Assembly: GCA_030750665.1 (NCBI GenBank)
Contig: JASMHR010000003.1
Coordinates: 1-52,922, forward strand
DNA: 52,922 nt
Source of the DNA: Candidatus Poseidoniaceae archaeon
Lineage (GTDB): Archaea; Thermoplasmatota; Poseidoniia; Poseidoniales; Poseidoniaceae
Reading direction: 5' to 3'
Shown in pieces: positions 1-52,922 of the stretch (position 1 is the stretch's first letter; each line of letters opens with the position of its first letter). The notes under the pieces were generated by a model, which had not been told where the DNA came from, ran no database searches, and worked only from the letters and a program-made list of their open reading frames with translations. Made by a program: the position numbers and the translations under genes.

Positions 1-1
1 A

Positions 2-526
2 ACCATAGGAAGAGCATCCAGAAATGTTCGTGGGCGAGTCATTCTGTATGCGGATAGTATCAGCGCCTCTATGAGGGCAGCCATCGAACAGACGCTAGAT
101 AGACGTGAGAAACAGATATCTCACAACCTCGAGCATGGGATTGAACCGAAGACGATTTCGAAGCCAATGCCGACAATGGGTGCTGATTTTGAGGATCTGA
201 TCAGTGGAACAGCTGGAAGTGGTAGTAAAGGAGGCCGTCGTTTGGTTTCTTCCAAGGGCGGTAGAGTGGATGATGGCATGGCTCATGGATTGGAAATGGG
301 GGCTGGTTCCTGGGCATCTTCCGATGATGTGTTGAGCAGAATTTCTCAACCTTCTTCAATAAATGATTTTCCAATTGAAGAATCTGAAATGCAATTGGAA
401 TCCAATGAGGCAATAAAACTCTTGAAAAAACTCAAGAATTCAATGGAAGAAGCGGCGAGAATGCTTGATTTTGAAAAGGCAGCTGCATTAAGGGACCGAA
501 TATTCGAACTAGAGTCGCAAATCTGA
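2..526 (+). CDS. uvrB: Excinuclease ABC subunit B, C-terminal part (5' truncated by window)
   Basis: Frame open from base 2 reads [20 protein letters not shown] (UvrB helicase motif VI region). Ends in a UVR coiled coil, [20 protein letters not shown]. Confidence 0.93.
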
Positions 527-578
527 ATCTTCTCTGCACCGGAAGGATTCATGCCGGATGGCAGATTGGCGAGGCCAT

Positions 579-1580
579 ATGGCACTCGACCCAGAGTCTT
601 TTGATGAGCCGGTGGTTGACTATGATTTCACAACTGTTGGTAGCAGCAGTCCGCTGATTGACCAGATGGCCAAAGCAGGTGGATTCACTGCTACGAAATT
701 GGCAGTGGCCCGTGATCTTCTACAGATGATGCGAAATCAGATTGAAGCGGCGGAGCACGATTCCTCGAAGGTGCTGAATTGGCTTTCATTTCCAGCCTGT
801 CTGTGTGCAACTGGAACACGCGGATTTTTTGTTGAAGCGCTTAGGAGTCGAATGTTCAACGTGGTATCAACCACATGTGGAACACTCGACCATGATATTG
901 CAAGAGCCTATGAGCACTACTATCATGGAGCCTTCGAATTGGATGATATTGAACTTGGAAAAGTTGGTTTGATGCGTTTAGGGAATGTTGTGGTGCCAAA
1001 CTCTTCCTATGGCGAGATCATCGAGGCAATGGTCATGCCCGTACTTGAACAGATACGTGAGGATAGAATTGCAGAGACCGGGAAGTCGGGGGCCGAACTG
1101 TGGTTGGGTTTTGGCAGCGTACAACTGGTTTGGGAATTGGGGAGGCGTATTGGTACACCAGATACTCTCATTCACTGGGCTGCCGAGAATGAGATACCAG
1201 TCGTTATTCCAGGGATTACCGATGGTAGTATTGGTGCGCAATTATTCTTATTCAGACAGAAGTATCGAGATTTCCATATTGACACTTTGGCCGACGAACA
1301 GATACTGTCTGATATGGCATGGGAAGTCGAAACCTCGAATGCGATGATGATTGGCGGAGGAATTTCCAAACATCATGTGATTTGGTGGAATCAATATCGT
1401 GGAGGCTTAGATTCTGCAGTTTATCTGACCACCGCACCAGAATATGATGGAAGTCTTTCCGGGGCCCGCCCTCGTGAAGCAATCTCTTGGGGCAAGGTTC
1501 GTCCCGAGGCCCCTCATGTCTGCGTTGAAGGTGAAGCCAGCGTCTTGCTTCCATTACTTGGTGCAGACCTATTCACTTGA
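579..1580 (+). CDS. dys: Deoxyhypusine synthase
   Basis: Motifs GGFTA, PGITDGSIG, IGGGISKHH and YDGSLSGARPREAISWGKV with the catalytic Lys. Start chosen at ATG 579; the ORF track starts at 558. Confidence 0.93.
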   Translation: MALDPESFDEPVVDYDFTTVGSSSPLIDQMAKAGGFTATKLAVARDLLQMMRNQIEAAEHDSSKVLNWLSFPACLCATGTRGFFVEALRSRMFNVVSTTCGTLDHDIARAYEHYYHGAFELDDIELGKVGLMRLGNVVVPNSSYGEIIEAMVMPVLEQIREDRIAETGKSGAELWLGFGSVQLVWELGRRIGTPDTLIHWAAENEIPVVIPGITDGSIGAQLFLFRQKYRDFHIDTLADEQILSDMAWEVETSNAMMIGGGISKHHVIWWNQYRGGLDSAVYLTTAPEYDGSLSGARPREAISWGKVRPEAPHVCVEGEASVLLPLLGADLFT

Positions 1581-2009
1581 ATCGGGTTCATCGGGAAATA
1601 CTTCGATCTCTCGGACCTTTCGAACCATATCTGTGAAGCTGCTATGGAATTTTGATGCTTTGACAGTGTGATTGTCGATCCAATGGTAGTTCCCTCCTCT
1701 TGGTTTCCCGAATAATATGGAATGATACTTGAAACCGTTCTTCTTCAACCATTCTTCAGTCACTTCTCTATGGCTTTCAGTCCTGCTCGTAAAGAAAGTA
1801 ATCACATGTCCCTCATCGTACCAGTTGTTTATCGTCTCTACCGCACCCTCAAAGACTTCAGCATCTACCATTCGCGATGGTTCTTCATTGGGGATGTCTT
1901 CACAGATGGTTCCGTCTATATCTATCATGAAATTTTTACAATCAGTGGCCAATTTCGGACTGATGCTTTTCCCCTCTCCATCTGCGGTCTGTATCAGTTC
2001 CACCATCAT
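1569..2009 (-). CDS. Small capless HAD-superfamily phosphatase
   Basis: HAD motif I FMIDIDGTIC, motif II FFTSR, and GKPRGGNYHWIDN. Overlaps the 3' end of dys convergently. Confidence 0.75.
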   Translation of the reverse strand: MMVELIQTADGEGKSISPKLATDCKNFMIDIDGTICEDIPNEEPSRMVDAEVFEGAVETINNWYDEGHVITFFTSRTESHREVTEEWLKKNGFKYHSILFGKPRGGNYHWIDNHTVKASKFHSSFTDMVRKVREIEVFPDEPDSSE

Positions 2010-2029
2010 CTGACCTTCAGCAATGGAGG

Positions 2030-2869
2030 TTATTCAATAATGCCCGGATTCCTCTCCAATTTATTGGCAATCCATTCCATCATGGTGACCTCAAGTCCAT
2101 GTACAGGCCTCCAACCATCTTCACTTCCAGATGCCTTCAATGCATCATGTAGACGAGAAAGATCTGGTCTTTGTCCGCTTGGAGCCTTGTTCTCAGATTC
2201 TGAGAAGGACGTCTTCTTCACCAAATCATCGATTTCGAGGTCATTCCTCAGGACTTTCAGGCTTCTGTTCAGCAGTGCTTGGAATTGTTGTTTTGTCTCT
2301 CCTCCAGAAATAGTTCTTCTCCCACAGATTGACAACCAAGGGGGTAGGGTTTCATTGCCGAGTGTTAAGATGGCTACTGCCTCAATCACATCTCTCCACG
2401 AAACCCAATGGTATTCATCACCAATATCTTTGACTTCTGTTCCCGGGAGAATAGTGCCATCATACCATTGCTTGAACGGATTTGAACTCCAATTTTCGTC
2501 AGCATCTGGATGTATCATGTCATGAATCTCGATGAGACAGGTTTCTTCGGTATCTGCAGAATCATCAACCAATGCGTGCGAAGGTTGAATCAGCATTTTT
2601 CTATTTGAGATAGAATCAGTGATTTTTCCTGCTAATACAGAGCCGCATGAGTTAGAGAATACCACCAACGGTCCAGTTTCATTGAATGGATCACCACCAA
2701 TCAAACCTCCAGTCGAATGTTGCAATAATGCTGGCATCAGTCTATTGATTTCCTCAGCAGCGGAATTTGAAACAATGACCTTACAACCAAGATGAAGCAG
2801 TCTAGCCACTAATTCCCTGCCTAGTGGAGAAAGGCTTCCATGTATCCCGACACGTGAAACACAAGTCAA
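2030..2869 (-). CDS. Degenerate NAD(P)-dependent epimerase/SDR-like protein
   Basis: Eroded Rossmann start VGIHGSLSPLGRELVARLL, plus HWVSWRDVIEA and GWRPVHGLE resembling extended SDR C-termini. TTG start preceded by a GAGGTG RBS. Confidence 0.5.
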   Translation of the reverse strand: MTCVSRVGIHGSLSPLGRELVARLLHLGCKVIVSNSAAEEINRLMPALLQHSTGGLIGGDPFNETGPLVVFSNSCGSVLAGKITDSISNRKMLIQPSHALVDDSADTEETCLIEIHDMIHPDADENWSSNPFKQWYDGTILPGTEVKDIGDEYHWVSWRDVIEAVAILTLGNETLPPWLSICGRRTISGGETKQQFQALLNRSLKVLRNDLEIDDLVKKTSFSESENKAPSGQRPDLSRLHDALKASGSEDGWRPVHGLEVTMMEWIANKLERNPGIIE

Positions 2870-2878
2870 CGTTTCACC

Positions 2879-4258
2879 TCACACTATTTGAGAGGATTGC
2901 AGACTTTTCGCTGCGGTTTCGAAGATGTTCAGTGCCTCGTCGATTTCATCGCTGTTTATCGTCAGACTAGGTCTGAGCCTGATACTGGTATAACCACTGT
3001 TCAACACATGTGCTCCACCGTCATAGATGGCGCTTCTCAAGGAATTCCGAGAATTGATGTCTGGAAGCGTGAATGCAGCCATCAAACCTTGTCCTCTTAC
3101 ATTGGAAATCATCTCAAAGGAGTCTCCGAGTTCGCATAGACCGGCCATCAACTCTTCACCTCGTCGTGCAGCGTTGGCAACCAGTCCATCTCGTTCAATG
3201 ATATCCAGTTGCATGGCACAGCGGACCATGTCAATGAGATTACCGCCGAAGGTCGAATTGATTCGACTACTGGTTTGGAACGGATTATCTTCAAATTCCT
3301 TGACACTGTCTTTTGCCATCACCCCACCAATCTGCATCTTCTTGCCAAAGGCGAGAATATCTGGTTCTGCCCCAGTATGCTGATAGGCCCACATCTTACC
3401 TGTTGCTCCGACACCTGTTTGGACTTCATCAACGATGAATAGAGCACCTATTTCCTTACAGGTGTCTGAAAGCCTCTTCATGTATTCTGGACGAAAATGA
3501 TTGTCACCACCCTCTCCTTGTATTGGTTCGATGATGATGCTGGCGATTGAATCGGGGTCTTCGGCAGCTGCGGAACGGATGCCTTCGATACTCCTGTTTT
3601 CTGCTTCATCTAGTCTGACTTCTTCTTCAGAATCAATTGGAAACCTGACCGAAGGGTTATGGAAACGAGGCCAATCAAACTTGGAGTAACTCTTGGTCTT
3701 GGTAGGGTCGGTATTGGTCACTGACATGGTGTATCCACTTCGACCATGGAACGCCTCTCTGAAATGGCCAATTTTCACCTTGTTCGATTCTCTCATATCA
3801 GCTGACCAGCAGAAATCGCCCCCTTCATGAGGAGTGCTCGTATCGACAAGGCCTTTGGAAAGACGATCATTCATTTTCCAATCCATTGAGATTTTCATTG
3901 AGTTTTCAACAGCCAATGCTCCCCCGGCAACCATGAACAGGTTGTCCATTTCATCCGGCATTGCGATAGAGCAGATAGTATTGACAGATTCAGCCATTTC
4001 AACCGTATAGAGATCAGAATTTGCCACATTGTTCACTGCAATACGTCCCAATTCAGCTTCAGCAGATTTCATGTCGGGGTGGTTCCAACCAACCGCAAGA
4101 CTGGCAAAACAGGTGAAGAAATCCATCACGTCTCGACCACTTCTAGAATCGTGAAATCGATTACCTTGGGATTTGTCAAGGTCGATGACGAAATCAAAAC
4201 CATCGACCAACATGTGTCGAGCGAGCGAGGAGTGGACATCGGAGGGAGTGATTGCCAT
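2879..4258 (-). CDS. lat: L-lysine 6-transaminase (class III PLP aminotransferase)
   Basis: RHMLVDGFDFVIDLDKSQG, AFHGRSGYTMS, IEPIQGEGGDNHFR, DEVQTG, FGKK (PLP Lys) and SRINSTFGGNL are LAT-type signatures. Confidence 0.88.
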   Translation of the reverse strand: MAITPSDVHSSLARHMLVDGFDFVIDLDKSQGNRFHDSRSGRDVMDFFTCFASLAVGWNHPDMKSAEAELGRIAVNNVANSDLYTVEMAESVNTICSIAMPDEMDNLFMVAGGALAVENSMKISMDWKMNDRLSKGLVDTSTPHEGGDFCWSADMRESNKVKIGHFREAFHGRSGYTMSVTNTDPTKTKSYSKFDWPRFHNPSVRFPIDSEEEVRLDEAENRSIEGIRSAAAEDPDSIASIIIEPIQGEGGDNHFRPEYMKRLSDTCKEIGALFIVDEVQTGVGATGKMWAYQHTGAEPDILAFGKKMQIGGVMAKDSVKEFEDNPFQTSSRINSTFGGNLIDMVRCAMQLDIIERDGLVANAARRGEELMAGLCELGDSFEMISNVRGQGLMAAFTLPDINSRNSLRSAIYDGGAHVLNSGYTSIRLRPSLTINSDEIDEALNIFETAAKSLQSSQIV

Positions 4259-4322
4259 GATTCACGCCACAATTGCAGGTTCAAGATGATGACGGTCTAG
4301 ATAATTCCCAAGAATATTGTGA

Positions 4323-5081
4323 TCAAGGGGCACGAGGCTCAATTTCTGGCAGATCCTGTAAATGGTCGATGAGCCAGTTCTCTACTTCATCAATATCGCT
4401 GGAGAACTTCAACAATTCCAGATCTTCTGCACCGATCATTCCTTCATCTCTCAACATTTCCCAATCCACCATGCGTCTCCAATATTCTTCATTCCACAAG
4501 ATGATAGGCAGTTGTTTTGAAATCTTACCGGTTTGGATTAGAGTCAATACTTCAAACAATTCATCCAGAGTACCAAATCCACCAGGAAATACGAGTATTG
4601 CTTTCGCAGGGTAGATGAACCAGAATTTGCGCATGGCGAAATACTTGAATTGTATTCCAAGGCCTTCTGTAATCCATTCATTCAATGAAGGTTCAAACGG
4701 CAATTCTATTCCAAGTCCGATATTATCAGCCTCAGCATCTGCTGCTCCAAAATTGGACGCCGCCATGATTCCTGGTCCGCCGCCGGTGCAGACATGGAAT
4801 CTCTGACTTCCATCTTCTCTTGCCCCCCCCCCCTCCTTGGGAGAGGTTGTAGCCCATGTGCTGAGACGTTTGGCGATTTCTCTGGCCGCTTCAGCATCTG
4901 CGTGTTTCAGGTCGGTTCGTGCTGATCCGAAGAAGACTACTGTATCTCTTATCCCTCTGTCAAACAGAATGCTCTGGGGGGCAAGGAATTCAGTCATGAT
5001 TCGAATCGCTCTTGCATCCCTTCCGCCCATCCATTCAGGGTCATTCCATGGCGGGCGCGGGTCTTCTTGTAGGCGGCGCAT
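4323..5081 (-). CDS. LOG family (Rossmann-fold nucleotide phosphoribohydrolase) protein
   Basis: VFFGSAR, TGGGPGIM, FKYFAMRK and PGGFGTLDELFE. Start chosen at ATG 5081. Confidence 0.88.
   Translation of the reverse strand: MRRLQEDPRPPWNDPEWMGGRDARAIRIMTEFLAPQSILFDRGIRDTVVFFGSARTDLKHADAEAAREIAKRLSTWATTSPKEGGGAREDGSQRFHVCTGGGPGIMAASNFGAADAEADNIGLGIELPFEPSLNEWITEGLGIQFKYFAMRKFWFIYPAKAILVFPGGFGTLDELFEVLTLIQTGKISKQLPIILWNEEYWRRMVDWEMLRDEGMIGAEDLELLKFSSDIDEVENWLIDHLQDLPEIEPRAP
4823..4833 (-). repeat. G11 homopolymer inside the LOG gene
   Basis: Eleven consecutive C on the + strand, encoding E-G-G-G-A on the - strand. Confidence 0.85.
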
Positions 5082-5162
5082 GAGTTTCCGAGATACTTCC
5101 TGTGCAATCAATGTCTGCATTGTTGGAAATACGGATAATCCACAAATAATAACCATCATTCT

Positions 5163-5470
5163 TTCCAATTAAAAAATCTGTTTTTCAATTGAGATAATGG
5201 AATATCAATGATGGCGGATAACATTTCAAATATTCACTGGGATTATTCAAAATAGCAATTGAAATAGACTACAGTGTCAATGATAGCGTTGGAGGATAAT
5301 CTTGAATTATTGTTGATTCCAATTGAAACACGTATTATGAGACCTCTGAGTTATTCAGTTGAAAGTTAGATTATGCGCCCTTTGAATTTGATTCCTATTA
5401 GTTAGTTTTTGTATTGGATTTCGCTTTTTTATAACCAACACTCTAATTGGATACTCAAGCCAGTATGTTG
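5163..5470. other. AT-rich intergenic region with mini-ORB-like repeats (candidate replication origin)
   Basis: TTCCAATTAAAA 5163, TTTCAATTGAGA 5183, TAGCAATTGAAA 5253, TTCCAATTGAAA 5317, ATTCAGTTGAAA 5353. T-rich tract at 5401-5434. Flanking genes are divergent. Confidence 0.45.
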
Positions 5471-5544
5471 GAGATAGTTTATATCCCTCTTCAATACAGC
5501 GAATTCCGAGCCAAAGGTGGTTCGAGAAAAAAGGATGGGAAAAT

Positions 5545-6135
5545 ATGACGAAGGGAGAACACTCGATTCAGGACCTTCTCGATAGAGAGGTTTTCGTGAA
5601 TCAAACGAAAGTTGGAGTGATTGTTGGTGAAAGACACCACCCGAATGAGGCGCGCGTACAATCAATGCGTATCAGGGTGGATCCAGGAATTGCTGAAGAA
5701 TATATGCGGAAGCCAGCCGAACTGGCACCTCTACCCAAGGAACTGGTGCACAGCATCAGGGCCGATGGTGGAGTGAAGCTGAGTAAGTCGATGCGCGAAC
5801 TCCAGAGGAGATGGAGAAACACAGTGCGAATTGATGAGAAACTGTATGCACCCGATGAGATGATTGACAGAGCATTGTTGGATAACCAGGGAATGGAGAT
5901 TGGAGTAATCACAGAACTGGTGAAGGTCAAGCGAACGTACCGTGGAGTGAATGTCAAGGTCCGCTCGGGCATCCAGAGACAATATGGCGTTGAATCAACA
6001 ATCAGTGTACCAATCACAGCAATTTACCGAACTAGAGAGAGGTTGGATGAAGTAGTGCTTTCAAGGACTTTTGAAAAGACTTTGATGTTGCCTTCATACA
6101 TTCAGATCAATGATCCAGCATTCGGTGAAGAGTGA
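5545..6135 (+). CDS. Tandem PRC-barrel domain protein
   Basis: Two copies of the PRC pattern: LLDREVFVNQTKVGVI...LPKELVHSI..GVKL and MIDRALLDNQGMEIGVI...VPITAIYR..EVVL. Confidence 0.65.
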   Translation: MTKGEHSIQDLLDREVFVNQTKVGVIVGERHHPNEARVQSMRIRVDPGIAEEYMRKPAELAPLPKELVHSIRADGGVKLSKSMRELQRRWRNTVRIDEKLYAPDEMIDRALLDNQGMEIGVITELVKVKRTYRGVNVKVRSGIQRQYGVESTISVPITAIYRTRERLDEVVLSRTFEKTLMLPSYIQINDPAFGEE

Positions 6136-6249
6136 TACTGGGGCCTGAATTCAAAGGCTGTAATTATAGCAGCTGTAGGTCCGCTTTGTGACCTCTCGTA
6201 GGAAGACCGTCACGGTTATGACTGTGTGCAGGGTCGCCGCAACGCCTAT

Positions 6250-6324
6250 GGGCGGGTAGCTTAGATTGGTTGGAGCACCCGGCTGATAACCGGGAGGTCG
6301 CAGGTTCAAATCCTGCCTCGCCCA
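6250..6324 (+). tRNA. tRNA-Ile (GAT)
   Basis: Acceptor GGGCGGG/CTCGCCC, anticodon arm CCCGG-CTGATAA-CCGGG, T arm GCAGG-TTCAAAT-CCTGC. CCA not encoded. Confidence 0.96.
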
Positions 6325-6409
6325 CTCCCCTTTTGTTGGATTTTTCCAAATGATTCTTTTTGCAAAGAACCTTCAAGCCTAAGCCCACCGGCTCCCATGA
6401 GGAAAGAGT

Positions 6410-7339
6410 ATGCCAGTGGTCTCAGGCTCCAGTGCCAGAGGACTTGCAGAGGATCTCGCTCGGCAGTTGGACTGGCATCATATTCAGATGGAATCCCGAA
6501 GATTTCCTGATGGTGAGGGATACGTCAGAGTTCCTGAAGATTCAATATCCTCGGTACGTGAACAAGATGTGGTTGTGGTTTCCAATACCTTCCCCGATTC
6601 AGGTATTGTTGAAACTCTACTTATGCTTGAAGCGATTTCTGATGTTCGAGCAGGTAGACTTGCAAGTCTCAAGGGCGGTATGGACAGCCAGGACGATGTT
6701 GGAGCGGGATTGTATCTGGCGATACCATACTTCGGATATTCCAGGCAGGATAAGAGATTCCAGAGAGGTGAAGCGATTTCTGCTCAGGCACTAGGGCGGA
6801 TATTTGCCGGTCATTGTGATGGGATGGTGGTTCTGGATCTTCATGCCCCAGTTGCTTTGGAGGGTTTGCCGGTGCCTGTGAAATTTGTTTCAGCAATGCC
6901 TGAAGTCGCAGAATATCTCAGTGAGAACGTCAAACCTGATTTTATTCTCAGCCCCGATAAAGGGGCAATAGAGCGAGCATCTTCAGTCGCTGAGGCTATT
7001 GGCTGTCGGTTCTCATATCTTGAGAAGGTTAGAATTGATGCACATACGATAGTTCATCAACCCAAGGATTTGGATGTAGATGATTCCATCGTCGCCATCA
7101 TCGATGATATGATATCCACGGGAGGGACCATCTGCAAGGCCAGTGAAGCTCTACATTCTCAGGGTGCCACCGAGGTGCATGCCGCTTGCACACATGGATT
7201 GTTTACCGATGGGGCAATCTCGCGATTGGATCAACATGTGGATGGAGTTCATGCTACCAATTCATTGTCAAATCCAAGGTCTTCCATCTCTGGAGGAAAG
7301 GCACTTGCTAGAGGTGTTCGTGAACTCCTCGAAAATTGA
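6410..7339 (+). CDS. prs: Ribose-phosphate pyrophosphokinase
   Basis: RRFPDGEGYVR, IPYFGYSRQDK, SPDKGA, IIDDMISTGGT and CTHGLF. Confidence 0.95.
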   Translation: MPVVSGSSARGLAEDLARQLDWHHIQMESRRFPDGEGYVRVPEDSISSVREQDVVVVSNTFPDSGIVETLLMLEAISDVRAGRLASLKGGMDSQDDVGAGLYLAIPYFGYSRQDKRFQRGEAISAQALGRIFAGHCDGMVVLDLHAPVALEGLPVPVKFVSAMPEVAEYLSENVKPDFILSPDKGAIERASSVAEAIGCRFSYLEKVRIDAHTIVHQPKDLDVDDSIVAIIDDMISTGGTICKASEALHSQGATEVHAACTHGLFTDGAISRLDQHVDGVHATNSLSNPRSSISGGKALARGVRELLEN

Positions 7340-7441
7340 TACGAGTTCCGATTATTGAGAAAACCAATGGACTGGGTAGATTCGCTATCCTGCTACGTCT
7401 CCGTTGGTTTTAAACCCGCGATGCTTTGCGCAACGCTGCCT

Positions 7442-7475
7442 TACATGAGGAAATGGAGAGATTCCAATGAGTGTA
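7442..7475 (+). promoter_or_regulatory. Kink-turn over the rpl7ae RBS and start codon (putative L7Ae autoregulatory site)
   Basis: C helix TACAT/GTGTA, 3-nt bulge GAG, tandem GA/GA pairs, NC helix TGGA/TCCA. Includes ATG 7467. TATA-like TTTTAAAC at 7408-7415. Confidence 0.7.
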
Positions 7476-7841
7476 CACGTACGATTTGAAACACCCCAAG
7501 ACTTGGCTGACAAAGTTTACGAGTTAGTTCAGACAGTGGGTAAAAGCGGAGCCATAAAGAAAGGAAGCAACGAGGTCACCAAGGCTGCTGAGCGAGGAAA
7601 TGCCAAATTCATCGTTCTCGCAGAAGATGTCAATCCACCAGAGTTGTTGGCTCATATCCCAATGATTTGTGATGAGAAGAATATTCACTATGGATACGTT
7701 CCCAGTCAAGAATTCTTGGCCAAGGAAGCTGGAATGCCAAAGGGTGTGAAAACCGCTTCTCTTGCTTTGATGGAAATCAGCAAAGCAGCTCAGGAGAATT
7801 ACAACGAAATCATTGAGCAGATCAGCGACATCAAAGAATGA
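7467..7841 (+). CDS. rpl7ae: 50S ribosomal protein L7Ae
   Basis: IKKGSNEVTKAAERG and LAEDVNPPELLAHIP. First gene of the conserved operon. Confidence 0.96.
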   Translation: MSVHVRFETPQDLADKVYELVQTVGKSGAIKKGSNEVTKAAERGNAKFIVLAEDVNPPELLAHIPMICDEKNIHYGYVPSQEFLAKEAGMPKGVKTASLALMEISKAAQENYNEIIEQISDIKE

Positions 7842-7867
7842 GGAACATTCTGTAGGGGTAGGTCGAG

Positions 7868-8092
7868 ATGAGCGAAGAACTCAACGGATGGCCCGCAGAG
7901 GTGGTCGAAGTTGTCGGTCGTACCGGAATGACTGGTGAGGCCACTCAGGTCAAAGTGCGTGTTAATGATGCTCCGAATCCAAGGGATATTGGCCGAATCA
8001 TCACAAGAAACGTAGTTGGACCAATTCGTGTAGGAGATATTCTGATGCTCAAGGATACTGGCCGTGAAGCTCGAAAACTCAACGTGAGGTGA
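7868..8092 (+). CDS. rps28e: 30S ribosomal protein S28e
   Basis: [23 protein letters not shown] and [13 protein letters not shown]. Confidence 0.97.
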
Positions 8093-8096
8093 GATT

Positions 8097-8288
8097 TTGC
8101 CAGAGCGAAGAATCTGTAGTTTCAGTGGTGAGGAGATTGAACCGGGTACCGGTTTGATGTTTATCAAGAAAGATGGAACTGTTATGTGGTTCAAGAACAG
8201 CAAGGCTCGAAAGAACGCTCTGAAATTGAAGCGCAATCCACGCAGGGTCAAGTGGACACGCCATTTCGTTCGTGGCGGAATCCAGTGA
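8097..8288 (+). CDS. rpl24e: 50S ribosomal protein L24e
   Basis: CSFSGEEIEPGTG...KRNPRRVKWT. TTG start with a GAGGTG RBS; operon position fits. Confidence 0.95.
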   Translation: MPERRICSFSGEEIEPGTGLMFIKKDGTVMWFKNSKARKNALKLKRNPRRVKWTRHFVRGGIQ

Positions 8289-8377
8289 ATCTGTTTAATC
8301 AATAGATAGATTTCTTCGATTACTGGTGTCCGTCGACTTCATGAAGGGCTTTCCGGTCGCCGGCTTTGGTGAGTGCC

Positions 8378-8827
8378 GTGGAGACAACGTATGTGATGGT
8401 GAAACCTGATGGTGTGCAAAGGGGTTTGGTCGGTGAGATAATCGGTCGTTTTGAACGCAAAGGCTTGAAGTTGGTTGGATTGAAGAGTATGGTGCCAAGC
8501 GAAGATCTCGCTCGTGCTCATTATGATGTTCACAAGGAGAGGCCTTTCTTTTCAGGATTGATTAAATTCATCACAAGTGGACCAGTGGTCTGTATGGCTT
8601 GGCATGGCGTGGAAGCGATCAAGGTTGCACGTACATTGATTGGAGCAACAAATGGTCGCGATGCCTCCCCTGGTACCATTAGAGGGGATTTTGGTATGGA
8701 CATGGGTTACAATATGATTCATGGTAGTGATGCTCCAGAAACTGCTGAATTTGAATTGGGACTATGGTTCCCTGAAGGAACCATGGAATGGTCATTGGAC
8801 CATGTGAAGTGGGTCTATGAATCATGA
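8378..8827 (+). CDS. ndk: Nucleoside diphosphate kinase
   Basis: [22 protein letters not shown] and NMIHGSD. GTG start inferred. Confidence 0.96.
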
Positions 8828-8850
8828 ATCATCCCCTAGGAGGGATATGA

Positions 8851-10689
8851 ATGTCCGAAGAATTGAGCGATGGAGAGGGCGAGGAAATCGTCGCTGAAGA
8901 ACCTGTTCTCGGAGAGAATCGTCAACCAATCGTCAGTGTCCTCGGCCATGTTGATCATGGCAAAACCAGCATACTCGATCATATCCGCTCATTGGGAATT
9001 AATCGTCAAGCCAGTGTAATGGCTCGAGAGGCTGGGGGAATAACTCAGCATATCGGGGCAACTGAAGTTCCAGCACAACTGCTGAATGAGGCTTGTTCGA
9101 CAATGATGGGTGGAAAGGAGTTCAAGTCTCCTGGCTTGTTGTTCATCGACACACCTGGTCATCACTCTTTCACCACATTACGTACCAGAGGAGGGGCATT
9201 GGCTGACATTGCTATCCTAGTGGTTGATTTGATGGAAGGAACCCAGCCCCAGACAATAGAATCAATCAAGATATTGAGGGAAAAGAAGACGCCATTTGTG
9301 ATTGCTGCCAATAAAATTGACAGACTCCATGGTTGGCAGTCTGAAGCGGGACGTAGTTTCGTTGATTCGTTGAAGGAACAGCGTAGTGATGTCAAGGAAT
9401 ATCTTGATGAGCGTTGGTGGAAACTGGTTGGCCAGTTTTCAGAGCATGGTTTCAACATTGAGCGATATGATCGAATCAAAGATTTCACCAAGGATATCGC
9501 AGTCGTTCCTTGTTCCGCCAAAGAAGGAGAAGGTCTTCAGGACTTGTTGGCGGTAACCATTGGCCTCGCAGAACGTTTTCTCGATGAACGTCTACGTGAT
9601 ACATTGGGACCTGCTGAGGGGACAGTCTTGGAAATGAAGGACGAGCGCGGACTTGGTAAGACCATAGATGTCATACTGTATCGTGGTGAATTGAACAAGG
9701 GAGATAGAATCACTCTAATTTCTCAGGATGGGCCTTTTCAAACCCATATCAAAGGAATGTTTCGGCCTCGCGGCATGTCAGAGATGAGAGATGCGGGAGA
9801 TAGATGGGACCATGTCGATCACATCAAGGCTGCAGCGGGGATAAAGATCAGTGGTCCGGATCTTGAGAATGTACTGGCTGGGACATCCTTGAGGTTGAGC
9901 AACAGCGCTGAAGAACTCGAGAATGCTGAGATATTAGGCTGGGAGGAAGCAAAAGTCTCCTTTGAGATAGATGAAGAAGGCGTGGTACTCAAGGCCGACA
10001 CTCTCGGTGGCCTCGAGGCATTGGCATGGGAGTTGAAGAAACTGGAGATTCCCATTAGGTCGGCCACCATCGGGCAGGTCAACAAGAGAGACCTGATGAC
10101 TGCAGAGAATGCATCCAACCCCCTTCATAGGGCCATTCTGGCATTTTCCACTACCGCCTTGACTGAGGTTGGAGAGAAGTTGCAATCGGATGATTCCACT
10201 GTAGAGTATATCGATGCTGATGTCATCTATCATATCATTGAAAGATTCGAGGAATGGAATGAAGAAACCAAGAGAAAGATAGAGGAAGCCAGTAGAGAGG
10301 CTTTGGTCTATCCCGGAAAACTTCTGATATTGACGGATCATATCTTTCGCAGAAGCAATCCAGCAGTGGTTGGTGTACGGGTACTTGGAGGAAGAGTACA
10401 TCAAGGCCAGAGATTGATGAAACCGGATGGCACGAATATTGGGATGGTAAAATCTCTGAGGTCCGGCGAAGACACTCTCAAAGAAGCCCATCAAGGAGAT
10501 GAGGTAGCAGTTGCCATCAAGGGAGCAGTCGTTGGTCGAGGTATAGATGAAGAGGACATTCTATTGGTGGATATTCCTGAAAGTCACGCTAAACGTCTAC
10601 GTAAACTCGAATTGACGGCGATGGAGGAGGAGATCTTTGAAGAACTGATTTCACTACATCGAAAAGATAACCATTTTTGGGGAAGATGA
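8851..10689 (+). CDS. infB: Translation initiation factor aIF5B (IF-2)
   Basis: RQPIVSVLGHVDHGKT, EAGGITQHIGA, FIDTPGH and NKID. Archaeal-type length and C-terminus. Confidence 0.97.
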   Translation: MSEELSDGEGEEIVAEEPVLGENRQPIVSVLGHVDHGKTSILDHIRSLGINRQASVMAREAGGITQHIGATEVPAQLLNEACSTMMGGKEFKSPGLLFIDTPGHHSFTTLRTRGGALADIAILVVDLMEGTQPQTIESIKILREKKTPFVIAANKIDRLHGWQSEAGRSFVDSLKEQRSDVKEYLDERWWKLVGQFSEHGFNIERYDRIKDFTKDIAVVPCSAKEGEGLQDLLAVTIGLAERFLDERLRDTLGPAEGTVLEMKDERGLGKTIDVILYRGELNKGDRITLISQDGPFQTHIKGMFRPRGMSEMRDAGDRWDHVDHIKAAAGIKISGPDLENVLAGTSLRLSNSAEELENAEILGWEEAKVSFEIDEEGVVLKADTLGGLEALAWELKKLEIPIRSATIGQVNKRDLMTAENASNPLHRAILAFSTTALTEVGEKLQSDDSTVEYIDADVIYHIIERFEEWNEETKRKIEEASREALVYPGKLLILTDHIFRRSNPAVVGVRVLGGRVHQGQRLMKPDGTNIGMVKSLRSGEDTLKEAHQGDEVAVAIKGAVVGRGIDEEDILLVDIPESHAKRLRKLELTAMEEEIFEELISLHRKDNHFWGR

Positions 10690-10804
10690 GTATTTTTTGC
10701 CGCTCAGTGGCCTTTTGGTGGCGTAGAACGCTCTGAAGTGCGTATACCCAATATTGAAGTACGATTCCGACGGGTGGGGGTATGTCCCACAGGAGGTGTA
10801 CACC

Positions 10805-11815
10805 ATGGCCCAAGCATATCAAGCAGGAGGAGTTGGAGGAGGAGATAATCGAACCAAGGACCTGATAGCAACTGTAAGCGCTATCGCAAACAGTCTGATG
10901 AATGAGGTTGGAAAGGTCATTATCGGTAAGCAGGAGAACCTGCGTCGAGTGACTGTTGGAATCCTCTCAAACGGAAATATGTTGCTTGAGGATTTCCCTG
11001 GATTGGGAAAAACAATGCTCTCAAACACCTTCGCTAAGGCCTTGGGTTGTAAGTTCAAGCGTGTTCAATTCACACCTGACCTGTTGCCAAGCGATATCAT
11101 GGGGACCTATATGTATGACCAGAAGTCTGGGGAATTCAAATTGCGTGCTGGACCACTGTTCTGTAATATCCTGCTTGCTGACGAGATAAATCGCGCCCCA
11201 CCTAAGACCCAGGCAGCATTGCTTGAGGCTATGGAAGAGAAGCAGGTCACCATCGAGGGAATCACTCACAAGTTGCCCGCTCCTTTCGTGGTGTTGGCTA
11301 CCCAGAACCCAATTGAGCAAGAAGGAACATATCCGTTACCAGAAGCGCAGATGGACCGATTCCTCATCAAGATGAGCATGGGTTATCCTGACCGTTCAGA
11401 AGAGAAGGCGATTCTAGCCCGAAGGAAACTTCGTGGTAAGGATCAGCACGACGTTTTGCAGATAACCTCGCCAAAGAAGGTGGTGGCCATGCAGAAGGCT
11501 CTGGAGACCGTTCACGTCGACCCTGCGATTCTTTCCTATGTGGTCGAAATTGTTCAGAGAAGTCGTGAAGACCACCGAATCATCAATGGTTGCAGCCCTC
11601 GTGCCAGCCAATCCTTGTTCAAATCCAGTCGTGCTGCAGCAGCAATAGACGGCAGGGATTATGTCATTCCAGATGACATCAAGAGTATCGCACTACAGAT
11701 TTGCAGCCACAGGATTGTCATGAAGCCTGAGGCCAAGATTCGTGGAATCACAGGAATGCACATCATGAGAAAGATTCTCTCCGAGGTTCCGGTACCAGTC
11801 ATTCAGCCTGCTTGA
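10805..11815 (+). CDS. MoxR-family AAA+ ATPase
   Basis: EDFPGLGKT, RVQFTPDLLPSD, LLADEINRAPPKTQAALLEAM and ATQNPIEQEGTYPLPEAQMDRF. GGAGGTG RBS before ATG 10805. Confidence 0.93.
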   Translation: MAQAYQAGGVGGGDNRTKDLIATVSAIANSLMNEVGKVIIGKQENLRRVTVGILSNGNMLLEDFPGLGKTMLSNTFAKALGCKFKRVQFTPDLLPSDIMGTYMYDQKSGEFKLRAGPLFCNILLADEINRAPPKTQAALLEAMEEKQVTIEGITHKLPAPFVVLATQNPIEQEGTYPLPEAQMDRFLIKMSMGYPDRSEEKAILARRKLRGKDQHDVLQITSPKKVVAMQKALETVHVDPAILSYVVEIVQRSREDHRIINGCSPRASQSLFKSSRAAAAIDGRDYVIPDDIKSIALQICSHRIVMKPEAKIRGITGMHIMRKILSEVPVPVIQPA

Positions 11816-11885
11816 GCCCTGTAGAGTATCTAGAGACCCATCGCTTGAAAGGTGAAGGCTTCAGTTGCGGTAGGAGGAGTGTCGA

Positions 11886-12839
11886 GTGGACCCATATACC
11901 ATGGTCATCACTGTAGCCAACCAGAAAGGTGGCTGTGCCAAGACTACTACTGCGGTAAATCTAGCCGCAGCACTGGCGAAGGGAGAAAAAGACCGCAAGC
12001 GCTGGATAATTCCACCTTCCAAGGTTTTGTTGATAGATCTCGACCCACAGGGTAACTGTTCGACCAGTTTTGGTGTAGAAAAGAGGCAACTCAAGAAGAC
12101 CGTGCATGATTTGTTGATGAATGAGAGTGGTGAGGATCTGCCAATAATGGATGAATTCCTACTCTCACCGGAACAATTGACTGAATCGATGCAGCGCACT
12201 TGGAAGACTGAATATCCAAACAAGAACCTTCCAAAGGGTTTGGTGGTGGAGAATCTCTGGCTACTCCCTTCTTCAATACATCTTTCTGGGGCTGAGATTG
12301 AATTGTCACACCGATTAGGACGAGAGACCAGGCTGCGTGAAGCCCTGTCTTCTATCGAGCATGAATTTGATTACATCATCATCGATACACCTCCAAGCCT
12401 TGGTTTATTGACAATTAATGCAATGGCAGTATCTAGATGGGTCCTGATTCCGGTACAAGCTGAGTTCTATGCTCTTGAGGGGATGAGTCTACTGATGAAT
12501 TCGGTGAAACTTGTTCAGCGCAGAATCAATCCGCATCTGAAATTGATGGGAATCGTCATGACCATGGTCATGCCCAAGTCAAAACTCTCCAACACTGTGT
12601 GTAACGAGGTCAAGGAACACTTCCCTAAGCATGTATATTCTACTGTAATACAACGACTGGTCAAGATCGCCGAAGCCCCTTCGGAAGGAGCGCCTACTGT
12701 GTTGCTTCACAAGCGTAGCAATGACAGCAAGGGGCGTGGCAGTCTGCAATACTGGACCTTCGCCAAGGAATTCCACCAGCGGGTTGAAGGTAAGCGTAAG
12801 AATCTTGGATTCAAGAAAACAAATAGGCTGAATGCTTGA
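11886..12839 (+). CDS. ParA/Soj-family ATPase
   Basis: Deviant Walker A NQKGGCAKTTT, IDLDPQGN, IIDTPPSLG and PVQAEFYALEG. Confidence 0.92.
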   Translation: MDPYTMVITVANQKGGCAKTTTAVNLAAALAKGEKDRKRWIIPPSKVLLIDLDPQGNCSTSFGVEKRQLKKTVHDLLMNESGEDLPIMDEFLLSPEQLTESMQRTWKTEYPNKNLPKGLVVENLWLLPSSIHLSGAEIELSHRLGRETRLREALSSIEHEFDYIIIDTPPSLGLLTINAMAVSRWVLIPVQAEFYALEGMSLLMNSVKLVQRRINPHLKLMGIVMTMVMPKSKLSNTVCNEVKEHFPKHVYSTVIQRLVKIAEAPSEGAPTVLLHKRSNDSKGRGSLQYWTFAKEFHQRVEGKRKNLGFKKTNRLNA

Positions 12840-12840
12840 A

Positions 12841-12888
12841 TCCGCTATTTATTGTTTAGCGGAATCTTAGACCCTAATTGATTCAATT
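12841..12888. promoter_or_regulatory. Two inverted repeats between parA and the RHH-like gene (operator or terminator candidates)
   Basis: TCCGCTA-N9-TAGCGGA at 12841-12863 and AATTGA-T-TCAATT at 12876-12888. TATA-like TTAAGTAT near 12900. Confidence 0.4.
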
Positions 12889-12936
12889 CTGCATCGAAGT
12901 TAAGTATAGAACTTCAGACACCGAGACGGGAAAGAT

Positions 12937-13179
12937 ATGACTGCATCAGGGATGACATCTGTCAGTGTTAGTTTTGAGACTAGAAGACAACTTAATTCAA
13001 TGAAGGCGATGGATGATTATCGCAGCATTGATGATCTGTTGGCAGCACTTGTCAAACAATACAAGGTTCTGAGAATGAAAGGGGTGGTGGATAATCTTCG
13101 AAAGCGCCTTTCTGAACTTGAGGATATGGATGCTGAAGCACTCGTTCGTCGTTTGGCCATGTCGCCATTTCCAGTTTGA
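12937..13179 (+). CDS. Small ribbon-helix-helix-like DNA-binding protein
   Basis: TSVSVSFETRRQLNSMK...YRSIDDLLAAL follows the strand-helix-helix pattern of archaeal RHH/antitoxin-like proteins, followed by a helical tail. Confidence 0.6.
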   Translation: MTASGMTSVSVSFETRRQLNSMKAMDDYRSIDDLLAALVKQYKVLRMKGVVDNLRKRLSELEDMDAEALVRRLAMSPFPV

Positions 13180-13188
13180 GGTGATACC

Positions 13189-13458
13189 ATGAGTTCTGCT
13201 AGACCTCAGAAACCTGCAACCTATGAGTTCGAAGCAGAGCATTTGATTCGAGCATTGTTTGATGCTGATTCAGATGAGGCAGTCATCTTGGAACTCGCAG
13301 CGATGAACAAGGTGGAGTTGCACGCCAGTGGAACTGTCTGGAACACTTTCCTATGGTTGATGATGACTACCATGAAAGATGCAGAAGGGAGCACTTTGTA
13401 CAGTGGTGCTGAACTCGGGAAGATGAAGAAAGAGCTTCCAATCAAGTTCCATCATTGA
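13189..13458 (+). CDS. Hypothetical protein, possibly a truncated PIN-like fold
   Basis: GAGGTG RBS, 9 bp downstream of the RHH-like gene. YEFEAEHLIRAL...KVELHASGTVW echoes the N-terminal half of a PIN domain. Confidence 0.5.
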   Translation: MSSARPQKPATYEFEAEHLIRALFDADSDEAVILELAAMNKVELHASGTVWNTFLWLMMTTMKDAEGSTLYSGAELGKMKKELPIKFHH

Positions 13459-15813
13459 TCATTTGTTTTGGGCCAACCATTCATGCCCATACCATTTCCA
13501 TTGTTCCTCAGACCATCCGGGCGGTAGTCCGCTTGCAGGGACAGGTGGTGCTGCTGCTGGTTGTGCTGGGGCAGGTGAAGCTGCTGCTGGTGTCGACGAA
13601 GGTGCGGGCTCAGATGTGGAGACTCCTGCCAGTTCCTCCATTGAGAGTTCCTCTCCATAGTTCGAACCACCTAACTGCATTGGTTCGACCTCGTCGCCCC
13701 AGCCTTCTTCGTCCACAACTCCACCCATCGCTTCAAAGGCCTCTCCACTCTCTTGAGCTGCGAGTTCAGCCAATGAGGCGTTGGGAGAGAAGGATGAGTC
13801 TCCAAAGGATTTCGAGAAACTACGTTTTCGCCCCATCTTCATCATTCCATTGACTATCAGTAACATTGCCACAAGACCAACGAACAGGATCCCTCCATAC
13901 TTCAATGCAGTATCGATGCGTTCATCCATTTTGCTATCCTTGGTCTCGGTAGTATCTTGTTTTACAGTGTTGGAAGATACCCAGGAGTAGTAGTCCATCG
14001 GAGTATCACCGGCGTTGGTTGTCTGTTCCACATAGGCCTGATATTCAGGGCTGTTCAATCCCTTACAATAGTTGGAACTGTCATCAGGGTTGTTGAGACA
14101 CCAGTCTTCATGGGTCTCGATGGCTGCATTTGTATCATCATAATCGATCTTTTCACCAATTCCATCTTCATCCTGATCTCTGTATTCATTTTCGTCATCC
14201 GGTAGATGATCTAGGTGATCGGCGTATCCATCACCGTCGCTGTCTGGGCAGCCAAACTGTTCGATACGCTCGTAATCAACTATGACTCCACTGTTGGAAT
14301 ATACAGCCCACAATCCATACCTACTATCTCCAAATTGGCTTGAGCAAGCATCACCCCGATATGAATCGGCAGATGAACTGTCACCATATCCATCGCCGTC
14401 GCTATCAGCCCATTGCGTTCTTTCATGTGGGAATGCGTCGGCCGTACCATTTGGACTGGCAGCCCAAGATTCATCTGGGTCCGACCATCCATCTCCATCG
14501 GAATCAAGACATCCATTCCTATCGTATTGTGAACCGCCATTGACGGCAGGGCAATGATCTGGATTGGAACCCAATGGGTTGTCTCCAAGGCCGTCGCTGT
14601 CTCCATCTTCCCATTGTGAGCCATCATCTGGAAAAACATCTCCGTTATCGCCTACGCCATCTCCATCCGAATCGGAACTCTCCAATTCATCATCAGGATA
14701 TAGGTCAGCATTATCCCCTACGCCATCTCCATCTCGATCACTATGTTCAGAAGGGTCATTGGGAAACAGGTCGCCATTGTCTCCAACACCATCATAATCG
14801 CTGTCTTTGGTTTCATTGGCGTCATCCGGAAAGGCATCTTGTGAATCGACCAGGCCATCTCCATCAGAATCAATATCAAACAATCTTACGGTGGTAGATT
14901 GAGACAATGAAGCGATGAGGTACAATTGCCCCTTCTCTCCGCGATAGGCGCCTTTGATCTGTCCTCCAAGGGTATAGTCTTCAACAGAAGTGAAATTGTC
15001 AGAATCAACCGAATGGTATACTCCATTGTCTCCACCAAGATGAATTTCATCATCTGTAGGTAGAATGTATGCGAAACGATTGTTGGGACTGGTTTCAAGC
15101 GTCTCGTAACTCCAATCACTGGTATCATATCTAATCAATTTTCCATTTGCTGAAGAAGTCAGCAATCTGCCGCTTGAATCTACTGCCAAATCAAGGACAC
15201 GATCATTTTGTTCGGTCAGAATAATGGTATCTTCCCCACCCATGTCGTGAATCTTCACCTTCTCATCATTACCGCTGGTGACTATTCTTCCATCAGGTAA
15301 GACCAACACATCTGTCAAACCGATGGCATGTATATCTGTCTCTAAACCAGTGCTGACACCGGATTGATATTCTAGAGCATTTCTTGTTCCAGTTCCCTGT
15401 CCAACCCAAAGGTCTCCATCGATATCCCAAGCAAGGTCAGTGGCTGGGAATGATGTGGTGAAATTCTCAACGATGCTTTGGAGGACCATGTTCACTACTA
15501 TAACTCCCTCATCTGTACCTATGGCTACCAAGGTGTTGGTGCTATCAGGAACTGCGACGTGCGTGGTGGGTAATTCAGTCAATTCGAAAATCAGAGTGTG
15601 CACTCCATTTTCAAAATCAAGTAACTGGAATGTCCCATCGATGGTCAAGAAAACAGCCTTGCTATCGAGGTACTGAACCCATGAAGCGGTCCTTCCCGTT
15701 AGTACATCGACATTCCCAGATTCTTCAAGATCACCTTCAGCAGATGCAGGTATAGGTGCCATCGGCGAGAAGGACACCAGAATCAAACAGACTAGTACCG
15801 CGACACTCCGCAT
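13459..15813 (-). CDS. Membrane-anchored surface protein: beta-propeller plus thrombospondin type-3-like Ca-binding repeats
   Basis: Signal peptide, WD40-like blades, many DxDGDGxGD repeats, one TM helix, and a tail ending LPPGWSEEQWKWYGHEWL. Confidence 0.8.
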   Translation of the reverse strand: MRSVAVLVCLILVSFSPMAPIPASAEGDLEESGNVDVLTGRTASWVQYLDSKAVFLTIDGTFQLLDFENGVHTLIFELTELPTTHVAVPDSTNTLVAIGTDEGVIVVNMVLQSIVENFTTSFPATDLAWDIDGDLWVGQGTGTRNALEYQSGVSTGLETDIHAIGLTDVLVLPDGRIVTSGNDEKVKIHDMGGEDTIILTEQNDRVLDLAVDSSGRLLTSSANGKLIRYDTSDWSYETLETSPNNRFAYILPTDDEIHLGGDNGVYHSVDSDNFTSVEDYTLGGQIKGAYRGEKGQLYLIASLSQSTTVRLFDIDSDGDGLVDSQDAFPDDANETKDSDYDGVGDNGDLFPNDPSEHSDRDGDGVGDNADLYPDDELESSDSDGDGVGDNGDVFPDDGSQWEDGDSDGLGDNPLGSNPDHCPAVNGGSQYDRNGCLDSDGDGWSDPDESWAASPNGTADAFPHERTQWADSDGDGYGDSSSADSYRGDACSSQFGDSRYGLWAVYSNSGVIVDYERIEQFGCPDSDGDGYADHLDHLPDDENEYRDQDEDGIGEKIDYDDTNAAIETHEDWCLNNPDDSSNYCKGLNSPEYQAYVEQTTNAGDTPMDYYSWVSSNTVKQDTTETKDSKMDERIDTALKYGGILFVGLVAMLLIVNGMMKMGRKRSFSKSFGDSSFSPNASLAELAAQESGEAFEAMGGVVDEEGWGDEVEPMQLGGSNYGEELSMEELAGVSTSEPAPSSTPAAASPAPAQPAAAPPVPASGLPPGWSEEQWKWYGHEWLAQNK
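14130..14877 (-). repeat. TSP3-like coding repeats (about 23-aa period in the first four)
   Basis: DSDGDGLVD..., DSDYDGVGDN..., DRDGDGVGDN..., DSDGDGVGDN... Boundaries are approximate. Confidence 0.75.
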
Positions 15814-15897
15814 GGAACTCGATTGGAGCCCATCCTTTCAAAGCGACGGTTGTTGGTGTAAGTCGAAAATGACCGGATTTAGATAGAAGGGGCGTTT

Positions 15898-18800
15898 TCA
15901 TTCTTCTTCAGAATAATCTTCTTCGTCATCATCAGCACCAGCGTTGCTAGGTGGACCACTTCGAGAACTTGGCGGTGGACCTCTACGTCCTGCACCGGGA
16001 GGTGGACCTCTCTTGGAGTCAGGCGGTCCCTTTCGTCCACTCGTGCCAGATGGAGGAGGACCACGTCCAGTTCTTCTTGGTGGACCTTTACTGCCTTTCG
16101 TACTTGGTGGTGGTCCTCGTCGAGATCTGGAAGATTCTGCCTCATCTGCTACTTCTTCCTTCGTGTCGATACCAGCAATGGTCGGGACCTTGATGGACTC
16201 AATCATTGAATCCATATCAGAATCATCAGCCTCATCAGGAATTTCTTCTTCAGCATCCTGTATCAGGTCATCAATAGGGATTTGGGGAGTCATCATTACT
16301 CTGGAGACCGGAGTCAAACTTGAGGGCCCGTCTTCACCATCAGCCTCCTCTTCGCTAGTGGCTGGAGTCATGATTTGAGTAGATATAGGAGTAATACTTG
16401 CCATTTCTTTGACCGTTTCCGTCTCGGTTGATTCCGTTGGAGTAGTTTCAGGACTGAGAGTCGAGTCAGTAGATGGGGTCAATACCGTTGTTGAAACCGG
16501 AGTCAGTTGTGCAGTGACGGTCTTTGGGGCCTTCTCTTGAGGCTTCAGAATGGTTGTGGAGGTTGGAATCAATGGAGCTACTTCGGTGGTTATCTCCTTG
16601 CCAATTGGTGTTGGCAGTACCTCTTCCGGTTCTTCTTCAATCGGTTTTGCATCAGGTAGCCTTGGAGGAACCATACTTGGTGAGACTGGAGATCTTGCAG
16701 GTACTACCATTCCCTCTGAGGTGATTTCTGGAACATTGGGTTCGATTGCTTCGCCTACTGGAGTTGGTCTTTGTGTAGGAGGTACTTGCACATGAGGTAC
16801 TTGCGCAGATGGCGGTGCCTGAACGGGTGCTACAGCGGGGGTATCTGGCCTTGGATCAAAGGACATTGGTTCGCCAGCACCACCACGTGCGGGACCGGTT
16901 GGGAGTGGTTGTCTAACCACCCTCTGTACTGGTTGAATCGCTTGTTGAGCAGGCCCACCAGTAAGTGGAGGTTGGATTGGGTGAGCCATCGGTCCACCTT
17001 GTTCAGCCAATGGCCGGCGCTTCAATTCCGGCATTGCAGGCCCGCGAGATGTACCAGCACCCAATCCGCCGAGAGTTGGTCTTCCAGCAGCTGCAGTCAA
17101 TGGGTCAGCCCTTGCACCAAGTTTGCTTGGGTCTCCTAATCCTCCAATGGCAGCACCACCAGGTTGGCCAGCAATTGCTGAAAGCCATGACTGTTGTTTT
17201 GCGATTCGTCCTTCTTCACTCTGAAGGCGAGCGAATTCCTTCTCCTTGTCAGTCAGTCGGTCTGAATCTGCATCAATTTCCATCTGCATCTTCTGTTCAA
17301 TGGATTCTCGCATCTTCGATTCTGCCATTCCGCGGAATGCATCCATTTGATCTCCAAGTTGCCCGAGCCGGTCTTTGATCTCAGCACGCTTGATGCCGAG
17401 TTGTGATTCTATCTCGGCACGGATTTGACTTTCTTTGCGCCGAATCTCGATGAGTGCCTTGTTGCGCATGATTTCTTCACGCTTGGATAGTTGCTGTTCG
17501 AGTTGACTCGATATCTGGTCTTCCTTGGAGGAACGGAATTCCTTGAGGCGGTCTTCCATATCGACTTCAAGTTCGAGAGTAGTCTCATCTCGAATAAGGT
17601 CAAGGTCTGTCTCAAATGTCAAACGTTCGTTGCGCATCTGAGCATCGATCTCAGACATTATCGCCTTCATGGCGGCCTTCTCACGCGATTGGAATTCGGT
17701 CTCCAATCTCTCGACCCAATCCCTCTTCTCTTCTCCAAACTTGACATCTAGGTTTTCTCTGATATCATTCTCCTGATCATAACGGAATCTGGAAAGGCGA
17801 TTCTGTATCTCGGCTTCTCTAGCCATTCGATAGGCAGCGAATTCTTCCTCCAGACGGCGATTCATCTCGCCTTCGATATCTTCTGTGATTTCTCTGCTGA
17901 TGCTTTCTACTGCTTGACCAAAGGTCAAGTCATACTTTTCTCGCAATCTCTCTTTGCGCGATGCCAATCTGTCAGCATAGGATTCAGACAAGTCTCTGTT
18001 GATCTGTAAACGCAACTCGTCTCGACGACGGGCGACAGCCATTTCGACATCTTCTCTCATCCTGTCTTCAAGTTCTACGGTCTCTCTGCGTAGGTCCTGT
18101 TCGATATCCGATTGTAGTTGTTGAGCAACCTCTTCCTCAAGCCTTCTGCTGCGTCTTTCATATTCTGACCGCAGTCTGGTCTCTCGCGAGCGCATGCGTT
18201 CGCGTAACTGATTCTCTAGGCGTCGACGAATGCCAATTCGCAATTGTTCCTCGCGTTCTGAGAGAAGAGACATGTTTTCTTCTTCCAGGCGTTCAACCTC
18301 ATTCTTCTCGACCTGTGAGAAATGAATCTCCAGTTCCGATTCAATGGTTGATTCCATATCTCGAATTCGGCTTTGAAGAGCCTGATCGTACTCGATCTCC
18401 ATACGCTCTTTCTGGAAGGTCAAGCGACGCTGATGATTATCGGAGAGATCCTGCTCAAGTCTGCCACGCATATGCTGACGGTGTTCCTCAAGTCGACGTT
18501 CTTGTTCGACTTCTAGTTGCTCACGCATTGAATCCACTTCGCGCTGTAACTGTAACTCCAAGCGCTCCCGGATATCCTTCTCCTCTTTTCCAAGTGCTTC
18601 TATCTCGAGTTGTGCCAGTTCATCTTCCATCTCTTTACGAAGTTCACGCTCAAGTTGAGATAGTGTCATCTCATGTTGTTGGCTGAGTTCGCTGGCGATG
18701 ACTTCCTGCATAGCAGATATTCTTTCTGATTGTGCTTTCAGACGAAGATGTCTATCTCTACGCAGTCGGGCTCGAAGGCGTTCTTCTTCTCGGAACCTAG

Positions 18801-18948
18801 CGCTACGCTGAACCGTTGAATCCAATGTTGGGCTGGCAGCTCTAGTCATCTGATTGCGCAGAGCCGAAAGTGTCAATCCGTCGCCTGAGTGCTTCCGCTC
18901 TTCGCGGCTTCTCAGAACCGCTGTATCTCCGCTGTCGCTGACGCTCAT
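15898..18948 (-). CDS. Long coiled-coil protein with a Pro-rich disordered C-terminus
   Basis: About 550 aa of E/R/L/Q-rich helical sequence, then a Gly/Pro-rich region, TP[VI]S repeats, (R/K)GPP repeats and an acidic end. No TM helix or ATPase motif. Confidence 0.8.
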   Translation of the reverse strand: MSVSDSGDTAVLRSREERKHSGDGLTLSALRNQMTRAASPTLDSTVQRSARFREEERLRARLRRDRHLRLKAQSERISAMQEVIASELSQQHEMTLSQLERELRKEMEDELAQLEIEALGKEEKDIRERLELQLQREVDSMREQLEVEQERRLEEHRQHMRGRLEQDLSDNHQRRLTFQKERMEIEYDQALQSRIRDMESTIESELEIHFSQVEKNEVERLEEENMSLLSEREEQLRIGIRRRLENQLRERMRSRETRLRSEYERRSRRLEEEVAQQLQSDIEQDLRRETVELEDRMREDVEMAVARRRDELRLQINRDLSESYADRLASRKERLREKYDLTFGQAVESISREITEDIEGEMNRRLEEEFAAYRMAREAEIQNRLSRFRYDQENDIRENLDVKFGEEKRDWVERLETEFQSREKAAMKAIMSEIDAQMRNERLTFETDLDLIRDETTLELEVDMEDRLKEFRSSKEDQISSQLEQQLSKREEIMRNKALIEIRRKESQIRAEIESQLGIKRAEIKDRLGQLGDQMDAFRGMAESKMRESIEQKMQMEIDADSDRLTDKEKEFARLQSEEGRIAKQQSWLSAIAGQPGGAAIGGLGDPSKLGARADPLTAAAGRPTLGGLGAGTSRGPAMPELKRRPLAEQGGPMAHPIQPPLTGGPAQQAIQPVQRVVRQPLPTGPARGGAGEPMSFDPRPDTPAVAPVQAPPSAQVPHVQVPPTQRPTPVGEAIEPNVPEITSEGMVVPARSPVSPSMVPPRLPDAKPIEEEPEEVLPTPIGKEITTEVAPLIPTSTTILKPQEKAPKTVTAQLTPVSTTVLTPSTDSTLSPETTPTESTETETVKEMASITPISTQIMTPATSEEEADGEDGPSSLTPVSRVMMTPQIPIDDLIQDAEEEIPDEADDSDMDSMIESIKVPTIAGIDTKEEVADEAESSRSRRGPPPSTKGSKGPPRRTGRGPPPSGTSGRKGPPDSKRGPPPGAGRRGPPPSSRSGPPSNAGADDDEEDYSEEE

Positions 18949-19050
18949 GGGCACCCCATCCCGAACTGCATGCACATTCACCCATACTTAAGGGAGGGGG
19001 GTCGCAATCTGTTTCGCGAGGCTGATTATGCGGCGTGGAAGCCACCCCCG

Positions 19051-19947
19051 TCATTCCTCGCTGTTGAATTCTACAGCATCATCATCATTCGCTACCACCG
19101 ATGGTCCGAATACGATGTACGACATGACTAGGAGGAAGGATATCAGCAATAACGCGGAAACGAATCTATTGACATTGAGCGATGTTGTATCGCCTCCTCT
19201 TGATACGTGGATCAACATGGTCAGAGTCGCTGTCAGCAATACCGACATTTGAGTTACCGTTGTCCACATCGGCCAGCCTTTCTTCAATTTAGGCAATTTC
19301 CGGTCAGCGATCATCATGCCTCCTGCGAACAACATGAATGGAAGAATCAGCCAATCATAGTATGGTTTTTCTCCACCCTTTCCAAAGCATATTGGGTCGC
19401 ATTCCCAGGTTGACAACCCAGGACCTATTCCAGTTGCAGGTTGTGTCCAAATGAATAATGCCAGCGACATCAGAAACATCGAGGATGCGGGGGAGGAAAG
19501 TCCTGAGAAGTATGGAACATAACCGCCTTCTTCATGAGCGAATCTCGCCAATCGAAGCATACCTGTGGCGATGACCCAACAACAGGCGATTCCAAGCAAT
19601 ATAGTCCAGAACGGAGTTGCAGACCCCAGCCGGCCGAACATGACGAATATCATCAGGGCAGGTGCTACACAGAATGCCAAACAATCAGACATGATGTCTA
19701 GGTTGCCACCTAGAATTCTAATCTTTGAGTATCTGCGTGCGATTGGACCATCGATGACATCACCAATAACAGAGAGTATGATGCAGAGTACTGCAGCCCA
19801 GATGAAGGTATCATTCATCCCTCCACCAATCGGATCAGACAGCCCATCAACAGCAAGGATCAACATCAGAACAGCGACTGCTCCAAGCAGACCATTCGCC
19901 AGTGTGATATAATCGGCGATTCCCATCATCCGGTAGGTTGTTTTCAT
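19051..19947 (-). CDS. CDP-alcohol phosphatidyltransferase (archaetidylserine synthase/PssA-like)
   Basis: ADYITLAN, DVIDGPIAR...GGNLDIMSD and LRLARF. Multiple TM helices. Confidence 0.85.
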   Translation of the reverse strand: MKTTYRMMGIADYITLANGLLGAVAVLMLILAVDGLSDPIGGGMNDTFIWAAVLCIILSVIGDVIDGPIARRYSKIRILGGNLDIMSDCLAFCVAPALMIFVMFGRLGSATPFWTILLGIACCWVIATGMLRLARFAHEEGGYVPYFSGLSSPASSMFLMSLALFIWTQPATGIGPGLSTWECDPICFGKGGEKPYYDWLILPFMLFAGGMMIADRKLPKLKKGWPMWTTVTQMSVLLTATLTMLIHVSRGGDTTSLNVNRFVSALLLISFLLVMSYIVFGPSVVANDDDAVEFNSEE

Positions 19948-20037
19948 TGGAATCAGTTCGGTCGGGAGGCAAGCACTCTTTCAACAAATCCCCGTCGAAC
20001 GTGGAGAAAGACTATTCTTGAGAGCAACAATACATTC

Positions 20038-20472
20038 TCAGCCGGTCATCTCAAAGCCAGTATCACAGGCTGGACAGGTGACATTTCGAGTCCCTGGTCT
20101 TGTACGCAATCTCAATCGGCGTTCGCAGCCCGGGCATTGAATTTCGGACTTGGGGACGTTTGCTTTCACTTCAAAGTCACATAGACAGGAACCGCAGCGG
20201 ACATTTGCAGGTCTCTCGCCAATACCAACAACGAGTAGTTTGTTGCATTTTGGACAGCCGAGTTTTTCATCTTCCCAATCTCTTCGAGTAACTTCGTGGT
20301 CAATCTTCATCCTTGCTCCGCAGAGAACACATGATAACTCACCCAAGGCGCTTGGAAGCAACCCGTCGCACTTGGGACAGGATAATGGCGGAGGTGCAAT
20401 CCTTGATTCGACGCTCCAAGGCCCCTCTTCAGTATCTTCATCTTCAGAATCTGCCTCGGTCTTTTCTGACAT
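20038..20472 (-). CDS. Triple zinc-ribbon protein
   Basis: Six CxxC motifs: CPKC/CVLC, CPKC/CGSC, CPGC/CPAC. Confidence 0.75.
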   Translation of the reverse strand: MSEKTEADSEDEDTEEGPWSVESRIAPPPLSCPKCDGLLPSALGELSCVLCGARMKIDHEVTRRDWEDEKLGCPKCNKLLVVGIGERPANVRCGSCLCDFEVKANVPKSEIQCPGCERRLRLRTRPGTRNVTCPACDTGFEMTG

Positions 20473-20487
20473 CCTTAATCCTCCAAT

Positions 20488-21021
20488 TCACCTGGGTTTG
20501 GAGATCAATGCAACCGCTGAAGGAATGAAAGTGAAGGGTATATCGAAATCCAGTCCATTTTCTGTTGCTACTCTCTCGATGGTCTTCTTGGCAGTTATGG
20601 AATCGGTTGCGTTTCCGGATAGGTTGACCATTTTTATCTGGGCACCGCGTTCCAGCAGTTCTCTTACTTCTGGGTCAAGATTCTCTACCCAAGATGGCAA
20701 ACCGCCTCCTGAAATGGGGGCTGATGGAGTCTGATCATTGCTGCTGGAACTTACTTTCTGGATACATTTCCACCAACGAGAACGTCCGACATCACGGTGA
20801 TTCTCAATCAGTCCGATATTACTCAAATGTTTGAGATGATGATAGAGATGGTATCTCTCAATGCCTACTGCTTTACACAGTTGGACAGTTGACATTTCAT
20901 CAGAGTCAGCCAGTTGTTGGTAGAGTGCGTGTCGAGTAGGATGTGCAAGTGCTAGCCGGATGGGGTCGCCCCGAATCTTTGCCATACTCCATCCCCGTGT
21001 CTCCCAAGCCGGCTCAGCCAT
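20488..21021 (-). CDS. ArsR-like winged-helix transcription regulator
   Basis: ALAHPTRHALYQQL...LYHHLKHLSNIGLIE. Confidence 0.78.
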   Translation of the reverse strand: MAEPAWETRGWSMAKIRGDPIRLALAHPTRHALYQQLADSDEMSTVQLCKAVGIERYHLYHHLKHLSNIGLIENHRDVGRSRWWKCIQKVSSSSNDQTPSAPISGGGLPSWVENLDPEVRELLERGAQIKMVNLSGNATDSITAKKTIERVATENGLDFDIPFTFIPSAVALISKPR

Positions 21022-21050
21022 ATTTCAAAGCGTCGCAAGATGGCCTTGTT

Positions 21051-23735
21051 TCATGACCTCAAGCCACGCCTTGCCATCAGGGATTGGAAAGCCTCTCGAG
21101 TATCGTTCCATAGATCCTTGAACAGGTCCATCAACATTGCAAGGATTCCCTTTTCACCAGACAATCTTGCACCGTTGAGGATGACTAGGATAGCTGAAGC
21201 CTCATGAGCCAGAACTCCAATCCATAGTTGGTCATTGTACTCCGATACTACTGACCAGACAAGCAAGATAGTGATGGAGACAGAAATCAGAATATTTTGA
21301 GTGACTACGGTTCTGGTTCTTCGTGCCAATCGAATTAATTTACTGATCAGACGAGGGTCGTCTCCCGGAACCAATACATCTGCGGCATCAAGGTTAACCT
21401 GTTCACCGCTACCTATTGCTACTCCAACGTCAGAATTAGCCAGAGCTGCGGCGTCATTGAAACCATCTCCAGCCATCATGGTTACATGCGTTTTCGCTCT
21501 TGCTTCCACCCAATTCGCCTTGTCATTAGGGTCGAGGTCTCCTCTACAGGCAGCAGCGGGAATACCAACTCGCGGTCCAAATGCCTCAACGGCAGTACTG
21601 AGGTCACCTGACAATACTTCGACATTCACTTTCTGTTGATGCAATTCCTGTATCATTGCATCAGCCCCCTCTCGAATATCATCATGAACGAAGACGAACA
21701 GTGCAACGGCTTTGCCCGAACTGCTCAACAAAGAAGTGCCATGCCCTTCTTCCTTGGCTTCTTCCAGTGCTTTGTTGATATCCGAAGGTATGTCCACTCC
21801 TTCAGAAAGCAGCCAGTCAGGTCGTCCGAACATGACCTTGGTGTTTCCACGTTTACCAGTGACTCCAGCCTTTCCATCGTTGTGCTCCTTGACCTTGGTA
21901 GCTTCATATCCTTTTTCGGCAACCTGTGATTTGATGACTTCAGCATAGGGATGTGATGAACGGGCTTCCAATCCAGCAGCCAGTTTCATTGCCGCAGCCT
22001 CTTGTTTGCCCTTGGCCATCACCACTCTGTCCAGTCTTGGTCTTCCAGAGGTCAATGTTCCTGTCTTATCCAATAATGCTAGATTGACCCTACCTAGGCG
22101 TTCAATGACGTCTCCGCCGCGAGCGATGGCTCCAGAATGAGCGGCGTTGGCCAAAGAAGCGGCGTGAGGAATGGGTGCAGCTAGAAGCAGGGCGCAGGGA
22201 CAAGCAACTACCCATAACAGCAGCATCATCTTCCAGTTGGAAGCCTCACCAGAAAGGAACCAGGCCAGCGGCGCACCAATGAGAACCAAAGGAATCCAAA
22301 TCGCTGTGAATACCTCGACAGTACTCTGTAGGCGCGGGGGTTTTTCTCTGAATGAATGAACATCTTCAATCAAGCCACTGAGTCTTGTGTTCTCTCCAGT
22401 GGCAGTGGTGCTGATGATCAATGGCCCCTGTCTTAACACTAGACCTGCCAACACTTCATCGCCTTCTTCCACTCTGACGGGAATTGACTCTCCAGTCAAC
22501 GGTGCTCTATCTATTGAACCAGTCCCCTCCACTACTTCTCCATCAACAGGGATGACTTCGCCGCTGCGAACCTCGACACGGTCTCCAGCGGCCAGTAAAG
22601 AGACAGGCATCTCCTCGATATCACAGAGAGGTTCTGCCACTTGAACGGGTACACCTTGTGCTATGGATGATGATTCGGGGTCTGCAACGTCCACAGTTGC
22701 CATGTTCAATCGTATTCCAGATGCCTTTGGCTTCTCTTGAACCACTCTTGCTTTACGGGGAAGACGGTCCAATCCACCCTGCATCGCTTTACGCGCTCGC
22801 ATGAGAGCAGAGCCTTCCATATGTGAGGTGAATGCAACCAGAATTACAACCAAGAGAGCCTCGCTCCAAGCCTGTAATACCGCTGCCCCTAAGACCGCTA
22901 ATGTTGTCAATATCTGGAAACCAAGTTGCCTTGACCTGAGGCTGGCTATCGCCTCAGTGAACATTCTGAAACCTCCGATGAGAATACCAGCGATACCGAT
23001 GCTCATTATCAGCCACATCGGCCCACTCAGTATCTCCAATGTCAGGACTGCAGCAAATGCAGGTACTGCTACTGCTCCACCGAGCAGGCGAATCTGGTCA
23101 GGGCGCAGCCGATTGGAAACAGCAGGGCGAAGTTGGACTTCATGTCCGATGAGATTGCTCAATGCCAAGTCGCGAGCCTCGACAATCGAAATGCTGGAGT
23201 CCTCAGATACTTGGACCAGAATTCCACCATCATCATCCGACTGGACATCCAGAATACCGGATTGCCTCTTAATCAATTTCAATAGTCCTCTAGAATCAAT
23301 ATCTAAGCGCTTACTCAGACGGTCACTCTTCACTCCGCCCAACTGATACCATTGCAAATCTGGAGCATGTCCAAGACTTGACAATACACCATTGGCTTCA
23401 GAAAGTGTTCCCTTGGATAGGTCAACCACCAATCTGACACTGCCTTCGGCCACTGAAACATTGCAATCAGTGACCACATCCAGACGATTCAGGGCCTTTG
23501 TCGCCTTGAACGCACAATCAGGGCAGTCCATTCCAGTAAGTGGCCAGGCTACTGAGTGTTCACCACTCACCACAAGGTCGACGAGAACCTCATCGATTGG
23601 AGTCGTATCTATTTCAGGTTCAATGATGGCTTCAACCACTTCCTCCACTTGTATATCTTCAATCTTTTGAGTTTGAGAGGAACCTGAAAGGTCGTCGAGG
23701 AAAAGAAAATCCTCACCACCATCTCCCCCTACCAT
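21051..23735 (-). CDS. Heavy-metal P1B-type ATPase
   Basis: HMA motif GMDCPDC, LTGES, ACPCAL, DKTGTLT, SHP and GDGFNDAAAL. Start chosen at ATG 23735. Confidence 0.93.
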   Translation of the reverse strand: MVGGDGGEDFLFLDDLSGSSQTQKIEDIQVEEVVEAIIEPEIDTTPIDEVLVDLVVSGEHSVAWPLTGMDCPDCAFKATKALNRLDVVTDCNVSVAEGSVRLVVDLSKGTLSEANGVLSSLGHAPDLQWYQLGGVKSDRLSKRLDIDSRGLLKLIKRQSGILDVQSDDDGGILVQVSEDSSISIVEARDLALSNLIGHEVQLRPAVSNRLRPDQIRLLGGAVAVPAFAAVLTLEILSGPMWLIMSIGIAGILIGGFRMFTEAIASLRSRQLGFQILTTLAVLGAAVLQAWSEALLVVILVAFTSHMEGSALMRARKAMQGGLDRLPRKARVVQEKPKASGIRLNMATVDVADPESSSIAQGVPVQVAEPLCDIEEMPVSLLAAGDRVEVRSGEVIPVDGEVVEGTGSIDRAPLTGESIPVRVEEGDEVLAGLVLRQGPLIISTTATGENTRLSGLIEDVHSFREKPPRLQSTVEVFTAIWIPLVLIGAPLAWFLSGEASNWKMMLLLWVVACPCALLLAAPIPHAASLANAAHSGAIARGGDVIERLGRVNLALLDKTGTLTSGRPRLDRVVMAKGKQEAAAMKLAAGLEARSSHPYAEVIKSQVAEKGYEATKVKEHNDGKAGVTGKRGNTKVMFGRPDWLLSEGVDIPSDINKALEEAKEEGHGTSLLSSSGKAVALFVFVHDDIREGADAMIQELHQQKVNVEVLSGDLSTAVEAFGPRVGIPAAACRGDLDPNDKANWVEARAKTHVTMMAGDGFNDAAALANSDVGVAIGSGEQVNLDAADVLVPGDDPRLISKLIRLARRTRTVVTQNILISVSITILLVWSVVSEYNDQLWIGVLAHEASAILVILNGARLSGEKGILAMLMDLFKDLWNDTREAFQSLMARRGLRS

Positions 23736-23817
23736 GATGAGCGACGAGATGCCCTTCGTCAAGAACCCAACGCTACTTCAGCGTTACAATCAAGCGCTAA
23801 ACCTCCGTGGTGCAGCC

Positions 23818-24531
23818 ATGGGACTATTGCCATCAGAGCATGATCTCAGAATGCTTGTCATCGATATTGATGGAACTCTTACCGATGAGAACAAGTTGTT
23901 GCATACAGGTGCCGTTGAAGCGCTGCGAAAACTTGAGCAGGCAGGAATTCCAGTTGGTCTGGCGACCGGAAATGTCAGACCAATCACCTGGGGATTGTGG
24001 CGATTTCTTGGAATCACTGGTCCGATGATATGTGAAACAGGTGGAGTGATTTGGGAACCTCAACATGAGCAATTACTACACATGGCAGATGGAGCCCGTT
24101 CAAGGGCTGCTGCAGAGTGGTTGTCTACTCAGATAGATGGACTTGATGCATCAGGAATCGAATCCAATGCTTGGAGAGAGAGCGAGTGGTGCCTCAAGGT
24201 GCAAGAAGACGATGAACGAATTAGAGAATTGTTGAGCAACTCAGAATGGCCCGACCTCAAAGTGGTCAGGACAGGATTCGCCATTCATCTGGCAGAGCCA
24301 CAGGTCAACAAGGGCAATGGTCTGTTGAAATCACTCGAGATTCGAGGTATTTCTCCACAACAGGTCTGTGTTGTTGGCGATGCTCCGAACGACGACCCCT
24401 TGTTCGAGGTCGCAGGCTGGTCAATAGCAGTAGGGGGGGCGTTTGAATCCACAGCGGAATTGGCCGATGTGAAATCTCCATACTTCAGGGCCGATACTTT
24501 CCCACATCTTGTCAATGAATGGCTGGCTTGA
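23818..24531 (+). CDS. HAD hydrolase, archaeal phosphoglycolate phosphatase-like (Cof type)
   Basis: IDIDGTLTD, LATGN, VNKG and VGDAPND. Start chosen at ATG 23818. Confidence 0.85.
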   Translation: MGLLPSEHDLRMLVIDIDGTLTDENKLLHTGAVEALRKLEQAGIPVGLATGNVRPITWGLWRFLGITGPMICETGGVIWEPQHEQLLHMADGARSRAAAEWLSTQIDGLDASGIESNAWRESEWCLKVQEDDERIRELLSNSEWPDLKVVRTGFAIHLAEPQVNKGNGLLKSLEIRGISPQQVCVVGDAPNDDPLFEVAGWSIAVGGAFESTAELADVKSPYFRADTFPHLVNEWLA

Positions 24532-24601
24532 AGTGACGAGTAATAGAAAAGACAAGCATCCTGAGTATCGGTTTTATGTCTATGATTCAAGTCGTAAGGT
24601 C

Positions 24602-25195
24602 ATGGAGCGAGTGTCTATTCTCTCAGCACTCATTATTTCCCTTATTGTTCTAGTATCTGGATGCATTACAAAAGAATCTGATTTAGAACAGAAATCGACA
24701 TTATCGGAACCCTGTCCAGATGACCAGCCCCCTGAATGGTTCATTGGATGTTCTATGCCATCTTTTTCATTACTGGATGATTCCAATATCTCTCACAATG
24801 AATCGTCCACAAATGGTAGCGGAAGATGGGTAGCATATTTCTCTGCGACATGGTGTGGCCACTGTAAGCCTACAATCATGGCATTGAATGAAGGAATCGC
24901 CTCGGGACACATGTTGGTGTTCAACAAGGATGCTAGAGATGAATATTCGAATATGAGTGCTTGGAAAGAGTTGATGGAAAATGAGACTAATCAGACCTTT
25001 AATCGCCCTTTCATTCACGCTCCAGGATTGGCTGAGAACCTCACAGTTTCTTCTATCCCACATATCGTGCTCATCGACAACAACACCATCATTTCAGTCA
25101 GGCGTGGGCTTTGGGACGATTCAGAATCAATAACCACCTGGTTCTATTCAGAATCTCCAGCCTCCGGACTCTCCCAGCAGATAGAAAATCCCTGA
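24602..25195 (+). CDS. Thioredoxin-fold lipoprotein
   Basis: Lipobox-like LVSGC after a hydrophobic stretch, FSATWCGHC active site, and the cis-Pro motif SIPH. Confidence 0.8.
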   Translation: MERVSILSALIISLIVLVSGCITKESDLEQKSTLSEPCPDDQPPEWFIGCSMPSFSLLDDSNISHNESSTNGSGRWVAYFSATWCGHCKPTIMALNEGIASGHMLVFNKDARDEYSNMSAWKELMENETNQTFNRPFIHAPGLAENLTVSSIPHIVLIDNNTIISVRRGLWDDSESITTWFYSESPASGLSQQIENP

Positions 25196-25251
25196 TGCTC
25201 TTATATTAGGCAGGAGTAAGTTGATTTGGAGTATATATCCCACATACACAT

Positions 25252-25395
25252 GTGTTGGAACTTACCGATGCTTTAGGTGATGCTATCGATGAGATGGAAG
25301 CAGAACTCAAGAAGCGCTGGTGGTGGAGGGTTCTCTGGCCAACCTTGCTGTATGGTCCATTAATCTTGATTGGGATATACCTCTATCGAATGTGA
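25252..25395 (+). CDS. Small single-TM protein (47 aa, not in the ORF track)
   Basis: GTG start; MLELTDALGDAIDEMEAELKKRWWWRVLWPTLLYGPLILIGIYLYRM. TATA-like GTATATAT at 25231. Confidence 0.5.
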   Translation: MLELTDALGDAIDEMEAELKKRWWWRVLWPTLLYGPLILIGIYLYRM

Positions 25396-25525
25396 CCAAA
25401 GAGTACGGACGCGACAGGCATCTCACGCGGGGGTGTTGGATGGGCCCCCTTGCGAATACAGGGTATCTATTTGTGCTCAAGTATGCACAACTCAGGATTT
25501 GACTTGTGCTTGAGAAAATTGCTAC

Positions 25526-26512
25526 TCACTCTGCGCCATATGAACGGAAGTAGTTGCAATCTTCTGTTTTCCGACTCTTGCCACCAGCATCGGTTGGAAA
25601 ACGTCCATCCAATCGCGCTCTGATATGCCCAGATAGCACCTTTGTTGCTAGCATGGCAGCGGTGAATTCAGTAAGTGGACCATCCTTTCCAGGGACTATC
25701 TCATTGACATCGGCTGAAATTACCTGCGCCTTTGAATTTGAGAACAGAGCATCGATTGTTTCCACAGCATGCCACATGGAAAGACCACCAGGTACGGGAG
25801 TTCCAGTGTCGGGTACCAATGAGCCGTCCATGCCGTCGATATCGATGCTTAGGTGTACGCAACCTTCAACCGATTCAAGTGCTGACAACCACTCAAGCCA
25901 TGCGCCTTGTCCAGCACAAGGACTCAAGATATCGCTGGCGAACCATGTGGAGATCCGTTCGTCGGAATCAATCCTTTCCGCCTCCTCACGAGAAAATGCA
26001 CGTACTCCAACCTGCATCAAACGTCCAATTCCCATATCCAAGGCTCTGGCTGCAGCACAAGCGTGCGACCATTTCTCTCCATCAAGTTCCTGTCTCAGAT
26101 CAGCATGAGCATCTATCTGCACCACGGTCAATTCTTCCAGTGGTGACGGCACTGCTGCCAGTATTGGAGGGAGTATTCCATGCTCTCCACCAAGGATGAT
26201 GGGAAAGCAATTCCCTGTGAACCAAGGTCGTAGATGAGCAGTCATGTTGTCCAGTTGTTCTAGCAATGTGTCTCCTTCTCCATCCCACGGTTCTGCGGTA
26301 TGTATCGATGCTCCAGCTGGGATATCTAAAGGAAGCGATGGGTCATACAATTCCACCTGTGTAGAAGCACGAATGCAGGCAGAGGGGCCCTGAGCGGTTC
26401 CTTGGCCATAGGAAGTCGTCAGTTCATAGGGGAGTGAAATCACGACGACATCGACATCGTCGCCTTTTTCAGGGAGGCCGAGGAAGTTACCCTCAACATG
26501 GTCGGGTTCCAT
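25526..26512 (-). CDS. speB: Agmatinase (ureohydrolase family)
   Basis: PYELTTSYGQGTAQGP, LGGEH, IDAHADLR and SIDIDGMD..VPDTGTPVPGG. Confidence 0.88.
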   Translation of the reverse strand: MEPDHVEGNFLGLPEKGDDVDVVVISLPYELTTSYGQGTAQGPSACIRASTQVELYDPSLPLDIPAGASIHTAEPWDGEGDTLLEQLDNMTAHLRPWFTGNCFPIILGGEHGILPPILAAVPSPLEELTVVQIDAHADLRQELDGEKWSHACAAARALDMGIGRLMQVGVRAFSREEAERIDSDERISTWFASDILSPCAGQGAWLEWLSALESVEGCVHLSIDIDGMDGSLVPDTGTPVPGGLSMWHAVETIDALFSNSKAQVISADVNEIVPGKDGPLTEFTAAMLATKVLSGHIRARLDGRFPTDAGGKSRKTEDCNYFRSYGAE

Positions 26513-26678
26513 CAGACTGACGCGGAGTTGTGTAGAATTAAGCCCTTTCAGAGTGTAAAACTCCGAAAAGAGTGTTAATTGTGCGGATTATTCATATAGC
26601 ACCGTGTACAGAATAAACTACTGCGCAGCAATAGCCGATTGGTCGGACCTTAGAGCCGGCGCACCACGAGGGAAAAAG

Positions 26679-27101
26679 ATGGGAATGTCTCTACATGAAC
26701 TCACAGAAGCGATTAGACAACACATTGATTCGGATATGGAAGCGGATGTTGCTTCGGGCATGGCAGAGCATGCTCTAGGCTTCTTTGGCTTCTACGAGAG
26801 GATTATTGATAATGCTCTTGAACCAACTGATCGAAACCTGTTCTACATGTTCCAGGATTATGATTTGCTGACTACTGAGTCTGAAGAGACAACATTGTGG
26901 GATGGGCGTGAATGGCGTATTCATTATTGGCGTTTCAAGCCAGAATTACGTGACAAAGTACTCTCATACATGGACAGTACCAAGGAAGTGGCTGAAATCG
27001 ATCCGTTCTCCGACATCTATGGCGAGATTGGGGAGATGGTATGGAACCGAGATGATGACATGCCTGCCAACCCAAATGCCTTCACCAATGATAGATGGTG
27101 A
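26679..27101 (+). CDS. Conserved hypothetical protein (DUF6015-like, recalled from memory)
   Basis: FFGFYERIIDNALEPTDRNLFY and EETTLWDGREWRIHYW match a Thermoplasmatota family as I recall it. Start chosen at ATG 26679. Confidence 0.6.
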   Translation: MGMSLHELTEAIRQHIDSDMEADVASGMAEHALGFFGFYERIIDNALEPTDRNLFYMFQDYDLLTTESEETTLWDGREWRIHYWRFKPELRDKVLSYMDSTKEVAEIDPFSDIYGEIGEMVWNRDDDMPANPNAFTNDRW

Positions 27102-27232
27102 TTATCACATAGAATCACGGTTTTCATTTACTGAACTCAGGAGATTCACAGACTTCATTCACCTGACTAAGCCAGTTGAAGTCTTAACGAGAAACCGAAC
27201 CTGTTGAATAGGTCGCTTCCATGTCAATATAC

Positions 27233-30200
27233 ATGGCGAAGCAGCGTATCAGCCTGTTGATTGCGGGATTATTCCTTTCGGTCATGATGTTGCCAGTCAT
27301 CGCTGCTGAATCCAGCGTTCCAGAGCATTTGATCATAGTGGATTGGAGTGCGGTGGAATGGGGTACTGAAGAGGAAGGCGGAGTTGAGCAGCGCCATTCA
27401 TATCGATTTGAGTTCAATGATGCCCTCAATTCCACTGTTTCAGAATTCAGTGCTGATGTTTCTCACTTCGATTCTGAAGGGTTATTGTTGAATGAATCAA
27501 ATTACTCTGTTGCGGAGATGGAATTTGTCAATGACCGAATTCTGCGGTTGGATTTGCCAGACAAGTTGTCATTTGGAGATTCCATCAATATCGAGACTTT
27601 CTGGGATGGTGTTGCAAGCGGTGTTTCAAGAAATATCCAAGCGACGGTTTGGAATCAACCTCTTGCAGATCATTCAGTGACTATTACAACAGACTGGAAT
27701 TTGAATCATAGTTATGAGGATGAGAATGGTTCTCAGCACTATCTGTTACTGTTCAATGGAAGAGGTTGGCAGGAGAGACAGGGCGAACTCCTGCATGCTT
27801 GGGAACTAGGAGATGGAATAGTAACCATAAACGAAGTTGGAGAGAATGAAACCACTTGGATCAATCTGACTCTTGATGAAATTTGGAGGAATGAGACCAC
27901 GGTTGATGGAGTATTACAGGCTCAGTATTTCAATGCCCAAGGCTGGGGTGATTTAGTCGTGGAGTTTTCTGATGATGAGATGGATTCCATGCGAGTCACA
28001 GCCGCTGTCTCAAATGCACAATTCAATCGCAGCACGGTGGATGGAATCATTTCTGAAGGCACCAAGTTGGAGGCAACTGGATATCTCAATGCCAGCAATG
28101 AAGATGAAGATGGAGAGTTGTGGATGAATGGAACAGTCTCAATCCTTTATTTCGAGCGCTATGAGGTGGATGGAGCCATAGAATATAATCTCAATCAATT
28201 CGAAGGCTATGCAGATATGCAGATGGTTGATGGAGACAATCGCTTCGATATCGATATCTCTGAAATAGCGATGTATGAAGAATGGGAGGATGGAGTGCGT
28301 ATTGGACAGAGAAACTCGATTAATGGAGACGGCACTTTCGGATTCAAATCAGATGAGGAAGATGGTGATATCACCATCAATGGAACAGTGTATGGCCTGC
28401 GTGACACCAGTGTTGATGGTGAGAAGACTGACCAGTATTTTCACATGGATGGAACCTTCACTGGAGATGTTGATGGAACCTTTGGAGCACTCACCAACAT
28501 CGAGACTTCGGGCGAGTGGCAGAACCACAATGGGACTGATTATCCTGTAAATGTGATTCTGGAAGAAACATGGCTCAACCTGACAGGTTCTGGTGGTTTT
28601 GGCTTCGATGGGGCTGGACAGAACCACAACAGAACTTGGAACTATGAGGTTCCATACATCGATTGGGATAACACCACCATCTACAGGAAATGGGAGAGTA
28701 CTGGTTTCGATAATGATGAGGGTGATGAATATCCTGAGGAATCACCCGTGCCCTCCCCGCCTACTCCTCCGGAGACGGAAGATGGCCTTGGTGAGGTTAA
28801 TCTGAGTCGTGAGACTGGGCTTTCACCTGTATCGTTACAACCTGGAGACATGGTTTCTCTCCTTGGCTCAGACCTTGTTGAACTGGATATCGTTGCCTCT
28901 GCCATCACTACCTCCACCAAAGATGGTCGTGTGTTCGATGTCACTCAATGGTCTGGTATCTACTACAATGAGGAGGGCACTTTGAGTGAAGGAACCGCTA
29001 CTGGTGAAGTCATCAACAAGGGCCCTCTTTCTGGATTGATATCCAGTGTCCAAAGGCAATTTACCATTCCAGCAGTGAATGATGAAGAAGCGGTATTCAC
29101 TGAGGTTCAGGTATTGGAGAGGATCAGTTATCCTTCTGTGGTTTCTGAGGGGGAGAACAGTGCACCGAGTGTGGAATCGATTTCCTTGCGCAGCAGCCTA
29201 GTCAACGAGGGGGGAACTTCTACCTATCTTGAGGTCAGCATTTTGGATCCTGATTGGAATGCCATCTCAGTTGTTGCCAATCTCAGTACTCTTGGTCTTG
29301 GCTCTGTACAGTTGGGCGACGAGGGATTGAATGGAGACTTGACGATACACGATGATGTTTGGACCACTCAAATTTCAGTTCCTGGAATTCAACATGGTGA
29401 ATTATCGGTATTGGTCACAGCCACTGATACATGGGGAGCGACAGATAGCATGAATGGAACCTTGGAGGTGTTCAATCAGGCTCCACGATTAAGGGAATGG
29501 GAACATGTACCATCATTGGCTTTCCGTGGCGAGATACTCATTGTCAATGCTGGAGTCAACGATGGCAATGGTGTGGCCAAAGTGGCAGTCGATATGCGCG
29601 ACCATGGTGGAGAACTACATGACTTGAGTCTCAACACCGGCAATCAGTTATGGATGGGGCAGATTCCAGTTCCAGAGGGAATGCATCCTGGTGAACAGGC
29701 TCTGAAGGTGTTCATGGAAGATGATGATGGAGCATCGATAATGGTCACATCTACGCAGAGTCTGGATTCACATTATCTGGATGGTCCAGAGGATGAAGCA
29801 TTACGGATTCGGATTATGAATCAGGGCCCGTTGCTTGAAAGTCCAGCAATTTCGCCCGATGAGATTGTACAGGTTGAAAATGATGGAGACGAGCAATCAT
29901 ACACGGTCACCGTTCATGTTTCGGATCCAGATGATATCAGATGGGTGAAAGTCAAACTTGGAGCACTTGCCGCAATTGGGCAACAAGATACATTCCTGTT
30001 GATGTATGATAATGGAGAAAATGGGGACCTGACTGCTGGGGATGGAATCTACAGCCTTTCTTTCGAGAGTCGAAGAGGAGTCCCTCTAGGCACCCATCCA
30101 GTCACTTTCAAGGCTGAAGATGATTACGGAGCTGAAGAATATCATGATGAATTCATCATCAAGGTTGTAGAGGCCCAGAGCGAAACTCTGGATGCGGATC

Positions 30201-30370
30201 AAGTGTTCAGTTTCGCTGATGATCCTGTGGTCATTCTTTGGGTGATAGGAATTCTTCTTGGTTTGGCTCTTCCTTCAGCGGCAGTCATTGCATTGCGTAA
30301 AAGGAAGCAGAACAAAGAGAATCCATGGAGCGGAAAGCAGCAGGGTGACGATGCCTGGGGTAACCAATGA
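27233..30370 (+). CDS. Large acidic cell-surface glycoprotein with a C-terminal TM anchor
   Basis: Signal peptide, many N-x-S/T sequons, LGDEGLNGD..HDDVWT and LMYDNGENGD..GDGIYS motifs (choice-of-anchor X-like), TM helix followed by RKRK. Confidence 0.75.
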   Translation: MAKQRISLLIAGLFLSVMMLPVIAAESSVPEHLIIVDWSAVEWGTEEEGGVEQRHSYRFEFNDALNSTVSEFSADVSHFDSEGLLLNESNYSVAEMEFVNDRILRLDLPDKLSFGDSINIETFWDGVASGVSRNIQATVWNQPLADHSVTITTDWNLNHSYEDENGSQHYLLLFNGRGWQERQGELLHAWELGDGIVTINEVGENETTWINLTLDEIWRNETTVDGVLQAQYFNAQGWGDLVVEFSDDEMDSMRVTAAVSNAQFNRSTVDGIISEGTKLEATGYLNASNEDEDGELWMNGTVSILYFERYEVDGAIEYNLNQFEGYADMQMVDGDNRFDIDISEIAMYEEWEDGVRIGQRNSINGDGTFGFKSDEEDGDITINGTVYGLRDTSVDGEKTDQYFHMDGTFTGDVDGTFGALTNIETSGEWQNHNGTDYPVNVILEETWLNLTGSGGFGFDGAGQNHNRTWNYEVPYIDWDNTTIYRKWESTGFDNDEGDEYPEESPVPSPPTPPETEDGLGEVNLSRETGLSPVSLQPGDMVSLLGSDLVELDIVASAITTSTKDGRVFDVTQWSGIYYNEEGTLSEGTATGEVINKGPLSGLISSVQRQFTIPAVNDEEAVFTEVQVLERISYPSVVSEGENSAPSVESISLRSSLVNEGGTSTYLEVSILDPDWNAISVVANLSTLGLGSVQLGDEGLNGDLTIHDDVWTTQISVPGIQHGELSVLVTATDTWGATDSMNGTLEVFNQAPRLREWEHVPSLAFRGEILIVNAGVNDGNGVAKVAVDMRDHGGELHDLSLNTGNQLWMGQIPVPEGMHPGEQALKVFMEDDDGASIMVTSTQSLDSHYLDGPEDEALRIRIMNQGPLLESPAISPDEIVQVENDGDEQSYTVTVHVSDPDDIRWVKVKLGALAAIGQQDTFLLMYDNGENGDLTAGDGIYSLSFESRRGVPLGTHPVTFKAEDDYGAEEYHDEFIIKVVEAQSETLDADQVFSFADDPVVILWVIGILLGLALPSAAVIALRKRKQNKENPWSGKQQGDDAWGNQ

Positions 30371-30439
30371 AGGCTGATTTCAGGGGGAGTTCCTCACATT
30401 TCTATGATGCAATTCAGGCTCTTAGTCAAGCATTCAGAG

Positions 30440-30511
30440 TGCGAGCGCCGAGATTTGAACTCGGGTTCAAGCGTTGGCAACGCTCGGTGATAACCACTAC
30501 ACTACGCTCGC
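30440..30511 (-). tRNA. tRNA-Gly (GCC)
   Basis: Minus strand: acceptor GCGAGCG/CGCTCGC, anticodon arm GAGCG-TTGCCAA-CGCTT, T arm CCGAG-TTCAAAT-CTCGG. Confidence 0.96.
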
Positions 30512-30526
30512 AGAACGGCTCCGCCA

Positions 30527-30916
30527 TCAGTCATGGGTATGAAACATTGTCGTTTCAAGAATCTGGACCAGTTCCATGATCTGGTCTCTGATGTTACGGT
30601 AAACATCCAATCCCTGACTTACTGGGTCGTCCAACCCCCAGTCGGCATCGGCCTTCAGAGTCGGGCATGTCTCTTCCACTCCACATCCCATGGAGATGAC
30701 CTTGTCCCATGAATCGAGAGATTCAAGGTCAAGCAGTTTGGGGGTTTGAGCAGAGATATCAATACCCAATTCCGCCATTACTTCGACCGCATTGCTCGCT
30801 ACTCTACTAGCCGGCGTGGTACCGGCGCTTGCTGCATCATGTCCATACTCTCTTGCGAATCCCTCTGCCATCTGGCTTCTACAAGAATTTCCAACACAGA
30901 CGAACAGCACTTTCAT
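30527..30916 (-). CDS. arsC: Thioredoxin-dependent arsenate reductase / low-molecular-weight PTP
   Basis: MKVLFVCVGNSCRSQMAEG, SMGC...CP and WGLDDP. Confidence 0.8.
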   Translation of the reverse strand: MKVLFVCVGNSCRSQMAEGFAREYGHDAASAGTTPASRVASNAVEVMAELGIDISAQTPKLLDLESLDSWDKVISMGCGVEETCPTLKADADWGLDDPVSQGLDVYRNIRDQIMELVQILETTMFHTHD

Positions 30917-31007
30917 TGGAACCAGCAAGATGACGACCCCATTTGAATGATGTCCATAGAGAGAATCGAGTCGGCAGGCACTTGTCCTTACCGCCTCTCG
31001 ACCAACC

Positions 31008-31409
31008 ATGTTGCCCTCACGCTGGAATCCGTGGAGAGGCATCATTCTGACTTTGATCATCTTCGTCATCGAATTTGGATTGCATATCGTCTTCGCTGCC
31101 AAGCAATGGGATATTCTATTCTTGTTCGTTGCAATCGATATGTTCTTCCTGACCGTTTGTTTTGCTCCAATTGCATTGATTCTTGGTGGGGCAGCAAACC
31201 ATCATGTCGGGCAGCAAGTCATTGGAATCGGGACCACTATTGCAGTTCCCTTGACGATGGGGTTTTTCTGGGCTGTCAATGATATGACCTGGTCGTATTG
31301 GTTGATTGGTTCAACCACTCTTCCGATGTTGTCACAGATACTCTGGTATCGATGGGAAAGAGGGCTTTCCAACCTCATCTATCGCTCGGTTATTGTAGAG
31401 GAAGAGTGA
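31008..31409 (+). CDS. Hypothetical membrane protein (about 4 TM helices)
   Basis: Hydrophobic ORF filling the gap and co-oriented with mrp. Confidence 0.65.
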   Translation: MLPSRWNPWRGIILTLIIFVIEFGLHIVFAAKQWDILFLFVAIDMFFLTVCFAPIALILGGAANHHVGQQVIGIGTTIAVPLTMGFFWAVNDMTWSYWLIGSTTLPMLSQILWYRWERGLSNLIYRSVIVEEE

Positions 31410-31446
31410 GCGAGGATTCAAGAAAGCCGGTCTTGTCGACAGGTCG

Positions 31447-32463
31447 ATGACTGAATCTCCCGTCTCTCAACACACCCCCGACAAATCTGAAACTCCTGCT
31501 CCAGAGGGGGAAGCAAGTCCTCAACAGAGGAAGCAGATGGAAGCGGCATATCAGCAAATGAAGCGACAGATGGCGATGAAGAAGATTGCTGAAGAAATCT
31601 CACACAAGATCATGGTCTTGTCCGGCAAGGGTGGCGTTGGTAAGTCAACGGTAGCAACCGGTCTGGCTCTATCCTTGGCAGAACAGGGCCTGAAAGTCGG
31701 ACTTCTTGACATCGATATCACCGGTCCTAATGTTCCCAAGATGATGGGACTTGATGGAATGAGGCTGCATGTGGAGGAGGGTCGTATCTATCCTAATATT
31801 GGACATTCGGGTGTGAAGGTCATATCGATGGCTTTCCTATTGGAGGATGAAGATACACCTGTGGTCTGGCGTGGACCGATCAAGCTCGGTGCCATCCAAC
31901 AGTTCATTGCTGACGTTGAATGGGGGCTCCTTGATCATCTGATCATAGATTTCCCTCCTGGGACCAGTGATGAGCCACTCACTGTTGTTCAAAGTCTGCC
32001 GGATATTGATGGAATTGTGATAGTCACAACTCCACAAGACGTAGCATTGCTTGATAGCAGGAAGTCGATATCATTCGCTAAGACGTTGAATGTTCCAGTT
32101 CTTGGCGTGGTTGAGAATATGAGTGGTTATACTCTGCGCGGAAAAACAGAGCCTAACAGTAGATTGGAACTCGTTGGCCCTGGTGGCAAGATGATAGAGG
32201 TCGAGGCTGATGATGGCGGAGATTGGTCAGCGGTTCTTGATATTTTCAAGAGAGGTGGGGGTGAGAAGACTGCATCGGACCTCAAGGTACCCTTCCTTGG
32301 AGCATTACCCTTTGATCCAGGTGTGCTTCGTGGCGGTGATGATGGAGTTCATAGGATAATTGCGAATCCATCTGGAGAAAGCGCCAAGGCTTTTGCCAAG
32401 GTAGTTGAGGCAATTTCTGAACAGTTGTCAAATGAAGATGAATCTGGAGTCAACATCATCTGA
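31447..32463 (+). CDS. mrp: Mrp/NBP35 (ApbC) family P-loop ATPase lacking cysteines
   Basis: SGKGGVGKST, LDIDITGP, VWRGP, DFPPGTSD, VTTPQ and VENMS. Confidence 0.9.
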   Translation: MTESPVSQHTPDKSETPAPEGEASPQQRKQMEAAYQQMKRQMAMKKIAEEISHKIMVLSGKGGVGKSTVATGLALSLAEQGLKVGLLDIDITGPNVPKMMGLDGMRLHVEEGRIYPNIGHSGVKVISMAFLLEDEDTPVVWRGPIKLGAIQQFIADVEWGLLDHLIIDFPPGTSDEPLTVVQSLPDIDGIVIVTTPQDVALLDSRKSISFAKTLNVPVLGVVENMSGYTLRGKTEPNSRLELVGPGGKMIEVEADDGGDWSAVLDIFKRGGGEKTASDLKVPFLGALPFDPGVLRGGDDGVHRIIANPSGESAKAFAKVVEAISEQLSNEDESGVNII

Positions 32464-32470
32464 GGTGTCG

Positions 32471-32824
32471 GTGTTGAGTGATATTCCTAAGTTGATTGAA
32501 CTTGAGCGTACTGTGGAGGACGCAGTACTTCGATGGCAGGATGGCAGCGAGCATACCATCTCATGGAACGATATCCGATACTACTGTCCTTGCGCTAAAT
32601 GTGCTCCAAATCGGGATAATGAAGAGACTGCATTAGAATTGAGGAGTTCGGTAGAAGCATATGTATCTGAGAAGCCAACGGTCAGGGCAATCGGCCGATA
32701 CGCTTTGACATTTGAGTGGAGCCAAGGTTGTAGTAGCGGTATCCACAGATTTGAGAGGTTGTGGGAAATCGCAAATGGAACTGACCCAGACCATGGCAAA
32801 CCCTACGTGCATGGGGCTTGGTAG
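32471..32824 (+). CDS. DUF971 / GBBH-like N-terminal domain protein
   Basis: LRWQDG, IRYYCPCAKC and IGRYALTFEWSQGCSSGI. GAGGTG RBS overlaps the mrp stop codon. Confidence 0.82.
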   Translation: MLSDIPKLIELERTVEDAVLRWQDGSEHTISWNDIRYYCPCAKCAPNRDNEETALELRSSVEAYVSEKPTVRAIGRYALTFEWSQGCSSGIHRFERLWEIANGTDPDHGKPYVHGAW

Positions 32825-32920
32825 TCGGCATATCCCAAGGGAGATGTAAACTCACAACTCTGATGTGAGAATGGCACAGGCTTGAAGCGTTGAATGGTTG
32901 CGAGTACAGATGGGGCCGAG

Positions 32921-35026
32921 ATGACCGACGGAATCTATCTCACTTGGATAACCATGGCTTTGGCTGGTGGTGTCATCTTGATTCCACTGTTCAAGCCTCC
33001 TTGGGCCAAGGCCAATTTGCGTGCATTCAATGATATGTTTCGCCGCTATTGGCTACATATCTTGTTGGTCTTCCTGATATTCTTCTGGAAGGATACTCTG
33101 GATACGTTGGACCGGATATTCATGGCCAATACCCAATTGGAGATGACCGCTTGGGTCTATGCGATTGAAGGAGATTTGGTTCTGTGGGTACAACAGACTT
33201 TCAAAGCTCAATGGCTGACAGTATCTCTGACTCATTTTTACGTCTCTGGATATTTGATGGTGGTCTATGTCAGTATCGTCTACTTCTGTTACTTCAATGA
33301 TCGTTTCATGGCTGACAGGGTATCTCTGTGCGTCTTCTTCATCTATGCATTGGCGGTTCCATTCTATTTGTTCTTCAATGTCAGAGTGACCGGTGACCAC
33401 ATTCCAGCAATGGAGACTTTGGCTTATGACTTGACACCGGAGATCAATGATTGGTTTGAACGAATAGATCCATTCACTAATGGAATGCCCAGTTTGCATA
33501 TCGGCATACCATTTGGGGTCTGGTTGTGTATCGTCAGATGGGATGATGACAATAGATGGACGAAGTATAGAAACTTCTTGTTCGTCTATCTAGTGGTTAC
33601 ATGTTTCACCATCGTCTATCTCGGAATTCATTGGTTCGTGGATATCATCGGTGGCATGATAATTGCCGCAGTAGCAATCAGACTGACTGAACGATACAAC
33701 AAGGCGGTGTGGAACGTCCTTGATGAAAGAACTTTGAATGCAAGATTAGCAACCATTGTGACCCGTCCGCACCGAGTTTCATGGTGGATTTCTTCAAGAA
33801 CGAAGAAATTAGTAAACGCCATCAGACATCCATCCAGTCATGAGACTGGTTGGGCCATTATCATTGTCGTCGTCATCACTTCCAGTGTGATTGTCTGGGA
33901 CATGACCCACCGTGATCTACCGGTCACTGGTGTTGAAGCCCCTGTTGGTGCGGTGGCAGCAGATGGTTGGTTGGTGAGTTTGGATAATCGTAGTGAAGAA
34001 GGAATAGTCTTGGTGGTGGTAGATTTATCGAATCCAGATGACCCACAGGTGATTCCACATCCTTCCTTGACCATGAATGCATTACATGATACGGCGGGTG
34101 ACATGGTTGCTGTTGCTAATTCAACAGAATTGTGGATTATGGATCTCAACGAATTGGCCAAGGAACCCACCATCCTTCCTGTTTCAAGTCCAACTAATGT
34201 GAAGATAGGTAACTCAGGATTAGGAGAAATGGTGGTGCTTTTGGTTGAGGATGGAAAGTTGAGAGGTGTATCGAGGAGTGGTGATGTCGTCGTGACTCCG
34301 AGTCTTCAGGATGAGCATGTAGAGGTGCTCAATCTAGCGGTAGATGGAAACAAATTGGCCATGGTATTCACAGATAACAATTCAAAGGTTAGGGTCGGAC
34401 AGGTTGGCACTCAGGGATTCGTTGATTATCCGTTGAATGTGACTGCACCTGTTGAACAGGATGAAACCTTGAGAAGTTGGGGTTACATCATTGATGTGGT
34501 CAATGCAACTGTAGTGGATATCGATCTAGATGAGAGATGGTTGGTGGCTACTGTGAATGTGACTGCAACAGATAGATTGGTGCTAATCGATCTAGAAACA
34601 GGAACTAGTCAGTTGCTGTCGGATCCGAAATATCCGGCTCATGATCCTGCGGTAGGCAATGGTTTGGTTGTCTGGGCATCTCAATGGCATCTGAACCCAG
34701 TACAACCTAGTGAGCAGTTTGAGGATCATGAAATATGGTATTATGATCTTGAGAAGAATTTGACAGAACATCTGACTGAGGATCTCGTAGATCAGCGAAA
34801 TCCTCAGGTGACTAAGGATCATATCGTCTGGCAGGAAGTGGAAGAAGGAAGTGTTGTTTCAACCAAGGTCCATCCTAGGAACATGCAATTGCAACCTTAC
34901 TCATCCACTTCTTTGCAGGTCGCTACCATCATTTTGATTCCATTGGTATGTCTGCATATTTGGAAACGTAGCACCGAAGCGAGTTTGAAAGAAGCAGGAG
35001 AATCATCAGATTCAATTGATGATTGA
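32921..35026 (+). CDS. PAP2/Aur1-like (IPC synthase-type) membrane enzyme fused to a beta-propeller domain
   Basis: NGMPSLH and YLGIHWFVDIIGG catalytic motifs. Then a TM helix, a beta-rich repeat region and a final TM helix. Confidence 0.75.
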   Translation: MTDGIYLTWITMALAGGVILIPLFKPPWAKANLRAFNDMFRRYWLHILLVFLIFFWKDTLDTLDRIFMANTQLEMTAWVYAIEGDLVLWVQQTFKAQWLTVSLTHFYVSGYLMVVYVSIVYFCYFNDRFMADRVSLCVFFIYALAVPFYLFFNVRVTGDHIPAMETLAYDLTPEINDWFERIDPFTNGMPSLHIGIPFGVWLCIVRWDDDNRWTKYRNFLFVYLVVTCFTIVYLGIHWFVDIIGGMIIAAVAIRLTERYNKAVWNVLDERTLNARLATIVTRPHRVSWWISSRTKKLVNAIRHPSSHETGWAIIIVVVITSSVIVWDMTHRDLPVTGVEAPVGAVAADGWLVSLDNRSEEGIVLVVVDLSNPDDPQVIPHPSLTMNALHDTAGDMVAVANSTELWIMDLNELAKEPTILPVSSPTNVKIGNSGLGEMVVLLVEDGKLRGVSRSGDVVVTPSLQDEHVEVLNLAVDGNKLAMVFTDNNSKVRVGQVGTQGFVDYPLNVTAPVEQDETLRSWGYIIDVVNATVVDIDLDERWLVATVNVTATDRLVLIDLETGTSQLLSDPKYPAHDPAVGNGLVVWASQWHLNPVQPSEQFEDHEIWYYDLEKNLTEHLTEDLVDQRNPQVTKDHIVWQEVEEGSVVSTKVHPRNMQLQPYSSTSLQVATIILIPLVCLHIWKRSTEASLKEAGESSDSIDD

Positions 35027-36163
35027 CAGCATTCGTGATAACGCGATGTGGGCACTTGCTGCAGTTTCTACGGGAACCACTATTCTGTTTGCTTCTTCGC
35101 CGGATTCAATCCTTTGGAGTACATCGAGCAGATAGGAGGGATGAATCATGTACATGGTGGAACAAGGACAAACAAGAGGGTCAAGGCATTGCACTTTCTT
35201 GTCAGGATGGTCAGCATCCAGTCTCTTGACCATGTTGATCTCGGTACCTACTCCAATTGTGCTTCCACTGGGTGCTTCTGCAACATATCGCCTGATGAAC
35301 TCAGTGGAGCCGACAGCATCAGCAGCATCTACTACCTCTCTTCTGCATTCAGGATGTACCACAACAAGGGCATCGGGTTCACTCTCTCTGAGTTCCTCTA
35401 TCTGTGAAGTATTGAATCTCCGATGAACACTGCAATAGCCATGCCAGAGAATAATTCTAGCTTCATTCAGGATTTCTGTATCTGGACTTTCACTGGGGTT
35501 CCAGAGCATCATTTTCTCTTCTGGAATTCCCATTGCAAGTCCGGTGTTTCTTCCAAGATGTTGATCGGGAAAGAACAGAACCTTGCCTTCTGCCCCGGCT
35601 CTCTCAAAGGCCCAATCCATGACACCAGCAGCATTTGATGAAGTACAGACCACTCCACCATGCTCACCGACAAAAGCCTTCAATTCAGCACTTGAATTCA
35701 TGTAAGTTACTGGGACTAGGCAGGCTTCTCCGTCCTTGGCAGGTGCACTTTGATCAATACGATTTTTTGGGTCGACCAATCCCGACTCAGCAATCAATTC
35801 TTCCCAGCAGTCCTCAACCTGTTCGAGATTGGCCATATCTGCCATGCTGCATCCTGCTCTTAGATTGGGCAAACTGACTCTTTGTGATTCTCGACTCAGA
35901 ATGTCTGCTGATTCTGCCATGAAATGGACTCCACAGAACACGATGTTACTGGCTTCACTTTCGCTTGCCAGTTTCGATAGTAGGAAAGAGTCACCGAGTA
36001 GATCGGCGTGTTGTACAATACTATCCCTCTGGTAATGATGGCCGAGAATCAAGAGGTCCTTTCCCAGTCTCTTCTTGATAGCATCAATACGCTGATGCAA
36101 CTCCTCTTCTGAGAGGTCCAGCGTTTGTCCATCGATATCGCACATCGGCAGACTGAGAGTCAT
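35012..36163 (-). CDS. nadA: Quinolinate synthase
   Basis: LGHHYQR, FCGVHFMAE, AGCSMA, YMNSSA, GYCSVH, VHPEC and CPCSTM. Confidence 0.95.
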   Translation of the reverse strand: MTLSLPMCDIDGQTLDLSEEELHQRIDAIKKRLGKDLLILGHHYQRDSIVQHADLLGDSFLLSKLASESEASNIVFCGVHFMAESADILSRESQRVSLPNLRAGCSMADMANLEQVEDCWEELIAESGLVDPKNRIDQSAPAKDGEACLVPVTYMNSSAELKAFVGEHGGVVCTSSNAAGVMDWAFERAGAEGKVLFFPDQHLGRNTGLAMGIPEEKMMLWNPSESPDTEILNEARIILWHGYCSVHRRFNTSQIEELRESEPDALVVVHPECRREVVDAADAVGSTEFIRRYVAEAPSGSTIGVGTEINMVKRLDADHPDKKVQCLDPLVCPCSTMYMIHPSYLLDVLQRIESGEEANRIVVPVETAASAHIALSRMLSIIN

Positions 36164-36240
36164 TTCATTCCCCCTCAAGCCAATCTTACAGGGCCATCCC
36201 TTTGAAGCCATCCCTTCTGCGGGATGATGTTGGGGAGCCG

Positions 36241-36912
36241 ATGTTGTGGAAGGATGAGGGCCGCCTCCATCTAGGGGCTGAAGCCGAAGTTCGTGCAGGT
36301 ATCTGGTTAGGTATTCCAGCGGTCAAGAAGGTTCGTCTGAAGCGCACCTGGAGGCATCCTGATCTTGATCGTCTATTGACTCGACGGCGGCTTGATGCAG
36401 AGTGTCGTTCTCTACGTCGATTGGCAGGTAGTGGAATTCAAATTCCTTCCATCCTGCAACTCGACAGAAATACTTTCACCATGATAATGAGCAAAGTGGA
36501 AGGTGACCCACTAATCGATGTACTAAGAGGTGGGATCAGTGGAGATAAGATCTTCAACGAAGTTGGCCGGGTCATTCGTAGGATGCATAGAGTCGGCATC
36601 GTTCATGGCGACCTTTCTACCAACAACATCCTTTGGCAACAAGGTGGTAATCCAGCAATTGTTGATCTTGGTCTTTCAAGGGTGTCAACAGAGGTGGAAC
36701 AGTTCGGGATAGATCTCCACGTCCTTGAGGAGATTCTATCCGCAAGTCATCCCGAATATGAAGGCGCAATGACGGTGGTGGAAACAGGTTACTTGTCTGT
36801 TGATATTGATGAAGGGCCAGTGGAAGACAGCAGTGGAGGATCATTGCCAAGTGCAGCACAGGTGATCAAACGACTTCAGGATATTCGCACCCGCGTCAGA
36901 TACCATGGTTAA
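36241..36912 (+). CDS. bud32: KEOPS kinase Bud32 (standalone)
   Basis: GAEA, WRHPDLD, VHGDLSTNN, VDLGL, DLHVL and a C-terminal RVRY. Confidence 0.9.
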   Translation: MLWKDEGRLHLGAEAEVRAGIWLGIPAVKKVRLKRTWRHPDLDRLLTRRRLDAECRSLRRLAGSGIQIPSILQLDRNTFTMIMSKVEGDPLIDVLRGGISGDKIFNEVGRVIRRMHRVGIVHGDLSTNNILWQQGGNPAIVDLGLSRVSTEVEQFGIDLHVLEEILSASHPEYEGAMTVVETGYLSVDIDEGPVEDSSGGSLPSAAQVIKRLQDIRTRVRYHG

Positions 36913-36915
36913 GAT

Positions 36916-37293
36916 TCAAGCGATGACTTTCTCGACTCCCAACCAACCGATGAGTGCCAGCAGTGGTCCAACGATTGCGGTGACTCCAGCATAGAGTAAA
37001 GAACGCATTGTCTCCCCTTGCCTCCATAGTTCAATGGTCTCAAAACTATAGGTAGAAAGAGTGGTGAAAGCACCGAGGATACCGATTCCGAGAAACATGA
37101 CCATTTCTTCACTGATGATATCATTGCTCGCCGCAGCCCCCATCAATGCACCCAAGAGAAGTGAGCCAACCAGATTCACTGTCAGAGTTCCCCATGGCAT
37201 TTCCTCCGTGGTCAACCATTGTCCGAACAGATAACGGAGTACGGCGCCGATAGCTCCCCCGAACGCGATATAGATCAGAATCTTGGTTTCCAT
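36916..37293 (-). CDS. crcB: Fluoride channel Fluc/CrcB
   Basis: GGAIGAVLRY, PWGTLTVNLVGS and GILGAFTTLSTYS. Confidence 0.93.
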   Translation of the reverse strand: METKILIYIAFGGAIGAVLRYLFGQWLTTEEMPWGTLTVNLVGSLLLGALMGAAASNDIISEEMVMFLGIGILGAFTTLSTYSFETIELWRQGETMRSLLYAGVTAIVGPLLALIGWLGVEKVIA

Positions 37294-37357
37294 GCACAGC
37301 CGTACCTGATGCGCTGCATCATCTTGCCGACATCAAAAAGGAGTCCGAACGATTCCG

Positions 37358-37966
37358 ATGCCCATGCCCCGGCGACTATTCTTCCTGACATCCAATCAAG
37401 GCAAGCTGCGCGAGGCTGAGCATCACCTTGCCACATCAGGATGGATGGTAGAGCAATTTTTGCTAGATGGAAAGGTACCTGAACTCATTGAGCCTCAAGT
37501 CGATTCCTTGGAGGAGGTAGCGCTTTCAAAACTGGTTCAGGCCATCGCTTTGCTTGAATCACAGGGGCGTTCATCCGATGCAGTTATTGTTGAGGATTCA
37601 GGTCTGTTCATACATGCATTTCCAGGATTTCCGGGGGTTTTTTCCTCTCATATCTTCAAGTCCTTGGGTTGTGCTGGGATTCTAAGATTGATGGGAGAGG
37701 AAAGGAGTGCCCATTTTGAAGCAGTGGCAGTCCTATGGGATGGTGAAAAGACCCGAATTGGAAGAGGTGTGTGTCGTGGAAGAATCGCAATGGAGATGAT
37801 TGAAGGTGAAGGATTCGGTTTCGACCCTATCTTCATTCCAGATGACCTCGAAGATGGCAGTAGCAGTGATGGCAAACCATTCGGTGCAATTCCAACCTCT
37901 CTGAAACATTGTTTCAGCCATCGAAGGTTGGCGTTGGACGAGTTGTTCAATAGCGGCGATGAATGA
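37358..37966 (+). CDS. rdgB: Non-canonical purine NTP pyrophosphatase (RdgB/HAM1)
   Basis: TSNQGKLRE, EDSGL, GFPG, GFGFDPIF and K..FSHR. Confidence 0.92.
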   Translation: MPMPRRLFFLTSNQGKLREAEHHLATSGWMVEQFLLDGKVPELIEPQVDSLEEVALSKLVQAIALLESQGRSSDAVIVEDSGLFIHAFPGFPGVFSSHIFKSLGCAGILRLMGEERSAHFEAVAVLWDGEKTRIGRGVCRGRIAMEMIEGEGFGFDPIFIPDDLEDGSSSDGKPFGAIPTSLKHCFSHRRLALDELFNSGDE

Positions 37967-38025
37967 GGCGATTCCCCCGCGCCGTCATCGTCAAAGGTGA
38001 ATTGCTGCTGGGCTTTTCGGTAACC

Positions 38026-38970
38026 ATGGGCGCAGGTCTCAAAATGATGCTTGCTCTGGGTGCTCTTGGGACCTTTGGGTTCTATCTTGCCAGGGTTAGT
38101 GAGATGACCGAAGGTGCTCAATGGGGATTCATCGGCGCCATACTCGTGCAATCATTCCTTTTCGTCGTTATTCCAGGCAAACCGAAGAAGGTGGTCGTTC
38201 GGAAAAGGTTGGTTGAAATGGAGGCTGAAGATGAAATTGAAGAAGAGTCCCGGAATCTTCCAGAACCTGTCAAATCAGATCCACTTGATGGTGCCACATT
38301 GCGTGAGCGGAAGATGGCGAAGATCAGGGCCAAGGAAGAAGAGGAAGCCGTTGATGACGACGAAGTTATTCAAATTGATGTGGGGGATATTGAAGAGATT
38401 GAGGATGTTCATATCGCCGATCAATATGTTGTCGAGATAGATGCTGAATCCATTGAGGAATCTAGAATTGAAGATACTGTTGATGAACGCCGCCGCCGCC
38501 ATGCCGAGATACGTCAACGCATTGAGGCTCGACGGCGCGAACAGATGGCTCAGGTGCGAGCATCAGCAGCCAAGATGTGGGATGATAATCAGGACCGAGA
38601 GGATCTGGTAGCGGTATTGTCTGACCCTGAACACGGATTAACTGTTCTTGAAGAGCCCGCCAGCGTTTCTCCCGGCCACCCATATGGTTCAACCTTCATC
38701 CGCATCGATGAAGAGAGAGTGATCAAGGTTCGTATTCCATTGGATGAAGGATTCAGAAAGGTTGAGATTGAAGAGCCTGAAGCCTTACCTTTGCCGCTGC
38801 CCGGCGGCCTTCCATTGCCTGTCGGCCTTCCATTGCCCGGTGGTCTTCCATTGCCCTTGCCAGCAGGTGGCTTACCATTGCCACCTCCACCAATGGTTGG
38901 AACACTACCACCACCAGTGCTGGAGAGCCAGTCCAAACTCGCAGCTCTACGCAATGAAATAGACGATTGA
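38026..38970 (+). CDS. Hypothetical membrane protein with an acidic coiled region and a Pro/Leu/Gly repeat tail
   Basis: Two N-terminal TM helices and LPLPGGLPLP repeats. Start chosen at ATG 38026. Confidence 0.7.
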   Translation: MGAGLKMMLALGALGTFGFYLARVSEMTEGAQWGFIGAILVQSFLFVVIPGKPKKVVVRKRLVEMEAEDEIEEESRNLPEPVKSDPLDGATLRERKMAKIRAKEEEEAVDDDEVIQIDVGDIEEIEDVHIADQYVVEIDAESIEESRIEDTVDERRRRHAEIRQRIEARRREQMAQVRASAAKMWDDNQDREDLVAVLSDPEHGLTVLEEPASVSPGHPYGSTFIRIDEERVIKVRIPLDEGFRKVEIEEPEALPLPLPGGLPLPVGLPLPGGLPLPLPAGGLPLPPPPMVGTLPPPVLESQSKLAALRNEIDD

Positions 38971-39819
38971 TCATCGCCCGACCCATTCTGGATCTTGGCG
39001 CTCCAGAAAGGCTTGCACACCAATCTCCTTATCTTCGCTATCGAATAGTCCAGCGAATGCATCAGCTTCCATTGTGATACCTTTGTCCAGAGGATGTTCT
39101 AGTGCAGCCCTGATGGTTGCTTTAGCGACCTTCAAGGTGTGTGGAGACTTGCTGGCGATATTTCTGGCAAGTTCAAGAGTTGCAGCTTCCAGTTCTCCTG
39201 TTGGATGAACATGATTGACCAAGCCGATTGACCGAGCTTCTTGTGCGTTGATCATTTCGCCTCCCATCACCATCTCCATCGCTTTGCCATAGCCGACAAG
39301 GCGTGAGAGTCTCTGTGTTCCGCCCCCGCCGGGTATCAGGCCCAGATTGATTTCAGGGGTCGAGAACCGCGAGTTCTCACCTGCGATTCTCAAGTCGCAT
39401 GATAGAGCGATTTCAAGACCTCCGCCCAGAGCGAATCCATCGACCATGGCTATTGTGGGTTTGCTTAGATTCCATATCGCTTCCCAAGCATTATCTGTGA
39501 ATGAATTTCGAATATCTTTGGAATTCTTGCCAACGAATTCACTGATATCAGCACCAGCGACGAATGATTTGGGTTTGGCTCGCTTACCTTCAGCAGGCGG
39601 TTCAGGTTCCGAACCCCTGATGATCATCAGTCTGATATCATCAGCCTGTTCCACCCAAGCACAAGTCTGTTTGAGTGCAGAGGCCACTGTATTGTTCAAT
39701 GCGTTGAGTTTGTTCGGTCGATTGATGGTGACTATTGCAATCTTGCCACTATTGGATTTTTCATCATTGACTGAAACCACTTCGATGAGCACTTCGTTCA
39801 CATCGGGTTTGGCCGCCAT
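38971..39819 (-). CDS. Enoyl-CoA hydratase (crotonase)
   Basis: INRPNKLNALN, FVAGADI, GGGLE and PEINLGLIPGGGGTQRL with both catalytic Glu residues. Confidence 0.92.
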   Translation of the reverse strand: MAAKPDVNEVLIEVVSVNDEKSNSGKIAIVTINRPNKLNALNNTVASALKQTCAWVEQADDIRLMIIRGSEPEPPAEGKRAKPKSFVAGADISEFVGKNSKDIRNSFTDNAWEAIWNLSKPTIAMVDGFALGGGLEIALSCDLRIAGENSRFSTPEINLGLIPGGGGTQRLSRLVGYGKAMEMVMGGEMINAQEARSIGLVNHVHPTGELEAATLELARNIASKSPHTLKVAKATIRAALEHPLDKGITMEADAFAGLFDSEDKEIGVQAFLERQDPEWVGR

Positions 39820-39916
39820 GCAGGTCCCACGGCATCGAAGTCCTCAATGCTTCGTTCAAGAGGTTCCACATAATCATCTAAGACAGATGGCAGAGTCGGA
39901 GCGATGGAGATAGTCG

Positions 39917-40699
39917 ATGAGTGAGAGCAAAAAGCGCGAAATACTGGTCGCAGCCATTGATATCGGCAAGCGATTTGGTGATTTCATCGCCCTCCATCCC
40001 CTGAATGTAAAAGTTCAGTCAGGCGAATTCTTCGGTGTATTTGGGCCCAATGGCGCAGGCAAGTCAACATTCATCAAACTCTTGACAGGGCAGTTGAAAC
40101 CCAGCATTGGGGAAGTAGAGGTTCTTGGAATCGATGTCAAGAACAATCCACAGGAATTGAAAGCCAACATCGGCATTGTCCCCGAGTCTGAATCTCCACC
40201 CTCATATCTGACCCCAGTGGAATTCCTTGAGTTCGTAGGCAGATTGCGTGGGCTGGATGATCTTGTAAATCGAATCAACCATTGGATGGATTGGTTTGGT
40301 ATGACCGACAAACGGGATACTATGTGCAAGGACCTTTCAAAGGGCCAGAGGCAGAAAGTGATGTTGGCGAGTGCTTTCATCCATGAGCCACGAATCATGT
40401 TCCTCGACGAGCCCTTCGCTAATCTTGACCCGATTTATCAACGTAAATGCCGTACTTGGCTTCTCGACATGGTGGCAGAAGGCGGGACCATTTTCATGTG
40501 CAGCCACGTTCTTGAAGTGGCCGAGCGCCTTTGTACCAGATTGGCGATAATCGATCATGGTAAGGTATTGGCATCAGGTAAAATCGAAGACCTCAAGGCT
40601 TCAGATGGAGAGAATCTTGAGGATGTATTCATCCGTCTTGTGGGTCATTCAATGGCAGAGGCTCAGGGCATGGCTGATGGCGATATCGAGGAGGAATGA
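39917..40699 (+). CDS. ABC transporter ATP-binding protein (exporter type)
   Basis: GPNGAGKST, LSKGQ, FLDEP and CSH. Confidence 0.93.
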   Translation: MSESKKREILVAAIDIGKRFGDFIALHPLNVKVQSGEFFGVFGPNGAGKSTFIKLLTGQLKPSIGEVEVLGIDVKNNPQELKANIGIVPESESPPSYLTPVEFLEFVGRLRGLDDLVNRINHWMDWFGMTDKRDTMCKDLSKGQRQKVMLASAFIHEPRIMFLDEPFANLDPIYQRKCRTWLLDMVAEGGTIFMCSHVLEVAERLCTRLAIIDHGKVLASGKIEDLKASDGENLEDVFIRLVGHSMAEAQGMADGDIEEE

Positions 40700-42390
40700 A
40701 ATTGTCAGAGGTCTCCAGCAGGGACTGGAGCGAGGTCACCACAGTCATTGGAGGTGATCTTGGAACCGTTTCGGAAGGTAAGAAATATTCACCTGCAACC
40801 TTGTCTTCAGCCTTCGGAATCACTTTTCGCATGATGTTTAAAGAGGAATGGAGGCAAAATATCGACTTTGCCAAGAAGCGGCATATCTTATTGTTTCCAG
40901 CATTGTTGGCTGTGGTCACCATGGTCATGATTGTTGGGATCAAGTTCCTAGTGGGAGAAGGGGTTGCAGATGTCGAGGGTTTGGAGGATCAGCGGCGAGC
41001 CTTCACCTGGGATGAACTGAAGTTTGCACTTCACCTTCCATTGTTCATGTTCAGTCTGGGTATGGGTTCATTCGCTTTCCTTGGTAGGGTGATGGTCAGT
41101 CAACGCGGTTCTGGTCTCAACTATCTTCTCGCTTCTCCCGCTCTGCAACCTATTGAACAGTCAGCTAATCATTTCGCATATTGGGTCAAGGAAGTTGTCT
41201 ATTACCTGCTGTTGATTCTGTTTCCGGTCTCTTGTGGGATGGCTCTTGGTATCCTACTTGAGGTATTATTCTCTATTTCCACTCCCTTGCTTTGGAGTTC
41301 GATTCCAGTGACTATGCTCGCGATGTCACTCACGTTGGCTGAAGGTCTCGCTGTTTCGTTCCTTGGCAGTGCTTTGTGGACGAGAGGAAAACCTTGGTCG
41401 AAAGTCATCCCAATCATGGCAGTAATCATGGGAGTATTGGTTCTTGGTGGCTGGATACGTTTTGATCTGCTGATTATTGGGTATTCATTCCAGTTGAATC
41501 ACTCCATCTTTCTAGCCATAGCAGGAATCATAATCATTCCATTCATCGCTTGGTTAGGTGCGGTTTCAGTATCTGATGATTTTGAACAGAACATTTCCGA
41601 ACGCAAGGAATTGTTTACTCCTGTATATGCAAGATTAGGTTTCCTTGGCAAGGGAACGATGCGGCTGTTGGTGGCCAAGGAATTCGTCGATCTCATACGT
41701 AGTGGCACCATCAAGAAAATGATAGTCTCCTATGCCGTTCCACTGATGGTTCTTCTAGCCCTTGCATGGTTGGTGGATTTCACGGACTCTCCGATTCCCG
41801 TCAATCTATTGACATATGCACCATTCCTCGGTTTTTTCGGTTTCAATTTCTACTCTTGGTTGACTGGAATTGATTCTCCAGAGCACATGAACACACTTCC
41901 AGCATCGGTTCCTGAATTGATTCGGGCAAAGGTAGTGACTTACTTTCTGACAACGACTTGGATCAGTATAATCTTCCTATTGTTGATGGCATGGAAACTG
42001 GGGGCTTGGAGTATGCTTCCCGTAGCTATGATAGTAATGGTGGCGAACAGTATCTACATCGTTTCATTGACAGCTTTCTTGATGGGGCTACGGCCAAACA
42101 AAGCAATATTCGATGCTTCGATCATGCTATGGTTCTGGATAGGAACAGTCTTGCCGTTATTGGTGTTGTTCCTTTTGTCATTCACACAAGGAGATACTTC
42201 GTTCTATGATAATTGGTACCAACAAGTTAGTGAGAAAGGAATCAATGCCGAAGCAGTTGCATTCGATGATGATGGGATGCAGCGAGGTTTCACTGGAATA
42301 CTGATTGTCTCCTTGCTCTTGATTGGTGGCGGTTGGTTCTTGATGAAATTGCTTGACCGCAAATGGAAGCATGCTCCGTTCTACAATTGA
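40696..42390 (+). CDS. Putative ABC exporter permease (about 12 TM helices)
   Basis: ATGA overlap with the ATPase gene. Two hydrophobic halves. Confidence 0.75.
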   Translation: MKLSEVSSRDWSEVTTVIGGDLGTVSEGKKYSPATLSSAFGITFRMMFKEEWRQNIDFAKKRHILLFPALLAVVTMVMIVGIKFLVGEGVADVEGLEDQRRAFTWDELKFALHLPLFMFSLGMGSFAFLGRVMVSQRGSGLNYLLASPALQPIEQSANHFAYWVKEVVYYLLLILFPVSCGMALGILLEVLFSISTPLLWSSIPVTMLAMSLTLAEGLAVSFLGSALWTRGKPWSKVIPIMAVIMGVLVLGGWIRFDLLIIGYSFQLNHSIFLAIAGIIIIPFIAWLGAVSVSDDFEQNISERKELFTPVYARLGFLGKGTMRLLVAKEFVDLIRSGTIKKMIVSYAVPLMVLLALAWLVDFTDSPIPVNLLTYAPFLGFFGFNFYSWLTGIDSPEHMNTLPASVPELIRAKVVTYFLTTTWISIIFLLLMAWKLGAWSMLPVAMIVMVANSIYIVSLTAFLMGLRPNKAIFDASIMLWFWIGTVLPLLVLFLLSFTQGDTSFYDNWYQQVSEKGINAEAVAFDDDGMQRGFTGILIVSLLLIGGGWFLMKLLDRKWKHAPFYN

Positions 42391-42428
42391 GCCGGTTCAT
42401 TGATTGACTATCAGCCATTGGCGATGCC

Positions 42429-42983
42429 ATGGTACTCGTGGTTGCGGCGGTAGGGATGCCGGGTTGTGGCAAAGGAGAGTTGTCAGCATTGGTCAAAGCA
42501 GCGGGCATTCCAGTATTCTCGATGGGTGATATGATTCGAGCAGAAGTCGAAGCCCGCAACCTCGATGGCGACCCCCATGTATTTGGGAGGGTTGCACAAG
42601 AGTTACGCGACGAGTTTGGATATGGAGTTCTGGCGAGTCGTTTGGCTCCACATATTGAATCTGCCTTGGCTGGTAGCCAATTGGTATTGATAGAAGGGAT
42701 GAGGGGAGTCGATGAGAAGGATATCTTCCTTGAGCATTGGCCGAATTTCAAGGTCGTTGCTGTGGTTGTTGAAGCAGATATCAGGTTTGACAGGATTTCT
42801 CTTAGAGGAAGGGCTGAGGATGGAGACAGGGCAGCATTTGACAGACGCGATGATAGAGAATTGAGTTGGGGTGTAGGTGAACTCATTGCCGGCGCTGATT
42901 GGAGCCTAGATAACTCAGGCGACCTAGAAACTTTCAATAATCTCTCTGAACAGTGGCTAAAAGCACTGTTCCCGAGTCACTGA
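42429..42983 (+). CDS. Archaeal nucleoside-monophosphate kinase / dephospho-CoA kinase-like protein (UPF0200)
   Basis: VGMPGCGKG, SMGDMIR, IEGMRG and RDDRELSWG. Confidence 0.8.
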   Translation: MVLVVAAVGMPGCGKGELSALVKAAGIPVFSMGDMIRAEVEARNLDGDPHVFGRVAQELRDEFGYGVLASRLAPHIESALAGSQLVLIEGMRGVDEKDIFLEHWPNFKVVAVVVEADIRFDRISLRGRAEDGDRAAFDRRDDRELSWGVGELIAGADWSLDNSGDLETFNNLSEQWLKALFPSH

Positions 42984-43081
42984 GGGCCCATGTGATGGGC
43001 CTTTTGAGGCCTGAATAGCAACCAAAGGTTATAGTGGGTTTGAAGTCGTCGTCATCCCTGCCTACGGCAGGGGAATACTCT

Positions 43082-44614
43082 ATGGCAAGGAAAAAGGGGG
43101 GGAAAGGCGGTGGTCGTCGCGGTCGCGGTGGCAAGAAACAAGTAGCATATGATGAACTTGACAAATACCCAGTCATGCCTCCTCATGCTTTTGCTAGAAT
43201 AGTTCGTGACAAGAGCACTTTGAACATCATCTATCAGATTATCGAACCTCCATTGAACAAGAAGGAACAAGAGCATCGTGATGAGTTGATGGACATTTTC
43301 ATCAAGAGTTTGACCGCGAATATTGACGAGATAGATGCCGACCCAGGCGCTTACCTCAGGACTGCGATGGACAAGATAATCAAATCCTATGGAATGAAGA
43401 TCAACAAGAAATCCAAATCCAAGTTGTTCTATTATCTCAGGAGGGATATGATTGGCTATGGAAAGATGGATGTTCTGATGAACGACCCGAATGTAGAGGA
43501 TGTTTCTCTTGATGGAACAGGCATTCCAATCTTCGCTTATCATCGTAAGTTCGAATCTGTCGAAACCACATGTTCGTGGGATACTGATGACGAACTCGAA
43601 TCATATATCATCAAGTTGGCTCAACGTTGCGGAAAGCACATCTCTGTTGCAGATCCATTGCTTGATGCAACTTTGATGGATGGTTCCCGTATCGTCATGA
43701 AACTAGGATATGAGATTTCCACGCGGGGCTCTTGTTTCTGTATCCGACGTTTCAAGGAAGACCCGTTTTCTCCATGCGACATCGTTGCTTTCCGAACCAT
43801 GTCATCTTTGATGGTGGCCTATCTTTGGATAGCATTCCAGAATGAAGTACCGATGCTATTCGTAGGTGGTACGGCCTCAGGAAAGACAACAACTCTCAAT
43901 GCCATGTGTATCTTTATTCCATGGCAGATGAAGATTGTCAGCATTGAATCAACTCGTGAAGTTAACATTCCTCAACCCAACTGGGTTCCAGGATTGACCA
44001 GGCAAGGATTCGGGGGTGAATCGAGCGAAGGTGAGATAGGGGAGTTCGAATTGCTCAAGGCGGCCCTTCGTGAACGACCAGAATACATCATTGTGGGTGA
44101 GATTCGTGGTGCTGAAGCCTATGTTTTGTTCCAGGCAATGGCTACTGGGCACTGTGCATACTCTACTGTTCACGCCGATTCAGTACCGTCTCTTGTCCAT
44201 CGTTTGGAGAACAAACCTATCGATATTCCAAGAGTTCTGCTACCTGCACTTGAAGCCTGTTCCATTCAGATACAGACACGTATCAATGGCCAACGTGTGC
44301 GGCGTACAAGGCAGACTGTAGAGATAGTTGGTATCGACCCGAATTCAATGGAGATAATCACCAATGAGGTATTCCATTGGGATCCTGCGACCGATGATTA
44401 TGTTTTCAGTGGTAAATCATATGTCCTTGAGAAGATCATGGTCAAGATCAATTTCAGTCAGGATGAGATGCGTCGAGAGTTGAGAACAAGAAAGCGCATT
44501 CTTGAATGGATGGTATTGAATGACATCCGCAAGGCCGATCAGGTATCACAAATCGTCACTGAATATTATGTGAGGCCAAACGAGATCCTTGCTCGGGTTG
44601 ACGGATTGCGATGA
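43082..44614 (+). CDS. Type IV pilus/type II secretion ATPase (PilB/ArlI/VirB11 family)
   Basis: GGTASGKTT, ALRERPEYIIVGEIRGAEA and QAMATGH..YSTVHA. Start chosen at ATG 43082. Confidence 0.92.
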   Translation: MARKKGGKGGGRRGRGGKKQVAYDELDKYPVMPPHAFARIVRDKSTLNIIYQIIEPPLNKKEQEHRDELMDIFIKSLTANIDEIDADPGAYLRTAMDKIIKSYGMKINKKSKSKLFYYLRRDMIGYGKMDVLMNDPNVEDVSLDGTGIPIFAYHRKFESVETTCSWDTDDELESYIIKLAQRCGKHISVADPLLDATLMDGSRIVMKLGYEISTRGSCFCIRRFKEDPFSPCDIVAFRTMSSLMVAYLWIAFQNEVPMLFVGGTASGKTTTLNAMCIFIPWQMKIVSIESTREVNIPQPNWVPGLTRQGFGGESSEGEIGEFELLKAALRERPEYIIVGEIRGAEAYVLFQAMATGHCAYSTVHADSVPSLVHRLENKPIDIPRVLLPALEACSIQIQTRINGQRVRRTRQTVEIVGIDPNSMEIITNEVFHWDPATDDYVFSGKSYVLEKIMVKINFSQDEMRRELRTRKRILEWMVLNDIRKADQVSQIVTEYYVRPNEILARVDGLR

Positions 44615-44634
44615 ACTCGGGAAGTGATGCATAG

Positions 44635-45660
44635 ATGGAGTTGACGGCCTGGCAGAAAATCTGTCACAGAACCGTTGGCAAGATTGTGAAGAAGAAGGCT
44701 CGCAATGACAAGGAACTCTGCAAGACTCTTGAGCAAGGTGCTTTTCCAGTGATGGCCGATGTCTATCTTGCTACCAATATTGTCACATCAATTGCTGTCT
44801 TCTTGATATGCATTGGAGTGATTGCAATAGTCTTCTTTCCTGCCATTGGAGTAATTGCGATTTACGAGAGCGTTCAGGACCCCGATTCTGAGACGCCATG
44901 TAAAATCTGGGAATATTGGAATCCGGAGAAGAAGGCGGCGAATTATGACCAGCCAGGGCATGGCTGTCCAGATTACAAAACATTGGAGTTTCCAACATAT
45001 CTCAAGATACTGATACCGGTCATGTGTGGATTAGTGATTCCCCTCTTGGCTTTCCGGTATTTCAAGGGTTCAGCGAAACGAATGGCCAAGAAACGAGGTA
45101 TGCAATTAGAGAAATATCTCCCTTATGCCGCTTCATATACAGCGGCGATGTCTGCAGCCAATGCAACACCTTCGAAGATTTTCCGTTCTTTGGCATTGAA
45201 CGAAGATATCTATGGGGATATCGCCTATGATTCATCATTGATTTATCGTGATGTGACATTATTGGGATATGACTTGTTGACGGCGATTAAACTATCCGTC
45301 GCTCGTGCTGCATCTCCTTGGTTGACTGAGTTCTTTCAAGGAATGGTTGGAACATTGACTTCAGGTGGAAATTTGAAGTTGTATTTCCTTAATCGTGCCG
45401 AACATTACATGCGTGAGAATCGAACGAGATTGCAAGTCTTCCTTGAGACTTTGGCGATGTTGGCAGAATCATATGTCGTGGTTGCAGTAGCGATGCCGCT
45501 GTTCCTGATCGTCATGCTGGTCATCATGTTCTGGGTTTCTGGTTCCGGCTCTCAGATGTCTGAGAGTTTCTTGTATACCATTATCATGGGAGTCATTCCA
45601 GCCATCCACGTTGCCTATGCTCTCTTGGTATGGACGATGAGTGAAGAACAGAAAATGTGA
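44635..45660 (+). CDS. Type IV pilus platform protein (T2SS-F/TadB/ArlJ-like)
   Basis: LPYAASYTAAM, LLGYDLLTAI and FLETLAMLAESYV. Directly follows the ATPase gene. Confidence 0.85.
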   Translation: MELTAWQKICHRTVGKIVKKKARNDKELCKTLEQGAFPVMADVYLATNIVTSIAVFLICIGVIAIVFFPAIGVIAIYESVQDPDSETPCKIWEYWNPEKKAANYDQPGHGCPDYKTLEFPTYLKILIPVMCGLVIPLLAFRYFKGSAKRMAKKRGMQLEKYLPYAASYTAAMSAANATPSKIFRSLALNEDIYGDIAYDSSLIYRDVTLLGYDLLTAIKLSVARAASPWLTEFFQGMVGTLTSGGNLKLYFLNRAEHYMRENRTRLQVFLETLAMLAESYVVVAVAMPLFLIVMLVIMFWVSGSGSQMSESFLYTIIMGVIPAIHVAYALLVWTMSEEQKM

Positions 45661-47519
45661 CAGGAGGTGATAGATTGGCGCGCAAGAAGGAGAAACTCAA
45701 GGTCAATCTTGAACTTCCAAAGAACGACACGACGATGACCAAATTGTATCTCATTCTCGGATTAGGGATGATATTAGGAATCTCGAGCATAGGTTTCTGG
45801 TTCATCAATTCGCCATTCTTACCTACTCCTAATGGGCAGCCAATGTTCATCAATATCGCTTGTGGTTGGGATCCTACCTTTCAACCCGATCTTGATTCGA
45901 ATGAATCATGTGACCTGATGCATGATGAGCCACAAGTTTCAGTCTTCGAAGCACCTCAGCCATGGAAAAAGGTCTTGGCAGAAGGACAGAGATTCACTGC
46001 TCCAGGATTATTACCTGAAGAACGAGGAAATTATTCCGGGCAACTAACTCAAGCTTTTGAATTGAAATGTGAAGCTAAAGCCGATGTTGAACTTCCGTAT
46101 ACCTTGGAGTTATGGGATTCTGAAAAGAATGTGATTGCTTCGAAACAGGATGGCATCACCAATCGTGGAGGTTGCAGTCTGAAACATGACCATGTAGAAC
46201 CTGGAGAGGAGTATTCGTACGTATTGTATTCCAATGACCCTGGGGGAGAGAAAATACGTGAGTTCACCTTTTCCTTGCATATCGAGGTCTATGATGGGGT
46301 TCCAGAGTACATGAACAACAAATCTCTGTGGCTGGGACCTGAGTTGGACCTTGGAATTACCTCATTCCGCCCCACATTATTCCTGAATTTCTTTGGTTTG
46401 GGGATATTTATTGCATTCTTCCCTGCTTCTTATTATTGGGATGGGGTAAAGAATCGAATCAATTCGATGGAAGATAAGTTCCCTGATTTTCTGCGAGACA
46501 TGGCTGAATACTGGAAAGGAGGTTTGTCGATGAACGTCGCGGTTCAAACTTTAGCCAGTTCGGAATATGGGGCCTTGAATGACGAAGTCAAGAAGATGGC
46601 CGATCAATTATCTTGGGGCGTAGCCTTCGGTGACGTAATGCAATTGTTCGCGGACCGTGTTGGGACTCCTCTAGTGAAGCGAGCGATCAGTCTGATTCAA
46701 GAAGCCAACAAAGCGGGTGGAAAGATTTCAGATATTCTAGTGACCGCAGCCAATGACAGCCGTGAGATCAAGTTCTTGGAAGGTGAGAGAAAACGAGCCA
46801 TCGCCTCCTATATCGCAGTCATTTGGGTTTCATACATGGTTTTCTTGGGGGTCATCGTGGTATTGGGCAAGGTTTTCATTCCCGCGATCGCAAGTTCCAA
46901 TTCTGGTGACGACGAAGGTGGAGAAGGAGATGATGGATCAGCGAAACTTGGGAACATGGAGATCAGAGCCATAGATCCACTATTCTTCCTGATGGTCTTC
47001 TATTACGGTGTCACTCTACAGGCTGTCGGCAATGGCTGCATGGCTGGTTTGATGGCCACGGGGAGATTAAGTTCGGGAATGAAACACGCTGGAATGATGA
47101 TTGTTCTTGCTTCATTAGCTTTCAATTTCGTTGTTTTCGCACCTGAATTGATTGGTATTCAACCCCCAGAGGAAATAGATGTCAGGGCTGGAACCTTTGA
47201 GCCAACGATGAGTATTCAGAACACTGCGCCCATAGCAACAAATTTGATGCTGTTACCCGCTACTCCAACGAATAGTGATGATTTGGAAGTCTCGTACGCA
47301 TACTATGATGAGGACAACCACCCAGAAGAAGGGACTGAGATACGTTGGTACCGTAACGGAAATGAAGTTATTGTTTGGAGTGAACTAACTACTATTCCTG
47401 CTTCAGAGACTCAGGTTGGGGACAGCATCTACTACATCATCAGGCCAAGTGATGGCATCGAATTGGGTTCCTATACAAGTCTACTTGATGACCAAGAAGC
47501 AGTCACGGTGGTGGCATGA
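45657..47519 (+). CDS. Type IV pilus platform protein (T2SS-F/TadC-like) with extra soluble domains
   Basis: FPDFLRDMAE, EYGALNDEVKKM and LSWG. Roughly 190-aa insert after the first TM helix and a beta-rich C-terminal extension. Confidence 0.85.
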   Translation: MTGGDRLARKKEKLKVNLELPKNDTTMTKLYLILGLGMILGISSIGFWFINSPFLPTPNGQPMFINIACGWDPTFQPDLDSNESCDLMHDEPQVSVFEAPQPWKKVLAEGQRFTAPGLLPEERGNYSGQLTQAFELKCEAKADVELPYTLELWDSEKNVIASKQDGITNRGGCSLKHDHVEPGEEYSYVLYSNDPGGEKIREFTFSLHIEVYDGVPEYMNNKSLWLGPELDLGITSFRPTLFLNFFGLGIFIAFFPASYYWDGVKNRINSMEDKFPDFLRDMAEYWKGGLSMNVAVQTLASSEYGALNDEVKKMADQLSWGVAFGDVMQLFADRVGTPLVKRAISLIQEANKAGGKISDILVTAANDSREIKFLEGERKRAIASYIAVIWVSYMVFLGVIVVLGKVFIPAIASSNSGDDEGGEGDDGSAKLGNMEIRAIDPLFFLMVFYYGVTLQAVGNGCMAGLMATGRLSSGMKHAGMMIVLASLAFNFVVFAPELIGIQPPEEIDVRAGTFEPTMSIQNTAPIATNLMLLPATPTNSDDLEVSYAYYDEDNHPEEGTEIRWYRNGNEVIVWSELTTIPASETQVGDSIYYIIRPSDGIELGSYTSLLDDQEAVTVVA

Positions 47520-47977
47520 AATCGCTTATCGATTCTGATGAGAAGGCGCAGATTCACGTCCTTGAGATGTTGACACTGTTCTGGCTGTTCTTCATGTCGG
47601 CGATATTCGTGTTGCGTATCGATGTCCCAGATCCACCTTCTGCTGCTACGGATGCAACTTTGGAACTCTCTGGAGAGGATGCGATTAGAATGGCAAGGGC
47701 AGAACTCCCTCTCAACTCAAGTGCTGCTGATTCGCTATTGGTGGAGCATCTTGCTGATAGAAATCTAGATTCAGCCTGTGACTTGATACTCGACGGTCTG
47801 GGTGCGACTGTGGATGGAAGGTGTTGGTTGGCCATGGATGGTTCAGCATCCGAGGTTCATGGGGGCTCCACTTCACCACTTGGGCGAACTGAAACAGTTC
47901 ATGCAATGCTACAGCAGGGCCCACACCTATGGACCATTTCACTTGATGTCTGGCACCGAGGAGGTGGCTCTTCATGA
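47516..47977 (+). CDS. Pilin-like protein (class III signal peptide)
   Basis: DEKA|QIHVLEMLTLFWLFF. Translationally coupled to the platform gene. Confidence 0.62.
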   Translation: MKSLIDSDEKAQIHVLEMLTLFWLFFMSAIFVLRIDVPDPPSAATDATLELSGEDAIRMARAELPLNSSAADSLLVEHLADRNLDSACDLILDGLGATVDGRCWLAMDGSASEVHGGSTSPLGRTETVHAMLQQGPHLWTISLDVWHRGGGSS

Positions 47978-48426
47978 AGAAACATTCAGTTGTTGACAGA
48001 GACTCAGATTCTTCTGAAGCGGGTCAGATGCTGTTGGCAGCAGGAATGGTTCTGCTGATGTCATTGTTGTCGATGGCAGTATATGGGGTGAAATTGGCGG
48101 GATTGGGAACCCCTCATGACTCAACTGAAGATGCTCTCATCGATGTTGCCAAAGAACTGCAGCGTGACTTTTCACCATTGCTGGAGCAACGCACCTTGAA
48201 TCGAATCGATGCCGGAATGGATTGGCAAGAAGCAGCAGAGAGTGCACTTTCTGCGACCCATGATGATCTGTTGCATCATGGAGAGATAAGAGGAGTGGAG
48301 ATCAAGATGTTGCAGATGAATGTGAGTAATGTGAGTGGCCAATTGACATTGACTGCTGTTGCTGGTCTCTCGGATTCCAAGGCGATGTTGGAGATTCCTT
48401 TGAGTGCTGAATTCACGGTTCAGTGA
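47974..48426 (+). CDS. Pilin-like protein (class III-like signal peptide)
   Basis: SEAG|QMLLAAGMVLLMSLL. ATGA overlap with the preceding gene. Confidence 0.58.
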   Translation: MKKHSVVDRDSDSSEAGQMLLAAGMVLLMSLLSMAVYGVKLAGLGTPHDSTEDALIDVAKELQRDFSPLLEQRTLNRIDAGMDWQEAAESALSATHDDLLHHGEIRGVEIKMLQMNVSNVSGQLTLTAVAGLSDSKAMLEIPLSAEFTVQ

Positions 48427-48465
48427 ACATCAATACATCCAGTAGGAGTTGGATGCATATTACGT

Positions 48466-49131
48466 TCATCTAGCTCTTCGAGCCTCATTCCACTGTAGGT
48501 CCAACCAATGTTTGATTCGGTCGACAGGGTCAGCAACCTGACTCGGATCCATTGTTTCCCAACCTTTCATCACACTGAGATCGAGAAGTCCCTTCTGTAT
48601 GGCACGGATCCTGTCAAATGCCGCGATATAGCGATCGGCTCGTCTCCATGAGTTGGCATCTCTTTCTTTGAGCATGGAGATATGTTGATCTTCTATCTCG
48701 ACTTTCATGATGAAACCAATCGCCAAACCTCCACTCTCACGCCACTCCTCTAGCCAGCGATTATCAGGCATCAAGTGGACACCTTCAACCAGAAGGTCGA
48801 TTCCTTCTCTTCGTCCTCGGGAGATAGTAGCATCGATTCCAGCCTCGACAACGGAACACGAATCTTTCCAGTCAAGAACGGGGTCTCCTGATTCACCGGT
48901 AGCGAAGGAGGAACGATGTAGTCTCGGAATTCGATGCTCAGGGTCACTCGCCCTCATGATTTCTCGAATGGCATCTGTAGACATGATTCTAGAGAATTCA
49001 AGGCGTTGTGCAGCCTCAATGGAGACGGTTGATTTTCCCACTCCAGTAGTTCCAGCAATCAATACCAAGCGGGGAGGTCTCTTGTGTTGTCCCGCCACCG
49101 CAGAAGCATGCATTCCAATACGTTCAGCCAT
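48466..49131 (-). CDS. 2-phosphoglycerate kinase-like P-loop kinase
   Basis: LIAGTTGVGKST, STDAIREIMR, LHRSSF and LLVEGVHL. No ATP-cone domain. Confidence 0.75.
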   Translation of the reverse strand: MAERIGMHASAVAGQHKRPPRLVLIAGTTGVGKSTVSIEAAQRLEFSRIMSTDAIREIMRASDPEHRIPRLHRSSFATGESGDPVLDWKDSCSVVEAGIDATISRGRREGIDLLVEGVHLMPDNRWLEEWRESGGLAIGFIMKVEIEDQHISMLKERDANSWRRADRYIAAFDRIRAIQKGLLDLSVMKGWETMDPSQVADPVDRIKHWLDLQWNEARRAR

Positions 49132-49226
49132 GCTCCTCATTCTTCGCTATTGAACCAGCCTTTCAATTCCTTCGTTCAAATTGCGGCAGCGACAGACCTT
49201 TCATGGCGATGGTAGTGGCCAGCAAC

Positions 49227-50672
49227 ATGTCAGATGACAGGATGATGTGGCTAGATGGGGAATGGTGCTCTGCAGCCAGTGGTGAGGTCACTGAGGTTTG
49301 CAATCCAGCAGATAGTTCAGTATTGTGTACAGTTCCACGTGCTGATGAAGTAGATGTGCAGAGGGCAGTCAATGCTTCACAACAGGCATTGGCTTCCAAG
49401 GAATGGGCGTTGATGGACCCTGCACAGCGTGGAAGAATCCTACAGAAGATGGCTGCAGCAACCTATGCTGCTTCAAAGGATTTAGCAAAACTGGAGTCTC
49501 AGAACAATGGGAAGACATTCCGTGAAGCCCTTGGTGAAATTCGCTTTGCAGGCTGGACGTTGGAATACTTCGCTGGATGGTCGGACAAGATTGAGGGCCA
49601 GACCGTGCCCGTTCCGGGGAATCGTCTCAATTACACTCTTCGTCAACCATTGGGAGTGACCGCTCATATCATTCCGTGGAATTTTCCTTTGCAATTGGCT
49701 ATTCGTTCGATTGCTCCTGCACTAGCTGCGGGTTGCACAGTCATAGCCAAGCCAGCCAGCTTGACACCGATTTCTTTGTTGGCTTGGTGCGAAGTCATTG
49801 AGGAATGTGGTCTGCCGAATGGTGTGCTACAGGTGATAACAGGTCCAGGTGGAAAGATTGGAGATGCATTGGCAGGCTCTGCTGGAGTTGATGGAATTGT
49901 CCTGACTGGAGGGGTTCCGACCGGCAAGGCAGTCATGCAGAAGGCAGCTGAGAATCTAACTCCGGTAACACTCGAACTGGGAGGGAAAGGATGTAATGTT
50001 GTTTTCTCGGATGCTAATCTCAAATACTGTGCGAAGGCCATTTGTTTTGGTATCTTCATGAATGCAGGTCAGATGTGCTGGGCAGGTTCCAGATTAGTGG
50101 TTCACGAAGATGTCGCCGATGAGTTGATTCAATTGATTGTTGATGAAGTCTCCAAGTGGCCGGTTGGCCCCGGACTCTCAGAAGGAGTACGAATCGGCAG
50201 TCTGGTTTCCAAATCGCACCGTCAGTCAGTCCTCGACCTGCTAGAGAAAGGGTTGGCAGAAGGAGGTGAGTTGGTGACCGGCGGCGGCAGTCCCGACGGT
50301 GAATTGGAGGCTGGAGCATTCATGGAGCCAACCATTGTCAAAGGGGTAGGAATGAATGATATCCTGTTCAAGGAGGAATTATTTGGTCCTGTACTATCAG
50401 TCACTACATTCACTGAGGATAAAGAAGCCCTTGAATTGGCCAATGCCACTGATTTTGGTCTACTCAATGGAATCTGGACACAGAACCTAGGTAGGGCTCA
50501 CAAGATGGCGCGAGATATCAAGTCGGGAATGGTTTCGATCAATGAATACCCAATCACCTTCCCTCAGACTGCCTTCACAGGTTGGAAGGCAAGTGGTATC
50601 GGGGTCGAACAGTCGGCTGAAGCGATGAATTTCTATACCCGCATCAAGAATGTGAATGTGAATCTGGGATGA
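49227..50672 (+). CDS. Aldehyde dehydrogenase
   Basis: IIPWNFP, AKPA, LELGGK, NAGQMCWAG and EELFGPV. Confidence 0.93.
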   Translation: MSDDRMMWLDGEWCSAASGEVTEVCNPADSSVLCTVPRADEVDVQRAVNASQQALASKEWALMDPAQRGRILQKMAAATYAASKDLAKLESQNNGKTFREALGEIRFAGWTLEYFAGWSDKIEGQTVPVPGNRLNYTLRQPLGVTAHIIPWNFPLQLAIRSIAPALAAGCTVIAKPASLTPISLLAWCEVIEECGLPNGVLQVITGPGGKIGDALAGSAGVDGIVLTGGVPTGKAVMQKAAENLTPVTLELGGKGCNVVFSDANLKYCAKAICFGIFMNAGQMCWAGSRLVVHEDVADELIQLIVDEVSKWPVGPGLSEGVRIGSLVSKSHRQSVLDLLEKGLAEGGELVTGGGSPDGELEAGAFMEPTIVKGVGMNDILFKEELFGPVLSVTTFTEDKEALELANATDFGLLNGIWTQNLGRAHKMARDIKSGMVSINEYPITFPQTAFTGWKASGIGVEQSAEAMNFYTRIKNVNVNLG

Positions 50673-50676
50673 TTGC

Positions 50677-51456
50677 ATGGCCATCGAGATATCTTCAGAA
50701 GATGGAGTCGCAATCATTCGAATGACAGGCGAGACAGCGTCGAATTCCTTCTCCAGAGAATCGATGAGGAATATCGTTGAGGCCATAGATTCCGTATTGA
50801 GCGACAATGATGTTCGTGCTGCGGTATTGACCGGAGAGGGTAGATTCTTCAGTGCAGGGGCGGACATCCGAGGTTTTCAAGATGCAATTGATGATGGTAG
50901 CATTACTTCTTTCATCCATGACTTGACTGGGATGTTGCATCCTCTTATTCTACGCATGAGGCGTTCATCCAAGATTCTGGTTGCGGCAATCAATGGGGCA
51001 GCCGCAGGAGGAGGGCTTGGTTTAGCACTGGCTTGTGATGCAAGAATAGTCGGTGCGGATGCCAAATTAGCCGCCTCCTATGCCGGAATTGGTTTATCTC
51101 CAGATGGGGGCACCACATGGCTGCTTCCTCGATTGGTTGGGGATCAGGCAAGCAAGCGCTTCTTCCTCGAGAATCAGGTCTGGAATTCTGAAGAAGCTCT
51201 TTGGCACGGAGCGGTGGACCATCATGTCTCGAATGAAGAATTGATATCCAAGGCAGTTGAAGTGGCAAGAACATGGTCAAGATGGGGAGCACATACGCGT
51301 GAGGCGACCAAGCACCTTCTCGACGTCCAGACCACGCAAGACCTTGAGGTTCACTTGAGTCATGAGCGGCTTCTTATCGAGGCAGCCGGAATAACTGAAG
51401 ATTTTGCAGAAGGTGTTGATGCCTTTCTCAACAAGAGAGAGCCCGATTTCATCTAA
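50677..51456 (+). CDS. Enoyl-CoA hydratase/isomerase, PaaG-like
   Basis: FSAGADI, NGAAAGGGLGLAL (no Glu) and GLSPDGG (Asp, as in PaaG). Confidence 0.75.
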   Translation: MAIEISSEDGVAIIRMTGETASNSFSRESMRNIVEAIDSVLSDNDVRAAVLTGEGRFFSAGADIRGFQDAIDDGSITSFIHDLTGMLHPLILRMRRSSKILVAAINGAAAGGGLGLALACDARIVGADAKLAASYAGIGLSPDGGTTWLLPRLVGDQASKRFFLENQVWNSEEALWHGAVDHHVSNEELISKAVEVARTWSRWGAHTREATKHLLDVQTTQDLEVHLSHERLLIEAAGITEDFAEGVDAFLNKREPDFI

Positions 51457-51458
51457 TG

Positions 51459-51752
51459 TCATTCAGACAGTTCGCTCCGAAGGTATCCCAGAATCAAATC
51501 TTTGCTAACAGGTCCGAAGTTGTGACTGTCTTCACTGGCCAACGGGTCAGGATTATCTCCTTGCAGAATATATCGGCCTTGCTTCGTCGCAATAATTCTC
51601 TTGACTACCGTAATCGTTGGTTTCAGAGGGTGTTGTGCTACCACTATATCGTCAATCTGGAGAACCGAATCTCCAATTGCTTTGAACTCTATCTCATCAC
51701 CATCTTTGAGAGTCGGCCACATACTATCGCCGCGGATGACGACGGTAATCAT
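51459..51752 (-). CDS. sodX: Nickel superoxide dismutase maturation protease
   Basis: S26-type GDSMWPTL, VVKR and GDNPDPLASEDSHNFG. Directly downstream of sodN. Confidence 0.9.
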   Translation of the reverse strand: MITVVIRGDSMWPTLKDGDEIEFKAIGDSVLQIDDIVVAQHPLKPTITVVKRIIATKQGRYILQGDNPDPLASEDSHNFGPVSKDLILGYLRSELSE

Positions 51753-51761
51753 TCACTCAAC

Positions 51762-52235
51762 TCAAGAAGCGCGAATCCAAGGGACATCACGTTCCTTGGC
51801 TGCCCAGAACATGTAATGGATGACTTCGATGGCATCCATCAATTCCTGTGCATGGGCTGAGGAGACCTCTACCTTGCATGCACTGCATAATTTTGCGGCC
51901 TTCCAGAAGGTTTGATGAAGATCTGGAATCGATTCTAGATGCTGTGGCTTGAAGAAGTCGGTCCAAAGGACCAGTAGTTCCTTCTTGCATTTCTGTGCCT
52001 CCTCTTCCTTGATTGCGGCATAGCGACTCATGGTGTTGAGATATGCTGCCATTGCTGCTCCATCGTCAGTGTCTGGACAAACCAGTCCAAGCATCTTGTT
52101 GGTCATCGATTGCACGGCTTCACCAGCCACACGTGCGCTGGCAGGGTCGTATACTCCACATGGACCGTCGCAGTGGGCAGAGGCTTCAATTTTCATCTCT
52201 TCAGAGGGCATGGGCAACGCAGCAGGATTCTGCAT
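51762..52235 (-). CDS. sodN: Nickel superoxide dismutase precursor
   Basis: Ni-hook A|HCDGPCGVYDP and LWTDFFKP. Start uncertain (52265, 52235 or 52211). Confidence 0.95.
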   Translation of the reverse strand: MQNPAALPMPSEEMKIEASAHCDGPCGVYDPASARVAGEAVQSMTNKMLGLVCPDTDDGAAMAAYLNTMSRYAAIKEEEAQKCKKELLVLWTDFFKPQHLESIPDLHQTFWKAAKLCSACKVEVSSAHAQELMDAIEVIHYMFWAAKERDVPWIRAS

Positions 52236-52307
52236 ATCAAGATGTGTGTGGTAATGGGAATCCAATCAATCGCATCATTGAAGATAGATGAACCATTTGC
52301 CGTCAAT

Positions 52308-52412
52308 ATGTCGTATGATGAAGTTGGTTCAATCTGCCCGGCTTGTGGCTTCAATATCGGGGTATTTGTCCCCGGAACTCCATGTCCCCATTGCGGTGAA
52401 CCTTTGCTCTGA
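52308..52412 (+). CDS. CPxCG zinc-finger microprotein (34 aa)
   Basis: MSYDEVGSICPACGFNIGVFVPGTPCPHCGEPLL fills the intergenic gap. Confidence 0.6.
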   Translation: MSYDEVGSICPACGFNIGVFVPGTPCPHCGEPLL

Positions 52413-52421
52413 ATTTCGGTT

Positions 52422-52922
52422 TCAGAGTTCACGTTCTTCTGCTGAGCCAGTAGACCAATCATAGATTCCCGTTCCGCTCTTTTTCCCAAGGTCTCCTTGA
52501 GAGACCAACCTTTCCAACAATGGATGGGGGGCGTAGGAGTCATCATTGAAGGAGCGCTGTAGATTGAGTAGGATATCTCTCCTTACATCAAGCCCTACGA
52601 GATCAGTCAATTCTAGCGGCCCCATTGGATGGCGATACCCAAGTCGCATTGCGGTATCGATATCCTTGGCACTGGCTACACCATCTGCCAACATGCGAAT
52701 GGCTTCGTTTCCTAGAACAACCCCGAGTCTTGAAGTGGCGAAACCAGGAATGTTCTTGACTAGAATACAGGTTTTCCCCATACCTTCTCCGGCCTGTTCA
52801 ACAATGGCAATGGTCTCATCAGAAGTAAGATCATGACGAACCAACTCAAGGAGTTTCATCAATGGCACGGGATTGAAGAAATGCATGCCTATGACGCGAG
52901 ATGGGTCGCCGACCACGGAAGC
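52422..52922 (-). CDS. 3-hydroxyacyl-CoA dehydrogenase, C-terminal part (5' truncated by window)
   Basis: GMHFFNPVPLMKLLE, PGFATSRL, HPMGPLELTDLVGLD and LGKKSG. Confidence 0.92.
   Translation of the reverse strand, partial: ASVVGDPSRVIGMHFFNPVPLMKLLELVRHDLTSDETIAIVEQAGEGMGKTCILVKNIPGFATSRLGVVLGNEAIRMLADGVASAKDIDTAMRLGYRHPMGPLELTDLVGLDVRRDILLNLQRSFNDDSYAPHPLLERLVSQGDLGKKSGTGIYDWSTGSAEEREL

Follow-up and report, generated by a model that had tools for sequence, protein, structure and literature searches.

How can an Mrp protein without a single cysteine serve in a family of Fe-S carriers, and what does a four-cysteine DUF971 protein encoded directly behind it contribute? This question is raised by two genes of a Candidatus Poseidoniaceae archaeon, which we analysed within a stretch of 52,922 nucleotides (contig JASMHR010000003.1, here called the window; Table 1). 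Mrp/NBP35 proteins, Fe-S carriers that act at a late stage, are nearly universal, and the Poseidoniales (Marine Group II, MGII) rank with the most abundant archaea in surface seawater. Our answer is a tentative one: the two genes may represent the MGII form of an Mrp-DUF971 Fe-S maintenance pair, with the ATPase as an ATP-driven platform that has no cluster of its own.

Table 1. The Mrp-DUF971 locus and its flanks in the window. The window's own Poseidoniales family is denoted f1; f2 and f3 are two other Poseidoniales families.
Feature	Position	Strand	Basis or remark
Low-molecular-weight phosphatase/ArsC-type gene, conserved upstream flank	30527..31102	-	PF01451, 1.8e-20
Mrp/NBP35-family P-loop ATPase, 338 aa, 0 Cys	31447..32463	+	Open reading frame and translation; PF10609
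Deviant Walker A motif SGKGGVGKST, residues 59-68, signature lysine K61	31621..31650	+	Invariant in an alignment of 57 sequences
Insert replacing the CxxC cluster loop, residues 227-264	32125..32238	+	Gap in alignments; AF2
GAGGTG, putative Shine-Dalgarno-like hexamer, overlapping the Mrp stop, 3-6 nt before the DUF971 start candidates	32462..32467	+	Sequence
DUF971 (GBBH-like_N) protein, about 116 aa	32474..32824	+	PF06155; start by homology
CPCAKC, first three cysteines of a putative CxCxxC metal site	32585..32602	+	Invariant in 27 Poseidoniales sequences
Fourth Cys, in GCSSG(I), at the usual His position	32729..32731	+	Invariant in 27 sequences
C-terminal tail of DUF971, DPDHGKPYVHGAW	32783..32821	+	Conserved in f1 and f2, absent in f3 (alignment, locus translations)
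PAP2-domain membrane protein, conserved downstream flank	32894..35026	+	PF14378, PF01569

The first gene belongs to the Mrp family. Its product is matched by PF10609 with an E value of 6.4e-87 (291.5 bits, cut-off 27.1) in two stretches, the break between them being the insert, and the best matches among solved structures have E values of 3e-51 to 3e-48 (6g2g, 2.9e-51; 2ph1, 4.3e-51; also 3kb1 and 8zkc). With the stand-alone Mrp/ApbC/Nbp35/Cfd1 carriers it shares the fold, the deviant Walker A motif, WRGP, DxPPGTxD and ENMS...GGG. Besides the Walker A motif, the family motifs VWRGP and DFPPGTSD as well as D88, D90, W141-R142, D168, P170-P171-G172-T173 and D175 are invariant in the same 57 sequences; hence the ATPase machinery is conserved. 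The protein is probably an intact P-loop ATPase of the kind that dimerises in an ATP-dependent manner. It is the only strong PF10609 match in the window's genome, which is 71% complete. Each of the 47 Poseidoniales genomes with a match, taken from a 251-genome sample of the phylum, likewise encodes one Mrp, and 38 of the 41 relatives have the gene.

Its translation has no cysteine over all 338 residues, as the earlier note had stated. The idea that a count of zero is improbable in itself was rejected, since 6 of the 44 long open reading frames in the window are also free of Cys (at a Cys share of 1.03%, 3.5 would be expected per 338 aa). Beyond chance is the conserved loss of Cys among relatives, not the lone Cys-free protein. 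The C-terminal CxxC, by which the two subunits of a carrier dimer share a [4Fe-4S] cluster at their interface, is absent from this Mrp. Two publications term this motif of Fe-S carrier Mrps essential (PMC7980591, PMC11838916).

At the former cluster site, between ENMS (residues 223-226) and DIFKRGGG (265-272), lies the insert. HMMER alignments to CFD1 6g2g, ApbC-type 8zkc, 2ph1 and 3kb1 all break at about residues 228-230 and restart at 262-266. An insert free of Cys and of roughly 35 residues had been proposed before; the Cys-free insert is real, but 35 was the length of the quoted string. From ENMS to IF there are 39 residues in this Mrp, whereas 12 are typical of stand-alone Mrps in Thermoplasmatota, so that about 27 residues were gained on balance. 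Where stand-alone carriers have a 12-residue cluster loop with CxxC, the MGII protein has a 39-residue beta module without conserved Cys. AF2 places strands at residues 218-233, 239-243, 249-253 and 259-264 (pLDDT of the block 82-90), and the insert is predicted to fold into a beta module of four strands that looks like one half of an Ig domain. The match to Big_6 (PF17936) is weak, with 14.8 bits here and 25-28 bits in relatives (cut-off 27.6). Invariant within the insert are G227, T229, G232, P245, G247 and G258.

A P-loop pattern picked the Mrp of relatives at 28 of 30 loci. All 28 have the long insert and no CxxC; after the P-loop, 20 contain no Cys and 8 a single unconserved one. The loss of CxxC together with the insert is order-wide in Poseidoniales, and so is the four-cysteine (Cys4) DUF971 described below. 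Because the half-Ig module has replaced the CxxC loop and no Cys is conserved, this Mrp should be unable to bridge a [4Fe-4S] cluster. Judged by its sequence, it cannot hold a cluster through cysteines.

One could suppose that the gene is decaying, i.e. that Mrp drifts after loss of function and that the insert is neutral. The loss of the family's functional CxxC would fit such a drift, but the proteins are 62-89% identical over the three Poseidoniales families, with more than 150 invariant positions that include the catalytic motifs and the Gly and Pro residues of the insert. Moreover, 37 of the 38 genomes with a match have an intact frame, the exception being the complete genome G019 with its shifted C-terminus. 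We consider decay highly improbable.

The second gene was recognised by PF06155 in the frame 32405-32824 (1e-13; 52.2 bits, cut-off 22.8). No other PF06155 match occurs in the window's genome, and the gene is present in 39 of the 41 relatives. Homology favours the TTG at 32474 as its start, and GTG 32471 or GTG 32465 is possible. The AF2 model (pLDDT 91) has a fold that matches 2l6n, 3luu, 2l6p and the BBOX1 entries 3o2g and 3ms5. CPCAKC aligns with CPCAEC of 3luu, and the QGC of the window's protein is aligned to DGH in three solved proteins (3luu, 2l6n and 2l6p). Two claims of the earlier note are borne out here: a coupled downstream gene with CPCAKC and GCSSGI does follow Mrp, and its last cysteine occupies the usual His position of DUF971.

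Among the best 150 DUF971 representatives, CxCxxC is combined with His in 80 and with Cys in 19, of which 8 are fragments. By its motifs, the MGII protein therefore departs from the common CxCxxC plus His site, and its Cys4 site appears as a variant inside the DUF971 family. The solved Shewanella-type and Pseudomonas-type proteins 2l6n and 2l6p are devoid of any CxCxxC, from which it can be argued that DUF971 does its central work with Mrp without need of the metal site and, hence, that the site is more likely structural. The BBOX1 site, which we take to be homologous to that of DUF971, presumably holds a structural Zn by three Cys and one His. BBOX1 was reached by the fold search only; a sequence search with the DUF971 alignment profile did not find it.

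Mrp ends with a stop codon at 32461-63 and DUF971 starts 7-10 nt downstream. Start candidates lie 7-12 nt past the Mrp stop in 16 of 20 f1 loci, and in the closest relatives a TTG at +9 is the sole candidate. The earlier note had held that genes unlinked in relatives would speak against a functional pair, and on this point the families differ: both genes are adjacent on the same strand in 21 of the 22 f1 genomes that have both, and unlinked in all 16 genomes of f2 and f3. In the DUF971 tree f2 groups with f1 (SH-aLRT 95), and f2 and f3 have the arrangement MMPL-DUF971-Pus10 in common. Consequently, the move of DUF971 behind Mrp looks derived. The flanks are conserved: in f3 the PAP2-domain gene directly follows Mrp, with no DUF971 between them, in all four loci scanned, and the phosphatase/ArsC-type gene adjoins Mrp in two of the four f3 Mrp loci scanned (L022, L026).

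Contigs identical to the locus occur in three metatranscriptome libraries from three studies, where DNA carry-over is possible. One library contributes contigs at 32301-32466, 32603-32753 and 32758-32900, the second one at 32185-32429 and the third one at 32310-32484. No contig of these three libraries covers the Mrp/DUF971 junction with 31 nt on each side.

A functional tie between both proteins is suggested by work on bacteria. DUF971 has been genetically tied to Mrp since 2016-2018. According to a preprint, stand-alone bacterial DUF971 proteins show cofitness with Mrp, and a role in Fe-S cluster maintenance was proposed (bioRxiv 10.1101/072470). These proteins from Shewanella and Pseudomonas (2l6n, 2l6p; P. 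putida PP_5002), which are also cofit with BolA and YggX, are small stand-alone Mrp partners like the one in MGII. They differ from it in that they lack CxCxxC, keep DGH and accompany a canonical Mrp, whereas the MGII protein has four cysteines. Papers of 2025 still termed the function of DUF971 undefined. Structure prediction for a complex of two Mrp chains (residues 41-338) and one DUF971 reached scores of 0.21 and 0.18, where the threshold is 0.32, in runs without controls, so that these scores count neither for nor against binding.

Alternatively, Mrp may have been repurposed, i.e. it has left Fe-S biogenesis and its insert binds another target, for instance in positioning or metal insertion as in MinD/Mrp relatives. 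If so, the adjacency to DUF971 in one family says little about function. Such a change of role would agree with the missing thiol ligand, with the new folded surface predicted at the former cluster site and with the unlinked genes in two of three families. It would also agree with NCBIfam equivalog scores under the cut-offs (MrpORP, 320.1 versus 450; ApbC, 198.4 versus 348). In Thermococcus, a Cys-poor ATPase, the Mrp/MinD-type HypB, drives HypA, a small metal-binding partner with a zinc site (3vx3, 5aun). HypB 3vx3 is found among the solved relatives of the MGII Mrp with an E value of 5.4e-29, but in terms of sequence distance alone it is far more distant than the true carriers. Furthermore, Mrp is the sole copy in these genomes and occurs in 225 of the 251 genomes of the phylum sample, and the gene 7-12 nt behind it encodes a domain whose known genetic ties are only to Mrp and Fe-S maintenance. 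The genome also retains a full SUF set, along with NadA and further Fe-S enzymes. SufB/SufD, an A-type carrier and a DUF59/SufT-like protein that stands alone are encoded as well; the DUF59 gene sits in the suf region and was found in all 41 relatives. Repurposing is, in our view, rather improbable.

The earlier note had further suspected that the ligands have moved to the partner, and had suggested a test of whether loss of CxxC and the His-to-Cys exchange go together across genomes. We examined this in a set of 116 proteins, from several bacterial groups, in which Mrp and DUF971 are fused. CxxC is missing from every one of the 84 whose fourth DUF971 position is Cys, and it is kept by 25 of the 32 with His. 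This Cys4 clade (about 365 aa, without DUF59) has a CxxC-less loop and a Cys4 DUF971 as in MGII; it differs by uniting both domains in one chain and by a Cys-free loop of about 12-15 residues that lacks the long beta insert. For three of the 84, NCBI gives a name (Waddliaceae, Parachlamydia, Chlamydiales), the others being metagenome proteins, and we found no publication on them in the DUF971/PF06155 literature. Together with the adjacency in f1, the published cofitness and the fusions elsewhere, these 84 cases make DUF971 a credible functional partner of Mrp, as had been proposed.

The co-occurrence holds for the fused proteins with Cys and for Poseidoniales but fails elsewhere. In Nitrospinota/Tectomicrobia a Cys4 DUF971 is encoded at 14 of 14 loci, and in Nitrospinota the sole Mrp keeps CxxC in five of five genomes. 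Conversely, at least six fused proteins (six clear cases) lack CxxC and have a His-type DUF971, and both genomes of the MGIII genus g25 combine a CxxC-less Mrp with a DUF971 that lacks the fourth ligand. As far as can be judged from the sequences, the His-to-Cys exchange arose at least three times: in Poseidoniales and in the fused clade, both with a CxxC-less Mrp, and in Nitrospinota with a CxxC Mrp. In the Mrp tree, Poseidoniales do not group with the fused Cys4 clade, and forcing the two together costs 44 lnL units (p-AU 0.037); they are also apart in a DUF971 tree computed after removal of the ligand column. Therefore, the combination of Cys4 and a CxxC-less Mrp arose at least twice. Each clade represents a single event, so that about three gains enter the statistics. 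We see a real association, yet one with exceptions and of limited statistical strength. With two of the three gains CxxC-less and Nitrospinota retaining a CxxC Mrp, a transfer of the ligands to the partner is possible.

Taken further, such a transfer would turn the pair into a carrier with ligands in trans. The transient cluster (or Fe), normally bridged by Mrp dimers, would be bound at the Cys4 site, with DUF971 acting by itself, as a dimer or jointly with the conserved Cys of the stand-alone DUF59 protein; the Cys-free Mrp would do no more than load and release it by means of ATP. This carrier would have evolved convergently in Marine Group II and in the fused Chlamydiae-type clade, with the half-Ig insert as part of the loader. 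The distribution of CxxC among the fusions, the repeated origin of the combination and the invariance of the four cysteines all argue in this direction. A precedent is plastid HCF101, which also lacks CxxC (PMC2805927; PMC7980591) and binds [4Fe-4S] through other cysteines, one of them in DUF59 (PMC2805927). Consequently, the absence of CxxC alone does not mean that the module has ceased to carry clusters. Against cluster carriage in trans stand the Nitrospinota pairs, the six clear fusions with His, the two MGIII genomes and the small number of gains. Moreover, the site is laid out as a mononuclear knuckle in a fold that matches the BBOX1 N-domain, and the gammaproteobacterial DUF971 proteins cofit with Mrp do without these cysteines. 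We regard cluster carriage in trans as unlikely, albeit worth keeping in mind.

HCF101 fusions (plastid, Toxoplasma and prokaryotic) contain the same three modules as occur in MGII and share the CxCxxC of DUF971. They are single polypeptides, whereas in MGII DUF59, Mrp and DUF971 are three separate genes and Cys takes the DUF971 His position. A derivation of the MGII pair by splitting of an HCF101-like protein, as implied by the earlier term of a split two-protein carrier, was rejected on the Mrp tree, where Poseidoniales Mrp falls inside the stand-alone Mrps of Thermoplasmatota (SH-aLRT 95), away from the fusions. Presumably it descended from an ordinary stand-alone archaeal Mrp. Within the phylum sample, fusions were found only in the sister lineage of Poseidoniales and in one other genome; in the sister lineage, four of six translated loci with DUF59-Mrp-DUF971 fusions have kept CxxC and His.

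Returning to the Fe-S maintenance pair, we propose that Mrp most likely acts as a nucleotide-driven platform or escort and not as the holder of a cluster. DUF971 would be a domain of the GBBH-N type whose Cys4 site is mononuclear, the metal being most likely Zn and structural, and would serve as an adaptor of Mrp, probably docking on or near the beta module. It may thereby link the ATPase to cluster donors or client apoproteins in Fe-S maturation; SufBD, the stand-alone DUF59/SufT-like protein and the A-type carrier are possible donors. The separate gene positions in f2 and f3 weigh against the maintenance pair, and binding between Mrp and DUF971 is something that we infer. An invariant Cys4 site, with the His-to-Cys exchange accompanied by CxxC loss in two of three independent cases, would also fit a site that binds cargo.

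The MGII proteins are split, small and well folded, so that the parts can be tested separately, with the fused Cys4 clade and the Nitrospinota pair as contrasts. If the ligands are indeed provided in trans, this would be the first biochemical function for DUF971. The sole Mrp of Poseidoniales is unable to bind a cluster in the manner known so far; either a bridging cluster is not always needed by proteins of this family, or a partner supplies the ligands.

The Mrp/NBP35 ATPase of the window contains no cysteine, and its PF10609 match is broken into two stretches in the profile search. Its scores lie below the NCBIfam equivalog cut-offs (MrpORP, 320 versus 450 bits; ApbC, 198 versus 348 bits). 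Since Cys amounts to 1.03% of residues in the window and 6 of 44 long ORFs lack it altogether, the signal is the conserved loss rather than the absence of Cys itself. A P-loop pattern picked the Mrp in 28 of 30 loci fetched from relatives. All 28 have the long insert and no CxxC, the cluster-bridging motif of the family; counted from the P-loop onward, 20 contain no Cys and eight a single unconserved one. The spacing from ENMS (residues 223–226) to IFKRGGG is 39 residues in the window Mrp, compared with 12, CxxC included, in typical stand-alone Thermoplasmatota Mrps. Alignments to solved CFD1 (6g2g), to the archaeal Mrp-type structures 2ph1 and 3kb1 and to the ApbC-type carrier 8zkc end at about residue 228–230 and restart at 262–266. 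The description in the earlier note of a Cys-free Mrp with an insert at the CxxC site is thereby confirmed.

Features of the window discussed in the text
Feature	Position	Strand	Remarks
Mrp/NBP35 ATPase	31447-32463	+	338 aa, 0 Cys; PF10609 E 6.4e-87
DUF971/GBBH-like_N	start TTG 32474 (or GTG 32471), end 32824	+	PF06155 1e-13; start by homology
GAGGTG hexamer	ahead of DUF971 start candidates	+	sequence
CPCAKC	32585-32602	+	within DUF971
Fourth Cys	32729-31	+	aligns with His of DGH in three solved DUF971 proteins
Hydrophobic ORF	31008-31409	+	133 aa, no Pfam match; between phosphatase gene and Mrp
NadA (quinolinate synthase)	35012-36211	-	convergent with PAP2-domain gene; ends overlap 15 nt
Very large acidic protein	27221-30370		~1050-aa frame, no cysteine
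Very large acidic protein	15901-18987		~1030-aa frame, no cysteine

In an alignment of 57 sequences the ATPase residues K61, K66, D88, D90, W141-R142, D168, PPGT170-173 and D175 are invariant. Going by the names of the nearest database proteins, the window belongs to Poseidoniales, in or close to the family Thalassarchaeaceae. The Mrp was detected in 38 of 41 related genomes, and the search of the window genome, which is 71% complete, gave one strong PF10609 match. Of 251 genomes sampled from the phylum, 225 have the family, and each of the 47 matching Poseidoniales genomes gives exactly one match at E <= 1e-30. Simple decay of the Mrp is very improbable in our estimation. That the ATPase has been repurposed, which the earlier note offered as its second option, appears unlikely.

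G227, T229, G232, P245, G247 and G258 are invariant inside the insert. The AlphaFold2 model of the Mrp, computed from the same alignment, has a mean pLDDT of 69 and a pTM of 0.71; the insert is among its best-modelled regions (block pLDDT 82–90), with strands at 218–233, 239–243, 249–253 and 259–264. The insert sequence resembles the middle of the bacterial Ig domain Big_6 (PF17936), with 14.8 bits for the window and 25–28 bits for relatives at a cut-off of 27.6. The bridging cysteines of the Mrp family are described as located at the dimer interface (PMC11838916). Model, Big_6 resemblance and this location together suggest that a predicted folded half-Ig beta module occupies the usual site of the bridging cysteines. 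Other stand-alone Mrps lack CxxC as well, namely in one Thermoplasmatota family (locus L102 of genome G091, with the shortened loop ENMAGEIFGQGGG) and in the database proteins P0387, P0389 and P0390 (loop ENMSYLELPDGTRMDIFG); hence, loss of the motif is recurrent in the family.

The DUF971 protein is the single PF06155 match in the window genome, and DUF971 was detected in 39 of 41 related genomes. None of the four cysteines varies among 27 Poseidoniales sequences, and comparison with the three solved proteins bears out that Cys stands at the usual His position. A fold search with the AlphaFold2 model (pLDDT 91, pTM 0.82) matches it to these three proteins and to human BBOX1 (N-terminal domain). 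In BBOX1 the site binds a structural Zn through three Cys and one His. A C-terminal tail, DPDxG(K/R)PYxHG(A/P)W, is kept in the window's own family (f1) and in a second Poseidoniales family (f2) and is absent from a third (f3). In one database protein, P0141 (262 aa), a lipoyl-domain/E3-binding N-terminus is followed by the C-terminal half of a DUF971 of the type found in Poseidoniales (Marine Group II, MGII), probably through a chimeric gene call or assembly.

The main alternative to a structural site, as in the ligand transfer proposed by the earlier note, is that the cysteines of the partner DUF971 hold the cargo. The Shewanella-type and Pseudomonas-type DUF971 proteins, however, lack the site cysteines entirely, and DUF971–Mrp cofitness was seen in just these genera, in a study that reports DUF971 as cofit with Mrp, BolA and YggX and calls it a FeS cluster maintenance protein (Price et al., bioRxiv 10.1101/072470). 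This is the strongest argument for the structural reading, and we regard cargo binding by DUF971 as possible but rather doubtful.

A phmmer search with the DUF971 query against 1.84 billion representatives gave 544 matches at E <= 0.001. By motif, the best 150 of these comprise 80 proteins with CxCxxC and a fourth His, and 19 with a fourth Cys (Cys4). One Cys-type match is a fragment of a fused protein; used as query against longer proteins, it retrieved 120 proteins, 116 of them with both domains. Of the 116, 84 have Cys as fourth ligand, three of these being named Waddliaceae, Parachlamydia and Chlamydiales, and CxxC is absent from all 84 (81 with a Cys-free loop, three with a single Cys). 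The remaining 32 have His; 25 of them carry CxxC, six clearly have none, and in one the pattern missed the loop. The expected co-occurrence of CxxC loss with the His-to-Cys exchange thus holds for the fused Cys4 proteins, but not for these six or for stand-alone DUF971 proteins of Nitrospinota/Tectomicrobia. The latter form a third Cys4 clade (fourth-position Cys in 14 of 14 loci), and the sole Mrp retains CxxC in five of five genomes. This Mrp has an N-terminal extension that is DUF59-like by eye.

In the Mrp tree the fused Cys4 clade lies apart from Poseidoniales, both clades having support 100; a tree constrained to unite them is worse by 44 log-likelihood units (p-AU 0.037). A DUF971 tree without the ligand column likewise keeps them apart and places each Cys4 clade among its own His-type neighbours (support 82–88). 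Taken with the Nitrospinota clade, the trees indicate at least three separate gains of the fourth Cys: two next to an Mrp without CxxC, the third next to a canonical Mrp. In several further lineages CxxC was lost beside DUF971 without gain of Cys. The association is suggestive, not strict, and based on few independent events. Some His-type DUF971 proteins (L118–L124, records from Terracidiphilus, Poribacteria, Deltaproteobacteria and Chloroflexota/Dehalococcoidia) have an extra Cys-rich C-terminal tail past the domain (ICQCPEC, ICPCP, LCPCCAG, ICKCG/ICRCG), a possible second metal site.

Within the 251-genome sample, DUF971 was detected in 54 genomes: those of Poseidoniales, six of the seven from a sister family belonging to the same class (presumably MGIII), and one other. 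The seven DUF971 proteins from outside Poseidoniales are all fusions with an Mrp domain. Six of the seven fused loci were translated, L071 being cut by a contig end. Four (L065–L068) have CP(E/D)CGH in the Mrp part and CPCA(G/H)C...SDGH in DUF971; L069 differs only in CPCASC. The two fusions of one MGIII genus, g25 (L070 in G266, L071 in G260), lack both CxxC and the fourth ligand, with ENM[SA]GF.PP.SDE.FHIFGEGGG as Mrp loop and D/TDPSPGA..GI at the ligand position, and run against the co-occurrence; the other four translated MGIII genomes retain CxxC and His. A tree of 73 Mrp domains nests the 14 from Poseidoniales (SH-aLRT 100) in stand-alone Thermoplasmatota Mrps (95), and the MGIII fusions cluster with other fused forms. 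On this nesting, the MGII Mrp is a modified ordinary archaeal Mrp and not one half of a split HCF101. Taken as a whole, the interpretation in the earlier note is supported in part.

Linkage of the two genes differs between families. In f1 they are same-strand neighbours in 21 of 22 genomes having both; the remaining genome has them at two contig ends. A DUF971 start candidate follows the Mrp stop by 7–10 nt in the window and by 7–12 nt in 16 of 20 loci; of the other four, three show a spacer of 226–241 nt and one a frameshifted Mrp end. In locus L032 (one-contig genome G019) the Mrp frame stops early (...RGGDLEFTEL*) and resumes in another frame; the break near residue 300 indicates a frameshift or assembly error, and DUF971 follows in its usual place. 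In f2 and f3, by contrast, the genes are separated in 16 of 16 genomes; two closed contigs, for example, have them 127 and 134 kb apart. The f3 Mrp is directly followed by a PAP2 gene in four of four scanned loci and adjoined by an LMW phosphatase in two, i.e. by the flanks of the window pair without DUF971. The hydrophobic ORF ahead of the window Mrp may not be a gene, since the corresponding f3 gap is only ~90 nt. Further upstream, the ~1050-aa product with its C-terminal membrane anchor looks like a surface protein. DUF971 of f2 and f3 lies directly upstream of the gene for Pus10, a tRNA pseudouridine synthase, on the same strand in six of six scanned loci (L045–L047, L050–L052), with an MMPL-family transporter gene on its other side in four. 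As the DUF971 tree groups f2 with f1 (SH-aLRT 95), the position beside Pus10 seems to be the ancestral one and the place behind Mrp a derived one, depending on the root.

One region of the window genome encodes SufB, SufD, a SufE-like frame (by eye) and a DUF59 protein that stands alone and has the conserved GCP cysteine; an A-type carrier is found elsewhere. NadA, a [4Fe-4S] enzyme, is encoded 2.2 kb downstream of the pair on the opposite strand. Since DUF59 was detected in 41 of 41 relatives, the three HCF101 modules are separate genes across Poseidoniales, in contrast to HCF101 itself, described as DUF59-ParA-DUF971 with a CxCxxC motif (PMC7980591). Plastid HCF101 resembles the MGII Mrp in lacking CxxC and is nevertheless reported to bind a [4Fe-4S] cluster (PMC2805927). 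Passages in PMC11838916 and PMC12041740 still term the function of DUF971 undefined. Our searches of the DUF971, PF06155 and MGII iron-sulfur/Mrp literature found nothing in print on the Cys-free Mrp, its insert or the Cys4 DUF971; for Marine Group II/Poseidoniales, iron-sulfur and Mrp titles were judged and none was on topic.

Tentatively, and short of an even chance, we favor a reading in which the MGII Mrp has given up cluster carrying and acts as a cluster-less, ATP-driven dimeric platform. DUF971, its Cys4 site being mononuclear and most likely structural, would serve as the adaptor of Mrp in Fe-S protein maturation. That the two proteins bind each other, which metal is held and what ATP does are inferred.
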